A model generated the notes under the pieces. The model worked only from the letters and a program-made list of their open reading frames with translations. It did no database searches and was not told where the DNA came from. The position numbers were made by a program, and so were the translations under genes. Below are positions 1 through 47,664 of a DNA stretch of 47,664 nucleotides, one piece after another. The first letter of the stretch is position 1. Each line of letters opens with the position of its first letter. Location of the stretch: the IMG/VR virus record IMGVR_UViG_2639762844_000003; one strand, written 5' to 3'. This stretch comes from a virus. Lineage: Duplodnaviria > Heunggongvirae > Uroviricota > Caudoviricetes.

Positions 1-1
1 A

Positions 2-1297
2 TTAATTTTTCATTGCTTCGTTATGGGGCATGGTTGGGGCAAACTCGCTTAACTGTGTATTTAACAAAGCTACCTGTGCATTATTGTTTTCAGACATCCA
101 TTTTCCGTATACCTGAAATACCATTTGCGCATCTGCATGGCCCATCTGGTTTGCTATAAATGCCGGGTTAGCACCAGCTGTCAGCGACCAGCAGGCATAA
201 GTATGTCTCGACTGATATGATTTTCGATGGCGGAGTCCGGCACGTTTTATCGCTGCGTCCCACATCTGCCTTATTGAGTCAACGGTAAAATGGTCACCAT
301 AATTTTTTACTCTCGCTGACACTTCAGGTTGAAAAACAAAGGTGCATTTATGTTTTTCTGTTCTGCCATACTCTCTGAGGTGAACATCAATGATATGCTC
401 TTTGCTCAGTCTCGTTAATGTCATCTGACTCCGGAGAGCGTCGATTGCTGGCTTAATAAGATGAATGACCCGATTGGTTCCCGCCTGTGTTTTTGGTACC
501 GTGAAACGGTCTTTTGCTAAATTTCTCCTGATCATCATTGTTCCATTTTTCAGATCTATGTCCTCCCATCCAAGTGCACACAGCTCACCAGGGCGAACGC
601 CAGTATAAACAGAAACACACCATAAATTTTTGGCTTGCTGATTTCTGCACGCATCGATAAGACGGATGAATTCCTCCCGCGAAAGAGGATCCGGAATGGT
701 TCTTGATTCCTTTAATGGCGAGATCCCCTTAAACGGGTTATCTACCAGGTAACCGTTATCAACACCAAACTGGAACACGGCGTTAAGATTTGTCATGTAA
801 TTATTTACAGTTACAGCCGATCTCCCTGGTTGTGTAACAATATAGTTACTTTTGGGGATCTGGTATCCAGTCAGTAGCTCTTTACGAACCTCCAGTAATT
901 TTTCTTTATTAATCGATGAGGCAAGATTTTTTTCACCGATTATGCTCAGGATATTTTTGATGACGGCACGGTATGTGTTGAGTGATGTTTTTGCGACTTC
1001 AGTTTCTTTCAGTGCCAGAAATTTTTCAGCCAGTTCTTTTATGGTTAAATCTTGTCGGGCCTCACCAAATTTTTCCAGATTGCGTGAGGAGGGAAACTGT
1101 TTTGCATAGTCGAAAACACCAGTTTTTATTGCGTAACAAACAGAGGCGCGTAGCTCACCTGCAACGCGCCTGTTTTTTGCTGTGTCAGGAACCCCCAGGT
1201 TTTCCCTGACTCTTACGCCTTTATAAACAAACCAGATACGTAATTTCCCTCCATGGTTTTCCACGCCTGTCGGATATTTCATTTCAACTTCTCTCAT
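2..1297 (-). CDS. int: Phage integrase, tyrosine recombinase family
   Basis: 431-aa ORF with the C-terminal catalytic region typical of lambda-type integrases (..HTYACWSLTAGANPAFIANQMGHADAQMVFQVYGKW..); sits at the prophage end next to an excisionase-like gene. Confidence 0.9.
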   Translation of the reverse strand: MREVEMKYPTGVENHGGKLRIWFVYKGVRVRENLGVPDTAKNRRVAGELRASVCYAIKTGVFDYAKQFPSSRNLEKFGEARQDLTIKELAEKFLALKETEVAKTSLNTYRAVIKNILSIIGEKNLASSINKEKLLEVRKELLTGYQIPKSNYIVTQPGRSAVTVNNYMTNLNAVFQFGVDNGYLVDNPFKGISPLKESRTIPDPLSREEFIRLIDACRNQQAKNLWCVSVYTGVRPGELCALGWEDIDLKNGTMMIRRNLAKDRFTVPKTQAGTNRVIHLIKPAIDALRSQMTLTRLSKEHIIDVHLREYGRTEKHKCTFVFQPEVSARVKNYGDHFTVDSIRQMWDAAIKRAGLRHRKSYQSRHTYACWSLTAGANPAFIANQMGHADAQMVFQVYGKWMSENNNAQVALLNTQLSEFAPTMPHNEAMKN

Positions 1298-1316
1298 TAG
1301 TTAGTGTGGCTTTTAG

Positions 1317-1568
1317 TCAAGTAAGATGACGTCTTGGTCTTGCTGATGCCTGGCGCTCAATCCAGCGATCAATTTCTTCCAGGTTGTAAAAGCATGGACT
1401 GTTATCCCATGGCATACCGTCATGAGCGACATGCTTATATTCCCTTCCTTCCATAAACGATTTTTCCCGGGCCTTTTTTAAGGTACCTTTTTTTATTCCT
1501 TTCAGCGCAATTAACTGCTCTTCGGATACCCATTTGCCGGGAGAGACAATCATGATTACTTCGCTCAT
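1317..1568 (-). CDS. xis: Excisionase-like small DNA-binding protein
   Basis: 83-aa basic ORF immediately upstream of int on the same strand; classic xis position. Confidence 0.6.
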   Translation of the reverse strand: MSEVIMIVSPGKWVSEEQLIALKGIKKGTLKKAREKSFMEGREYKHVAHDGMPWDNSPCFYNLEEIDRWIERQASARPRRHLT

Positions 1569-1640
1569 CGATTTCTTTATCTCTTACATTAGACGAGCGC
1601 CGGTTGCAGAATACCAGTCACAACCGGCGACAGTTGAACA

Positions 1641-4112
1641 TTAAGAATCAGCCTGACTCGGGATCAGTTTTTGCCAGATAACTGAAACGTATTTTGCCTG
1701 GTAACGGGCGTCATCAAGTGCATTATGGCGCTCACCTTCGAATTGAATAGCCGTTCTGGCATCGAAGTCTATGGCTTTCCCCAGCTCAACGATTGTGCGT
1801 ACATCGCGATCGTTGTAGTAACGCCACGGGCAGGGGATCCCCTGCCGTTCGTATGAACGGCGCAAAATCGTGTTGTCGAAGTTGGCTCCATTTCCCCAGA
1901 CCTGAACAAAAAATTCACCGGAGTTTTCGTCGATAAATTCCCGCAATTGTAACAGTGCATCATCTAACGGGATTTCATCGGTCATAATGGCAGATTGCGC
2001 TTCGCGTGATTGCTTAAGCCACCATTTAATGGTGTCCCGATCAATGACTCCGCCAGCAGTTTCCAGATCGATAGTCTTACTAAATTCCGGTCCCATATCT
2101 CCGGTTTGCGGATCGAAAAATATTGCACCTATTGAGATGATCGGGGCATCAGGATTTTTTCCCATGGTTTCAAGGTCGATCATTAGATGGTCACACGTCC
2201 TGCTGGTGGATGTGATTTCGTGATGACCGTTCACCTTAATTGAGTGATCTGCCGTCTCGCCAGTTTCATTATCGCTATCGTGATGCTGATTGCCGCCAGT
2301 GTTCTCCTTGTGTGGATGTTCAGCGCCTTCCATTTTCTCCGGATCATCTTCCTGAACTTCAACCTGATACTCTTCATCGAATGTTTCCTGGTATGTTGCG
2401 TCGCCCATTACCGCGCCACAATCAGGGCAGTTGCCGCCGCCGGTCTGACCGCAGGCGGTGCAGACTTTTTCCACTTTCTGTTGCGCCACTGATTCAGGCT
2501 GTTTCGTTTCTGGCTCGTTTTGTAACGCATTTGGGCTGTTTTGTTCCGCTTTTTGGTAGTTCCGTTCCGATTCATGCTGGTTCTGGTTCACAGAATCGCG
2601 GGTCTGGATCCCCTTAACCCATTTCGGATCATTCGGGTCACTAATCCCTTCAACAAATTCACCACGTGATGCAGCAAGCAACTTATCGGCGTCAGGCTGG
2701 ATGATATTGGCTGCCTGCATAATTTTGTTTACTTCGTCAGCGGTAACTTTTATCGGCTCTGGTTGTTCTGAATCTTCAGCGGTATCTACATTTTGCGGTA
2801 AGCCCGTGTATGTGCCATTTTTTCGGGCAAAATATTCTTCTTTTGTGATTTCAGTGGCGCCAGCAGCCAGTGCCTTATCCAGACCAGAAAGTTTGTTTGC
2901 GCGACCGTATTTTTCTCCGTCCTTATCTGCGAAGAGGAAATAGAACGGCCCCTCACGCTCTACAGATGGTTCAGCTTCCGGCGCGGTTTCATTTTTTGGG
3001 ATATCAGATACCTCAGTTTCCACTGCATCAGTTTGTGTTTCTGATGACTGGAGAACATCAACAGTGCCCAGGTCTGTTTCTTCATTCTCAAACACGCCCT
3101 TTGTCGTCAGGTATTCGCAGATATATTTGTTCAGTGCTACGGGATCTTTGTGAATGTCGATCGGACGTTCACGGACAAGGCCAAAAATAGTTTGGCGGTC
3201 GTAGCGAAGGGCATCAGGCTGTTTGCGCATTGATGCCGAGATACGCTTCCAGTCTTCGCGGTCGTTATCGATAACTTCATTTTTTGCCCAGCGATGGATG
3301 CTGCCGTCAATGTTTCCGGCATCCACATCACCAGGCCAGAGAGCGTAGGCCAGTTCGTCATCCAGTGTTTTCCATGTCTGCTTGTATTCGCGATGAATGG
3401 CAGCAATGACCGGGCTGATTTTTCCTGTTGAATTTTCAGTGTACTGTTGATTGGCTCTGGCGCGGGCGAGATCAACAACAGACGTGTATTTTCCGGTTTC
3501 CTTGCGTTCACCTTCGCGACGTTTTTTCCAGATGCGCATCTCTGCCTGAATTTCGGGCCATTTGGCACCAGGAATACATTTATGCTTAACCCACCCAATG
3601 GCGTGCAACTTAAGCTCCGGATACATGGCGTTAACTTCTGGCATTTTCATCAACGCTTCAACGATATGTCCGTCGAATGTTGCCATGTCTTCCTGCAACA
3701 ATTCCTGTGCGCTAATAACCATATCAACGGTGATGTTTTCACATGTGTCGAACTTAACCATGACAGCGTTCTGTACTTCAGGGGCCAGCTTGTCAAAAGT
3801 GACGTTCATCGGATCGGATTCAGTCTCAACCGGGACAAAAGAAGCAGACTCCTCATCCCAGCGGTTTTCCTGCATATATTCAGCATCCCATGAATCGAGG
3901 GCAGGGCGGGGTATGCCAGGTTTATCCTCGCAGACAATAAATTTATAAGCGCAGTCCTGAGCAGCCGGATAATGTTCCAGGAATTGCCAGTGAAATTTTG
4001 CTCGAGCACGGCGTTCGTCGCTAGCTTCAATGGCTGTGGCTACAGCCACAGCGCCTTCTTCCCTTGTTGCCAGTTCGTCAGGAATAGCGGCGCAAATAAA
4101 GACTTTACTCAT
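1641..4112 (-). CDS. Phage exonuclease, 823 aa, with C-terminal DnaQ-like DEDDh 3'-5' exonuclease domain and a central Cys4 zinc ribbon
   Basis: C-terminus carries Exo I (MIDLETMG), Exo II (WGNGANFDNTIL) and Exo III (HNALDDARYQAKY) motifs; CTACGQTGGGNCPDCG zinc ribbon mid-protein; occupies the recombination-gene position next to xis-int. Confidence 0.8.
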   Translation of the reverse strand: MSKVFICAAIPDELATREEGAVAVATAIEASDERRARAKFHWQFLEHYPAAQDCAYKFIVCEDKPGIPRPALDSWDAEYMQENRWDEESASFVPVETESDPMNVTFDKLAPEVQNAVMVKFDTCENITVDMVISAQELLQEDMATFDGHIVEALMKMPEVNAMYPELKLHAIGWVKHKCIPGAKWPEIQAEMRIWKKRREGERKETGKYTSVVDLARARANQQYTENSTGKISPVIAAIHREYKQTWKTLDDELAYALWPGDVDAGNIDGSIHRWAKNEVIDNDREDWKRISASMRKQPDALRYDRQTIFGLVRERPIDIHKDPVALNKYICEYLTTKGVFENEETDLGTVDVLQSSETQTDAVETEVSDIPKNETAPEAEPSVEREGPFYFLFADKDGEKYGRANKLSGLDKALAAGATEITKEEYFARKNGTYTGLPQNVDTAEDSEQPEPIKVTADEVNKIMQAANIIQPDADKLLAASRGEFVEGISDPNDPKWVKGIQTRDSVNQNQHESERNYQKAEQNSPNALQNEPETKQPESVAQQKVEKVCTACGQTGGGNCPDCGAVMGDATYQETFDEEYQVEVQEDDPEKMEGAEHPHKENTGGNQHHDSDNETGETADHSIKVNGHHEITSTSRTCDHLMIDLETMGKNPDAPIISIGAIFFDPQTGDMGPEFSKTIDLETAGGVIDRDTIKWWLKQSREAQSAIMTDEIPLDDALLQLREFIDENSGEFFVQVWGNGANFDNTILRRSYERQGIPCPWRYYNDRDVRTIVELGKAIDFDARTAIQFEGERHNALDDARYQAKYVSVIWQKLIPSQADS

Positions 4113-4205
4113 TTTGTTTTAACCTCATGACAGATTTAAGGATGAACAAATCCCTGCCATTGCTGGCATATAAGAATGAAACCGGATATTTATTACGGAA
4201 CTGTT

Positions 4206-4397
4206 TTAAAGACCTGCCGGGATTTCGATATTATACTGGTGAATAACTTTATCGACCGGGTAACAGTTACCGGGAATTTTCTGTTCGGTTGCTGCAGTCA
4301 TACACTCCTGCATTGTCCTGTGAACACTGACTGCAATATCAACTGGCTCTCCGGAAACAAGAAAAACTGTCAGAACAAGCGCAAATGCTGAATTCAT
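4206..4397 (-). CDS. ydfD: YdfD-like small protein (63 aa) with N-terminal hydrophobic segment
   Basis: Starts at the internal ATG (MNSAFALVLTVFLVSG...); size and position downstream of dicB match Qin ydfD. The ORF-track start further upstream is less likely. Confidence 0.5.
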   Translation of the reverse strand: MNSAFALVLTVFLVSGEPVDIAVSVHRTMQECMTAATEQKIPGNCYPVDKVIHQYNIEIPAGL

Positions 4398-4582
4398 TGT
4401 GCACATCCTTTTGGCATCAGACGTAAACGAGCCAGCATTGAAACAATGCATATTTTATTTAATAGCTCCCGTTCTTGTTTTCTCTTGTTAATGGCATCTT
4501 CAGTAAATACAGGGTTACTGATAGTGACACCAATTTCAAAACAACCTTCAGACGTATTAACGTTTGGTAATAACGTTTTCAT
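4394..4582 (-). CDS. dicB: DicB-like cell-division inhibitor (62 aa)
   Basis: Internal ATG with GAGGA Shine-Dalgarno 7 nt upstream; 62-aa product MKTLLPNVNTSEGCFEIGV...; follows the dicF-like RNA as in the Qin dic operon. Confidence 0.6.
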   Translation of the reverse strand: MKTLLPNVNTSEGCFEIGVTISNPVFTEDAINKRKQERELLNKICIVSMLARLRLMPKGCAQ

Positions 4583-4755
4583 TATCGCGTCCTCAACAAT
4601 GAATTTTGTGATGCAGTGCCTGGTGCCTCCAGGTGACGTTAACCAGTTAACAATTAACGCCGGATACAGAGAATCCACCCATAACACTGTTTTTGGTTTT
4701 AACTGTTCCGCGTGCGCTTAGCCGCATTCACCGCATCACAAAATTCACTTTAAAA

Positions 4756-4808
4756 ACGGCGGCAGAGCAGTCACGGAGTAAAACTGATACCGCCAAACGT
4801 CACCAGAA
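4756..4808 (-). ncRNA. dicF: DicF-like small RNA (antisense regulator of ftsZ)
   Basis: Minus strand reads TTTCTGGTGACGTTTGGCGGTATCAGTTTTACTCCGTGACTGCTCTGCCGCC followed by a T-run, matching the recalled DicF sequence; lies between the ydfA-like genes and dicB. Confidence 0.55.
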
Positions 4809-5068
4809 AATTGATAACAGAGGGCGTTGCAGCGGGGTTGTCACTTAAGCGTATGGTCAACCTGACAACTCGGTGTCCTCAACGGGGAAGGAATAACCCC
4901 GCCATACTTACCGCCGCGCCATTTCGCGGGTTGCCACAACCGGAAGCGCACGGTCGAATTAAATTTAACGACACCGTACAGTGAGACGAACTTCGCCGTG
5001 CGCTTTCGTGTTGTGTGCCTGCTTTTAACCACGTCAGGCGAGGTGGTATCCTTAAAATCACCACAGTT

Positions 5069-5644
5069 TTAAGGATTCATTAAGCAATGTCGCAACCACC
5101 AATAAATCCGCTTAAGAACATGAAAATTGATTACTGGTATAAAGCGCTTACAGTTGTTGGCGCTGCGTTGTTTGTCTTTAATGGAACGTCTTTTTTTGAC
5201 AGATATCCCGTTGTTCCATTGGGTTTTTTGTCCTCCGGCATCTTTTTTATTGGTTTGGGGGAGTGGATTAATCACCCTCTCAAAGTGAGATTTATTGGTC
5301 CTGGAGTTTGGACTCGTGGATATAATCGTTCTTCGTGCGCACTCGGTATCATCTTCGACATACTTGGTTGTTTCCTGATTGTTACAGGAGTCGTCAAGTT
5401 CTTCTGATGTAAAACCGCAAATGGGGCACGTAACGGGAATTTTGAAAAGCGTTTCTCCGGGTTCCAGAACAAAATTTTCTGCGGTCTGATTTTGCTTCTC
5501 ATATTTGTGCTCCGCGTCATTGTGAGAGCACATTCTTATTCTGAGTGCCTGTTTAAACTCACTGAAGCTGAGAGCTTCTTCGCCTTCGGCAAGGCCTTCG
5601 AAGTATTCTTCGTAAGCCTTTTCCATGATTGTGTCGAAATCCAT
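5069..5644 (-). CDS. Hypothetical protein in the ydfB/ydfC position; 3' half doubtful
   Basis: ATG at 5644 is coupled to the stop of the upstream ydfA-like gene (TGATATG) with a GGTGAG Shine-Dalgarno. The acidic N-terminal ~85 aa look protein-like; the K/R/N-rich C-terminal half overlaps a plus-strand membrane ORF and may be read-through. Confidence 0.35.
   Translation of the reverse strand: MDFDTIMEKAYEEYFEGLAEGEEALSFSEFKQALRIRMCSHNDAEHKYEKQNQTAENFVLEPGETLFKIPVTCPICGFTSEELDDSCNNQETTKYVEDDTECARRTIISTSPNSRTNKSHFERVINPLPQTNKKDAGGQKTQWNNGISVKKRRSIKDKQRSANNCKRFIPVINFHVLKRIYWWLRHCLMNP
5087..5407 (+). CDS. Small multi-pass membrane protein, hypothetical
   Basis: 106-aa ORF with about three hydrophobic helices; lies antisense to the 3' half of the 5069..5644 ORF, so only one of the two is likely real there. 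Confidence 0.35.
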   Translation: MSQPPINPLKNMKIDYWYKALTVVGAALFVFNGTSFFDRYPVVPLGFLSSGIFFIGLGEWINHPLKVRFIGPGVWTRGYNRSSCALGIIFDILGCFLIVTGVVKFF

Positions 5645-5645
5645 A

Positions 5646-5803
5646 TCACTCACCTGAGTTTCTTTCCAGCCAGCGACGGGCACCATTTTCGGTTTTAAAC
5701 GTTTTGCTTTTGGTATACGTCATCGCGGTGAACGTACCGTCCTGGTTGGGGAACACGCCACATACCAGAGATTCGCTGTTGCCAAGATCGATAGTATCCA
5801 TGC
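5646..5803 (-). CDS. ydfA: YdfA-like small protein (52 aa)
   Basis: ATG with GAGG Shine-Dalgarno 6 nt upstream; 52-aa product MDTIDLGNSESLVCGVFPNQDGTF...; first gene of the leftward operon below the repressor. Confidence 0.55.
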
Positions 5804-5877
5804 TGACCTCATTTCCCCTTAACGCCGGGGTAGCGGAACTGTTTGCTGAGAACACCGTGCGGTGTCTTGATGGAAGT

Positions 5878-5930
5878 AATTTAGTTTTCTCATTATTTTT
5901 CGTCAAGGTTTTTTGATGAGAAAACTCAAG
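5878..5930 (-). promoter_or_regulatory. Leftward PL-like promoter with flanking operator motifs
   Basis: On the minus strand: -35 TTGACG (5901-5906), 17-nt spacer, -10 TAAATT (5878-5883). The motif ATGAGAAAACT occurs at 5916-5926 and, inverted, at 5883-5893, bracketing the -35. Confidence 0.45.
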
Positions 5931-5993
5931 TATTGGCGCAAGATAAAGCCAATACATTGAAATGTAAGGCTTTAAAATTTTGTGAAGGGATGA

Positions 5994-6401
5994 TTATTGA
6001 TGCTTGTTGCGTTTGCGAGCCTCTAATAGCTCGGTGAACAGGCGATTAAAATTCTCAACGCGGGCGCGGAGTTCGCTGAGTTGTGCTTGTTGCTCTGATT
6101 TAGGAAGTGCGCGATACAAACGCAGCATCTCTAACTCATCTTCCGATAAGTCTAAGGCACTATCGAGTGAAACAGGGGGAGCTGGTGTTTTGTCCTCGTC
6201 GCCAAACAGTATCCAGGTTGGTGAACATTGCAATACCTCGGCGAGGCGATGCAAATTTTGCCCGCGCGGGGCTGTATGGTCACTTTCCCATAATGAAATT
6301 GATGAGCCAGATACGCCAGCAGCTTTGCTTAAACCGTTTTGACTTAAGCCTACCTGCTTACGTCTTTCTCTAATGCGTTGACCTAAAGTTTTCTCGTTCA
6401 T
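5994..6401 (-). CDS. dicA: DicA-like HTH (XRE family) prophage repressor
   Basis: MNEKTLGQRIRERRKQVGLSQNGLSKAAGVS... helix-turn-helix and the ..LQCSPTWILFGDEDK.. motif recalled from DicA; diverges from a cro-like gene. An alternative upstream ATG at 6452 would give a leaderless start. Confidence 0.8.
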   Translation of the reverse strand: MNEKTLGQRIRERRKQVGLSQNGLSKAAGVSGSSISLWESDHTAPRGQNLHRLAEVLQCSPTWILFGDEDKTPAPPVSLDSALDLSEDELEMLRLYRALPKSEQQAQLSELRARVENFNRLFTELLEARKRNKHQ

Positions 6402-6423
6402 ATTTAGATATCTTAATAACCCT

Positions 6424-6466
6424 TGACTTGAGATTCCTTGAGTGATTAGCATTGAGAAAACTCAAT
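6424..6466 (+). promoter_or_regulatory. Rightward PR-like promoter with palindromic operator
   Basis: -35 TTGACT (6424-6429), 18-nt spacer, -10 TAGCAT (6448-6453), overlapped by the inverted repeat ATTGAG-AAAA-CTCAAT (6451-6466); GGAGG Shine-Dalgarno and cro-like ATG follow. Confidence 0.5.
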
Positions 6467-6478
6467 ATTGGAGGTGCG

Positions 6479-6706
6479 ATGTTTAAATCAGACGTAATTA
6501 ATTTTTACGGTACGAAAGCCAAAGTAGCGAAAGCTGCTGGCGTTGACCCATCTGCTGTTTCTCAATGGCAAGAGCTGGTTCCTGAAGGTCGCGCGATGCG
6601 TCTACAGGAGGCATCTGGCGGCGAGCTTCTGTATGATCCCAAGGTTTATGACGAATATCGTAAGACGAAGCGGGCGGGGCGGTTGAACAATGAAAATCAC
6701 TCCTGA
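6479..6706 (+). CDS. dicC: Cro/DicC-like small regulator
   Basis: 75-aa product from ATG at 6479, with GGAGG four nt upstream; divergent from the repressor. The ORF-track start at 6452 is a TTG inside the operator. Confidence 0.7.
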   Translation: MFKSDVINFYGTKAKVAKAAGVDPSAVSQWQELVPEGRAMRLQEASGGELLYDPKVYDEYRKTKRAGRLNNENHS

Positions 6707-7211
6707 ACAGGCTCGTGAGGCTCTGGATGCCTGGATATGTCGACCAGGAATGACACAGGAGCAGGCGACGATATTAATCACTGAAGCATTCTGGGCTTTG
6801 AAAGAGCGCCCGAACATCGATGTTCAGCGTGTCACAGATGAAGGTGGCGCGGTTGATCAGCGAGCGCTTGGCGTTAATCGAGTGAAGATATTCGAACGCT
6901 GGAAGGCTATCGACACTAGGGATAAGCGTGAAAAGTTCACGGCGCTAGTGCCTGCAATTATGGAGGCTATCCGGATTAATGATTTCAGGTTGTATCGTGA
7001 AATTAGTGACGGAAAAAGCATCACGTACATGATCGCCGGGTTAAACAAAGAATATGGCGATGTGGTGGAGTCCGGACTGCTTTTTGCTGATCCTGCCGTA
7101 GTGGATCGTGAAACTGACGAACTTATAGAAAAAGCAATTGCTTTCAAACTTGCGTATCGACAGCAATACAAACAAAAAGCTGGATGGAATTATGAGCCTT
7201 CTTTTTGCTGA
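6690..7211 (+). CDS. YdaT-like early regulator
   Basis: 173-aa ORF directly after the cro-like gene, the position held by YdaT/CII-type proteins in Rac-like immunity regions. Confidence 0.55.
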   Translation: MKITPEQAREALDAWICRPGMTQEQATILITEAFWALKERPNIDVQRVTDEGGAVDQRALGVNRVKIFERWKAIDTRDKREKFTALVPAIMEAIRINDFRLYREISDGKSITYMIAGLNKEYGDVVESGLLFADPAVVDRETDELIEKAIAFKLAYRQQYKQKAGWNYEPSFC

Positions 7212-8157
7212 ACGCCCACTGGTTATAAACACACAGCTTGCGATGAAGATTGGCTTAAATGAAGCCATTGTGTTGCAGCAGTTGCATTACTGGTTGAGAG
7301 ATACCAATTCCGGCATGGAATGTGATGGTGTTCGCTGGATTTACAACACAACGGAACAATGGCTGGAACAGTTCCCATTCTGGTCAGAGTCAACGTTAAA
7401 GCGCGCGTTTGCAAGTCTGAAAACGCTGGGGCTTTTGCGTTGTGAAAAGCTCAATAAATCAAAGCGCGATATGACCAATTTCTACACGATCAACTACGGG
7501 AGCGAGCTTTTAGATGGTGGCAAATTGAGCGAATCCATCGGTTTAAAATGCGCCGCTCCATCAGGTCAAAATGACACGATGGAAGAGGTCAAAATGAAAC
7601 GCTCCATTGGTTCAAAACGACCCAATGTCATCGGGTCAAAATGGCCTGATGATCTTACAGAGAATACAACAGAGATTACTACAGAGAATAAAAACACTTT
7701 TCGTCCGGAAGCTTCGCAACCGGACCCGCAGACCGCTGAACAGGATTTTTTAACCCGGAACCCCGACGCGGTTGTGTTTAGTGCGAAAAAACGCCAGTGG
7801 GGTAGCAGGGAGGATTTGGCGTGTGCGCAGTGGATTTGGGGGCGGATCGTGAACCTTTACGAACAGGCTGCCAGCGACGATGGAGAGATCATGCGACCAA
7901 AAGAGCCTAACTGGACAGCCTGGGCCAATGACGTGCGCACAATGCGGATGCTGGATGGCAGAAGCCACAGACAAATTTGCGAAATGTTTGGTCGGGTACA
8001 GCGAGATCAATTCTGGGTAAAAAACATCATGAGCCCGTCAAAACTCCGCGAAAAATGGGACGAACTGGTCATCCGCCTGGGACGTTCACCTGTACAGCGT
8101 TGTATGAATCATATTTCTGAACCGGATACAGAAATTCCGCCTGGTTTCAGAGGATAA
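7192..8157 (+). CDS. Phage replication initiation protein (replisome-organiser N-terminus, DnaT-like C-terminus)
   Basis: 321-aa product from the internal ATG at 7192; the coding sequence contains a five-copy iteron array, as lambda O does. Confidence 0.7.
   Translation: MSLLFAERPLVINTQLAMKIGLNEAIVLQQLHYWLRDTNSGMECDGVRWIYNTTEQWLEQFPFWSESTLKRAFASLKTLGLLRCEKLNKSKRDMTNFYTINYGSELLDGGKLSESIGLKCAAPSGQNDTMEEVKMKRSIGSKRPNVIGSKWPDDLTENTTEITTENKNTFRPEASQPDPQTAEQDFLTRNPDAVVFSAKKRQWGSREDLACAQWIWGRIVNLYEQAASDDGEIMRPKEPNWTAWANDVRTMRMLDGRSHRQICEMFGRVQRDQFWVKNIMSPSKLREKWDELVIRLGRSPVQRCMNHISEPDTEIPPGFRG
7540..7643 (+). repeat. Origin-like iteron array, GGT(C/T)AAAA(T/C)G x5
   Basis: Direct repeats at 7540-7550, 7564-7573, 7587-7596, 7609-7619 and 7634-7643, spaced about 23 bp, followed by an A-rich tract with ACAGAGA repeats (7650-7700). 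Confidence 0.55.
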
Positions 8158-8197
8158 GTTTTGATTTCAGGTCATGAGGTAATTTTAAGGGGGACTT

Positions 8198-8599
8198 GTG
8201 GCAAAAGTTTTTACACAAGAAGAGCGGGAAAAAATTAAAGGGCAGGTGGTGGAACTCGTGCGCCAGAGCGGTCGTGAGACGTTACGGCAACTGGAAGCTA
8301 AAACAGGTGCGACTAGATATCTGATGAGCGTTCTTGCCAGAGAGCTGGTAGCCAGTGGCGATGTATACAACTCCGGCTACGGGTTATTCCCGTCTGAACA
8401 GGCGCGTAAGGACTGGCAAAACGCCCGCAAAAAACTATCGAGGGCAAAGGTGAAGAAAACAGCTGTGGTTGATCCGGACCTTATCTGGTCGTTACCTGAT
8501 GGAGAAATACGTCGCTACGACAGTCGCCTAAACATAATCTGTCGCGAGTGCCGGATGAGTGAAGTTATGCAGCGCATACTGGCATTTTATCAGGGATAA
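8198..8599 (+). CDS. Hypothetical protein
   Basis: 133-aa ORF with GTG start preceded by AAGGGGGA; backbone GC content. Confidence 0.55.
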   Translation: MAKVFTQEEREKIKGQVVELVRQSGRETLRQLEAKTGATRYLMSVLARELVASGDVYNSGYGLFPSEQARKDWQNARKKLSRAKVKKTAVVDPDLIWSLPDGEIRRYDSRLNIICRECRMSEVMQRILAFYQG

Positions 8600-8696
8600 T
8601 GTTAGGTATTTTAGACGTTACTAGATTAAAAAGCATTAGTTCAGGAGTGAATTGACATTCTCATTTTTCATGGCACAGGGTAGATCTGGCGTGGTT

Positions 8697-8720
8697 GTCC
8701 GCTTTGTGCCAGAAGCGGAC
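8697..8720. repeat. Hairpin GTCCGCTT-N8-AAGCGGAC at the left edge of the AT-rich island
   Basis: 8-bp perfect stem; a near-identical stem (GTCCGCT-N10-AGCGGAC) occurs at 10404-10427 at the island's right edge. Confidence 0.5.
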
Positions 8721-8799
8721 GTTACAATACAATCACTATGCTAATGCGCATTGATATGTGATATAACAATAATCAACCGTTCAAAAAGGAGCATTTATA

Positions 8800-9821
8800 T
8801 GAGCAGGATGATAATTGATACAAATATTCTTTACTCACTAGTTGGTCTGTCGACAAACCAAAAAATAATTAACTCCCCTATAGATCAATTCAAATTATCC
8901 ATTACGACACCATCACTCATAGAAGTGATCTCTAAATATTGCAATGACTTAGGGGCTGTAAAAAAATGCATTAGCCCAATCATAAACGGAAATATTGAAC
9001 TAATTAGCATTGGTCATACTCCAATCTCAAATGAATTTCTTTATAGGTTGCATTTTTCAGACAAAATAGACGAAGTAAAAGATATTATTGATAATGTTAG
9101 AGCACTAAAAATATCTAGAGAGGCTGAGTTTTATAGGTTCATACTCATACTGGTTGTCTCTGGTTTGTTTGAGGTTATTAGAGAAGATGGATACAAGTTT
9201 GATAACGATGTACAAAATCAAAGTCAACTTAGTCTTGTGCAGACTCTACTTGAATCTAATATGGAATTAATTTTAGACTTCTTTAAAGATGAGTTGCGGA
9301 ATGGATATATTAATGGAAATGAGCAGCAATCAGCTTTGAAAGCTTTTGAAACCATGCTTATCGGACTCCTACATGCTTTTCATGTCAACTATCATATGAT
9401 TAAAACTGACACAGTTAACATTTCCGGAAGCCAAGACAGACTCAAAAATCTGTATGATAGTATAAAAAATGATAATTTTGATAAAAAGTTTAAAAAATAT
9501 ATGGAGAATCCAATATCCCTTGCCTGCAAAAAAAAACACGAATCAGTAGTTGATAACTACCTGAAAGAAATGGAGGAGGGGATTTCTGGCGCTCGTGGGC
9601 TTACTAAGAATTCGTTGAGCTTTCTAATGAGCAAGGTTGAGGATGCATATAAAAATGGTCGTAAATTACGAAAAAATGACATATTTGACTTTCTAATAGT
9701 TATTTCTCTAAATATGCCAGACACTTTGATTTTAACACTTGATAAAGGTTTTTTAAAAGACCTTAAAGATCTTCACCCTAACAGCTATAAAAAGTGTCTG
9801 GATTTCGGTTTTGTAAATTAA
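8800..9821 (+). CDS. AT-rich cargo protein, 340 aa, unknown function; N-terminus weakly PIN-like
   Basis: AAGGAG Shine-Dalgarno then ATG at 8800; strongly AT-biased I/N/K/D-rich codon usage unlike the prophage backbone; N-terminal MIIDTNILYSLVG resembles a PIN first strand with its acidic residue; no other motif recognised. Confidence 0.6.
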
Positions 9822-10403
9822 AAATATATTGATGTAAAATAAAACGCACCCACATTTAACTTAGCTAGACTATATCCTTCAATTATTCTATCTGCTTTTT
9901 GTTAAATGTGGGGTTGCAGATGTTACGAGTCAATTAAATTTGCAAGTCAGGTAGAATTGATAAGAATTGCAATACGAATCCGTGAACATTAATGCTAACG
10001 CTAAGTATACGAAAGATATTGTAAATATACTTCTTTTTTTGTTTTTAAGTTCTTTTATTTGACAGTAGTTCCATCATTCAATTGCGTATTATCTTCCAAT
10101 GCCAGTGACACTCCCTCATTATGAGAGGATTGTGGTAATCAAAAGAAAAATTAATATCACGCCAAGAATATTCGAAACCAACCCTATGGTGTTAAGTCCT
10201 GGTGATGTCATTTAGTTTGCTCTAGGTTTATTATTCAGAAAGCAAAGAATATTCGTTAAATTATTATGTTAGCTTTAATTATTAAAAAACATGTTAATTA
10301 TCATCAAATGAGCACTTATCATCATTTTAGTCAAAGAGGTAGTGAGTATTCATTCTGGATCATAACTGCCTTCCTGTTTACGCTAGTGTTTTTTAAAGTC
10401 GAT

Positions 10404-10427
10404 GTCCGCTCATCGCTCAAAGCGGAC
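10404..10427. repeat. Hairpin GTCCGCT-N10-AGCGGAC at the right edge of the AT-rich island
   Basis: Same stem sequence as the 8697-8720 hairpin; the hok locus begins just downstream. Confidence 0.5.
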
Positions 10428-10892
10428 TAGAAGGTTAGCTTGTGTCGGACTTTGCGTATTAAATGACTAGTGGTTGAGCCCCATTTCCACAGAAAAAATC
10501 AGAGAAACTATACCCAATAGTTGTATTGAATCACTGACGAGACAGCCTCATATTCATCAGGACTGGTGTACGTCCAATACAGGAGGTTGTGGTGCTGGTT
10601 CTCAAATGTGCGCTGGCTATTACGGCTGTAATGGCGATTTATTGTCTTGCTATTGTTCTTATGGATCGCCTTTCTGACTGATTTCACATTGGCGAGGTAA
10701 CGGTAGTTAAGTAGAATGGCTGCGGGTGCTTGAGGCTATCTGCCTCGGGCATGAACACCAACGGCAGATAGAGAAAAGCCCCAGTTAACATTACGCGTCC
10801 TGCAAGACGCTTAACATTAATCTGAGGCCAATTTCATGCTAGACACATGTAGGTTAGCCTCTTACGTGCCGAAAGGCAAGGAGAAGCAGGCT

Positions 10893-11048
10893 ATGAAGCA
10901 GCAAAAGGCGATGTTAATCGCCCTGATCGTCATCTGTTTAACCGTCATAGTGACGGCACTGGTAACGAGGAAAGACCTCTGCGAGGTACGAATCCGAACC
11001 GGGCAGACGGAGGTCGCTGTCTTCACAGCTTACGAACCTGAGGAGTAA
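10893..11048 (+). CDS. hok: Hok/Gef-family type I toxin (membrane-depolarising peptide)
   Basis: 51-aa product MKQQKAMLIALIVICLTVIVTALVTRKDLCEVRIRTGQTEVAVFTAYEPEE, near-identical in pattern to Gef/HokC; in-frame upstream ATG at 10836 is mok-like. Confidence 0.8.
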   Translation: MKQQKAMLIALIVICLTVIVTALVTRKDLCEVRIRTGQTEVAVFTAYEPEE

Positions 11049-11117
11049 GAGACCCGGCGAGGGAGAAATCCCTCGCCACCTCTGATGTGGCAGGCATCCT
11101 CAACGCACCCGCACTTA

Positions 11118-11148
11118 ACCCGCTTCGGCGGGTTTTTGTTTTTATTTT
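11118..11148 (+). terminator. Rho-independent terminator after hok
   Basis: CCCGC-TTCG-GCGGG hairpin followed by a long T-run. Confidence 0.7.
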
Positions 11149-11264
11149 CAACGCGTTTGAAGTTCTGGACGGTGCCGGAATAGAATCAAAAATACTTAAG
11201 TAGCGCGCAGGGATAAGAGGGATGGTCCCTTAAAGGGGAGAGCTAATTATCCGGAAGGATTCTG

Positions 11265-11516
11265 ATGATGAACATCGAAGAACTGCGTAAAATTTTTTGT
11301 GAAGATGGCCTCTATGCGGTGTGCGTTGAAAATGGAAATCTTGTTAGTCATTACCGCATTATGTGTTTGCGAAAGAATGGGGCTGCGTTAATTAATTTTG
11401 TGGATGGTCGAGTGACAGACGGATTTATCTTGCGCGAAGGTGAGTTTGTCACTTCATTACAGGCACTGAAAGAGATCGGAATAAAAGCAGGCTTTTCAGC
11501 TTTTGCAGAAGAATAA
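11265..11516 (+). CDS. rem: Rem-like small protein (83 aa)
   Basis: 83-aa ORF next to hok, matching the size and position of Qin rem. Confidence 0.5.
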   Translation: MMNIEELRKIFCEDGLYAVCVENGNLVSHYRIMCLRKNGAALINFVDGRVTDGFILREGEFVTSLQALKEIGIKAGFSAFAEE

Positions 11517-11582
11517 ACTCATCTACAATCTTGCGCGGGGCTGAACTCCCGCTGAGTAACACCGTGCCACCGGAGAAAACCG

Positions 11583-11861
11583 ATGGCACGCAACGTAAAA
11601 TATTACAATTCTGATAATTCGCCCGTTCTTGCCTGCACGCACGAGCGGTATTCTCACGCATTCAAGTCTGAATGGTTCCAACACCCTCCATGCACTGAAG
11701 AGCAGGCTGAATGGATAATTCAGTGTTACCGCAGGCGCGGATACGAGGTTAAGAAAGCCCTTAGTCTCGACTACCGTCACTGGATAATCTCAGTCAGATT
11801 GCCTTACTCCGAACGCCCACCACGTGCGTCCCGCACTTTCCAGCAACGGATCTGGAGGTAA
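11583..11861 (+). CDS. Hypothetical protein
   Basis: 92-aa ORF, ATG with GGAG upstream; its stop overlaps the Shine-Dalgarno of the next gene. Confidence 0.5.
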   Translation: MARNVKYYNSDNSPVLACTHERYSHAFKSEWFQHPPCTEEQAEWIIQCYRRRGYEVKKALSLDYRHWIISVRLPYSERPPRASRTFQQRIWR

Positions 11862-11862
11862 C

Positions 11863-12912
11863 GTGCGGGTATTACTTAGACCTGTTCTGGTGCCTGAGCT
11901 TGGGCTGGTGGTCCTTAAGCCGGGCCGTGAATCCATACAGATATTTCATAATCCTCGAGTGCTGGTGGAACCGGAACCAAAAAGCATGCGTAATCTGCCA
12001 TCCGGAGTCGTTCCTGCCGTTGGCCAGCCGCTGGCGGAAGACAAAACATTGCTGCCGTTTTTTAGTAACGCACGGGTAATTCGTGCTGCTGGTGGTGCTG
12101 GTGCATTGTCTGACTGGCTGTTGCGCCATATTAAATCCTGCCAGTGGCCACACGGCGATTATCATCACAGCGAAACCGTTATTCACCGTTATGGTACCGG
12201 CGCAATGGTGTTGTGCTGGCACTGCGACAACCAGCTGCGTGACCAGACATCCGAATCACTCGAGCAACTTGCTCATCAAAATCTGTCAGCATGGATGATT
12301 GACGTCATCGGTCACGCAATAAGCGGTACGCAGGAGCGTGAATTATCTCTGGCTGAATTATCCTGGTGGGCGGTCCGCAATCAGGTGGCGGACGCGCTAC
12401 CGGAAGCGGTATTACGTCGTTCGCTGGGGTTGCGTGCGGAAAAAATCCGCTCAATGTACCGTGAAAGCGACATCGTACCGGGAGAGCAGACCGCCACCAG
12501 CATACTGAAACAGCGCACAAAAAATCTTGCGCCGCTGCCTCACGCCCACCAGCAACAGAACCCACCACAGGAAAAGACGGTGGTCAGCATTGCCGTTGAT
12601 CCTGAGTCTCCGGAATCTTTCATGAAACGACCTAAACGTCGCCGCTGGGTTAACGAGAAATACACACGCTGGGTGAAGACACAGCCGTGTGCGTGTTGTG
12701 GTAAGCCAGCCGACGATCCCCATCACCTGATTGGTCATGGTCAGGGCGGAATGGGGACAAAATCTCACGATATTTTCACGCTACCGCTGTGTCGGGAGCA
12801 TCACAACGAGCTTCATGCGGATCCTCTGGCGTTCGAAGAAAAGCATGGTTCTCAGGTTGATTTAATTTTTCGTTTTCTTGATCACGCCTTTGCAACTGGC
12901 GTGCTTGGGTAA
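11863..12912 (+). CDS. ydfU: DUF968 (YdfU-like) protein with C-terminal HNH-like Cys/His motif
   Basis: GGAGG then GTG at 11863 gives a 349-aa product; C-terminal CACCGKPADDPHHL...CREHHNELH motif; nin-region position. Confidence 0.75.
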   Translation: MRVLLRPVLVPELGLVVLKPGRESIQIFHNPRVLVEPEPKSMRNLPSGVVPAVGQPLAEDKTLLPFFSNARVIRAAGGAGALSDWLLRHIKSCQWPHGDYHHSETVIHRYGTGAMVLCWHCDNQLRDQTSESLEQLAHQNLSAWMIDVIGHAISGTQERELSLAELSWWAVRNQVADALPEAVLRRSLGLRAEKIRSMYRESDIVPGEQTATSILKQRTKNLAPLPHAHQQQNPPQEKTVVSIAVDPESPESFMKRPKRRRWVNEKYTRWVKTQPCACCGKPADDPHHLIGHGQGGMGTKSHDIFTLPLCREHHNELHADPLAFEEKHGSQVDLIFRFLDHAFATGVLG

Positions 12913-12924
12913 AAGAGGTGAGTG

Positions 12925-13299
12925 ATGCTCATAGATTTGGTTTTACCTTACCCGCCGACGGTGAACACTTACTGGCGACGCCGTGGCAGCACATATTTTA
13001 TCTCGGAGGAGGGAAAGCGTTATCGCCGGGCTGTGGCGCTTATTGTTCGCCAGCAGCGGCTGAAATTAAGCCTGTCCGGAAGGCTGGCGATAAAGGTGAT
13101 TGCAGAGCCACCGGATAAGCGTCGTCGCGACCTGGACAATATCCTGAAAGCACCGCTGGATGCGCTGACGCATGCGGGAGTGTTAATGGACGATGAGCAG
13201 TTTGATGAAATCAATATCGTTCGTGGTCAGCCAGTATCTGGTGGACGTCTGGGGGTGAAGATTTACCCCATAATGCATGAAGAGCAGGTCAAAAAATGA
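12925..13299 (+). CDS. rusA: RusA Holliday-junction resolvase
   Basis: 124-aa product with ..DKRRRDLDNILKAPLDALTHAGVLMDDEQ.. closely paralleling E. coli RusA; AAGAGGTG Shine-Dalgarno. Confidence 0.85.
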   Translation: MLIDLVLPYPPTVNTYWRRRGSTYFISEEGKRYRRAVALIVRQQRLKLSLSGRLAIKVIAEPPDKRRRDLDNILKAPLDALTHAGVLMDDEQFDEINIVRGQPVSGGRLGVKIYPIMHEEQVKK

Positions 13300-14117
13300 A
13301 ACTGGAAGATTTACCGAAATACTACTCCCCAAAATCCCCTTGCCTGACCGATGCATCGGCCTCAACGTCAAAAGATGCGCTGAGTATCACTGATGTGATG
13401 GCCGCGCAGGGCATGACACAGAATCGGGCTGAGATGGGGTTTTCTGCGTTCCTGGGGAAAATGGGCATCAGTATGAATGACAGGGCGCGGGCAACAGAAT
13501 TACTGGCAGATTATGCACTCAGTCGGTGCGATCGTGTGGCGGCGTTGAGAAAACTTCCGGTAGAAATAAAACCGTTAGTGATGCGCATTATGGCTTCGTA
13601 CGCTTTTGAGGATTATGCCCGCAGCGCAGCGAGTAAAAAGCAGTGCCCTTGTTGCTATGGGGAAAAATTTATTGAAAGCGTAGTTTTTACAAACAAGGTC
13701 CAGTATCCGGATGGTAAGCCGCCGGTATGGGCAAAGTGTACGAAAGGTGTGTATCCGTCTTACTGGGAAGAATGGAAAAAAGTCAGGGAGGTGGTAAAAG
13801 TTGCCTGTCCGGAGTGTGGCGGAAAGGGTGAGGTTTCCACCGTCTGTAAGGATTGCCGTGGGCGTGGTGTCGCCATTCACCGTGAAGAGTCGGTAAAACG
13901 TGGTATGCCTGTTATCAGAGACTGCCAGCGTTGTGGTGGTCGTGGCTATGAAAGACTACCATCAACGGAGGCATTTAATGCTATATGCGAGGTGACAAAC
14001 CAGATAACACGCGCGTCATGGGAAAAAACAGTTAAGAAATTCTATGATGCGCTGGTGACCCGGTTTGATATTGAAGAAGCATGGGCTGAGCGGCAGTTAA
14101 AAAAGGTAACTAGGTAA
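13296..14117 (+). CDS. Late antiterminator Q (Cys-rich zinc-binding type)
   Basis: 273-aa ORF with several CxxC pairs, start overlapping the rusA stop (ATGA), immediately upstream of a promoter-terminator pair. Confidence 0.8.
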   Translation: MKLEDLPKYYSPKSPCLTDASASTSKDALSITDVMAAQGMTQNRAEMGFSAFLGKMGISMNDRARATELLADYALSRCDRVAALRKLPVEIKPLVMRIMASYAFEDYARSAASKKQCPCCYGEKFIESVVFTNKVQYPDGKPPVWAKCTKGVYPSYWEEWKKVREVVKVACPECGGKGEVSTVCKDCRGRGVAIHREESVKRGMPVIRDCQRCGGRGYERLPSTEAFNAICEVTNQITRASWEKTVKKFYDALVTRFDIEEAWAERQLKKVTR

Positions 14118-14121
14118 CAAG

Positions 14122-14149
14122 GTTGATTTTTCCGGAATCTGTGGTAAAT
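14122..14149 (+). promoter_or_regulatory. Candidate late promoter pR' (Q utilisation region)
   Basis: -35 TTGATT, 16-nt spacer, -10 TAAATT just after the Q stop. Confidence 0.5.
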
Positions 14150-14199
14150 TCGTCATAACGATGGGCTTTTTATACCTGACGTTAGAAGAGTTTCTACAA

Positions 14200-14222
14200 C
14201 CCGCCACCGAGCGGGTTTTTTA
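14200..14222 (+). terminator. tR'-like rho-independent terminator
   Basis: CCCGC-CACCGA-GCGGG hairpin plus TTTTTTAT, about 50 nt downstream of the candidate pR'. Confidence 0.65.
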
Positions 14223-14260
14223 TTGCGGAATTAATTACGGACCGTTATTATTCTGCTCCC

Positions 14261-14336
14261 GGTCCTTTAGCTCAGTGGTGAGAGCGAGCGACTCATAATC
14301 GCCAGGTCGCTGGTTCAAATCCAGCAAGGGCCACCA
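14261..14336 (+). tRNA. tRNA with CAU anticodon (Met, or Ile2 ileZ-like)
   Basis: Cloverleaf read by hand: 7-bp acceptor stem, GCTCAGTGG D-arm, CAU anticodon loop, GGTTCAAATCC T-arm, 3' ACCA. Confidence 0.85.
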
Positions 14337-14441
14337 TCACAAACCGCCATGAGCTTATCAGGAAGAGCAGACGACACGATAACAGGGTTGTTGGTGCGGG
14401 GGGGGGGCGGGTCCCCGATGGCGGTCCATTATCGGTATTCA

Positions 14442-14518
14442 GCGTTGTTAGCTCAGCCGGACAGAGCAATTGCCTTCTAAGCAATCGGTCACTGGTTCGA
14501 ATCCAGTACAGCGCGCCA
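14442..14518 (+). tRNA. tRNA-Arg (UCU anticodon)
   Basis: Acceptor GCGTTGT/ACAGCGC, D-arm GCTCAGCCGGACAGAGC, anticodon stem ATTGC/GCAAT with loop CTTCTAA, T-arm GGTTCGAATCC, 3' GCCA. Confidence 0.85.
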
Positions 14519-14628
14519 TATTCATTCTTCCAGATTCCTTCCGGCAGAGCCTTATACTGGAATATACCTGGCTCAGGATATTGTTGAAAATATTATATGT
14601 TTGTCAAAAATAAAAGTTCTGTTAAGTA

Positions 14629-14982
14629 TTGATTGAGTGTTTGTTATACGGTCTAATGGTTTTTTCAGCATTAAATATTTATCATTCATATGGTGTGGGT
14701 AGAGTGAATATTGATGAGGCGTCGGGGTGTTTCATCCTTAGGCAGCGTATTGATATAGTCAATGCAGCACGAGCAAAGGCCTTCAGCCGTTTGACAGTTT
14801 TGTTCTGTGCTCCTGATCGTCTTTCGGGAAGAGACGTTATTATTCTGAATAGTGATGCTATACAGAGGGTTTGCGATGAGTTCATGGTTGCTAATTCAGA
14901 ATTATTTGCTCTTGTTCAGGAGTACAACAGAATAGCCAGGACCTGTGGTATGGATGAACTTCGGATTACTCATCTGGGGTAG
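14629..14982 (+). CDS. Hypothetical protein (weak call)
   Basis: 117-aa ORF with GTG start and no clear Shine-Dalgarno. Confidence 0.3.
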   Translation: MIECLLYGLMVFSALNIYHSYGVGRVNIDEASGCFILRQRIDIVNAARAKAFSRLTVLFCAPDRLSGRDVIILNSDAIQRVCDEFMVANSELFALVQEYNRIARTCGMDELRITHLG

Positions 14983-15456
14983 ATACATATCTGGATTATC
15001 ACCTGTTACGGTAAAAAGTGATTGCTTACTGTTTTTGTGAATGGCATTGCAGCAGCCGGATAATGTCAGTGCTGGCTGACGGTGTGCTGGTGGCGGGTGT
15101 GGTGGTTGTTGCTTTCCCGTTGCTGAAAAAGAAAACGCCAGACTGTTAGCCGGGTATCAGTTAGCGGGAGAAATTTTTAAATACTTCACAATTCAGGCGG
15201 TTGACTGTTCTCTGGTTTGCGGGGAGTTTGTTAAAAGAAACTGGCATGGTGAATCCCCCTGTGCGGAGGGGCAATCAGCGAGTAGGTATATGGGATAATC
15301 GCGGATTCAGGTGCTGGTACTGAATTCACCGGGAGGCACCCGGCACCATGCACTTCAATAGATTCTCTCCACATTATGGATATTCTTTCAGAATATCCCA
15401 CGCAGACTTTGTGTAAATGTTAACAAATGTGCGTTTTATTTGATCTGATTCGCTGT

Positions 15457-15486
15457 TTGAGCGTCCAAAACAACGGTATATATAAT
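15457..15486 (+). promoter_or_regulatory. Sigma70-like promoter upstream of the first TolA-like lipoprotein gene
   Basis: -35 TTGAGC (15457-15462), 18-nt spacer, consensus -10 TATAAT (15481-15486); GAGGA Shine-Dalgarno and ATG follow. Confidence 0.5.
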
Positions 15487-15515
15487 CCTTTACTATATGA
15501 CATATGTGAGGAAAA

Positions 15516-15944
15516 ATGGGTTTTCGTAGCGCATCAATTCTTACGTTGATTATTAGTGGGATTATTATCGGGTGCACTGATGCTGTATCGACAAATTATC
15601 ATGACCGTACATCATATTACTCCGATAAAGCAATAGAGACACAGTATGTGAGTTCATCTGAACGTACTTCTGATGTTAGTGAGGATATCCGTCTGTATGC
15701 CCATCAAATCAAGAGCGCCATCGAAAAACAGTTCGGGGATGCGAGTAAGTATTCAGGAAAAGAGTGTACACTGAGAATGCATATGGCCCCGAATGGCCTT
15801 CTACTGGAGGTTAAAAGAGAAAGTGGAGACCTCGATTTATGTCGTGAAGCGATGAATGCGATAAAGAATGCTGATATACCTGCCCCCCCTTCGCCGGAAG
15901 TATATAAAGTATTTCAAAATGGGGTGCTGGATTTTAAACCCTGA
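15516..15944 (+). CDS. Lipoprotein with TolA C-terminal (domain III)-like domain
   Basis: Signal peptide with IIGC lipobox; C-terminal ~85 aa (HQIKSAIEKQFGDASKYSGKECTLRMHMAPNGLLLEV...LCREAMNAIKNADIPAPPSPEVYKVFQNGVLDFKP) align motif for motif with the recalled TolA C-terminus (..IKSAIESKFYDASSYAGKTCTLRIKLAPDGMLLDIK...LCQAALAAAKLAKIPKPPSQAVYEVFKNAPLDFKP). Confidence 0.8.
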   Translation: MGFRSASILTLIISGIIIGCTDAVSTNYHDRTSYYSDKAIETQYVSSSERTSDVSEDIRLYAHQIKSAIEKQFGDASKYSGKECTLRMHMAPNGLLLEVKRESGDLDLCREAMNAIKNADIPAPPSPEVYKVFQNGVLDFKP

Positions 15945-16094
15945 TATTTATTGTTTTGTAATAAACGGTTTCGGCTTAGGTTTGTTCTGACACAACTACG
16001 GCACTGAGCTAAATCTAGCGGATAGTCAGCTCTGAGCCAGTGGCGGACGTAACAACTACTATTGCTGAGATTTTAATGGATTGAGGAGCAAGAA

Positions 16095-16490
16095 GTGGGA
16101 TTAAAGAAAATCGTTATGTTGACTTTTTGGGTCAGTTTTGTTGCGGGATGCACACCTTTACACCCTTCAGATTGCCACAAAACTACTGCTACAGGTAGTT
16201 GCAGTTCAGGACGCTGGGATGATCAGGATGAATGGGGGGCGCAAGCGCGGGGAATCAGAGCTGCAATTAATGCCAAACTTGATGAGCCGCATAACTGGAA
16301 AGGGAAAAAATGCAGGTTGCATATGGAATTCTCTCAGGATGGCACGGCGTTAAAAATATCTACCAGTAACGGTGATAAAGCCTATTGCGAAGCGATAAAG
16401 TCCGCAGCTCATAAAGCCAAATTTCCGGCCTTCAACAATCCGGAAGTCTACAGAGATTTTCAGAAATCTGGCTTTGACATGCGAGGTTAG
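16095..16490 (+). CDS. Lipoprotein, diverged paralog of the TolA-domain lipoprotein
   Basis: GTG start after GAGGAG; VAGC lipobox; C-terminus KKCRLHMEFSQDGTALKIS...YCEAIKSAAHKAKFPAFNNPEVYRDFQKSGFDMRG keeps the same motif order as the upstream paralog. Confidence 0.75.
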   Translation: MGLKKIVMLTFWVSFVAGCTPLHPSDCHKTTATGSCSSGRWDDQDEWGAQARGIRAAINAKLDEPHNWKGKKCRLHMEFSQDGTALKISTSNGDKAYCEAIKSAAHKAKFPAFNNPEVYRDFQKSGFDMRG

Positions 16491-16741
16491 CTCTTCAATT
16501 ACTATATCTCATTCATAGCAAACTGACAGATTTGATGATGTTCTATATACGAAACCTGTGATGTCAAGTCTGAGCTAATACAAATAAACATAATATCAGA
16601 GAAATACATTTTATTAGCTCGCTACGGCGAGCTTTTTATATTGCATCGTCTCCAGCATATATATCAATTAAGGCTCTGATTGATGTGTCTGGAAGCCTAC
16701 ACATAATAACTATGCCATCCGTTCCGTGCGGAGGTGAGGCT

Positions 16742-16957
16742 ATGAAATCCATGGACAAAATTTCAACAGGCATTGCCTACGGCACCTCCGCAGGCAGTGC
16801 TGGCTACTGGTTTTTACAGCTGCTCGATAAAGTCACGCCCTCACAGTGGGCAGCAATAGGTGTGCTGGGTAGCCTGGTATTTGGCCTGCTGACGTACCTG
16901 ACAAACCTTTATTTCAAGATTAAAGAAGACAAGCGTAAGGCTGCACGGGGAGAGTAA
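16742..16957 (+). CDS. Phage-21-type pinholin (class II holin) with dual-start motif
   Basis: [71 protein letters not shown] closely matches recalled S21; two in-frame ATGs (MKSM) for antiholin and holin; GGAGGTGAGG Shine-Dalgarno. Confidence 0.85.
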
Positions 16958-16961
16958 TTCA

Positions 16962-17306
16962 ATGACTCAAAAATATGAACTGATTGTGAAAGGGATCCGC
17001 AATTTTGAGAATAAAGTTACGGTAACTTTAGCGTTACGGGACAAAGAACGCTTTGACGGTGAAATTTTTGACCTGGACATCTCGCTGGACCGTGTTGAAG
17101 GTGCCGCGCTGGAGTTTTATGAGGCAGCAGCCAGAAGGAGCATCAGACAGGTCTTCCTGGATGTTGCTGCCGGGTTATGTGAAGGGGATGAGCTGTCGCC
17201 GGAAAAGCGCCCCATAATTTTAGAGGCGCAGAATGTGTGGATAACCTACAAAGGAAAGCTACCGGGAAGAATTACTGGTTCTCTGAAGACTCCGCCGAAA
17301 TGGTAA
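16962..17306 (+). CDS. YdfR-like protein between holin and endolysin
   Basis: 114-aa ORF directly after the holin, as ydfR sits between essQ and rrrQ in Qin. Confidence 0.55.
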   Translation: MTQKYELIVKGIRNFENKVTVTLALRDKERFDGEIFDLDISLDRVEGAALEFYEAAARRSIRQVFLDVAAGLCEGDELSPEKRPIILEAQNVWITYKGKLPGRITGSLKTPPKW

Positions 17307-17476
17307 TTTCACCAGCATATTTTTCTTCCAGTAATACCGCCAGCCACTTGAAAGAATTTTGTTGTTGCTGGGACCATTTGGGGTTGAGTGATTCAAGCTG
17401 GAGCGATGCCAGTGTTGGTTGCATTTGTTCCTTGGGAATTGAGAATTGAAGTGGTCAACAAAAACTGGCCACCGAG

Positions 17477-18624
<1,148 letters not shown>

Positions 18625-18902
18625 TATGGCACCTGTGTTGTTCTGAGGTGAGCATATCACCTCTGTTCAGGTGGCCAAATTCAGTAAACCACTTCAAATG
18701 CCAGATATGAAAATGCGACAGTAAGGGCATTTACATCATCCCGAAGCTTGGAAATGCAGTCGAGCAACTCCTGTAGAGAAATGGTGCTATTGTCCATAAA
18801 CAATCCTCTCTATTGTATTTAACTATTCCTTGCCTGATTCAACAGGCCGGGACAGATAAACATATCCAGGGTTCAGAAACCGATAAATCCTGATAAATAT
18901 CC

Positions 18903-19445
18903 ATGAACGTAAAAATCAGATACGGCCTGTCGGCTGCCGTTCTGGCACTGATTGCCGTCGGTGCGCCTGCGCCTGATATTCTCGACCAGTTTCTGAATGA
19001 AAAAGAAGGTAACCACACAACGGCATACCGCGATGGTTCCGGCATCTGGACCATCTGTCGGGGTGCCACGGTGGTGGATGGAAAACCCGTTTTTCCCGGT
19101 ATGAAACTGTCGAAGGAAAAATGCGACCAGGTTAACGCCATTGAACGGGATAAGGCGCTGGCATGGGTGGAGCGCAATATTAAAGTGCCACTGACCGAAC
19201 CACAGAAAGCGGGTATAGCGTCATTTTGTCCCTATAACATTGGCCCCGGTAAGTGTTTCCCGTCGACGTTTTATAAGCGGCTGAATGCCGATGATCGTAA
19301 GGGGGCATGCGAGGCGATTCGCTGGTGGATAAAAGATGGTGGGCGTGATTGCCGCCTGACAAAAGGGCAGAAGAATGGCTGTTATGGGCAGGTCGAGCGG
19401 CGCGATCAGGAAAGCGCACTGGCGTGCTGGGGGCTGGAGCAATGA
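18903..19445 (+). CDS. SAR endolysin (phage-21 R-type lysozyme)
   Basis: N-terminal signal-anchor-release segment (GLSAAVLALIAVGAPA) followed by the E-D-T catalytic triad context EGNHTTAYRDGSGIWTICRG. Confidence 0.85.
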   Translation: MNVKIRYGLSAAVLALIAVGAPAPDILDQFLNEKEGNHTTAYRDGSGIWTICRGATVVDGKPVFPGMKLSKEKCDQVNAIERDKALAWVERNIKVPLTEPQKAGIASFCPYNIGPGKCFPSTFYKRLNADDRKGACEAIRWWIKDGGRDCRLTKGQKNGCYGQVERRDQESALACWGLEQ

Positions 19446-19978
19446 AAATTAATCCGGATCTTATAGGCGTTGTCGTTATTGCTGGCCTTTCGGTCGCTCT
19501 CGTCAAGAGTTGCTCTCACGCCAGTAATCTTCAGAGCGATAACGACGTTCTGCGAAGTGACAACTCTATGCTGGGGCAGGTAATCGCCACCCAGGCATTC
19601 AACTTCAATCGATTCAATCAGGTTGCAGAACATGCCAACAGTCTTAACTCCCTGATCGACACCAGCACCGAAAAAACCGTAATCGAATACCGGGAGATTC
19701 TCCGCCGTGAAAAAACCTGTGATCTGCCTGTTCCTGCTGATATCGCTGGTGGGTTGCTCGAATACACGTACCGTTTACGTGCCAGCGCCATGCACACCGA
19801 TACCGGCAGACCTAATGAAGCCTATGATCGTACCGCTACCACCAGCTCAATGACCTACTGCCAAGCTGTCTTGTGGATTAAGCCGCTACTGGCGTTGATA
19901 GAAAAAGGAAATAATAATTTTTCGAGTATTCGTGAAATTGATGAGTTGCGTTACAGACCATCTGAGCATGGCCAGTAA
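19442..19978 (+). CDS. Rz i-spanin
   Basis: 178-aa product with N-terminal transmembrane segment; start overlaps the endolysin stop (ATGA). Confidence 0.8.
   Translation: MKINPDLIGVVVIAGLSVALVKSCSHASNLQSDNDVLRSDNSMLGQVIATQAFNFNRFNQVAEHANSLNSLIDTSTEKTVIEYREILRREKTCDLPVPADIAGGLLEYTYRLRASAMHTDTGRPNEAYDRTATTSSMTYCQAVLWIKPLLALIEKGNNNFSSIREIDELRYRPSEHGQ
19707..19853 (+). CDS. Rz1 o-spanin lipoprotein, embedded in the +1 frame of Rz
   Basis: Hand-translated 48-codon ORF (GTG start): KKPVICLFLLISLVGC SNTRTVYVPAPCTPIPADLMKPMIVPLPPAQ, with lipobox LVGC and a Pro-rich mature part. Confidence 0.65.
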   Translation: MKKPVICLFLLISLVGCSNTRTVYVPAPCTPIPADLMKPMIVPLPPAQ

Positions 19979-20052
19979 GGTTGCAGGAAATTTAAAATCT
20001 GGCGATGAAATTTAATATTAGAAATTCATTGCCTAGTGAGATTAATAATGGG

Positions 20053-20095
20053 CATCCCTTTGTGACGATAAGCTTTAACACATTCACAAAGGGAT
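20053..20095. terminator. Bidirectional hairpin between Rz and the minus-strand cargo gene
   Basis: ATCCCTTTGTGA-N18-TCACAAAGGGAT, a 12-bp inverted repeat with A/T-rich flanks on both sides. Confidence 0.5.
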
Positions 20096-20146
20096 ATTTA
20101 ATATAGGGTGGTTAATTCCCACTTGCTGTGGTGTTTAGGGGGTAAT

Positions 20147-20839
20147 TCAAATCTTATCTAACTCATTATAGGCTTCGATAATAAAAATTCTGATTTTAAT
20201 AAGGCATGATTCAATGAAAGGAATTACTTCATGGTCATTCCCATGGAATCTTATTTTTTTCTCTTCGGTAATGACTATGTTTAAAGGTACACCATTACCA
20301 CTTCTTTGTAATTTCCCATTTTCGAAAGTAAAGTCTTCTAATTTTTTGCCATTGATGTGGTTGTTTTTAAAGAGAATTTTTGCTGAGCTTCCTGCTGTGA
20401 TTAAACCAAAACCATCTACGCTCACACTTAGGTCTTTAACAGAACTCTCTTCTCTTAAGGGGATTGGTTGTCTGTGCTTTACTTCATTAGTGAGATTACA
20501 CATCATTTCCAACCAAGATTCGCCAGTGTGATAATCCTGTATAGAAGTAAAAATTTTATATAATGGAGAAGATGATGGTGGGTTTATTTTTAGCGTCTTT
20601 GAGAAAAATTTATCAATAAACTCTTTTTTTCCGTAAGGGAAATATATTTTGGGGCGCTCATCATTACTGCGTGGAGAAATATATTTATCATAGGTATCAT
20701 TAGCGAGATACTCTAAGGAACTTCGTAAGTTTTCCAAAATAGCTTTGACTTTTACAGGCTTGATATGCTGTGTCTGTCTCATTATGTCAAGACTTTCTTC
20801 AACTTCTTGCAATAAGTCCAACGAGCCTTCTCTAGACAT
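20147..20839 (-). CDS. AT-rich cargo protein, 230 aa, unknown function
   Basis: GGAGAA Shine-Dalgarno 8 nt before the ATG at 20839; opposite strand to the late operon; AT-rich codon usage; no recognisable motif. Confidence 0.6.
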   Translation of the reverse strand: MSREGSLDLLQEVEESLDIMRQTQHIKPVKVKAILENLRSSLEYLANDTYDKYISPRSNDERPKIYFPYGKKEFIDKFFSKTLKINPPSSSPLYKIFTSIQDYHTGESWLEMMCNLTNEVKHRQPIPLREESSVKDLSVSVDGFGLITAGSSAKILFKNNHINGKKLEDFTFENGKLQRSGNGVPLNIVITEEKKIRFHGNDHEVIPFIESCLIKIRIFIIEAYNELDKI

Positions 20840-21224
20840 ACAGGTAATTCTCCTTTATGAATTTTCAACATGTTATAACTAATAATATATTTATCATATA
20901 ACTGTATGAATAAATTGTGAGATTAGTAATGCAAGTTTCTATCCATAGTGTTCTCTAAGTACCCGCTTCCATCATGTTGTTACGGACGGTATGGCTAAAA
21001 CAAAGCACCTGAAGTTAAACGTTCTGAACTTTATGCTCGTTGAGCATATGAATTATCTGTAACCCGATGCGCTGGTTGTGGTTCACATTGATGGTCGTAA
21101 TCAGCAGCGGTGGTGCCTGATGGCATGCAACTTCTTACTTATAAAACTTCGTATGGAATTGTTGCCATAACGAGCCCAGCTTAGCAGTTTTTAATGGGTC
21201 CTCCCGGCAGTGTGTCCTGCCACG

Positions 21225-21236
21225 GGGCGGGAGCGT
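21225..21236. other. Candidate cosN cohesive-end site
   Basis: GGGCGGGAGCGTCGCGG resembles lambda cosN (GGGCGGCGACCTCGCGG) and lies about 185 bp upstream of the small terminase start, the lambda cos-to-Nu1 distance. Confidence 0.4.
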
Positions 21237-21410
21237 CGCGGAAAAAGGCTAGTTTTTGAAATTTCATTCGTCATCACCACTACTGTAATGTATTGATATT
21301 ACAGTGGTTTTATTTTTGTGGTGTCGATTTTGATTGTTTTTTGTTCATCACTAACACCGTTTGCCTAAAGTTGTTCGCAAGATGCATGTTTAAAACATTC
21401 TGGAGCGGGT

Positions 21411-21905
21411 ATGGATCGAGAGTTAAAAAATCTGACGCTGAATATCAGTCAACTGGCGGCTCTGTCAGGTGTACATCGCCAGACTGCTGCGGCAAGGCTG
21501 CAAAATCTACCCGTTGCAGGGGGGCATGAAAGCAACCTCAAGCTTTATCGGGTGGTTGATATTGTGTCGGCATTTCTGGCATTACCACCGCCGGTTGCAG
21601 AAGGCGAAATGGACGCGCATGAGCGCAAAGCCTGGTATCAGTCTGAACGTGAGCGTCTTAAGTTCGAACAGGAAACGGCACAACTCATTCCGGCCAGTGA
21701 TGTCAGACGGGAGTTTGCCATCTGGGCAAAAGCGGTCGTGCAGGTGCTGGAGACATTACCGGATATTCTTGAACGTGACTGCGGTCTGCAGCCTGCCGCT
21801 GTGAGCCGTGTTCAGTCCATTATTGATGATCTGCGCGATCAGATAGCCCTGCGGGTGACCGAAGCAGGTGCGGATGATGAGGAGGAATTACAGCGGGAGG
21901 AGTAA
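21411..21905 (+). CDS. Terminase small subunit (Nu1-like)
   Basis: 164-aa ORF with N-terminal HTH (LNISQLAALSGVHRQTAAARL) directly upstream of the large terminase. Confidence 0.75.
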   Translation: MDRELKNLTLNISQLAALSGVHRQTAAARLQNLPVAGGHESNLKLYRVVDIVSAFLALPPPVAEGEMDAHERKAWYQSERERLKFEQETAQLIPASDVRREFAIWAKAVVQVLETLPDILERDCGLQPAAVSRVQSIIDDLRDQIALRVTEAGADDEEELQREE

Positions 21906-24007
21906 TGCTGAATCAGGAAACCGCAAAGGCAGCACGAACCGATTCAGGTTATATCCTTCGCGCACCGAGACGAATGCGGGTTGCTGATGCCGTTGCTCAG
22001 TATATGCGGGTGCCCATGGGGGCAGGGAACTCAGTCCCGTGGGATCCGCTGGTGGCACCGTATGTTATTGAGCCGATGAACTGCCTGGCCTCGCGTGAAT
22101 ACGACGCAGTGATATTTGTTGGCCCGGCACGAACCGGCAAGACTATCGGCCTGATTGACGGCTGGGTGATTTACAACGTGATTTGCGATCCTGCTGATAT
22201 GCTGATCATACAGATGACGGAGGAAAAAGCCCGCGAACACTCCAAAAAACGACTCGCCAGAACGTTTCGCGTCAGCCCGGAAGTGGTCAGTCGCCTGAGT
22301 CCGAACAAAAATGACAACAACGTTTATGACAGAACATTCCTTGCTGGTAACTACCTGAAAATCGGCTGGCCGTCAGTCAATATCATGTCCTCATCAGATT
22401 ATAAATGCGTCGCGCTGACGGATTATGACCGTTTTCCGGAAGATATTGATGGCGAGGGGGATGCTTTCTCTCTTGCCTCAAAACGTACCACAACATTTAT
22501 GTCCAGTGGTATGACGCTTGTGGAGAGTTCCCCCGGCAGGGATGTGAAGGATGTGAAATGGCGACGGACTTCACCGCATGAGGCTCCACCAACCACGGGG
22601 ATACTGTCGCTCTATAACCGTGGCGATCGCCGTCGCTGGTACTGGCCTTGTCCACACTGTGGTGAGTATTTTCAGCCCTGCGGCGATGTGGTTGCTGGTT
22701 TCCGTGATATTGCCGATCCCGTGCTGGCAAGTGAGGCGGCTTATATTCAGTGTCCTTCCTGTTCAGGACGGATTATGCCTGAACAAAAACGTGAGCTGAA
22801 CGGACGTGGGGTCTGGTTGCGGGATGGTGAATCCATCAATGCGGATGGCAGTCGTTATGGTGATCCCCGACGCTCACGTATTGCGTCATTCTGGATGGAG
22901 GGTCCGGCAGCTGCTTACCAGACACTCTCGCAACTCGTTTACAAACTGCTTACTGCAGAACAGGAATACGAGACAACCGGAAGTGAAGAAACACTCAAGA
23001 CGGTTATCAATACCGACTGGGGATTACCTTATCTTCCCCGCGCCAGCATGGAGCAACGAAAAAGTGAACTGCTTGAGCAGCGGGCAGAGCCAGTTCCTTC
23101 CCGCAGTGTGCCGGATGGCGTTAATTTCCTTGTGGCGACAGTGGATGTGCAGGCGGGACGTCATCGCCGTTTTGTGGTTCAGGTAACGGGCTATGGCAGC
23201 CGTGGCGAACGCTGGATTATTGATCGTTACAACATCACGCAGTCATTGCGCGGTGACAGCGACGGGGAGAGCCAGCGAATTGATCCGGCCAGCTATCCGG
23301 AAGACTGGGATGTCCTGCTGACGGATGTTTTTCATAAAAGCTGGCCGCTGGCCTCCGATCCTTCTCAACAAATGCGACTGATGGCAATGGCGGTGGACTC
23401 CGGCGGTGAAGACGGGGTCACTGATAATGCCTATAAATTCTGGCGTCGTTGCCGTCGTGATGGCCTTGGTAAACGTATTTACCTGTTTAAGGGCGACAGC
23501 ATCCGGCGCGCAAAACTGATCACCCGTACATTCCCTGATAACACCGGACGAACGGGCCGACGGGCGCAGGCCGCAGGTGATGTGCCGCTCTGGCTTCTTC
23601 AGACGGATGCACTGAAAGACCGGGTGAATAACGCGTTATGGCGTGACTCGCCAGGTCCCGGCTATGTGCATTTCCCTGACTGGCTGGGGAGTTGGTTTTA
23701 CGACGAACTGACGTATGAAGAGCGGAGCAGTGACGGGAAATGGAGTAAGCCAGGTCGCGGTGCCAACGAAGCTTTTGACCTGATGGTGTATGCCGAGGCT
23801 CTGGTCATTCTGCATGGATACGAAAAGATCCGCTGGCCGGATGCACCGGAGTGGGCGAGCCGGGAAACCTGGCTGGAGTGTGTCCCGGACAGTACCGAAC
23901 CGTCACCCACACCGGAACCGGTATCCACGCCTGTTAAAAAACAAAAACGGAAGAAAACAGTAACTGACGATGTTAACCCCTGGCTGACTTCCGGAGGATG
24001 GTTATGA
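21905..24007 (+). CDS. Terminase large subunit (gpA-like)
   Basis: 700-aa ORF with Walker A-like GPARTGKT; start overlaps the small-subunit stop. Confidence 0.9.
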   Translation: MLNQETAKAARTDSGYILRAPRRMRVADAVAQYMRVPMGAGNSVPWDPLVAPYVIEPMNCLASREYDAVIFVGPARTGKTIGLIDGWVIYNVICDPADMLIIQMTEEKAREHSKKRLARTFRVSPEVVSRLSPNKNDNNVYDRTFLAGNYLKIGWPSVNIMSSSDYKCVALTDYDRFPEDIDGEGDAFSLASKRTTTFMSSGMTLVESSPGRDVKDVKWRRTSPHEAPPTTGILSLYNRGDRRRWYWPCPHCGEYFQPCGDVVAGFRDIADPVLASEAAYIQCPSCSGRIMPEQKRELNGRGVWLRDGESINADGSRYGDPRRSRIASFWMEGPAAAYQTLSQLVYKLLTAEQEYETTGSEETLKTVINTDWGLPYLPRASMEQRKSELLEQRAEPVPSRSVPDGVNFLVATVDVQAGRHRRFVVQVTGYGSRGERWIIDRYNITQSLRGDSDGESQRIDPASYPEDWDVLLTDVFHKSWPLASDPSQQMRLMAMAVDSGGEDGVTDNAYKFWRRCRRDGLGKRIYLFKGDSIRRAKLITRTFPDNTGRTGRRAQAAGDVPLWLLQTDALKDRVNNALWRDSPGPGYVHFPDWLGSWFYDELTYEERSSDGKWSKPGRGANEAFDLMVYAEALVILHGYEKIRWPDAPEWASRETWLECVPDSTEPSPTPEPVSTPVKKQKRKKTVTDDVNPWLTSGGWL

Positions 24008-24216
24008 ACCAGAATGATATCGAAGCCATGATTCAGCGTTATACGGAAGCTGAAATGGCGGTGCTGGACGGAAAATCCGTCACCTTTAATGGTCAGCAGA
24101 TGACCATGGAAAACTTATCTGAGATCCGGCAGGGGCGGCAGGAGTGGGAGCGCCGCCTTGCGGCTCTGATTACACGACGACGGGGGCATCCCGGGTACCG
24201 GCTGGCGAGGTTCTGA
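24004..24216 (+). CDS. Head-tail joining protein (gpW-like)
   Basis: About 70-aa ORF between terminase and portal ending ..RRRGHPGYRLARF, as lambda W ends ..RRRGPAGFYV. Confidence 0.7.
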   Translation: MNQNDIEAMIQRYTEAEMAVLDGKSVTFNGQQMTMENLSEIRQGRQEWERRLAALITRRRGHPGYRLARF

Positions 24217-25724
24217 TGGCAATTCTTGATGATGTGATTGGCGTTTTTTCACCAGGATGGAAAGCGGCAAGGCTGCGTTCCCGTGCGGTGATCCAGGCTT
24301 ATGAGGCCGTAAAAACGACGCGGACACACAAAGCCCGGCGGGAAAACCGAACTGCCGACCAGTTAAGCCAGTACGGGGCCGTGTCGTTACGTGAGCAGGC
24401 CCGTTACCTTGATAACAACCACGATCTGGTCATTGGTGTATTTGACAAGCTGGAAGAACGGGTGGTGGGGAAAAACGGGATTATTGTCGAGCCACATCCG
24501 GTATTACGCAATGGGGCCATTGCCCGTGACCTGGCTGCGGAGATTCGCACCCGATGGAGTGAATGGTCTGTCAGCCCGGAAGTCACCGGGCAGTTTACCC
24601 GTCCGATGCTGGAACGTCTGATGCTGCGTACCTGGCTGCGCGATGGTGAGGTGTTTGTCCAGATGGTTTCCGGGCGCATAAACAGCCTGACGCCTTCTGC
24701 CGGTGTTCATTTCTGGCTGGAGGCACTCGAGCCGGACTTTATTCCCATGACCAGTGATGAGAGCAACAGGCTGAATCAGGGCGTGTTTGTTGATGACTGG
24801 GGGCGTCCCGAAAAATATCTGGTGTATAAAAGTCGTCCCGTATCCGGACGGCAGATGGAAACCAAAGAAGTGGATGCAGAGCGAATGCTGCATCTTAAAT
24901 TTGTTCGCCGTCTGCACCAGATGCGCGGGACGTCTTTGTTGTCCGGTGTGCTGATCCGCCTCAGTGCCCTGAAAGAGTATGAAGATTCTGAGCTGACTGC
25001 AGCAAGGATCGCCGCTGCTCTGGGGATGTACATCCGGAAAGGCGACGGGCAGAGCTATGAACCGGATGGTAATGGCAGCAAGGATAAGGAACGCGAGCTT
25101 ACCATTCAGCCAGGCATTATTTACGACGATCTGAAACCCGGCGAAGAAATCGGAATGGTGAAGTCGGATCGTCCCAATCCTAACCTTGAAACTTTTCGTA
25201 ATGGTCAGTTGCGTGCCGTGGCGGCGGGCAGTCGTCTGAGTTTTTCCAGTACGGCACGCAACTATAACGGCACTTACAGCGCCCAGCGTCAGGAGCTGGT
25301 TGAATCCACTGATGGCTACCTGATCCTGCAGGACTGGTTTATTGGTGCCGTCACCCGCCCGATGTATCGTGCCTGGCTGAAACAGGCTGTGGCATCCGGT
25401 GTTATCAGGCTACCCCGCGATCTTGACCGTTCTTCACTGTATACCGCGGTGTATTCCGGACCGGTGATGCCGTGGATTGACCCTGTTAAGGAGGCTGAGG
25501 CCTGGAAAATTCAGATTCGTGGTGGAGCAGCGACAGAATCAGACTGGGTACGTGCAGGTGGTCGTAATCCGGATGATGTCAAACGTCGGCGCAAGGCCGA
25601 AATTGATGAAAACCGCACGCTGGATCTGGTATTTGATACCGATCCGGCCAGTGATAAAGGAGGCAGCAGTGCCGCAACGAAACGACAGGAGCCGCAGCAC
25701 ACCGACGACCAGTCCGAAGAATAA
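24216..25724 (+). CDS. Portal protein (gpB-like)
   Basis: About 500-aa ORF from the ATG at 24216 that overlaps the gpW stop; lambda gene order. Confidence 0.85.
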   Translation: MAILDDVIGVFSPGWKAARLRSRAVIQAYEAVKTTRTHKARRENRTADQLSQYGAVSLREQARYLDNNHDLVIGVFDKLEERVVGKNGIIVEPHPVLRNGAIARDLAAEIRTRWSEWSVSPEVTGQFTRPMLERLMLRTWLRDGEVFVQMVSGRINSLTPSAGVHFWLEALEPDFIPMTSDESNRLNQGVFVDDWGRPEKYLVYKSRPVSGRQMETKEVDAERMLHLKFVRRLHQMRGTSLLSGVLIRLSALKEYEDSELTAARIAAALGMYIRKGDGQSYEPDGNGSKDKERELTIQPGIIYDDLKPGEEIGMVKSDRPNPNLETFRNGQLRAVAAGSRLSFSSTARNYNGTYSAQRQELVESTDGYLILQDWFIGAVTRPMYRAWLKQAVASGVIRLPRDLDRSSLYTAVYSGPVMPWIDPVKEAEAWKIQIRGGAATESDWVRAGGRNPDDVKRRRKAEIDENRTLDLVFDTDPASDKGGSSAATKRQEPQHTDDQSEE

Positions 25725-25737
25725 TTCCTGGTTCAGG

Positions 25738-27696
25738 ATGCAGGCTGGTCACCAGAGTGACGCGGATATTTATATTTATGACGAGATTGGTTTCTGGGGT
25801 GTTACAGCGAAGCAGTTTATCAGTGATCTGAATGCACTGGGCGATATCACCCACATTAATCTCCATATCAATTCACCGGGTGGCGATGTCTTTGAAGGCA
25901 TCGCCATTTTTAATGCACTGAAAACACATGGTGCGTCCATTACCGTTTATGTCGACGGTGTGGCGGCGTCAATGGCGTCGGTCATTGCGATGGTGGGAAA
26001 CCCGGTCATTATGCCGGAAAACACCTTCATGATGATTCATAAACCATTTGGCTTTACGGGCGGTGATGCGGAGGACATGCGCACCTATGCCGACCTGCTC
26101 GATAAGGTTGAGGCGGTTCTGTTACCCGCTTATGCACAGAAAACCGGGAAAACCACCGATGAAATTGCTGCCATGCTGGCGGATGAGACCTGGATGTCCG
26201 GTGCCGAATGTCTGGCACATGGATTTGCTGATCAGGTGACGCCAGCCGTTAAGGCAATGGCATGTATTCAGTCAAAACGTACAGAGGAATTTAAAAAGAT
26301 GCCGGAATCCATTCGAAACATGATTACTCCGCCACGCAACAGTGCTCCACGCGTACAGGATGATGAACCTGCAGCCTCCCGGACGCCAGTGCAGGCAGCA
26401 GCACCCGTGGTGGATGAAAACAGTATCCGTGCGCAGGTACTGGCAGAGCAAAAAGCGCGTGTAAACGGTATTAATGATCTGTTTGCCATGTTTGGCGGGC
26501 GTTATCAGACGCTGCAGGCTCAGTGTCTTGCCGATCCTGAATGTTCGCTGGAGCAGGCCCGCGAAAAGCTGTTGAACGAGATGGGGCGCGAGTCCACGCC
26601 ATCCAATAAAAATACACCGGCTCATATTTATGCCGGTAACGGTAATTTTGTGGGGGACGGGATCCGCCAGGCGCTGATGGCGCGTGCCGGATTTGAAAAA
26701 ACCGAACGTGATAATGTCTACAACGGGATGACCCTGCGTGAATATGCCCGTATGTCACTGACTGAACGGGGTATTGGGGTTTCCAGTTATAACCCGATGC
26801 AGATGGTCGGTGCGGCGTTCACACACAGTACGTCTGACTTCGGTAATATTCTGCTGGATGTTGCGAACAAAGCCATTCTGCAGGGCTGGGAAGATGCTCC
26901 TGAAACCTATGAACAGTGGACGCGGAAAGGTCAGTTGTCTGATTTTAAAATTGCCCATCGTGTGGGTATGGGGGGCTTCAGTGCTCTGCGTCAGGTGCGT
27001 GAAGGGGCGGAATATAAATACGTCACCACCGGAGATAAACAGGCCACTATTGCACTGGCGACCTATGGCGAGCTGTTCAGTATCACCCGTCAGGCCATTA
27101 TCAATGATGATCTGAATATGCTGACCGATGTCCCGATGAAACTGGGCCGTGCGGCGAAATCCACTATTGCCGATCTGGTTTATGCCATTCTGACGTCTAA
27201 CCCGAAAATCTCCACAGATAATGTAAGTCTGTTCGATAAAGCGAAACATGCAAACGTACTGGAGAGCGCTGCAATGGACGTGGCATCGCTGGATAAAGCC
27301 CGCCAGTTGATGCGCGTTCAGAAAGAGGGGGAGCGTCATCTGAATATTCGTCCTGCGTTCGTACTGGTACCGACGGCGATGGAGTCTGTTGCTAACCAGG
27401 TCATTCGCTCCTCAAGTGTCAAGGGGGCTGACATTAACGCCGGTATTATTAACCCGGTGAAAGATTTTGCGACCGTTATTGCAGAGCCTCGTCTTGATGA
27501 TAACAGCCAGACCACCTTCTACCTGGCTGCGTCAAAAGGCTCCGATACGATTGAAGTGGCTTATCTCAACGGTGTGGATACGCCATATATTGATCAGATG
27601 GAGGGCTTCAGTGTGGATGGCGTGACAACGAAAGTGCGTATTGACGCCGGTGTCGCGCCAGTTGATCACCGCGGTCTGGTGAAATGTACGGCGTAA
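25738..27696 (+). CDS. Prohead protease (ClpP-like) fused to major capsid protein
   Basis: N-terminal ClpP-type motifs (INSPGGDVFEGIAIFNAL, MASVIAM, MMIHKP) continuous with a C-terminal capsid-sized domain; the start codon choice is uncertain. Confidence 0.8.
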   Translation: MQAGHQSDADIYIYDEIGFWGVTAKQFISDLNALGDITHINLHINSPGGDVFEGIAIFNALKTHGASITVYVDGVAASMASVIAMVGNPVIMPENTFMMIHKPFGFTGGDAEDMRTYADLLDKVEAVLLPAYAQKTGKTTDEIAAMLADETWMSGAECLAHGFADQVTPAVKAMACIQSKRTEEFKKMPESIRNMITPPRNSAPRVQDDEPAASRTPVQAAAPVVDENSIRAQVLAEQKARVNGINDLFAMFGGRYQTLQAQCLADPECSLEQAREKLLNEMGRESTPSNKNTPAHIYAGNGNFVGDGIRQALMARAGFEKTERDNVYNGMTLREYARMSLTERGIGVSSYNPMQMVGAAFTHSTSDFGNILLDVANKAILQGWEDAPETYEQWTRKGQLSDFKIAHRVGMGGFSALRQVREGAEYKYVTTGDKQATIALATYGELFSITRQAIINDDLNMLTDVPMKLGRAAKSTIADLVYAILTSNPKISTDNVSLFDKAKHANVLESAAMDVASLDKARQLMRVQKEGERHLNIRPAFVLVPTAMESVANQVIRSSSVKGADINAGIINPVKDFATVIAEPRLDDNSQTTFYLAASKGSDTIEVAYLNGVDTPYIDQMEGFSVDGVTTKVRIDAGVAPVDHRGLVKCTA

Positions 27697-27719
27697 ACGT
27701 CGCAGACAACAACTCTGAT

Positions 27720-27739
27720 GGCCCGTAAGGGCTTTTTTT
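27720..27739 (+). terminator. Rho-independent terminator or attenuator after the capsid gene
   Basis: GCCC-GTAA-GGGC hairpin plus a T7 run. Confidence 0.6.
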
Positions 27740-27782
27740 GTACCTGAAATCAGCCCCTGAACGGGGCTGTGCGGAGACAGTT

Positions 27783-28106
27783 ATGGCAAAGAATTTTGTA
27801 GAAGAAGGAAAAACGGTGGCGATTGTTGCCAGTGCAGCCATCAGCAGCGGAGATCTGGTGCAGGTGGGTGATGTTTTTGCGGTGGCGCTGACCGATATTC
27901 CACAGGGTGAAACAGGCGACGGCATGACCGAAGGTGTGTTTATGCTGCCTAAGCTGAAAACGGATGACATGAAAACGGGTAAGAAGGTTTATCTGAAGTC
28001 CGGAAAAGTTCAGCTGACTAACAGCGGCTCTGATCCGCTGGTCGGGGTTGTCTGGGCAGATGCCGGAACCAGTGCAGAAGAAGTGCCGGTAAAACTCAAT
28101 GTCTGA
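27783..28106 (+). CDS. Head decoration / DUF2190-like protein
   Basis: 107-aa ORF after the capsid gene; GGAGA Shine-Dalgarno. Confidence 0.55.
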   Translation: MAKNFVEEGKTVAIVASAAISSGDLVQVGDVFAVALTDIPQGETGDGMTEGVFMLPKLKTDDMKTGKKVYLKSGKVQLTNSGSDPLVGVVWADAGTSAEEVPVKLNV

Positions 28107-28374
28107 TCCCTTTTCCCGGCTGGCAGCGCATATGGATGCGATCACGGTCAGAAAGATGGGAAAGACAGCCTCGATTAATGATGCCGATATGACTGTGATC
28201 CCGGGAGAAACACTGGCAGAGCTGAATGCTCTGTCCGGACCTGCGGTCTCTCTGGTGGTGTTTTCTTCGGGATACCGCCCACGGCGCGGGGATCGCGTTG
28301 TTTATGACGGACAACAATGGACGGTCACACGGCATGAACGTTTTAACGGTAAGCCAATGATCTTTATTGAGTAA
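28099..28374 (+). CDS. Head-tail connector (head completion) protein
   Basis: 91-aa ORF between head and tail modules. Confidence 0.5.
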   Translation: MSDPFSRLAAHMDAITVRKMGKTASINDADMTVIPGETLAELNALSGPAVSLVVFSSGYRPRRGDRVVYDGQQWTVTRHERFNGKPMIFIE

Positions 28375-28385
28375 AGAGGTGTGGG

Positions 28386-28964
28386 ATGAAGGGGCTTGAG
28401 AATGCCATCCGTAATCTGAACAGCCTTGATACCCGTATGGTGCCACAGGCCAGCGCATGGGCGATAAACCGTGTGGCACAGAAAGCGGTCTCGGTCGCCA
28501 CCCGGCAGGTTGCCGGGAATACCGTTGCGGGAGATAACCAGGTGAAAGGGATCCCCCTGAAACTGGTACGTCAGCGTGTCCGGGTGTTTAAAGCCAGTCC
28601 GTCAGGAAAAATGACGGCCAGGATCCGCGTTAACCGGGGCAATCTGCCCGCTATTAAGCTGGGGACAGCCCGGGTCAGACTGGCCCGGCGTGGTGGAAAA
28701 CTGCAGTACCGTGGCAGTGTGCTGAAGGTGGGTAAATATCTTTTCCGGGATGCGTTTATTCAGCAACTGGCGAATGGTCGCTGGCATGTGATGCGGCGTA
28801 TTGATGGCAAAAATCGTTACCCCATTGATGTGGTGAAAGTCCCGCTGTCCGGACCGCTGACACAGGCATTTGAAGATGCCCGCGACCGCATTATTGCTGC
28901 GGAAATGCCGAAACAGCTGGGGTATGCACTGAAACAACAACTGAGGTTATGGCTGACCCGATGA
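28386..28964 (+). CDS. Tail completion protein gpZ
   Basis: 192 aa with IKLGTARV...FIQQLANGRWHVMRRIDGKNRYPIDVVKVPLSGPLTQAF matching recalled lambda Z. Confidence 0.8.
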   Translation: MKGLENAIRNLNSLDTRMVPQASAWAINRVAQKAVSVATRQVAGNTVAGDNQVKGIPLKLVRQRVRVFKASPSGKMTARIRVNRGNLPAIKLGTARVRLARRGGKLQYRGSVLKVGKYLFRDAFIQQLANGRWHVMRRIDGKNRYPIDVVKVPLSGPLTQAFEDARDRIIAAEMPKQLGYALKQQLRLWLTR

Positions 28965-29362
28965 ACCGACATACACAAATCCGCCAGGCCGTACTGGCAC
29001 GCCTTCGGGAACAGTGTGGAGACAGCGCCACGTTTTTTGACGGGCTTCCGGCATTTATTGATGCGCAGGAACTGCCTGCCGTGGCGGTGTGGCTGAGTGA
29101 TGCTCAGTACACCGGAAAAATGACGGATGAAGATGACTGGCAGGCTGTTCTGCATATTGCTGTCTTCATCCGGGCACAGGCACCGGATTCAGAGCTGGAT
29201 ATGTGGATGGAGAGCACCATTTTCCCGGCTCTGAATGATATACCGGCACTTTCCGGACTCATCGACACCCTGATCCCTCTCGGTTTTAACTATCAACGTG
29301 ATAATGAGATGGCCACCTGGGCGATGGCGGAAATCACATACCAGATCACGTACACGAATTAA
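28961..29362 (+). CDS. Tail terminator gpU
   Basis: ..ATFFDGLPAFIDAQELPAVAVWL...PDSELDMWMES.IFPALNDIPALS.. parallels recalled lambda U. Confidence 0.8.
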   Translation: MNRHTQIRQAVLARLREQCGDSATFFDGLPAFIDAQELPAVAVWLSDAQYTGKMTDEDDWQAVLHIAVFIRAQAPDSELDMWMESTIFPALNDIPALSGLIDTLIPLGFNYQRDNEMATWAMAEITYQITYTN

Positions 29363-29373
29363 AGGAGGTGGCA

Positions 29374-30117
29374 ATGACCACACCAAATCCACTGGCAAAA
29401 ACGAAAGGTGCGGGAACGACGTTCTGGATGTACACCGGCAAGGGCGATGCGTTTGCGAACCCTTTATCGGACACTGACTGGCTGCGTCTTGCGATGGTGA
29501 AGGATCTGCAACCTGGCGAAATGACCGCTGATGCAGAAGATGACACTTATCTCGATGATGAAGATGCAGACTGGAAAACGACAACCCAGGGGCAGAAATC
29601 CGTCGGTGATACTTCGGCGACGCTGGCCTGGCGTCCGGGTGACAGCGGGCAGAAAAAACTGGTTCAGTTGTTCGACTCCGGTGAAGTCTGCGCGTTTCGT
29701 ATCAAATATCCCAACGGCACTGTTGATGTTTTCCGTGGCTGGCTGAGCTCACTGGGTAAAACCATTGCCTCAAAAGACGTGATGACCCGCACAGTGAAAA
29801 TCAGCGGTGTGGGGCGTCCGCATCTGGCAGAGGAAGGCACTGAAACAGTGAGCGTTACCGGGCTGACGGTGGCACCGGCATCTGCCAGTGTAAAAGTGGG
29901 AGCAACCACCACGCTGACCTTTACAGTAAAACCTGACGGAGCCAGTGACAAAGCGATCAGTGTGCATTCGACAGATCCACAGACTGCCACGGTGACCCTG
30001 AACGGGCTTGTGGCCACGGTGAAAGGCGTGAAGCAGGGCAGTGTCAGCATTGTGGGCATGACTTCTGACGGCGATTTTGTGGCCGTGGCTGCGGTGGCTG
30101 TCAGCGCCGCAGGTTAA
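29374..30117 (+). CDS. Major tail protein gpV with C-terminal Ig-like domain
   Basis: AAGGAGG Shine-Dalgarno then ATG; 247 aa; repetitive Ig-like C-terminus (VTGLTVAPASASVKVGATTTLTFTVKP...). Confidence 0.85.
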   Translation: MTTPNPLAKTKGAGTTFWMYTGKGDAFANPLSDTDWLRLAMVKDLQPGEMTADAEDDTYLDDEDADWKTTTQGQKSVGDTSATLAWRPGDSGQKKLVQLFDSGEVCAFRIKYPNGTVDVFRGWLSSLGKTIASKDVMTRTVKISGVGRPHLAEEGTETVSVTGLTVAPASASVKVGATTTLTFTVKPDGASDKAISVHSTDPQTATVTLNGLVATVKGVKQGSVSIVGMTSDGDFVAVAAVAVSAAG

Positions 30118-30137
30118 CAGGACGATACTCATCATTT

Positions 30138-30161
30138 GCCCCGGTTATCCGGGGCTTTTTT
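30138..30161 (+). terminator. Hairpin attenuator between V and G
   Basis: GCCCCGG-TTAT-CCGGGGC plus a T6 run. Confidence 0.55.
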
Positions 30162-30174
30162 GCAGGTGGAGAAC

Positions 30175-30564
30175 ATGATGTTTCTGAAACAGGGCTCGTT
30201 TAATTATGAAAAGCAGTCCGTGGTGCTCAGTGAGCTGTCCGGGCTGCAGAGAATTGAATATCTGGCGTTTGTTCAGCAGCGAACGGCAAAGTTTGATGCC
30301 GAAGAGGGAGAACTGCCGGAGGCTGAACGACAGATTGCTTTTCTGCGGATGGGGATGGATATCAATGCCTGGCTGGTTTCCCGCTCACTGTGGAATGCGG
30401 AACAGTCTCAGGATGTTGAGACGCTTTGCGCATCCGTTATTACAACATGGTCGTATGATGCCCTAGGAGCGGGGGCGGAGATGGTTCTGTCGCTGAGCGG
30501 TATGGGAGCCATTGAGAATGCCGGGGATTTGGAGCATGAGGTGCTGACGCCGGAAAAGTCCTGA
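30175..30564 (+). CDS. Tail assembly chaperone gpG
   Basis: MMFLKQGSFNYEKQSVVLSELSGLQRIEYLAF... parallels lambda G (MFLKTESFEH..VTLSELSALQRIEHLAL). Confidence 0.8.
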   Translation: MMFLKQGSFNYEKQSVVLSELSGLQRIEYLAFVQQRTAKFDAEEGELPEAERQIAFLRMGMDINAWLVSRSLWNAEQSQDVETLCASVITTWSYDALGAGAEMVLSLSGMGAIENAGDLEHEVLTPEKS

Positions 30565-30572
30565 CGCGGGAA

Positions 30573-30902
30573 ATGCAGTTTGTCATGCGGCTTGCCCGGG
30601 AGTTCCGGCGGGCAGACTGGCGGCGGATGCTGTCGGAAATGTCGGCCACTGAGCTTGGTGAATGGGGCGATTATTTCCAGATGCATAGCTTCAGTGATGT
30701 GTGGATGGATGCGCAGTTTGCCTCGCTGAAGGCATTGATCGTGAGAATGGTGTCCGGTAGCAGTGATGCTGCGGTGGCTGATTTCAGCCTTTTACCGGAA
30801 GAGAACGGGATACCGGAGCGAACGGACGAAGAACTGATGCATCTTGGGGAAGGTATTTCCGGAGGTGTGCGTTATGGACCAGATAGCCAACCTGGTCATT
30901 GA
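30573..30902 (+). CDS. gpT segment of the G-T tail assembly fusion (-1 frame relative to G)
   Basis: The -1 frame is open from about 30540 across the G stop; candidate slip site CGGAAAAG at 30551-30558. Confidence 0.6.
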   Translation: MQFVMRLAREFRRADWRRMLSEMSATELGEWGDYFQMHSFSDVWMDAQFASLKALIVRMVSGSSDAAVADFSLLPEENGIPERTDEELMHLGEGISGGVRYGPDSQPGH

Positions 30903-33900
30903 TTTGGGGATTGATGCGGCAGAGTTTAAAAATGAAATTCCCCGTATCAAAAACCTTCTGAATGGTGCAGCCAGCGATGCAGAACGGTCTTCTGCCCGTA
31001 TGCAGCGTTTTATGGAGCGTCAGACTCAGGCCGCCCGGCAGACAATGCAGGCGGCTTCTTCGGCTGCAACAGCCGCATCCGTCCATGCGCAGACGGTGGA
31101 GAAGAGCGCACAGGCTCATGAACGCATGGCCCGCGAGGTGGAGCAAACCCGCCAGCGTATGGAGGCACTGAGCCAGAAAATGCGCGAGGAACAGGCGCAG
31201 GCCATGGCTCTGGCGGAGGCTCAGGATAAAGCGGCTGCCGCGTTTTATCGTCAGATTGACAGTGTGAAACAGGCCAGTGCGGGACTGCAGGAATTACAGC
31301 GTATTCAGCAGCAGATCCGACAGGCCAGAAACAGTGGCGGGATTGGTCAGCAGGATTATCTGGCGCTGATTTCTGAGGTTACGGCGAAAACCGGTGTTCT
31401 TACGCAGGCTGAGGCAGAGGCTACCCGACAGAAAGTGGCGTTTATCCGTCAGCTTAAAGAGCAGGCAACCCGCCAGAATCTTTCTTCTTCTGAGTTGCTT
31501 CGTGCTAAGGCTGCCCAGCTGGGGGTAAGCAGTGCTGCAGAAGTGTATATCCGCAAAATGGAGCAGGCAGGAAAAGCCACGCATTCGCTGGGTCTGAAAA
31601 GTGCAGCGGCCCGCCAGGAGATAGGCGTTCTGATAGGTGAACTGGCTCGCGGCAATTTAGGTGCGCTGAGGGGATCCGGGATAACGCTGGCTAACCGTGC
31701 CGGATGGATAGACACACTGATGTCACCGAAAGGCATGATGCTGGGCGGGGTTATTGGCGGTATTGCCGCGGCCGTCTATGGTCTGGGTAAAGCCTGGTAT
31801 GATGGTCAGAAGGAGGGGGAAGAATTTAACCGCCAGTTGTCGCTGACGGGGCATTATGCCGGAGTCACTGCCGGGCAGCTGTGGACGCTCAGTCGTGCTA
31901 TTTCCGGGAATGGTATTACGCAACATGCTGCAGCCGGTGCGCTGGCTCAGGTGGTGGGGAGTGGTGCATTTCGTGGAAACGATATCGGTATGGTGGCGAG
32001 AGCTGCCGCACAGATGGAGCGATCGGTTGGCCAGTCGGTCAGCGATACCATAAATCAGTTTAAGCGGCTGAAGGATGATCCTGTAAATGCCGCGAAGGCT
32101 CTGGACAATGAGCTGCATTTTCTTACTGCCACTCAGCTTGAGCAGATACGCGTCCTTGGGGAACAGGGGCGGTCCAGTGATGCGGCACGGATAGCCATGT
32201 CTGCACTGGCAGAGGAAACCGGTCGGCGTACTGCGGATATTGATAATAACCTCAATGCGCTGGGCAGTACGCTGAAGTATCTGTCTGATTTATGGAGTCG
32301 TTTCTGGGATGCGGCCATGAATATTGGTCGTGAAGACTCGCTGGATGAACAGATTTCCGCTTTACAGGAGAAAGTGTCGCGGGCGAAAAGACTCCCCTGG
32401 ACGGCATCATCTTCTCAGGTTGAGTACGATCAGCAGCGTCTTAACGAGCTTCAGGAGAAAAAACGCCAGAAGGATTTGCAGGATGCAAAAGAGCAGGCAG
32501 AGCGGAATTATCAGGAGCAACAGAAACGCCGTAATGCTGAAAATGCTGCACTGAACCGGATGAATGAAACGGAAGCAGCACGACATCAGCGTGAAATTGC
32601 GCGTATTAATTCCATGCAGTACGCCGATCAGGCTGTCAGGGATGCGGCGATACAACGTGAAAATGAACGTTACGAGAAAGCCCTGGCATCCGGTAAGAAA
32701 AAAACACGCGACCCCCGTAATGATGAGGCCACCCGGTTATTGCTGCAGTACAGTCAGCAACAGGCACAGGTGGAAGGACAGATTGCTGCTGCCAGACAGT
32801 CAGCAGGCATTGCCACGGAAAGGATGACAGAAGCGCATAAACAGCTTCTGGCTCTGCAGCAGCGCATCAGCGACCTGGACGGGAAAAAACTGACGGCAGA
32901 TGAAAAGAGTGTGCTGGCCCGTAAAGATGAACTGATTCAGGCACTGACGCTGCTGGATGTAAAACAGCAGGAGCTTCAGAAACAGACGGCACTCAACGAG
33001 CTGAAGAAAAAAACAATTCAGCTGACCAGTCAACTGGCTGAAGAAGAGCGCGCTCAGCGTCAGCAACATGACCTGGATATCGCCACTGTGGGTATGGGTG
33101 ATCAGCAGCGGCAGCGATATCAGGTACAACTGAGTCTTCGCCAGAAATACCAGCAACAGCTGGAGCAGTTGAGGCGGGATAGTGAGCAGAAAGGAACATA
33201 TAACACGGATGACTACAGAAAGGCCGAGCAGGCGCTGACGGAGAGCCTGAACCGACAACTGAATGAGAATCGCCGTTACTGGCAACAGCTTGAAGTTGTG
33301 CAGGGTAACTGGAAAAACGGAGTCCTGCGTGCATTTCAGGATTTTACCGTGGATGCAGATAATACGGCAGGAACAGCAGAACAGGTGTTCTCGTCAGCCT
33401 TCAGCAACATGGGAAATGGCCTGGCAACTTTTGTCACTACCGGCAAACTCAATTTCAAATCCTTCACCTCTTCTGTGCTGTCAGATATGGCGAAAATCCT
33501 GGCGCAGGCAACCATGATGAAATCGATAAAAGGGATTGGCAGTGTACTGGGATTTGATCTCAGCAGCCTTTCCCTGAATGCCAATGGGGGGATTTATCAG
33601 TCTGCTGATTTGAGTCGTTACAGTGGCACGGTGGTTAACCGTCCGACGTTTTTTGCTTTTGCAAAAGGCGCGGGTGTGATGGGGGAAGCGGGACCTGAAG
33701 CCATTCTGCCACTGCGTCGTGGTGCTGACGGTAAGCTGGGGGTTGTGGCGGATATTGGTGGTTCAGGTATGGCGATGTTTGCCCCGCAGTACAACATCGA
33801 GATCAATAACGATGGCACGAACGGGCAGATAGGTCCGGCTGCCCTGAAGGTGGTTTATGACCTCGGGAAAAAAGCGGCAGCGGACTTTATGCAACAGCAG

Positions 33901-33939
33901 GCCCGTGATGGTGGTCGGTTAAGTGGAGCATATCGGTAA
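30874..33939 (+). CDS. Tail tape measure protein gpH
   Basis: About 1020 aa, coiled-coil and Q/A/R-rich, GGAGG Shine-Dalgarno; lambda gene order. Confidence 0.9.
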   Translation: MDQIANLVIDLGIDAAEFKNEIPRIKNLLNGAASDAERSSARMQRFMERQTQAARQTMQAASSAATAASVHAQTVEKSAQAHERMAREVEQTRQRMEALSQKMREEQAQAMALAEAQDKAAAAFYRQIDSVKQASAGLQELQRIQQQIRQARNSGGIGQQDYLALISEVTAKTGVLTQAEAEATRQKVAFIRQLKEQATRQNLSSSELLRAKAAQLGVSSAAEVYIRKMEQAGKATHSLGLKSAAARQEIGVLIGELARGNLGALRGSGITLANRAGWIDTLMSPKGMMLGGVIGGIAAAVYGLGKAWYDGQKEGEEFNRQLSLTGHYAGVTAGQLWTLSRAISGNGITQHAAAGALAQVVGSGAFRGNDIGMVARAAAQMERSVGQSVSDTINQFKRLKDDPVNAAKALDNELHFLTATQLEQIRVLGEQGRSSDAARIAMSALAEETGRRTADIDNNLNALGSTLKYLSDLWSRFWDAAMNIGREDSLDEQISALQEKVSRAKRLPWTASSSQVEYDQQRLNELQEKKRQKDLQDAKEQAERNYQEQQKRRNAENAALNRMNETEAARHQREIARINSMQYADQAVRDAAIQRENERYEKALASGKKKTRDPRNDEATRLLLQYSQQQAQVEGQIAAARQSAGIATERMTEAHKQLLALQQRISDLDGKKLTADEKSVLARKDELIQALTLLDVKQQELQKQTALNELKKKTIQLTSQLAEEERAQRQQHDLDIATVGMGDQQRQRYQVQLSLRQKYQQQLEQLRRDSEQKGTYNTDDYRKAEQALTESLNRQLNENRRYWQQLEVVQGNWKNGVLRAFQDFTVDADNTAGTAEQVFSSAFSNMGNGLATFVTTGKLNFKSFTSSVLSDMAKILAQATMMKSIKGIGSVLGFDLSSLSLNANGGIYQSADLSRYSGTVVNRPTFFAFAKGAGVMGEAGPEAILPLRRGADGKLGVVADIGGSGMAMFAPQYNIEINNDGTNGQIGPAALKVVYDLGKKAAADFMQQQARDGGRLSGAYR

Positions 33940-34268
33940 TGGAGACGTTTCACTGGAAAGTGCGCCCGGATATGAATGTGGTATCAGAGCCGAAAGTGGT
34001 GACAGTGAAGCTGGGCGATGGTTATGAACAGCGTCGTGCGGCGGGACTGAATAACCAGTTGTCGATTTACAGCGTGACGATACGTGTTCGTAAATGTGAA
34101 CACCCATCTTTAAAAGCCTTTCTGGAACGGCACGGTGGCGTCCGCGCATTTCAGTGGACGCCACCTTATGACTGGAAGCCGATCAGGGTGGTTTGTCGTA
34201 AATGGTCGGCAAGCGTGGGGGCGCTGTGGATAACCATAACGGCAGATTTTGAACAGGTCGTGGCATAG
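33939..34268 (+). CDS. Minor tail protein gpM
   Basis: 109 aa; position and size as lambda M. Confidence 0.85.
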   Translation: METFHWKVRPDMNVVSEPKVVTVKLGDGYEQRRAAGLNNQLSIYSVTIRVRKCEHPSLKAFLERHGGVRAFQWTPPYDWKPIRVVCRKWSASVGALWITITADFEQVVA

Positions 34269-34277
34269 GAGGCTCTG

Positions 34278-34976
34278 ATGCAGGATATTCCACAGGAAAC
34301 ACATCATGAGACGACACGCCTCACTCAGTCAGCCCAGGTGGTGCTCTGGGAAATCGATCTGACAGAGGTCGGTGGTGAACGTTATTTTTTCTGTAATGAG
34401 CAGAACGAAAAAGGTGAGCCGGTTACCTGGCAGGGGCGGCAGTATCAGGCATACCCCATTCAGGGGACGGGATTTGAACTGAATGGCAAGGGCAGTGCTG
34501 CCCGTCCGACACTGACGGTTTCTAACCTGCACGGCATGGTCACCGGGATGGCGGAAGACCTGCAGAGTCTGGTCGGCGGAACGGTGGTCCGGCGTAAGGT
34601 TTACGCCCGTTTTCTGGATGCGGTGAACTTCGTCAACGGAAACAGTGACGCCGATCCGGAGCAGGAGGTGATCAGCCGCTGGCGCATCGAGCAGTGCAGT
34701 GAACTGAGCGCGGTGAGTGCCTCTTTTGTACTGTCCACGCCGACGGAAACGGACGGTGCCGTTTTTCCGGGACGTATCATGCTGGCCAACACCTGCACCT
34801 GGACCTATCGCGGTGATGAGTGCGGTTATCACGGTCCGGCGGTCGCGGATGAATATGATCAGCCGACGTCCGATATCACGAAGGATAAATGCAGCAAATG
34901 CCTGAGCGGCTGTAAGTTTCGCAATAACGTCGGCAACTTTGGCGGCTTCCTTTCCATTAACAAACTTTCGCAGTGA
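34278..34976 (+). CDS. Minor tail protein gpL
   Basis: 232 aa with C-terminal Cys cluster; GGAGG Shine-Dalgarno. Confidence 0.85.
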   Translation: MQDIPQETHHETTRLTQSAQVVLWEIDLTEVGGERYFFCNEQNEKGEPVTWQGRQYQAYPIQGTGFELNGKGSAARPTLTVSNLHGMVTGMAEDLQSLVGGTVVRRKVYARFLDAVNFVNGNSDADPEQEVISRWRIEQCSELSAVSASFVLSTPTETDGAVFPGRIMLANTCTWTYRGDECGYHGPAVADEYDQPTSDITKDKCSKCLSGCKFRNNVGNFGGFLSINKLSQ

Positions 34977-35725
34977 ATCCCATGACAGAGACAGAATCAG
35001 CGATTCTGGCGCACGCCCGGCGATGTGCGCCAGCGGAGTCGTGCGGCTTCGTGGTGAGAACACCGGAGGGGGAAAGATATTTTCCCTGCGTGAATATATC
35101 CGGTGAGCCGGAGGAGTATTTCCGGATGTCGCCGGAGGACTGGCTGAGTGCAGAAATGCAGGGAGAGATTGTGGCGCTGGTCCACAGCCACCCCGGTGGT
35201 CTGCCCTGGCTGAGTGAGGCCGACCGGCGGCTGCAGGTGCAGAGTGATTTGCCGTGGTGGCTGGTCTGCCGGGGGGCGATTCATAAATTCCGCTGTGTGC
35301 CGCATCTCACCGGGCGGCGCTTTGAGCACGGGGTGACGGACTGTTACACGCTGTTCCGGGACGCTTACCATCTGGCGGGAATTGAGATGCCGGATTTTCA
35401 TCGCGGGGATGACTGGTGGCGTCACGGTCAGAATCTCTATCTGGATAATCTGGAGGCCACAGGGCTGTATCAGGTGCCGTTGTCATCAGCACAACCGGGC
35501 GATGTGCTGCTGTGCTGCTTTGGTTCATCGGTGCCGAATCATGCCGCCATTTACTGTGGTGACGGCGAGCTGCTGCACCATATTCCTGAACAACTGAGCA
35601 AACGAGAGAGGTATACCGACAAATGGCAGCGACGCACACACTCCCTCTGGCGTCACCGGGCATGGCGCGCATCTGCCTTTACGGGGATTTACAACGATTT
35701 GGCCGCCGCATCGATCTGCGTGTGA
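34973..35725 (+). CDS. Tail assembly protein gpK (JAB/MPN and NlpC/P60 motifs)
   Basis: HSHPGG metalloprotease motif and a Cys/His peptidase region; overlaps the gpI start. Confidence 0.8.
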   Translation: MNPMTETESAILAHARRCAPAESCGFVVRTPEGERYFPCVNISGEPEEYFRMSPEDWLSAEMQGEIVALVHSHPGGLPWLSEADRRLQVQSDLPWWLVCRGAIHKFRCVPHLTGRRFEHGVTDCYTLFRDAYHLAGIEMPDFHRGDDWWRHGQNLYLDNLEATGLYQVPLSSAQPGDVLLCCFGSSVPNHAAIYCGDGELLHHIPEQLSKRERYTDKWQRRTHSLWRHRAWRASAFTGIYNDLAAASICV

Positions 35726-36264
35726 AAACGGGGTCCGAAGCCATCCGGGCGCTGGCCATGCAGATCCCGGCATTTCGTCAGAAACTGAGCGACGGCTGGT
35801 ACCAGGTACGCATTGCCGGGCGTGATGCAGGTGAAACCGAATTGTCTGCCCGTCTTAATGAGCCGCTGGAAAATGGTGCCGTGATCCATATCGTGCCGCG
35901 TCTGGCAGGAGCCAAAAGTGGCGGTGTGTTTCAGGCTGTGCTGGGGGCGGCTGTTATGGCGGTTGCTATATGGATGCCGGGGGTAGGAATTATGGCGAGT
36001 AATCTGCTGTTTTCTCTCGGTGCCAGTATGACGCTTGGCGGTGTTGCACAGATGCTGGCCCCTAAACCCAAAACCCCCCGCACACAGACAACGGATAACG
36101 GCAAACAGAATACCTATTTTTCTTCACTGGATAACATGGTTGCCCAGGGCAATGTTCTGCCGGTTCTGTACGGTGAAATGCGCGTGGGGTCACGCGTGGT
36201 TTCTCAGGAGATCAGCACGGCAGACGAAGGGGATGGTGGTCAGGTTGTGGTGATTGGTCGCTGA
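35623..36264 (+). CDS. Tail assembly protein gpI
   Basis: MAATHTLPLASPGMARICLYGDLQRFGRRIDLRV... and C-terminal ..NGKQNTYFSSLDNMVAQGNVLPVLYGEMRVGSRVVSQEISTADEGDGGQVVVIGR as recalled for lambda I. Confidence 0.8.
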   Translation: MAATHTLPLASPGMARICLYGDLQRFGRRIDLRVKTGSEAIRALAMQIPAFRQKLSDGWYQVRIAGRDAGETELSARLNEPLENGAVIHIVPRLAGAKSGGVFQAVLGAAVMAVAIWMPGVGIMASNLLFSLGASMTLGGVAQMLAPKPKTPRTQTTDNGKQNTYFSSLDNMVAQGNVLPVLYGEMRVGSRVVSQEISTADEGDGGQVVVIGR

Positions 36265-36324
36265 TGCAAAATGTTTTATGTGAAACCGCCTCCGGGCGGT
36301 TTTATCGTTTATGGAGCATGACGA

Positions 36325-39300
36325 ATGGGTAAAGGCAGCAGTAAGGGGCATACCCCGCGCGAAGCGAAGGACAACCTGAAGTCCACGCAGCTGCTGAGTG
36401 TGATCGATGCCATCAGCGAAGGGCCGGTTGAAGGTCCGGTGGATGGATTAAAAAGCGTGCTGCTGAACAGTACGCCGGTGCTGGACAGTGAGGGGAATAC
36501 CAATATATCCGGCGTCACGGTGGTGTTCCGGGCCGGTGAGCAGGAGCAGACACCGCCGGAGGGATTTGAATCCTCCGGCTCCGAGACGGTGCTGGGTACG
36601 GAAGTGAAGTACGACACGCCGATTACCCGGACCATCACGTCGGCAAACATCGACCGTCTGCGCTTTACCTTCGGTGTGCAGGCACTGGTGGAAACCACCT
36701 CAAAGGGGGACCGGAATCCGTCGGAAGTTCGCCTGCTGGTTCAGATACAGCGTAATGGTGGCTGGGTGACGGAAAAAGACATCACCATTAAGGGCAAAAC
36801 CACCTCGCAGTATCTGGCCTCGGTGGTGGTGGATAACCTGCCGCCGCGCCCGTTTAATATCCGGATGCGCAGAATGACGCCGGACAGCACCACAGACCAG
36901 CTGCAGAACAAAACGCTCTGGTCGTCATACACCGAAATCATCGATGTGAAACAGTGCTACCCGAACACGGCACTGGTCGGCGTGCAGGTGGACTCGGAAC
37001 AGTTCGGCAGCCAGCAGGTGAGCCGTAATTATCATCTTCGCGGGCGCATTCTGCAGGTGCCGTCGAACTATAACCCGCAGACGCGGCAATACAGCGGTAT
37101 CTGGGACGGAACGTTTAAGCCAGCATACAGCAACAACATGGCCTGGTGTCTGTGGGATATGCTGACCCATCCGCGCTACGGCATGGGGAAGCGTCTCGGT
37201 GCGGCGGATGTGGACAAATGGGCGCTGTATGTCATCGGCCAGAATTGCGACCAGTCGGTGCCGGATGGCTTTGGTGGCACGGAGCCGCGCATCACCTGTA
37301 ATGCCTACCTGACCACACAGCGCAAGGCGTGGGATGTTCTCAGTGATTTCTGCTCGGCGATGCGCTGTATGCCGGTATGGAACGGGCAGACGCTGACGTT
37401 CGTGCAGGACCGACCGTCGGATAAGGTGTGGACCTATAACCGCAGTAATGTGGTGATGCCGGATGATGGCGCGCCGTTCCGCTACAGCTTCAGTGCCCTG
37501 AAGGACCGTCATAATGCCGTTGAGGTGAACTGGATTGACCCGGATAACGGCTGGGAGACGGCGACAGAGCTTGTTGAAGATACGCAGGCCATTCTCCGTT
37601 ACGGTCGTAACGTCACGAAGATGGATGCCTTTGGCTGTACCAGCCGGGGGCAGGCGCACCGCGCCGGGCTGTGGCTGATTAAAACGGAACTACTGGAAAC
37701 GCAGACCGTGGACTTCAGCGTGGGTGCGGAAGGGCTTCGCCATGTGCCGGGCGATGTCATTGAAATCTGCGATGATGACTATGCGGGGATCAGCACCGGC
37801 GGGCGCGTGCTGGCGGTGAACAGCCAGACCCGGACGCTGACGCTCGACCGTGAAATCACGCTGCCATCCTCCGGTACCACGCTGATAAGCCTGGTTGACG
37901 GAAGTGGCAATCCGGTCAGCGTGGAGGTCCAGTCCGTCACCGACGGCGTGAAGGTAAAAGTGAGCCGTGTTCCTGACGGCGTTGCCGGATACAGCGTATG
38001 GGGGCTGAAGCTGCCGACGCTGCGCCAGCGCCTGTTCCGCTGCGTGAGTATCCGTGAGAACGACGACGGCACGTATGCCATCACCGCCGTGCAGCATGTA
38101 CCGGAAAAAGAAGCCATCGTGGATAACGGGGCGCACTTTGACGGCGACCAGAGCGGCACGGTGAATGGTGTCACGCCGCCAGCAGTGCAGCACCTGACTG
38201 CCGAAGTCACCGCAGACAGCGGGGAGTATCAGGTACTGGCCCGCTGGGACACGCCGAAGGTGGTGAAGGGCGTGAGTTTCATGCTTCGCCTGACCGTGGC
38301 AGCGGATGACGGCAGTGAGCGGCTGGTCAGCACGGCCCGGACGACGGAAACCACTTACCGCTTCACACAACTGGCTCTGGGGAACTACAGGCTGACAGTC
38401 CGGGCAGTAAATGCGTGGGGGCAGCAGGGCGATCCGGCGTCGGTATCGTTCCGGATTGCCGCACCGGCAGCGCCGTCGCGGATTGAGCTGACGCCGGGCT
38501 ATTTTCAGATAACCGCCACGCCGCATCTTGCGGTTTATGATCCGACGGTACAGTTTGAGTTCTGGTTCTCGGAAAAGCGGATTGCGGATATCAGGCAGGT
38601 TGAAACCACAGCACGCTATCTTGGCACGGCGCTGTACTGGATAGCCGCCAGTATCAATATCAGGCCGGACCATAATTATTATTTTTACGTTCGCAGTGTG
38701 AACACCGTTGGCAAATCGGCATTCGTGGAGGCTGTTGGTCAGCCGAGTGATGACGCATCCGGCTATCTGGATTTTTTCAAAGGCGAGATAGGGAAAACCC
38801 ATCTGGCTCAGGAGCTGTGGACGCAGATTGATAACGGTCAGCTTGCGCCTGACCTGGCTGAAATCAGGACATCCATTACGGATGTCAGCAATGAAATCAC
38901 ACAGACCGTCAATAAGAAACTGGAAGACCAGAGTGCAGCGATCCAGCAGATACAGAAGGTTCAGGTTGATACAAATAATAATCTGAACAGCATGTGGGCT
39001 GTGAAGCTGCAGCAGATGCAGGACGGACGCCTTTATATCGCGGGTATCGGTGCCGGTATTGAGAACACCCCCGACGGCATGCAGAGTCAGGTGCTGCTGG
39101 CGGCAGACAGGATTGCGATGATTAATCCTGCAAATGGCAACACAAAACCGATGTTTGTTGGTCAGGGTGATCAGATATTCATGAATGAAGTGTTCCTGAA
39201 ATATCTGACGGCTCCCACCATTACCAGCGGCGGTAATCCTCCTGCATTTTCCCTGACACCGGACGGAAAGCTGACCGCTAAAAATGCAGATATCAGTGGC

Positions 39301-39804
39301 AGTGTGAATGCGAACTCCGGGACGCTCAACAACGTTACGATAAATGAGAACTGTCAGATTAAAGGGAAACTGTCAGCCAACCAGATTGAAGGCGATATTG
39401 TCAAAACAGTGGGTAAGGCTTTCCCGCGGGACTCCCGGGCACCGGAGCGGTGGCCATCAGGGACCATTACCGTCAGGATTTATGACGATCAGCCGTTTGA
39501 CCGGCAGATTGTTATTCCGGCGGTGGCATTCAGCGGTGCTAAACATGAGAGAGAGCATACTGATATTTACTCCTCATGCCGCCTGATAGTGAAGAAAAAT
39601 GGTGCTGAAATTTATAACCGTACCGCGCTGGATAATACGCTGATTTACAGTGGTGTTATTGATATGCCTGCTGGTCACGGCCACATGACGCTGGAGTTTT
39701 CGGTGTCAGCATGGCTGGTAAATGACTGGTATCCCACAGCAAGTATCAGCGATTTGCTGGTTGTGGTGATGAAGAAAGCCACCGCAGGCATCAGTATCAG
39801 CTGA
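36325..39804 (+). CDS. Host specificity protein gpJ (central tail fibre)
   Basis: 1159-aa ORF in the lambda J position. Confidence 0.9.
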
Positions 39805-39823
39805 ATTTTATAACCCATATACG

Positions 39824-39848
39824 GGCGCCAGAAATGGCGCCTTTTTTA
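39824..39848 (+). terminator. Rho-independent terminator after J
   Basis: GGCGCC-AGAAAT-GGCGCC plus a T-run. Confidence 0.7.
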
Positions 39849-39871
39849 TTGCAGAAAAGCGAGAGGTAATT

Positions 39872-40471
39872 ATGCGTAAAGTTTGTGCAGCCATTTTGTC
39901 CGCAGCCATCTGTCTGGCCGTATCCGGTGCGCCTGCATGGGCGTCTGAGCAGCAGGCCACACTGAGCGCAGGGTATCTTCATGCCCGTACGAACGCTCCC
40001 GGCAGCGATAATCTGAACGGGATTAACGTGAAATACCGTTATGAGTTTACGGACACACTGGGGATGGTGACGTCGTTCAGCTATGCAGGAGACAAGAATC
40101 GCCAGCTTACCCGTTACAGCGATACCCGCTGGCATGAAGATTCCGTGCGTAACCGCTGGTTCAGCGTGATGGCGGGGCCGTCTGTACGCGTGAATGAATG
40201 GTTCAGCGCGTATGCGATGGCAGGCGTGGCTTACAGCCGTGTGTCGACTTTTTCCGGGGATTATCTCCGCGTAACTGACAACAAGGGAAAAACGCACGAC
40301 GTGCTGACCGGAAGTGATGACGCTCGCCACAGTAACACCTCTCTGGCGTGGGGAGCTGGCGTGCAGTTTAACCCGACCGAATCCGTGGCCGTTGACGTCG
40401 CTTATGAAGGCTCCGGCAGCGGTGACTGGCGTACCAACAGTTTCATCGTTGGTGTCGGTTATAAATTCTGA
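39872..40471 (+). CDS. lom: Lom-like outer-membrane beta-barrel protein (Ail/OmpX/PagC family)
   Basis: Signal peptide, alternating aromatic beta-strands, C-terminal ..VGVGYKF; lambda lom position between J and stf. Confidence 0.85.
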
Positions 40472-40498
40472 TTAGCCAGGTAACACAGTGTTATGACA

Positions 40499-40524
40499 GC
40501 CCGCCGGTTCAGGCGGGCTTTTTT
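40499..40524 (+). terminator. Rho-independent terminator after lom
   Basis: GCCCGCC-GGTTCA-GGCGGGC plus a T6 run. Confidence 0.7.
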
Positions 40525-40535
40525 GTGGGGGGAAT

Positions 40536-43500
40536 ATGGCAGTACGGATTTCAGGTGTACTGAAAGATGGCGCAGGTAAGCCGATACAAAACTGCACCAT
40601 TCAGCTAAAGGCCAGGCGCAACAGCACCACGGTGGTGGTGAACACAGTGGCCTCAGAAAACCCGGATGAAGCCGGGCGTTACACAATGGACGTCGAGTAT
40701 GGTCAGTACAGCGTCAGTCTGTTGGTGGAGGGATTCCCGCCGTCACACGCCGGGATTATCACCGTATATGAGGACTCAAAGCCGGGCACACTGAATGATT
40801 TCCTCGGTGCAATGACGGAGGATGATGTCCGGCCAGAGGCACTGCGCCGTTTTGAACTGATGGTGGAAGAGGTGGCGCGTAACGCGTCCGCAGTGGCACA
40901 GAACACGGCAGCCGCGAAGAAGTCAGCCGGCGATGCCGGCACATCTGCCCGTGAGGCGGCAACCCATGCGACTGATGCTGCAGGCTCAGCACGCGCAGCC
41001 AGCACGTCAGCCGGACAGGCCGCTTCGTCGGCTCAGTCAGCGTCTTCCAGCGCAGGAACGGCATCAGCAAAGGCCACTGAAGCATCAAAAAGTGCTGCCG
41101 CTGCAGAGTCCTCAAAAAGCGCGGCGGCCACCAGTGCCGCTGCGGCAAAAACGTCAGAAACGAATGCGGCAGCGTCACAACAATCAGCAGCCACTTCAGC
41201 ATCCACCGCGACCACGAAAGCGTCAGAAGCTGCCACCTCAGCCCGGGATGCGGCGGCCTCAAAAGAGGCAGCGAAATCATCAGAAACGAACGCATCATCA
41301 AGCGCCAGTAGTGCCGCTTCCTCGGCAACGGCGGCAGGCAATTCCGCGAAGGCGGCAAAGACGTCTGAGACAAACGCCAGGTCTTCTGAAACGGCAGCGG
41401 GACAGAGTGCCTCAGCTGCGGCAGGCTCAAAAACAGCGGCTGCGTCGTCTGCCAGTGCCGCGTCAACAAGTGCCGGGCAGGCCTCAGCCAGTGCCACCGC
41501 CGCCGGAAAATCGGCAGAAAGTGCTGCATCGTCCGCTTCAACAGCCACAACGAAGGCTGGCGAAGCCGCTGTACAGGCCAGCGCAGCAGCGAGGTCTGCT
41601 TCCGCAGCGAAGACATCCGAGACGAACGCGAAAGCGTCGGAAACCAGCGCAGAATCCTCAAAAACGGCTGCCGCATCGTCCGCCAGTTCGGCGGCGTCAT
41701 CGGCATCATCTGCGTCTGCTTCAAAAGATGAGGCGACCAGACAAGCGTCCGCAGCGAAGGGCAGCGCCACGACGGCATCCACGAAGGCGACAGAGGCAGC
41801 TGGCAGTGCGACGGCGGCAGCTCAGAGCAAAAGTACGGCGGAATCCGCGGCAACGCGCGCTGAGACAGCGGCAAAACGGGCAGAGGATATTGCATCCGCC
41901 GTGGCGCTTGAGGATGCGAGCACGACGAAAAAGGGGATAGTACAGCTCAGCAGTGCGACCAATAGCACTTCCGAGTCACTGGCGGCAACGCCAAAAGCCG
42001 TTAAGGCCGCGTATGACCTGGCTAACGGGAAATACACCGCACAGGATGCAACGACAGCACAGAAAGGGATAATCCAGCTAAGCAGCGCGACCAACAGCAC
42101 GTCTGAAACGCTGGCGGCAACGCCAAAGGCAGTAAAATCAGCCTATGACAATGCAGAGAAACGTCTGCAGAAAGACCAGAACGGCGCTGATATACCCGAT
42201 AAGGGACGCTTCCTGAACAACATTAACGCGGTCAGTAAAACAGACTTTGCTGATAAGCGTGGTATGCGTTATGTGCGGGTTAACGCTCCTGCAGGTGCAA
42301 CATCTGGAAAATATTACCCTGTTGTTGTTATGCGTTCTGCTGGCTCAGTAAGCGAACTGGCATCAAGGGTCATTATCACCACGGCAACGCGAACCGCAGG
42401 CGATCCGATGAATAACTGCGAGTTTAACGGATTTGTTATGCCTGGTGGCTGGACTGACAGGGGGCGTTATGCTTATGGAATGTTCTGGCAATATCAAAAC
42501 AATGAACGAGCCATCCACTCAATAATGATGAGTAATAAGGGCGATGATTTGCGCTCTGTGTTCTATGTTGATGGCGCTGCTTTCCCTGTTTTTGCGTTTA
42601 TCGAAGATGGCCTGTCAATATCCGCACCTGGTGCTGATCTCGTTGTTAATGATACGACCTATAAGTTTGGGGCAACAAATCCAGCGACTGAATGTATCGC
42701 GGCGGACGTTATCCTTGATTTTAAGAGTGGGCGTGGTTTTTATGAGTCTCATTCGTTAATCGTTAACGATAACTTGTCGTGCAAAAAACTTTTTGCCACA
42801 GACGAAATTGTAGCGCGTGGTGGTAATCAGATTCGAATGATAGGTGGGGAGTATGGGGCATTATGGCGTAATGATGGCGCTAAAACTTACCTGCTGCTTA
42901 CCAATCAAGGTGATGTTTATGGTGGATGGAATACATTAAGACCGTTTGCTATTGATAACGCAACCGGCGAACTGGTTATTGGAACCAAGCTGTCTGCAAG
43001 TCTGAACGGTAACGCATTGACAGCAACAAAGCTGCAAACGCCAAGACTGGTTTCTGGGGTTGAGTTTGATGGTTCAAAAGATATTACTTTAACCGCCGCG
43101 CATGTGGCTGCTTTTGCCAGAAGGGCAACGGATACATATGCCGATGCGGATGGTGGCGTTCCCTGGAATGCCGAATCAGGCGCTTACAATGTCACCCGCT
43201 CTGGCGACAGCTATATTCTGGTTAACTTCTATACCGGAGTCGGAAGTTGCCGGACCCTGCAGATGAAGGCGCATTACAGAAATGGTGGTCTGTTCTACCG
43301 TTCTTCAAGAGACGGTTATGGTTTTGAGGAAGACTGGGCAGAAGTTTATACCTCGAAAAATCTTCCACCAGAAAGCTACCCAGTCGGCGCACCAATCCCG
43401 TGGCCATCAGATACCGTTCCGTCTGGTTATGCCCTGATGCAGGGGCAGACTTTTGACAAATCTGCTTACCCGAAACTTGCGGCCGCTTATCCGTCAGGCG

Positions 43501-44066
43501 TGATCCCTGATATGCGTGGCTGGACGATTAAGGGCAAGCCCGCCAGTGGTCGTGCCGTATTGTCTCAGGAACAGGACGGCATTAAATCGCACACCCACAG
43601 CGCCAGCGTATCCAGTACGGATTTGGGTACGAAAACCACATCATCGTTTGATTACGGCACTAAATCCACGAATAACACTGGTGCGCATACTCATAGTTTA
43701 AGTGGCAGCACGAATGCAGCTGGTAATCACAGCCATAGAGATGGCCGTCGATTTAACCCCAGTGTTTTTAAAGATACTTATCAATATGGTTATACAAGCT
43801 CAGGTCAAAATACCTGGGGTGTACAAGGTTCAGTAGGTATGTCTACGGGGTGGTTAGCTAATACCAGTACAGATGGTAATCATAGCCACTCACTGTCCGG
43901 CACAGCAGCATCTGCAGGTGCACACGCGCATACTGTCGGTATTGGTGCTCATACGCACTCCGTTGCGATTGGTTCACATGGACACACCATCACCGTTAAC
44001 GCTGCTGGTAATGCGGAAAACACCGTCAAAAACATCGCATTTAACTATATTGTGAGGCTTGCATAA
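40536..44066 (+). CDS. stf: Side tail fibre protein (Stf-like)
   Basis: N-terminus [37 protein letters not shown]... matches recalled lambda Stf; long Ala/Ser-rich repeat region; His-rich C-terminus. Confidence 0.85.
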
Positions 44067-44647
44067 TGGCATTCAGAATGAGTGAACAACCACGGACCAT
44101 AAAAATTTATAATCTGCTGGTCGGAACTAATGAATTTATTGGTGAAGGTGACGCATATATTCCGCCTCATACAGGTCTGCCAGCAAACAGTACCGATATT
44201 GCACCACCAGATATTCCTGCTGGCTTTGTGGCTGTTTTCAACAGTGATGAGGCATCGTGGCATCTCGTTGAAGACCATCGGGGTAAAACGGTTTATGACG
44301 TGGCTTCCGGCGACGCGTTATTTATTTCTGAACTCGGCTCATTACCGGAAAATGTCACCTGGTTATCCCCGGAAGGGGAGTTTCAGAAGTGGAACGGCAC
44401 AGCCTGGGTGAAAGATGCAGAAGCAGAAAAACTATTCCGGATCCGGGAGGCGGAAGAAACAAAAAACAGCCTGATGCAGGCAGCGAATGAGCATATTGCG
44501 CCACTTCAGGATGCTGTAGATCTGGAAATCGCAACGGAGGAAGAAAACTCGTTGCTGGAAGCCTGGAAAAAGTATCGGGTGTTGCTGAACCGTGTTAATA
44601 CAACAACTGCACCGGATATTGAATGGCCAGTAGCACCTATAGGGTAA
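44066..44647 (+). CDS. tfa: Tail fibre assembly protein (Tfa-like)
   Basis: 193-aa ORF whose start overlaps the stf stop; lambda order. Confidence 0.85.
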
Positions 44648-45236
44648 ATTCGTAATGATTACCTAAATACGTTATTCTTTTGTTCAAAAAGTGATTTTGC
44701 TATAGGTAGGGAGTATGTTCTTGGATTAAGAATAAAAAATCGCCATGAAAGAGCTTCATGGCGAGTACATAAACGTACAAAATGTGATGAAAGTAGAGTG
44801 GCGTAAGCCACTATATTAAGATATGACAATAGCGAACAAAAGTAAATAACATTTTATGGACGTTTAATTGTTAATTATAAAAACTAGAGTGCCCGATATT
44901 GTTTATCTTGCTTTAAAATAATGTACTCAAACCAAATTTTTGAGCTAAAAGCTCAAATAATATAAATGCAATGATAATGTTTAATAAGACAATTAGCTTG
45001 CTTTGTATTTTCATTTCGGAATACTGTTAAGTAACTTTGATGACCCTAACAATAGATCGGAATTTTCTTAGAGTCAATGGTCACTGTTTTTGTTTGCAAA
45101 GCAAATGTTTTGGTGGTTATAAGTTTTCCTAATATAGTCACCTATGCAACTTGTTCCGTGTGGAGATTAAAGGTTAAAATTTAATGCGAAGATGGAATTA
45201 TAATATATTTTTTTATAATTAATTTAACCTTAACAT

Positions 45237-45335
45237 CGTTGCTGGCGGCATGGAAGAAATATCGGGTCTTGCTGATATCGTGTTGGCACTTCCTTAGTGC
45301 GGTTATCGAATGGCCAGCTGTACCTGTGGGGTAAA
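45237..45335 (+). repeat. Degenerate copy of the tfa 3' end (remnant 1)
   Basis: About 70% identical to 44552-44650; in the tfa frame it still reads [12 protein letters not shown]...EWPAVPVG then stop. Confidence 0.7.
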
Positions 45336-45466
45336 AACTTTATATGGATGCTATTTTTATAATAGCTGGTAAAAACTGGCCGAACTGAAATTCACTGTTG
45401 ATAAAAAAGATGTGTTTGAGTGTATGTCATTGTTTTCTTAATGGAATCCACTAGAATGCAGCGAAT

Positions 45467-45664
45467 TTAAGAAGGTGGGTTTTTATTGGAATATAAACTA
45501 CAATAATGCTCAACTCGTTCGTAGAATTGTTTTTTCTTATTTCTTGGAATGCTAACCATTATATGCATTATGGGGGCGATACTTCCTGATAATTTACATG
45601 ATGCATACATTGAAGCAATAAATTCAATATCATTGTCATCAAAGTTAAAGCTTTCTCCGTCCAT
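45467..45664 (-). CDS. Hypothetical small protein (weak call)
   Basis: 65-aa ORF with AAGGA Shine-Dalgarno 6 nt upstream, in the AT-rich region between the two tfa remnants. Confidence 0.25.
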   Translation of the reverse strand: MDGESFNFDDNDIEFIASMYASCKLSGSIAPIMHIMVSIPRNKKKQFYERVEHYCSLYSNKNPPS

Positions 45665-45991
45665 TTCAATTCCTTATGTGTTTGGCACAACTGATGCTGT
45701 ATCCCATGAGAATTTATGCAAGTTGTTATGTTTGATTTGATATTGCAATGATAATTGTAGCTAATTGTTTTCAATTGAGTGAAAGTTTATTTCGAGTGAT
45801 TAAGTCGAAAAAAAAGATTTCTCACGGTTAGTAAGCATATTAGGTCAGTATTCAGATATGAATGGTATTAATGACTAAATTTTCAATCATATATGGATTT
45901 TTATGCTGATGAAGATGTTTTATTTGGCGATTCGTCAAGCATCTTCACTTAAGTAATCGTATATTTTAAGAGTGCAAAAGAGAAAGGGACA

Positions 45992-46090
45992 ACGTTGCTC
46001 GCACTCTGGATTAAATATAGGGTGTTGTTAAACTGCGTTGATACATAATTGTACCGGATATTGAGTGGTCTGAAGTCCCAGTCATTAAGT
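45992..46090 (+). repeat. Second degenerate copy of the tfa 3' end (remnant 2, frameshifted)
   Basis: Alignable to the tfa 3' end (..GGATTAAATATAGGGTGTTGTTAAACTGCGTTGATACA..CCGGATATTGAGTGG..) but with an early stop and frameshift. Confidence 0.6.
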
Positions 46091-46380
46091 AATCGTTTCG
46101 TGATATGCCGCAGAAACGTTGTATGCAATAACGTTCTGCGGTTGGCTGATGCACTTTCGAGAGTGTATTGAATAATTTCAAGCCGTTATTGTTTTTACGC
46201 GTAACACCATGAAAAGACTGCTTATCTGTTGGGGTGTTTTTTGGGGCATATATGGGACAGAAATAGGCCACAGATAGATAGTAAGATCGAACTCAGGATG
46301 CTTTTGAAAAAATGTAACTATCTGAAAAAACCTAGAAAGCGCCAAGGAAACCACAGAATGAGAAAAAACATCTGTGAATT

Positions 46381-47664
46381 ATGGATTTCCAGTTATATTC
46401 GCTCGGCGCAGCGTTAGTGTTTCATGAAATATTTTTTCCTGAATCATCAACGGCAATGGCGTTAATTTTGGCAATGGGAACCTACGGTGCAGGTTATGTG
46501 GCGCGTATTGTCGGAGCATTTATTTTCGGCAAAATGGGCGACAGAATAGGGCGTAAAAAAGTGCTCTTTATTACCATCACCATGATGGGGATCTGTACCA
46601 CCTTAATTGGTGTGTTACCGACCTATGCACAGATTGGTGTTTTTGCCCCCATCTTGCTGGTGACGCTGCGTATTATTCAGGGGTTGGGTGCAGGTGCGGA
46701 AATTTCCGGTGCCGGTACGATACTGGCGGAATATGCACCAAAAGGTAAGCGCGGAATTATCTCCTCATTTGTAGCTATGGGAACTAACTGCGGAACCTTG
46801 AGCGCAACGGCAATCTGGGCCTTTATGTTCTTCATTCTCAGTAAAGAGGAACTGCTGGCGTGGGGATGGCGTATACCGTTCCTGGCGAGCGTTGTCGTGA
46901 TGGTCTTTGCTATCTGGTTACGTATGAATCTGAAAGAAAGCCCGGTCTTTGAGAAGGTTAATGACAGCAACCAACCCACAGCAAAACCTGCACCTGCTGG
47001 TAGCATGTTCCAGAGCAAATCCTTCTGGCTGGCAACAGGGCTGCGTTTTGGTCAGGCGGGTAACTCCGGGTTAATTCAGACTTTCCTTGCAGGCTATTTA
47101 GTGCAGACGTTATTGTTTAACAAAGCAATTCCAACAGATGCATTGATGATTAGTTCGATTCTCGGCTTTATGACCATTCCGTTCCTTGGTTGGTTATCCG
47201 ATAAAATTGGTCGCCGGATCCCGTATATTATTATGAATACCTCCGCGATTGTGCTGGCATGGCCAATGCTTTCTATCATTGTAGATAAAAGCTATGCCCC
47301 GAGCACCATTATGGTTGCACTGATTGTGATTCATAACTGTGCGGTGCTGGGATTATTTGCTCTGGAAAACATTACCATGGCAGAAATGTTCGGCTGTAAA
47401 AACCGCTTTACCCGGATGGCTATTTCTAAAGAAATTGGTGGTCTTATCGCTTCCGGTTTTGGTCCTATCCTGGCGGGTATTTTCTGCACCATGACGGAAT
47501 CCTGGTATCCGATCGCCATTATGATCATGGCATATTCAGTGATTGGTTTAATCTCTGCGCTGAAAATGCCAGAGGTGAAAGACCGTGATTTAAGTGCGCT
47601 GGAAGACGCTGCGGAAGATCAACCGCGTGTTGTAAGAGCTGCGCAACCTTCCAGAAGTCTGTAA
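46381..47664 (+). CDS. ydfJ: MFS-type transporter, YdfJ-like, 3' portion (chromosomal gene at the prophage junction)
   Basis: 427-aa polytopic membrane ORF at backbone GC content; matches the recalled size and position of ydfJ, the Qin-interrupted transporter gene. Confidence 0.7.
   Translation: MDFQLYSLGAALVFHEIFFPESSTAMALILAMGTYGAGYVARIVGAFIFGKMGDRIGRKKVLFITITMMGICTTLIGVLPTYAQIGVFAPILLVTLRIIQGLGAGAEISGAGTILAEYAPKGKRGIISSFVAMGTNCGTLSATAIWAFMFFILSKEELLAWGWRIPFLASVVVMVFAIWLRMNLKESPVFEKVNDSNQPTAKPAPAGSMFQSKSFWLATGLRFGQAGNSGLIQTFLAGYLVQTLLFNKAIPTDALMISSILGFMTIPFLGWLSDKIGRRIPYIIMNTSAIVLAWPMLSIIVDKSYAPSTIMVALIVIHNCAVLGLFALENITMAEMFGCKNRFTRMAISKEIGGLIASGFGPILAGIFCTMTESWYPIAIMIMAYSVIGLISALKMPEVKDRDLSALEDAAEDQPRVVRAAQPSRSL

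What the first reader, a model, noticed from the sequence alone, without database searches (positions are those of the whole stretch)
19979..21410. Opposite-strand AT-rich gene between Rz and cos, in the position of lambda bor
The 230-aa ORF (20147-20839, minus) has a good Shine-Dalgarno, AT-biased codons, and no motif I can assign. It is transcribed against the late operon and is separated from Rz by a 12-bp perfect inverted repeat (20053-20095) that could terminate both ways. In lambda this slot holds the lysogenic-conversion gene bor. Such genes are expressed from the prophage and often encode exclusion, defence or virulence functions.
Basis: partly seen in the sequence, partly recalled or inferred. 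Interest (0 to 1): 0.65.

Follow-up and report, generated by a model that had tools for sequence, protein, structure and literature searches.

The report
Unnamed HEPN-like gene carried by prophages
Between the lysis genes and the packaging site of this E. coli prophage sits a real, strongly conserved, backwards-facing gene from a large uncharacterised protein family that looks like a variant RNA-cutting (HEPN) enzyme and is a reasonable but untested candidate for a prophage-encoded anti-phage defence.

Summary
A 230-aa ORF (20147-20839, minus strand) has 33.8% GC against about 54% in its neighbours, an AAGGAG ribosome-binding site and a perfect 12-bp inverted repeat downstream. It lies between Rz/Rz1 and cosN, the slot that bor occupies in lambda.

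It is a real gene (dN/dS 0.07-0.13) from a large unannotated family: 1046 clusters at 50% identity, with no Pfam, NCBIfam or PADLOC match and only a PHROG of unknown function. It has no conserved neighbour.

In E. coli, Enterobacter, Citrobacter, Cronobacter and Raoultella it lies between the spanin and packaging genes, antisense to the late operon. In Vibrio and Pseudomonas prophages it is antisense at other positions. It also occurs in genomic islands and one cassette array.

Best reading (confidence about 0.35): a stand-alone, lysogen-expressed HEPN-like RNase acting in abortive infection. It is not Bor-like. Function is untested.

The parts
20147..20839 (-). 230-aa ORF, a member of a large unannotated family (HEPN-like four-helix bundle with an inserted beta-sandwich)
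20474..20491 (-). Codons T117-N118-E-V-K121-H122: a variant of the HEPN R-[NDH]-x3-H motif that lacks the arginine, at the C-terminal end of helix 109-123
   Evidence: Among 154 sequences: H122 in 154, K121 in 153, N118 in 144, T117 in 113. Motif position per Anantharaman 2013.
20696..20746 (-). Codons K32-D48: the conserved polar face of helix 2 (K32, E36, R39, S40, D/E43, Y44, D48)
   Evidence: Conservation. Helix 28-53 in the model.
20246..20458 (-). Codons 128-198: beta-sandwich inserted between the motif helix and the last helix; no known structural relative
20850..20855 (-). Shine-Dalgarno AAGGAG, 10 nt upstream of the ATG
   Evidence: Read. An AAAGG/AGGAG-type element is present in the homologous loci.
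20872..20877 (-). -10-like hexamer TATAAC within the conserved block TAGnTATAA(C/G)ATG; putative promoter of the gene
   Evidence: The block is shared by otherwise diverged upstream regions of E. coli, Enterobacter, Cronobacter and related viral-contig loci. Function not shown.
20054..20095 (.). Perfect 12-bp inverted repeat with an 18-nt loop, 52 nt after the ORF stop and 76 nt after the Rz stop; likely the 3' end or terminator of the cassette
   Evidence: Most homologous loci have a strong hairpin after the stop, each with a different sequence. No U-tract, and not called by the scan.
20929..21196 (+). Decayed 5' remnant (in-frame stops) of a 485-aa gene that is intact and divergent from the family gene in Enterobacter prophages
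   Evidence: tblastn 42-52% identity over residues 21-90 with stop codons. The intact gene is in L041, L072, L075 and L079.
21225..21236 (+). cosN-like cohesive-end sequence GGGCGGGAGCGT; right boundary of the variable slot
   Evidence: Records of phages cdtI and Tritos start at this position. Resemblance to the lambda left end is from my own knowledge.
19442..19978 (+). Rz-like i-spanin gene with the embedded Rz1-like lipoprotein ORF 19707-19853; left boundary of the slot
   Evidence: embedded ORF with an LVGC lipobox. Annotated as hypothetical in RefSeq.

Best explanation
The ORF is a stand-alone accessory gene (a 'moron') carried by temperate phages. It has its own promoter and a 3' hairpin, and it faces against the late operon so that it can be expressed from the repressed prophage.

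Its product is a soluble protein of about 26.5 kDa built on a HEPN-type four-helix bundle. The conserved cluster R39 / Y44 / D48 (helix 2), Q101 and N118 / K121 / H122 (end of helix 3) is inferred to form a metal-independent RNase site. In that site the canonical HEPN arginine is replaced by Thr, and R39 or K121 would take over its role.

The 70-residue beta-sandwich inserted directly after the motif is inferred to be a sensor or autoinhibitory module. On infection by another phage the enzyme would be released and cut host or phage RNA, aborting the infection and protecting the lysogen population.

Shown: gene reality, family size, solo status, prophage and antisense context, fold class, and the conserved residue constellation.

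Inferred: expression in lysogens, RNase chemistry, activation by phage, and defence.
For: Gene and family:
- Strong purifying selection, dN/dS 0.07-0.13.
- Present in 102 of 5426 complete E. coli genomes, one copy each, while the adjacent cos flank occurs in 2108 genomes. The slot is therefore polymorphic.
- 1046 clusters at 50% identity match the family profile at E <= 0.001. Almost all of the 150 best listed are 215-250 aa.
- No conserved neighbour in 31 diverse loci. Flanking intergenic regions are as short as about 110 bp and 6 bp, leaving no room for a partner.

Context:
- In five enterobacterial genera it lies between the spanin and the HNH/TerS or DUF1441 TerS genes, antisense, across two different packaging modules.
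- It is also antisense inside Vibrio and Pseudomonas prophages at other positions.
- It occurs in an integrase/resolvase island and in a cassette array with Tae4/Tai4 and Imm33.
- Some neighbours in other phyla are defence genes: AriAB, MzaA, RT_UG29, methyltransferases.

Fold:
- AF2 pLDDT 89.

Topology, compared with the HEPN description in PMC3710099:
- Insert between helices 2 and 3: present.
- Motif at the end of helix 3: present.
- Polar residue after the R position: N118.
- Conserved acidic and basic residues on helix 2: present.
- Precedent for families that lack R but keep H: Parep1/8.
- Precedent for a beta insert right after the motif: Csx1.

H122 is invariant and K121 nearly so (153 of 154); R39, N118, Y44 and Q101 are nearly invariant among 154 sequences.
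Against: - No sequence-profile link to any HEPN family. Pfam, NCBIfam and PADLOC give nothing for 57 diverse members. PDB profile searches give nothing. hhalign against RnlA gives nothing.
- Foldseek against the PDB has no hit below E 0.06, and HepT reaches only probability 0.4-0.5.
- The defining arginine of Rx4-6H is absent.
- I could not see residue-level structural alignments or 3D distances, so the clustering of the conserved residues is inferred from helix periodicity only.
- There are no expression, toxicity or phage-challenge data.
- The sequence is not in the held supplements of DefensePredictor, some of which were cut when stored.
- Many non-prophage neighbours are housekeeping genes.
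Confidence: 0.35

Rival explanations
1. It is a non-catalytic helical-bundle protein that binds a protein or nucleic acid of an incoming phage or of the host. It would be a superinfection-exclusion or regulatory factor expressed from the prophage and would act by sequestration rather than RNA cleavage.
For: - The canonical HEPN arginine is missing.
- HEPN domains without the full motif are described as binding domains.
- There is no profile link to catalytic HEPN families.
- The moron context is the same as for the best explanation.
Against: - H122 is invariant and K121, R39, N118 and Q101 are nearly invariant across phyla. These positions are far more conserved than the rest of the protein, including the beta insert. 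That pattern is typical of chemistry rather than of a co-evolving binding surface.
- The paper says inactive versions lack conserved charged or polar residues.
Confidence: 0.25
2. It is an enzyme of a different chemistry that merely shares a four-helix scaffold, for example one acting on nucleotides, NAD-like molecules or a phage DNA modification. It would still be an accessory or defence gene.
For: - The conserved set K32 / R39 / Y44 / D48 / Q101 / N118 / K121 / H122 is richer than the usual HEPN set.
- The beta insert is novel.
Against: [quoted passage not shown]
- No match to any other enzyme family was found.
Confidence: 0.15
3. It is a lysogenic-conversion or virulence factor acting on the host's interaction with an animal, that is, a functional analogue of Bor.
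For: - It occupies the same slot and orientation as lambda bor (position; lambda map from my own knowledge).
- Several carrier strains are APEC, ETEC or clinical isolates.
Against: - No signal peptide or lipobox, a soluble cytoplasmic-type protein, and no Lambda_Bor match.
- Family members occur in marine and soil Vibrio, Marinobacter, Flavobacteriia, Deinococcales, Planctomycetota and Bacillus plasmids.
Confidence: 0.07
4. It serves the phage itself during lytic growth, as a counter-defence or host-takeover factor, or it is the toxin of a toxin-antitoxin pair whose antitoxin has not been recognised.
For: - HEPN toxins commonly pair with antitoxins (PDB hits HepT-MNT and LsoA-Dmd).
- Neisseria homologues overlap an ABC-type ATPase gene by 4 bp.
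Against: - It is antisense to the late operon in every prophage examined.
- There is no tblastn match in 50,697 isolated phage genomes.
- No partner is conserved outside Neisseria, and the intergenic regions are too short for one.
- It also occurs outside phages.
Confidence: 0.1

Closest known systems
HEPN superfamily RNases (HepT/DUF86, RnlA/LsoA, Csm6/Csx1, Abi2/AbiV and similar; Anantharaman et al. 2013, PMC3710099)
   Same: - Insert between helices 2 and 3.
- Invariant His at the end of helix 3, preceded at -4 by Asn.
- Conserved acidic and basic residues on helix 2.
- Frequent role of the superfamily in abortive infection and on mobile elements.
   Different: - The Arg of Rx4-6H is replaced by Thr (T-N-x-x-K-H).
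- A 70-residue beta-sandwich, rather than a loop or hairpin, follows the motif.
- No HMM or profile match to any described HEPN family.
- No partner gene.
Lambda bor (lysogenic-conversion lipoprotein gene between Rz and cos)
   Same: Same genomic slot, same antisense orientation to the late operon, and the same logic of expression from the prophage (position; lambda map from my own knowledge).
   Different: No sequence or family relation. Bor is a small secreted lipoprotein; this is a 230-aa soluble protein without a signal peptide.
Single-gene prophage-borne abortive-infection proteins (for example BstA, PMC8585504; the lactococcal AbiV/AbiD type)
   Same: A stand-alone gene on a prophage, transcribed independently of the lytic programme, and predicted to act on superinfecting phages (context).
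   Different: No homology to BstA or to any PADLOC model. No experimental phenotype.
Phage 'morons' (independent transcription units inserted between conserved phage genes; concept of Hendrix and colleagues, from my own knowledge)
   Same: - Atypical base composition.
- Insertion between two conserved modules (lysis and packaging).
- Putative own promoter and a 3' hairpin.
- Present in only about 5% of prophages that share the same cos flank.
   Different: None in kind. This is an instance of the class with an uncharacterised cargo.

Membership tests
HEPN superfamily | Four-helix up-down bundle made of two alpha-hairpins, closest in structure to known HEPN domains | tested here: inconclusive
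   [not shown]
HEPN superfamily | Variable insert between core helices 2 and 3 | tested here: met
   Residues 54-108 (a loop plus three short helices) lie between helix 28-53 and helix 109-123 in the model. This feature is described.
HEPN superfamily | Rx4-6H motif at the end of helix 3, with a polar residue (N/D/H) after R | tested here: not met
   The position reads T117-N118-x-x-K121-H122. H is present in 154 of 154 sequences and N in 144, but R is absent (T 113, N 14, V 14, S 5). An R-less, H-retaining precedent exists in Parep1/8. The canonical motif is not met, so this is at most a variant.
HEPN superfamily | Sequence-profile similarity to a described HEPN family | tested here: not met
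   No Pfam, NCBIfam or PADLOC hit for the query or for 57 diverse members. hhalign against RnlA gives probability about 0.1%. HHpred against full libraries was not available.
HEPN superfamily | Metal-independent RNase activity, usually from a dimer with a composite site | not testable with these tools
   This needs biochemistry or multimer modelling. Only monomer models were possible.
Lambda Bor family | Lipoprotein signal peptide with lipobox, and a match to the Lambda_Bor family | tested here: not met
   No Pfam hit at E <= 10. The N-terminus MSREGSLDLLQEVEE is charged, and the protein is soluble with GRAVY -0.46.
Phage moron | Discrete insertion between conserved phage genes, with deviant composition and presence/absence polymorphism | tested here: met
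   GC 33.8% against 54%. The gene is in 102 genomes while the adjacent cos flank is in 2108. Related phages carry other cargo in the slot.
Phage moron | Own promoter and terminator, active in the lysogen | tested here: inconclusive
   A conserved -10-like TATAAC block lies upstream. Most homologous loci have a hairpin after the stop, each with a different sequence. There is no -35 match and no U-tract, and there are no expression data.
HEPN-MNT or other type II toxin-antitoxin pair | An adjacent, co-oriented antitoxin gene conserved with the toxin | tested here: not met
   No neighbour is conserved across 31 loci. Flanking intergenic regions are down to about 110 bp and 6 bp.
Catalogued anti-phage defence systems (PADLOC-DB v2) | Match to a model of a known or candidate defence protein | tested here: not met
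   No hit for the query. Among 57 members there are only two isolated weak hits.

The most novel reading that the evidence does not exclude
This is the founding member of a new, widespread, single-protein anti-phage system. It would be a HEPN-derived nuclease that has lost the canonical arginine and rebuilt its active site with a helix-2 arginine and a Lys-His pair. It would be gated by a previously unseen beta-sandwich sensor, and it would be spread by prophages, islands and cassette arrays across at least five bacterial phyla.
Probability: 0.25. Interest if true: 0.7.

Novelty: new variant of a known kind. Interest (0 to 1): 0.5.

Why it matters
Prophage morons are a proven source of defence genes, but this family is absent from the defence catalogue checked here (PADLOC) and from the Pfam and NCBIfam libraries. 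It nevertheless has more than a thousand 50%-identity clusters and a recurrent, highly specific placement in prophages.

If it is an active nuclease, it would show that the HEPN active site can work without its signature arginine. It would also add a new sensor domain to the repertoire of single-protein abortive-infection systems. Finally, it would explain part of the phage-resistance variation among E. coli, Enterobacter and Cronobacter lysogens.

If it has no phenotype, it remains an ordinary hypothetical moron.

Tried and rejected
- Direct family assignment failed. Pfam, NCBIfam and PADLOC gave nothing on the query or on 57 diverse members; PHROGs gave only an unknown-function family.
- Two PDB sequence-profile searches returned only spurious coiled-coil hits.
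- Foldseek against the PDB was not significant, and the papillomavirus E2 hits have TM about 0.2. The afdb50 library was unavailable.
- Longer family members carry no informative fusion: one DUF6941 tail below threshold, the rest noise.
- A two-gene system with an ABC/AAA_21 ATPase was suggested by the Neisseria loci. I rejected it because it occurs in that lineage only.
- A hidden partner in the 355-bp spacer was rejected. The spacer is a pseudogene remnant, Rfam finds nothing there, and other loci lack the spacer.
- hhalign of the family profile, with and without the insert, against E. coli RnlA gave no signal.
- Literature: the accession is not mentioned anywhere, and the protein is not in the DefensePredictor supplements held.
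- Brenes & Laub 2025 could not be read, so I cannot exclude that the gene was tested there. Two hotspot searches found nothing relevant.
- A scan of genome contigs with the most diverse alignment failed for lack of conserved stretches and was repeated with A1.

Full report
**1. What is there**

The window is a lambdoid E. coli prophage. Around the finding lie these features:
- a DUF1327/YdfR-like gene at 16962-17306;
- an IS3-family element at 17477-18660;
- a Phage_lysozyme gene at 18903-19445;
- an Rz-like gene at 19442-19978, with an embedded 48-aa ORF bearing an LVGC lipobox (19707-19853);
- a DUF1441 small-terminase-like gene at 21411-21905;
- a gpA-type large terminase at 21905-24007.

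Records of related phages (cdtI, Tritos) begin at window 21225. This places cosN at about 21225-21236.

AAGGAG sits 10 nt upstream of the ATG. The ORF has 33.8% GC and 30.7% GC3, against 54% in the lysozyme and terminase genes.

The inverted repeat is real and perfect: 20054-20065 / 20084-20095, with an 18-nt loop. None of 100 shuffles produced it. It folds at -17 kcal/mol on the + strand and -19 kcal/mol on the - strand, with z-scores of -2.3 and -4.6. It has no U-tract on either side, and the terminator scan did not call it.

**2. It is a real gene of a large, unnamed family**

Pfam, NCBIfam and PADLOC give nothing. PHROGs gives phrog_13652, of unknown function. RefSeq and every other source call it hypothetical.

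A word-indexed search found 74 relatives. They range from 97% identity in E. coli to about 30% in Vibrio and metagenomes. A profile search of 1.84 billion cluster representatives found 1046 clusters at E <= 0.001 and 502 at E <= 1e-10. Almost all of the 150 best listed are 215-250 aa. Fifty-seven diverse members also lack any Pfam, PADLOC or NCBIfam match.

Pairwise dN/dS between E. coli and other enterobacterial copies is 0.07-0.13. The gene is in 102 of 5426 complete E. coli genomes, one copy each, and one of these copies is interrupted by IS1. The adjacent cos-proximal flank occurs in 2108 genomes. Related phages carry different small genes in the slot. The slot is therefore polymorphic, and this gene is one of its alternative cargoes.

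**3. Context across taxa**

In Raoultella, Enterobacter, Citrobacter and Cronobacter genomes, and in the enterobacterial viral contigs of IMG/VR, the gene lies between the spanin/endolysin genes and the packaging genes. This holds for all but one or two of the viral contigs. The packaging genes are HNH plus Terminase_4 TerS in HK97-like prophages and DUF1441 TerS in the lambda-like ones. The gene is always antisense to them.

More distant members (25-33% identity) also sit inside prophages and are also antisense to their neighbours, but at other positions:
- in Vibrio harveyi, between the DUF968 gene and genes upstream of the HNH/terminase module;
- in Pseudomonas veronii, in the region between the integrase and the repressor.

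Others lie in an integrase/resolvase island (Cupriavidus), in an array of small same-strand cassettes with Tae4/Tai4, Imm33 and transposases (Oleispira), or in plain chromosomal surroundings (Shewanella).

Thirty-one loci from GTDB species genomes span Proteobacteria, Bacteroidota, Deinococcales, Planctomycetota and one archaeal MAG. Two Bacillus plasmids carry a copy at 32% identity.

No neighbour is conserved. The 515-aa double-ABC ATPase that overlaps the gene by 4 bp is confined to Neisseria. In Citrobacter the next gene starts 6 bp after the stop codon, and in Cronobacter the upstream spacer is about 110 bp. There is no room for a partner.

Among 146 neighbours within three genes, there are phage genes, integrases and some defence genes (AriAB, MzaA, RT_UG29, methyltransferases, MADS components). 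There are also many housekeeping genes. I could not turn this into a statistic.

No isolated phage genome among 50,697 encodes a relative.

**4. Cassette anatomy**

Upstream regions of otherwise diverged loci share the block TAGnTATAA(C/G)ATG, 30-40 nt before the start codon. In the window this gives a -10-like TATAAC at 20877-20872 on the minus strand. No good -35 element is present.

Most homologous loci have a strong hairpin (-13 to -32 kcal/mol) within 0-100 nt after the stop codon. The sequences are unrelated from one lineage to the next. This argues that the window's inverted repeat is the 3' end element of the cassette rather than a chance palindrome.

The 355 bp between the ORF and cos are not a regulatory desert. 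Positions 20929-21196 on the + strand are the decayed 5' end of a 485-aa gene, at 42-52% identity over residues 21-90 with in-frame stops. In Enterobacter prophages that gene is intact and transcribed divergently from the family gene.

**5. Structure and residues**

AlphaFold2 with a 31-sequence alignment gives pLDDT 89 and pTM 0.73. The model has these elements:
- helices 3-23 and 28-53;
- a loop with three short helices, residues 54-108;
- helix 109-123;
- an all-beta insert, residues 128-198;
- a final helix, 205-229.

Across 154 sequences the conserved polar residues are K32, E36, R39, S40, D/E43, Y44 and D48 on one face of helix 2. The remaining conserved positions are the YFPYG loop (66-70), Q101, W109, and T117-N118-x-x-K121-H122 at the C-terminal end of helix 109-123.

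The HEPN survey (PMC3710099) states the following:
- the residue after R is usually N, D or H;
- inserts between helices 2 and 3 distinguish HEPN from other four-helix folds;
- a conserved acidic residue on helix 2 lies next to the motif;
- the Parep1/8 family keeps H but lacks R and has other conserved basic residues;
- Csx1 has a beta-hairpin directly after the motif.

The present family matches each of these points, except that R is replaced by Thr. From memory, RnlA also needs a helix-2 arginine (R255) and a glutamate (E258) besides R318/H323. Its sequence reads ...PELRTIEG... and ...ERHSLFH.... This is a lead, not a test: hhalign of the family against RnlA gives no signal.

**6. Interpretation**

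The gene is a classic moron in the bor slot, but it is unrelated to Bor. It has no signal peptide or lipobox, and it is soluble with pI 6.6.

Several facts fit a lysogen-expressed accessory function directed at other mobile elements better than virulence or a lytic-cycle role:
- it is consistently antisense inside prophages of seven genera;
- it is a solo gene;
- it is spread through islands and cassette arrays;
- it occurs in environmental phyla.

The fold and the invariant N-x2-K-H / R constellation make a HEPN-type RNase the most specific mechanistic proposal. The novel beta-sandwich would then be the candidate sensor or autoinhibitor. Single-protein HEPN defence proteins with an added regulatory domain have recently been validated; one example is DS-11 with a CBS domain (PMC13092281).

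I put the full chain (expressed in lysogens, HEPN-like RNase, abortive-infection defence) at about 0.35. The parts stand higher:
- real stand-alone moron: above 0.9;
- HEPN-superfamily fold: about 0.6;
- some anti-mobile-element role: about 0.5.

**7. Novelty and score**

The family is unannotated in every library I could query, and I found no paper that mentions it. I could not read Brenes & Laub 2025, which screened E. coli prophage genes for defence.

If it is HEPN-derived, it is a new variant of a known kind: an R-less motif, a new inserted domain, and a stand-alone gene. A specialist would find the prophage placement expected and the active-site variant mildly surprising.

Interest is 0.5. 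It is a good, cheap candidate for experimental testing, not yet a discovery.

Noticed in passing
window 17477-18660 (minus strand): An IS3-family element (HTH_Tnp_1 orfA, 112 aa, plus rve orfB, 272 aa) is inserted between the DUF1327/YdfR-like gene and the lysozyme gene. The otherwise identical locus in E. coli ACN001 lacks it, so this copy of the prophage has a split lysis cassette.
   Followed up: partly
window 20929-21196 (+); intact copies at L041:3455-4912(-), L072, L075, L079: Pseudogene remnant of a 485-aa gene with no Pfam match. In Enterobacter prophages the gene is intact and sits divergently next to the family gene in the same lysis-packaging slot. Its N-terminus (…VVVIDDGS…) looks like a GT-A glycosyltransferase by eye; this is unverified.
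   Followed up: partly
window 21279-21308 (+): A 13-pair hairpin followed by TTTATTTTTG lies between cosN (about 21225-21236) and the DUF1441 small-terminase gene. It could be a terminator or part of cosB. The region is conserved in mEp460-type phages.
   Followed up: no
L002-L006, L017, L019, L026 (Neisseria): The Neisseria homologues (29-33% identity) overlap by 4 bp a 515-aa protein with two ABC_tran/AAA_21 domains, in a non-phage chromosomal context. This pairing is not seen in any other lineage.
   Followed up: partly
L096:5971-6663 and L097:3562-4254 (Oleispira metagenome contigs): The homologue lies in a long array of small same-strand genes together with Tae4/Tai4, Imm33-like, RVT fragments and transposases. 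The array resembles an integron-type cassette array.
   Followed up: no
window 10724-10898, 4757-4808(-), 15215-15405, 44409-44607, 14261-14518: Rfam hits elsewhere in the prophage: sok antitoxin RNA, DicF, STnc100 and IS009. Two tRNA genes (Met-CAT, Arg-TCT) lie downstream of the antiterminator region.
   Followed up: no
window 19987-19998, 20007-20018, 20093-20104: Three copies of GAAATTTAA[A/T]AT flank the inverted repeat. They may be chance in AT-rich DNA.
   Followed up: no
collection level: The gene is present in about 2% of complete E. coli genomes and in many Enterobacter prophages. Even so, no relative is found by tblastn in 50,697 isolated phage genomes. The carrier prophages may be rarely induced, rarely isolated, or defective.
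   Followed up: partly

Follow-up and report, generated by a model that had tools for sequence, protein, structure and literature searches.

Two remnants of the 3' end of tfa, the tail fibre assembly gene, follow the intact gene in this prophage, and they are a real but ordinary footprint of mosaic evolution, in which lambda-like phages exchange and pile up accessory DNA downstream of the tail-fibre genes. We regard it as likely that they record a history of stacked layers, gained by replacement of the fibre module and followed by later homologous exchange of blocks, the remnants themselves being functionless. The window, i.e., the whole analysed stretch of 47,664 nucleotides from a virus of the Caudoviricetes (IMG/VR record IMGVR_UViG_2639762844_000003), contains a complete-looking Qin-family lambdoid prophage, in which positions 44648-46380, bounded by tfa and by the right attachment end within ydfJ, form the accessory-gene slot, the equivalent of the lambda b region (Table 1).

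Table 1. Features of the accessory-gene slot and its flanks, with positions counted on the whole window.
Feature	Position	Strand	Basis
stf, side tail fibre gene, 1176 aa	40536..44066	+	ORF list; PGAP annotation in CFSAN061769
tfa, intact tail fibre assembly gene, 193 aa	44066..44647	+	Pfam Caudo_TAP, E 9.6e-44
Cargo block A, AT-rich, 29% GC, cut on the right at ~45226-45231	44649..45231		comparison
Predicted intrinsic terminator, 11-bp stem then TTTTTTATT	44740..44764	-	terminator scan
Unannotated 33-aa hydrophobic ORF MKIQSKLIVLLNIIIAFILFELLAQKFGLSTLF, YncL-like small membrane protein	44913..45014	-	intact frame in homologue
Copy 2, putative pseudogene fragment, last ~104 nt of a divergent tfa allele	45232..45335	+	blastn, tblastn, resampling
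Cargo block B, AT-rich, 31% GC, 637 bp	45336..45972		comparison
65-aa gene, WP_001421370.1, hypothetical protein, E. coli prophage orphan	45467..45664	-	PGAP
Copy 3, decayed pseudogene fragment, last ~118 nt of a lambda-type tfa	45973..46090	+	blastn, tblastn, resampling
Conserved hairpin right after lambda-type tfa, stem ~46107-46143	46091..46144	+	lambda comparison and RNA fold
Right end of the Qin-family prophage, common to K-12 Qin	46108..46380		sequence comparison
ydfJ, chromosomal MFS transporter gene without N-terminus	46381..47664	+	PGAP 'incomplete; missing N-terminus'

The slot behind tfa and its repeated gene end

Both flanks of the slot have been found in other strains. The stf region is identical in CFSAN061769, where PGAP labels it 'prophage tail fiber N-terminal domain-containing protein', the tfa of the window shares 94% DNA identity with K-12 tfaQ, and positions 46108-46500, which begin directly upstream of the truncated ydfJ, are 89.5% identical to K-12. 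The truncation of ydfJ is the same in K-12 and marks the boundary between prophage and chromosome, in agreement with the first-pass annotation, which had placed the region between tfa and the chromosomal ydfJ. In K-12 Qin the genes pinQ, ydfK and ynfT lie between tfaQ and the truncated ydfJ; no homologues of these three have been found in the window by tblastn (E <= 1 for pinQ), and the integrase is the sole recombinase annotated there. The earlier statement that this prophage lacks a Pin invertase is thus borne out, as both the tblastn search with pinQ and the annotation have come up blank.

The repeated unit is the final ~100-120 nt of tfa, which recurs in direct orientation as copy 2 and copy 3. 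A repeat search has returned a three-copy direct family at 44549-44588, 45236-45275 (85%) and 45992-46031 (73%), together with further paired pieces up to the stop codon, and start-to-start spacings of 687 and 756 nt. When tfa is compared by blastn with the DNA that follows it, 44549-44648 matches 45236-45335 (74%, E 6e-12) and 44550-44626 matches 45993-46068 (77%, E 2e-11), all remaining matches having E >= 0.46, and tblastn with Tfa aligns 45236-45331 to residues 162-193 (E 7e-6) and 45974-46045 to residues 156-179 (E 1e-3). Similarity no higher than AT-rich DNA gives by chance had been named beforehand as the outcome that would speak against the repeats. The local alignment scores of 69 (copy 2) and 62 (copy 3) lie far above a null distribution with a mean of 19.3, a standard deviation of 2.1 and a maximum of 29 in 1000 resamplings, and chance similarity is ruled out by these scores and the blastn E-values. 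With a GC content of 51% and 41%, respectively, copies 2 and 3 are therefore not low-complexity AT-rich DNA.

The DNA between the copies is of a different kind. The roughly 0.6 kb of AT-rich DNA that had been described ahead of each copy has been recovered as 578-583 bp at 29% GC (block A) and 637 bp at 31% GC (block B), versus 44-55% GC for stf and tfa. No similarity above chance has been detected among A, B and the right-end segment. The repeat search has yielded no significant inverted repeats flanking the region, there are no minus-strand matches to tfa, and neither blastn nor tblastn has found remnants of the stf C-terminus (fibre tip) alongside the copies.

Remnants, cargo blocks and hairpin

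Copy 2 spans the equivalent of lambda tfa from nt ~480 to the stop. Its frame had been read as open, at 45237-45335, up to EWPAVPVG-stop, and an ORF at 45239-45334 with the ending ...IEWPAVPVG-stop has been confirmed, which carries a compensated +1/-1 frameshift in mid-copy. This 31-aa piece aligns to profile positions 103-130 of 131 of Pfam Caudo_TAP (PF02413) with 18.2 bits, under the cut-off of 22.1. Mismatches to lambda tfa fall at codon positions 1, 2 and 3 as 0/5/14; because those against functional tfa are thus mainly in third positions, copy 2 appears to be the tail of a divergent allele and not a heavily eroded copy. Strain NIST0056 has the same joint between A and copy 2, followed by a 97%-identical copy 2 which is annotated as frameshifted there.

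Copy 3 corresponds to lambda tfa from nt ~465 to the stop. The first-pass annotation had reported a frameshifted copy at 45992-46090; copy and frameshift are real, and its start has been moved ~20 nt upstream, to 45973, with lambda or L002 as the guide. An internal stop and the frameshift require two frames, so that no single-frame translation exists, and the mismatches are spread over the codon positions as 9/8/13, an evenness that would be expected under neutral decay. Of the claim that both copies are decayed, the part on copy 3 is accordingly retained, and copy 2 is less decayed than it appears. Each copy lacks ~80% of the tfa gene, homologues are annotated by PGAP as incomplete or frameshifted tfa, and, as judged from sequence, both copies look non-functional, with no function of their own.

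Copy 3 and the hairpin behind it have their homologue in lambda 22457-22609, immediately ahead of ea47. Of the 56 nt that begin in the tfa stop region (46089-46144), 54 are identical to lambda (up to lambda 22609), the adjoining coding remnant reaching ~75%. The hairpin folds as RNA with -23.3 kcal/mol (z = -2.2), occurs on its own in K-12 Qin, Tritos and NIST0056, and is probably kept by selection. As a separate observation, TTAAGTAATCGT is present at 45951 and again at 46085, and a 17-nt stretch at 45916-45933 matches lambda 22635-22652; repeat and match suggest a possible fourth micro-remnant, too short for interpretation.

Block A has been found after an intact tfa in FY10, ev099 and mEp332 at 96% identity, where it continues differently past 45226. 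As it runs beyond the window's joint in all three, A is truncated in the window, and it is best read as the native downstream DNA of the present tfa type. A divergent homologue (79-81%) is present in NIST0056. The 33-aa ORF of block A keeps its frame in this 79%-identical homologue, with pN 0.088 vs pS 0.559, and identical copies occur in the ev099 and mEp332 loci; tblastn of the ORF against the phage collection has given no match despite these identical copies and is uninformative. Against the NCBIfam profile YncL (NF000537), residues 1-28 score 25 bits (E 1.3e-5) on a 30-position profile, under the cut-off of 35 bits, so that the putative protein resembles the YncL family, membership not being established. 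The minus-strand terminator folds with -18.2 kcal/mol (z = -5.6, with none of 200 shuffles folding as well), is conserved in NIST0056 and FY10, and would close the predicted leftward transcription unit of block A.

Block B has not been found in the phage collection. Together with copy 3 and the hairpin it forms one unit in ETEC6333 (83%) and STEFF_1 (80%), at other chromosomal sites, and there it is preceded by a fresher tfa remnant, 90-93% identical to functional tfa; B can thus be read as the DNA that natively followed the tfa whose end is now copy 2. The possible small gene that had been marked within it on the minus strand is real and constrained, as its frame is kept in the two homologues with dN/dS of 0.27-0.28 at dS of 0.64-0.71. 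The protein has no Pfam or PHROG family and relatives found only in E. coli, its AlphaFold model is a three-helix bundle (pLDDT 83), and a weak lead points to theta/Hot. No clear terminator has been found for the gene, the fold assessed having z = -2.8 and no T-run. By these substitution ratios both cargo ORFs are under purifying selection, and it is the cargo genes that selection maintains. Positions 45694-45975 have also been considered as a constrained non-coding element, given their 97-100% identity to ETEC6333; since STEFF_1 reaches just 87%, a recent recombination patch is the simpler explanation. The stretch 45915-46130, which includes copy 3, is 90-95% identical among the three lineages, with dS of ~0.65 in the neighbouring ORF, and its conservation could reflect constraint rather than recent exchange.

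Assembly of the stack and competing explanations

Neither joint of the window is private to it. The joint between A and copy 2 is shared with NIST0056 at another locus, where an MFS transporter gene and sitDC follow, and that between B and copy 3 with ETEC6333 and STEFF_1 at further loci. As both joints occur in unrelated prophages, they have not been made at this locus, and the stack has been assembled from pre-existing blocks of remnant plus cargo. In ev099 and ETEC6333 the right arms are 98.7% identical, and either the long form of A or the unit of B, copy 3 and hairpin lies between the tfa end and this arm, the two being alternative fillings of a single slot. The comparison with related prophages that had been proposed as a check has accordingly turned up alternative cargo in the same place (K-12 Qin, ev099, ETEC6333). 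Remnant followed by cargo is also seen in K-12 DLP12 (tfaD-ybcY-tfaX-appY), PhiR26_1 and 2G7b, and a tfa remnant precedes sitDCBA in phage 21, dinI in mEp460, pinR in Tritos and cdtABC in phage cdtI; ~24 of the 60 sampled phage records with a match to the tfa end carry a remnant.

In the history that we favour, the innermost and oldest layer would comprise copy 3, a lambda-type tfa end, with the downstream hairpin of lambda, which leads on into the Qin right end. The middle layer would be copy 2, a second and more divergent tfa end, with its native block B and the opposite-strand 65-aa gene, and the newest the present stf-tfa with its native block A, the opposite-strand 33-aa membrane-protein gene and the terminator. 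Each layer may have been gained by recombination between lambdoid genomes that imported a complete fibre module and part of its downstream DNA, with the left crossover in shared tail or fibre sequence and a non-homologous right-hand join inside the resident tfa, ~100-120 nt before its stop; the tail of the resident tfa would have been left behind as a pseudogene. It counts against this account that the non-homologous right join is an inference and not an observed event, and that no diagnostic microhomology has been found at the joints. On comparative grounds, blocks of remnant plus cargo would later have spread by ordinary homologous recombination between phages, anchored on the left in the tfa 3' end, whose DNA shows 90-95% conservation in many lambdoid coliphages, and on the right in shared right-arm sequence, and both joints of the window would have been inherited through such block exchange. 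That the remnants survive would be due to their shortness and divergence, which prevent recombination with the live tfa; exact matches to it extend to no more than 10 and 12 nt.

This history departs in part from the first-pass annotation, which had proposed repeated cassette replacement leaving a footprint each time. Successive replacements and separately circulating AT-rich cargo blocks have been upheld, the repeated events in this very prophage have not. Nor would recombination at the tfa 3' end itself leave scars, since homologous exchange there is scarless; the join would lie inside the resident tfa (lambda tfa nt ~480 for copy 2 and ~465 for copy 3), and the footprints would exist because the incoming module brought a whole tfa and downstream DNA of its own. 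Experimentally, recombination of lambda with Qin and Rac in stf-tfa has been shown to proceed largely via Red, and in one third of the Rac recombinants the right junction lay in a 95%-identical tfa block (PMC3945230).

The positions of the remnant starts form a pattern outside this simple model. Six junction classes keep 82-176 nt of the 585-nt gene, with left ends at lambda tfa nt 409, 440, 465, 465, 480 and 503, a narrower spread than breakpoints drawn uniformly at random would produce; base 465 is the start of two classes whose left partners differ, and each class has a single left partner. A hotspot, a selective filter or an older, shared joint might lie behind the clustering. One may tentatively propose, as a possible though rather doubtful generalization, that the conserved last ~100-170 nt of tfa plus the hairpin are a general docking point for lambdoid accessory DNA, with the cargo carrying its own copy as a left homology arm and being exchanged or stacked without a dedicated recombinase. 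If true, such docking would account for the position of sit, cdt, dinI, pin, ybcY/appY/ompT and the small genes described here directly behind a tfa remnant, and the clustering (nt 409-503, two at 465) would be a mechanistic or selective rule and not chance.

A rival form of docking, in which cargo inserts as cassettes at the tfa 3' end by Campbell-type integration of a circle or by an unrecognised site-specific activity and stacks as regularly as tandem islands at tRNA gene ends, is unlikely. Each cargo block has a direct repeat on either side, exactly the outcome of one crossover with a circle, the left ends cluster at nt 409-503 with two classes of different partners at 465, the arrangement is seen in numerous phages whose cargo differs widely (ybcY, sit, dinI, pin, cdt), and Red-dependent recombination in the tfa block is documented (PMC3945230). 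Yet block A is longer in FY10, ev099 and mEp332 and is cut internally in the window, so that its joint with copy 2 is a truncation and not a constant cassette end; the single left partner of each junction class fits one ancestral event each, and the left ends differ by up to 94 nt between classes. The units measure merely 0.6-0.75 kb, without a recombinase in or beside them, and neither the dedicated recombinase nor the constant end site that characterize integron-like site-specific cassettes has been found in or next to them.

Retention of the remnants for a functional element, be it a small RNA (IS009), a leftward cargo promoter at the joint between B and copy 3, or a 3' stabiliser or terminator of late transcripts, appears improbable. 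The Rfam family IS009 (RF02111) matches both copies weakly, with 40.8 and 33.1 bits, far under its gathering score of 117; the match that passes this score in the region (212 bits, 44409-44607) is tfa coding sequence, and full-score matches likewise sit within the intact coding sequences of K-12 tfaD, K-12 tfaQ and lambda tfa, so that the family reflects the gene and not a demonstrated RNA. No other Rfam family matches the region. A promoter-like minus-strand site from 45992 to 45963 does span the joint, but such sites are rarer here than in shuffled sequence (6 vs 10.1). The conservation of 45915-46130 and the near-identity of the hairpin to lambda would fit a functional element; against it, the substitutions of copy 3 are even over codon positions and accompanied by a stop and a frameshift, the hairpin does without the remnant in K-12 Qin and Tritos, and the conservation is patchy, as the disparity between ETEC6333 and STEFF_1 at 45694-45975 illustrates, in the manner of recent recombination patches.

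In invertible segments such as Mu G and P1 C, the alternative tfa stands in inverted orientation. The copies are very improbably relics of such a Pin/Gin-type segment with alternative fibre tips and tfa, as known from e14, Mu, P1 and, decayed, K-12 Qin, even though a pin gene occupies this slot in K-12 Qin and Tritos, immediately behind tfa or a remnant of it. Both copies are direct relative to tfa, which already contradicts the idea and sets the copies apart from Pin-type alternative fibre ends; the lack of a pinQ homologue (tblastn, E <= 1), of any annotated recombinase besides the integrase, of significant inverted repeats around the region and of fibre-tip remnants with the copies argues likewise. 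A search for gix sites with a gix sequence is uninformative, as it has found none in the window and none in pin-carrying controls either. In-situ tandem duplication of the tfa end with a ~0.65-kb spacer and later divergence, to which the similar spacings might point, is scarcely credible, being refuted by the absent homology of A and B (score 24; null 24.6 +/- 2.7), by the affinity of copy 3 and its flank to the lambda tfa end, copy 2 being a different allele, and by the separate existence of A and B elsewhere.

Under the favoured history of stacked fibre-module replacement, the functional content of the slot is reduced to two small cargo genes of no assigned role, the 33-aa one unannotated. 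The tfa 3' remnant offers a practical landmark for the left edge of lambdoid cargo blocks, including those that carry sitABCD or cdtABC, and could help to delimit and catalogue phage-borne accessory genes; in the literature searched, which covered few subscription journals, no paper on tfa remnants as cargo boundaries has been found. If the remnant positions are non-random, the tfa end would become a testable case of a conserved boundary sequence that guides modular phage exchange.

Comparison with known systems

The closest counterpart is K-12 DLP12 (tfaD - ybcY on the minus strand - tfaX - appY - ompT), which, like the window, presents tfa, opposite-strand cargo, a direct tfa 3' remnant and more cargo, a layout shared by the plaque-forming phages PhiR26_1 and 2G7b. 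The tfaX remnant of DLP12 matches Caudo_TAP positions 75-105. Unlike the window with its two remnants, DLP12 holds a single, longer one, from lambda tfa nt ~409; its cargo consists of the methyltransferase-like ybcY, appY and ompT, and its tfaD is 5'-truncated. K-12 Qin (tfaQ - pinQ - ydfK - ynfT - hairpin - ydfJ') shares with the window the integration site, the truncated ydfJ, the 94%-identical tfa and the last ~270 nt of the prophage at 89.5% identity, hairpin included. It is a fragment, whereas the prophage of the window is full length, and its slot is filled by an invertase, a cold-shock gene and ynfT without tfa remnants, in place of A, copy 2, B and copy 3.

Morons, in the concept of Hendrix and Juhala, are accessory genes with signals of their own in the late region of lambdoid phages. 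Like these and the lambda b region, the cargo of the window follows stf-tfa and precedes the attachment site, is low in GC, carries opposite-strand genes and varies among related phages; slot position, presence/absence variation, distinct GC and a gene under selection have all been found. The minus-strand terminator of block A resembles a moron's own terminator, promoter-like sites being no commoner than chance. The window differs from the lambda b region in its tiny cargo of 33-aa and 65-aa genes and in the dead tfa end beside each block, lambda having no remnant.

The process proposed here for block movement has its likeness in the relaxed recombination between lambda and defective prophages (De Paepe et al., 2014; PMC3945230), for which stf-tfa homology with Qin and Rac served as substrate. 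Recombinants arose at ~2e-6, mostly dependent on Red-beta, with some right junctions in the 95%-identical tfa block. In contrast to the window, these homologous exchanges were scarless, and neither tfa remnants nor stacking were described (PMC3945230). The invertible systems Mu G/Gin, P1 C/Cin and e14 P/Pin also involve tail-fibre and tfa genes, with extra tfa sequence near the fibre locus. They depend on a serine invertase and on crossover sites and an alternative tfa in inverted orientation; invertase and inverted tfa are absent in the window. At the 3' ends of tRNA genes, tandem genomic islands are bounded by repeats that an integrase makes at a defined site. By analogy only, these islands resemble the window in that direct repeats of a gene's 3' end part successive insertions downstream of the intact gene; in the window, by contrast, the units have no integrase, and the left ends of the repeats vary between events.

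Two remnants of the tfa 3' end

The claim of the first-pass annotation that the end of tfa (44066-44647) recurs twice downstream has been borne out, with both copies in direct orientation. A blastn search of the DNA that follows, with the complete gene as query, has returned copy2 at 45236-45335 (74% identity, E 6e-12) and copy3 at 45993-46068 (77%, E 2e-11) but no third tfa match, all other hits having E values of at least 0.46; lambda and a homologous locus have guided the bounds in the table. The resampling scores of 69 for copy2 and 62 for copy3 lie beyond a null with mean 19.3, sd 2.1 and a maximum of 29 in 1000, which excludes chance similarity, and the GC contents of 51% and 41% rule out low-complexity AT-rich sequence as the cause, the objection that had been foreseen at first pass. 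Protein-level comparison has recovered residues 162-193 and 156-179 of Tfa from the copies. Both indeed follow AT-rich cargo segments, here termed blocks A and B. Copy2, initially taken to be in frame up to its EWPAVPVG end, is open from 45239 to the stop with this C-terminus, but its centre is out of frame, bounded by +1 and -1 indels; copy3, correctly called frameshifted, contains one internal stop besides. Compared with lambda tfa, the mismatches of copy3 are spread evenly over the codon positions (9/8/13), the pattern expected for neutral decay; those of copy2 gather at third positions (0/5/14), which marks it as the tail of a divergent allele, little changed since truncation save for the indel pair.

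Features of the tfa-ydfJ region and positions of full-score IS009 matches
Feature	Position	Strand	Remark
Block A	44649-45231		29% GC; precedes copy2
Intrinsic terminator, strong (predicted)	44764-44740	minus	downstream of 33-aa ORF
33-aa hydrophobic ORF, unannotated	44913-45014	minus	in block A
Copy2	45232-45335	+	tfa remnant
Block B	45336-45972		31% GC; precedes copy3
65-aa ORF, WP_001421370.1	45467-45664	minus	in block B
Copy3	45973-46090	+	tfa remnant
Hairpin	46089-46144		stem about 46107-46143
IS009, window	44409-44607
IS009, K-12 DLP12 (L094)	4857-5055
IS009, K-12 Qin (L005)	3010-3208
IS009, lambda (L091)	1360-1558

Blocks A and B and their genes

Blocks A and B have shown no mutual similarity above chance and are not a duplicated unit, which excludes tandem duplication. 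Block A has been found directly 3' of an intact, 96%-identical tfa in the FY10 prophage (adjoining zinT) and in phages ev099 and mEp332, where it runs beyond 45226, the window's switch to copy2; block A has therefore been cut short in the window. In NIST0056, a divergent block A (about 78% identical on the left, 97% on the right) leads into the same joint and a copy2 of 97% identity, which the annotation of that strain gives as a frameshifted fragment of tfa, with an MFS transporter gene and sitDC downstream. One genome, strain LT2-3 (hit H151), carries IS1A within block A, in the equivalent of 44649-45230. In ETEC6333 (83%) and STEFF_1 (80%), at other chromosomal sites, block B makes up a single unit with copy3 and some 110 nt after it; the tfa remnant that precedes this unit is fresher, with 90-93% identity to functional tfa. 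The window's joints are thus common to prophages at other places.

Homology with lambda 22457-22609, which comprises the tfa end and the start of the b region, covers copy3 and the next 56 nt; identity is about 75% in the coding remnant, yet the following 56 nt match at 54/56 positions. These 56 nt, reaching up to lambda 22609, hold a hairpin situated just 3' of lambda-type tfa, which lacks a T-run and is not a canonical intrinsic terminator; it is found by itself, with no tfa remnant, in K-12 Qin (L005 4987-5024), Tritos (L097 4356-4403) and NIST0056 (L092 6154-6190). Within non-coding block B sequence, 45694-45975 is 97-100% identical to ETEC6333 between flanks of about 80%, and only 87% to STEFF_1, an identity pattern that indicates a putative recent recombination patch. 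TTAAGTAATCGT, the tfa stop and next bases, is present both just 5' and just 3' of copy3 (stretches 45916-45962 and 46085-46096), and 45916-45933 matches lambda 22635-22652 at 16/17 positions; such stretches may be additional micro-remnants of the sequence downstream of tfa.

As far as sequence comparison can tell, both cargo blocks carry real genes. The small minus-strand gene suspected at first pass in block B has kept its frame in two homologues (dS 0.64-0.71, dN/dS 0.27-0.28). Its 65-aa product has relatives in E. coli only and no family assignment; the AlphaFold model is a three-helix bundle (pLDDT 83) with no significant match in structure comparison, and its weak matches, including Pol III theta and phage P1 Hot, are only a lead. 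The 33-aa ORF of block A is unbroken in the 79%-identical NIST0056 copy, and with pN 0.088 against pS 0.559 it is judged to be under strong purifying selection. It is YncL-like with a score below the family's curated cut-off, and PGAP has placed no annotation there in any genome inspected.

Occurrence and proposed formation of tfa remnants

A tfa remnant, as a second copy or an unannotated fragment, is present in about 24/60 phage records, sampled evenly from the 119 matching the last 163 nt of tfa. K-12 DLP12 reads tfaD, ybcY (minus), tfaX (the remnant), appY and ompT, an arrangement shared by PhiR26_1 and 2G7b; the remnant is followed by dinI and int in mEp460 and by pinR in Tritos. Medically relevant cargo lies directly 3' of a remnant or tfa end (L095, L098, L004, L092, L093), namely sitABCD in phage 21 and several prophages, the 57-nt remnant of phage 21 (L095 2500-2557) directly preceding sitDCBA, and cdtABC in phage cdtI, whose remnant (L098 2501-2583) follows cif. 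In ETEC6333, STEFF_1, 2G7b, phage 21 and Tritos, the remnant stands 3' of a different fibre cassette, composed of a 93-aa protein, a fibre protein and a 97-aa protein (L002 2668-3967; equivalents in L090, L095, L097 and L006), and in every case its first base, 19 nt after the cassette, corresponds to lambda tfa nt 465. It seems that the cassette took the place of the stf C-terminus and tfa on a single occasion and then spread among these five; the loss of tfa may be tolerated in ETEC6333 because Peptidase_S74, an intramolecular chaperone domain, is part of its fibre protein.

Six junction classes start at lambda tfa nt 409, 440, 465, 465, 480 and 503 and keep 82-176 of 585 nt, each with one left partner, consistent with one event each; of the two classes at nt 465, one has the 97-aa gene as its partner and the other block B. 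By a rough estimate, such clustering has a probability on the order of 1e-3 to 1e-4 under uniform breakpoints. Any of three causes could account for it: survivorship (long repeats delete cargo), a hotspot, or a joint that is older and shared. A counter-example is the long remnant K-12 tfaD, whose homology with lambda tfa begins near nt 147, but its prophage has undergone heavy deletion. Across many lambdoid coliphages, the DNA of the tfa 3' end is conserved at 90-95%, and the slot behind it is occupied by alternative cargo. It is rather doubtful that the tfa end serves phage cargo in general as a docking point that needs no recombinase, and a cassette or docking mechanism as the explanation of the remnants is unlikely. 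Still less probable is a functional RNA or promoter role, since the Rfam IS009 scores of the copies fall far below threshold and the full-score matches merely coincide with coding sequence of K-12 tfaD, K-12 tfaQ and lambda tfa. The family (RF02111), listed as a candidate small RNA, reaches full score within the 3' coding portion of intact tfa genes and appears to model a protein-coding segment. The direct orientation of the copies contradicts an origin by an invertible segment, as does the absence of pin.

Recombination of lambda with Qin and Rac within stf-tfa is largely Red-dependent, and the recombinants include some whose right-hand junction lies within the conserved tfa block (PMC3945230). 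A remnant would be born when a fibre module that brings along its tfa and the DNA downstream of it is joined non-homologously inside the resident tfa; remnant-plus-cargo blocks would later move by homologous recombination with the tfa end as left anchor. The remnants probably persist because recombination with the live tfa is no longer possible, the longest exact matches being 10 and 12 nt. The first-pass reading of the feature is mostly right.

The window prophage and K-12 Qin

The window sequence recurs with full identity in several E. coli chromosomes, e.g., CFSAN061769, and contains a complete-looking Qin-family lambdoid prophage between rspB and an N-terminally truncated ydfJ, annotated in the order int, xis, exo, dicB/dicC, hokD, rem, Q, lysis, terminase, portal, capsid, tail, J, lom, stf, tfa; blc and a ClpP-protease/capsid fusion are also included (L099 annotation). 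The 1.7-kb tfa-to-ydfJ region is covered to at least 80% in 577/5426 complete E. coli genomes. Alternative cargo, which the first pass proposed looking for in this slot, has been found in related prophages. The right arms of ev099 and ETEC6333 (AraC-family regulator and integrase region) are 98.7% identical, and between the tfa end and this arm stand A-long, a longer form of block A, in ev099 and block B, copy3 and the hairpin in ETEC6333, two alternative contents of a single slot whose flanks are conserved.

The feature belongs to a pattern that is common in the mosaic accessory region of lambdoid phages and already annotated in part, as tfaX in K-12. The prophage appears to be full-length and possibly active, a relative of the cryptic Qin of K-12, which occupies the same site next to the same truncated ydfJ but is only a fragment. 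Its right end equals the window sequence from 46108 onward at 89.5% identity, and its slot from tfaQ to ydfJ' holds pinQ, ydfK and ynfT, whereas the window equivalent (44648-46380), as stated at first pass, is without pin.
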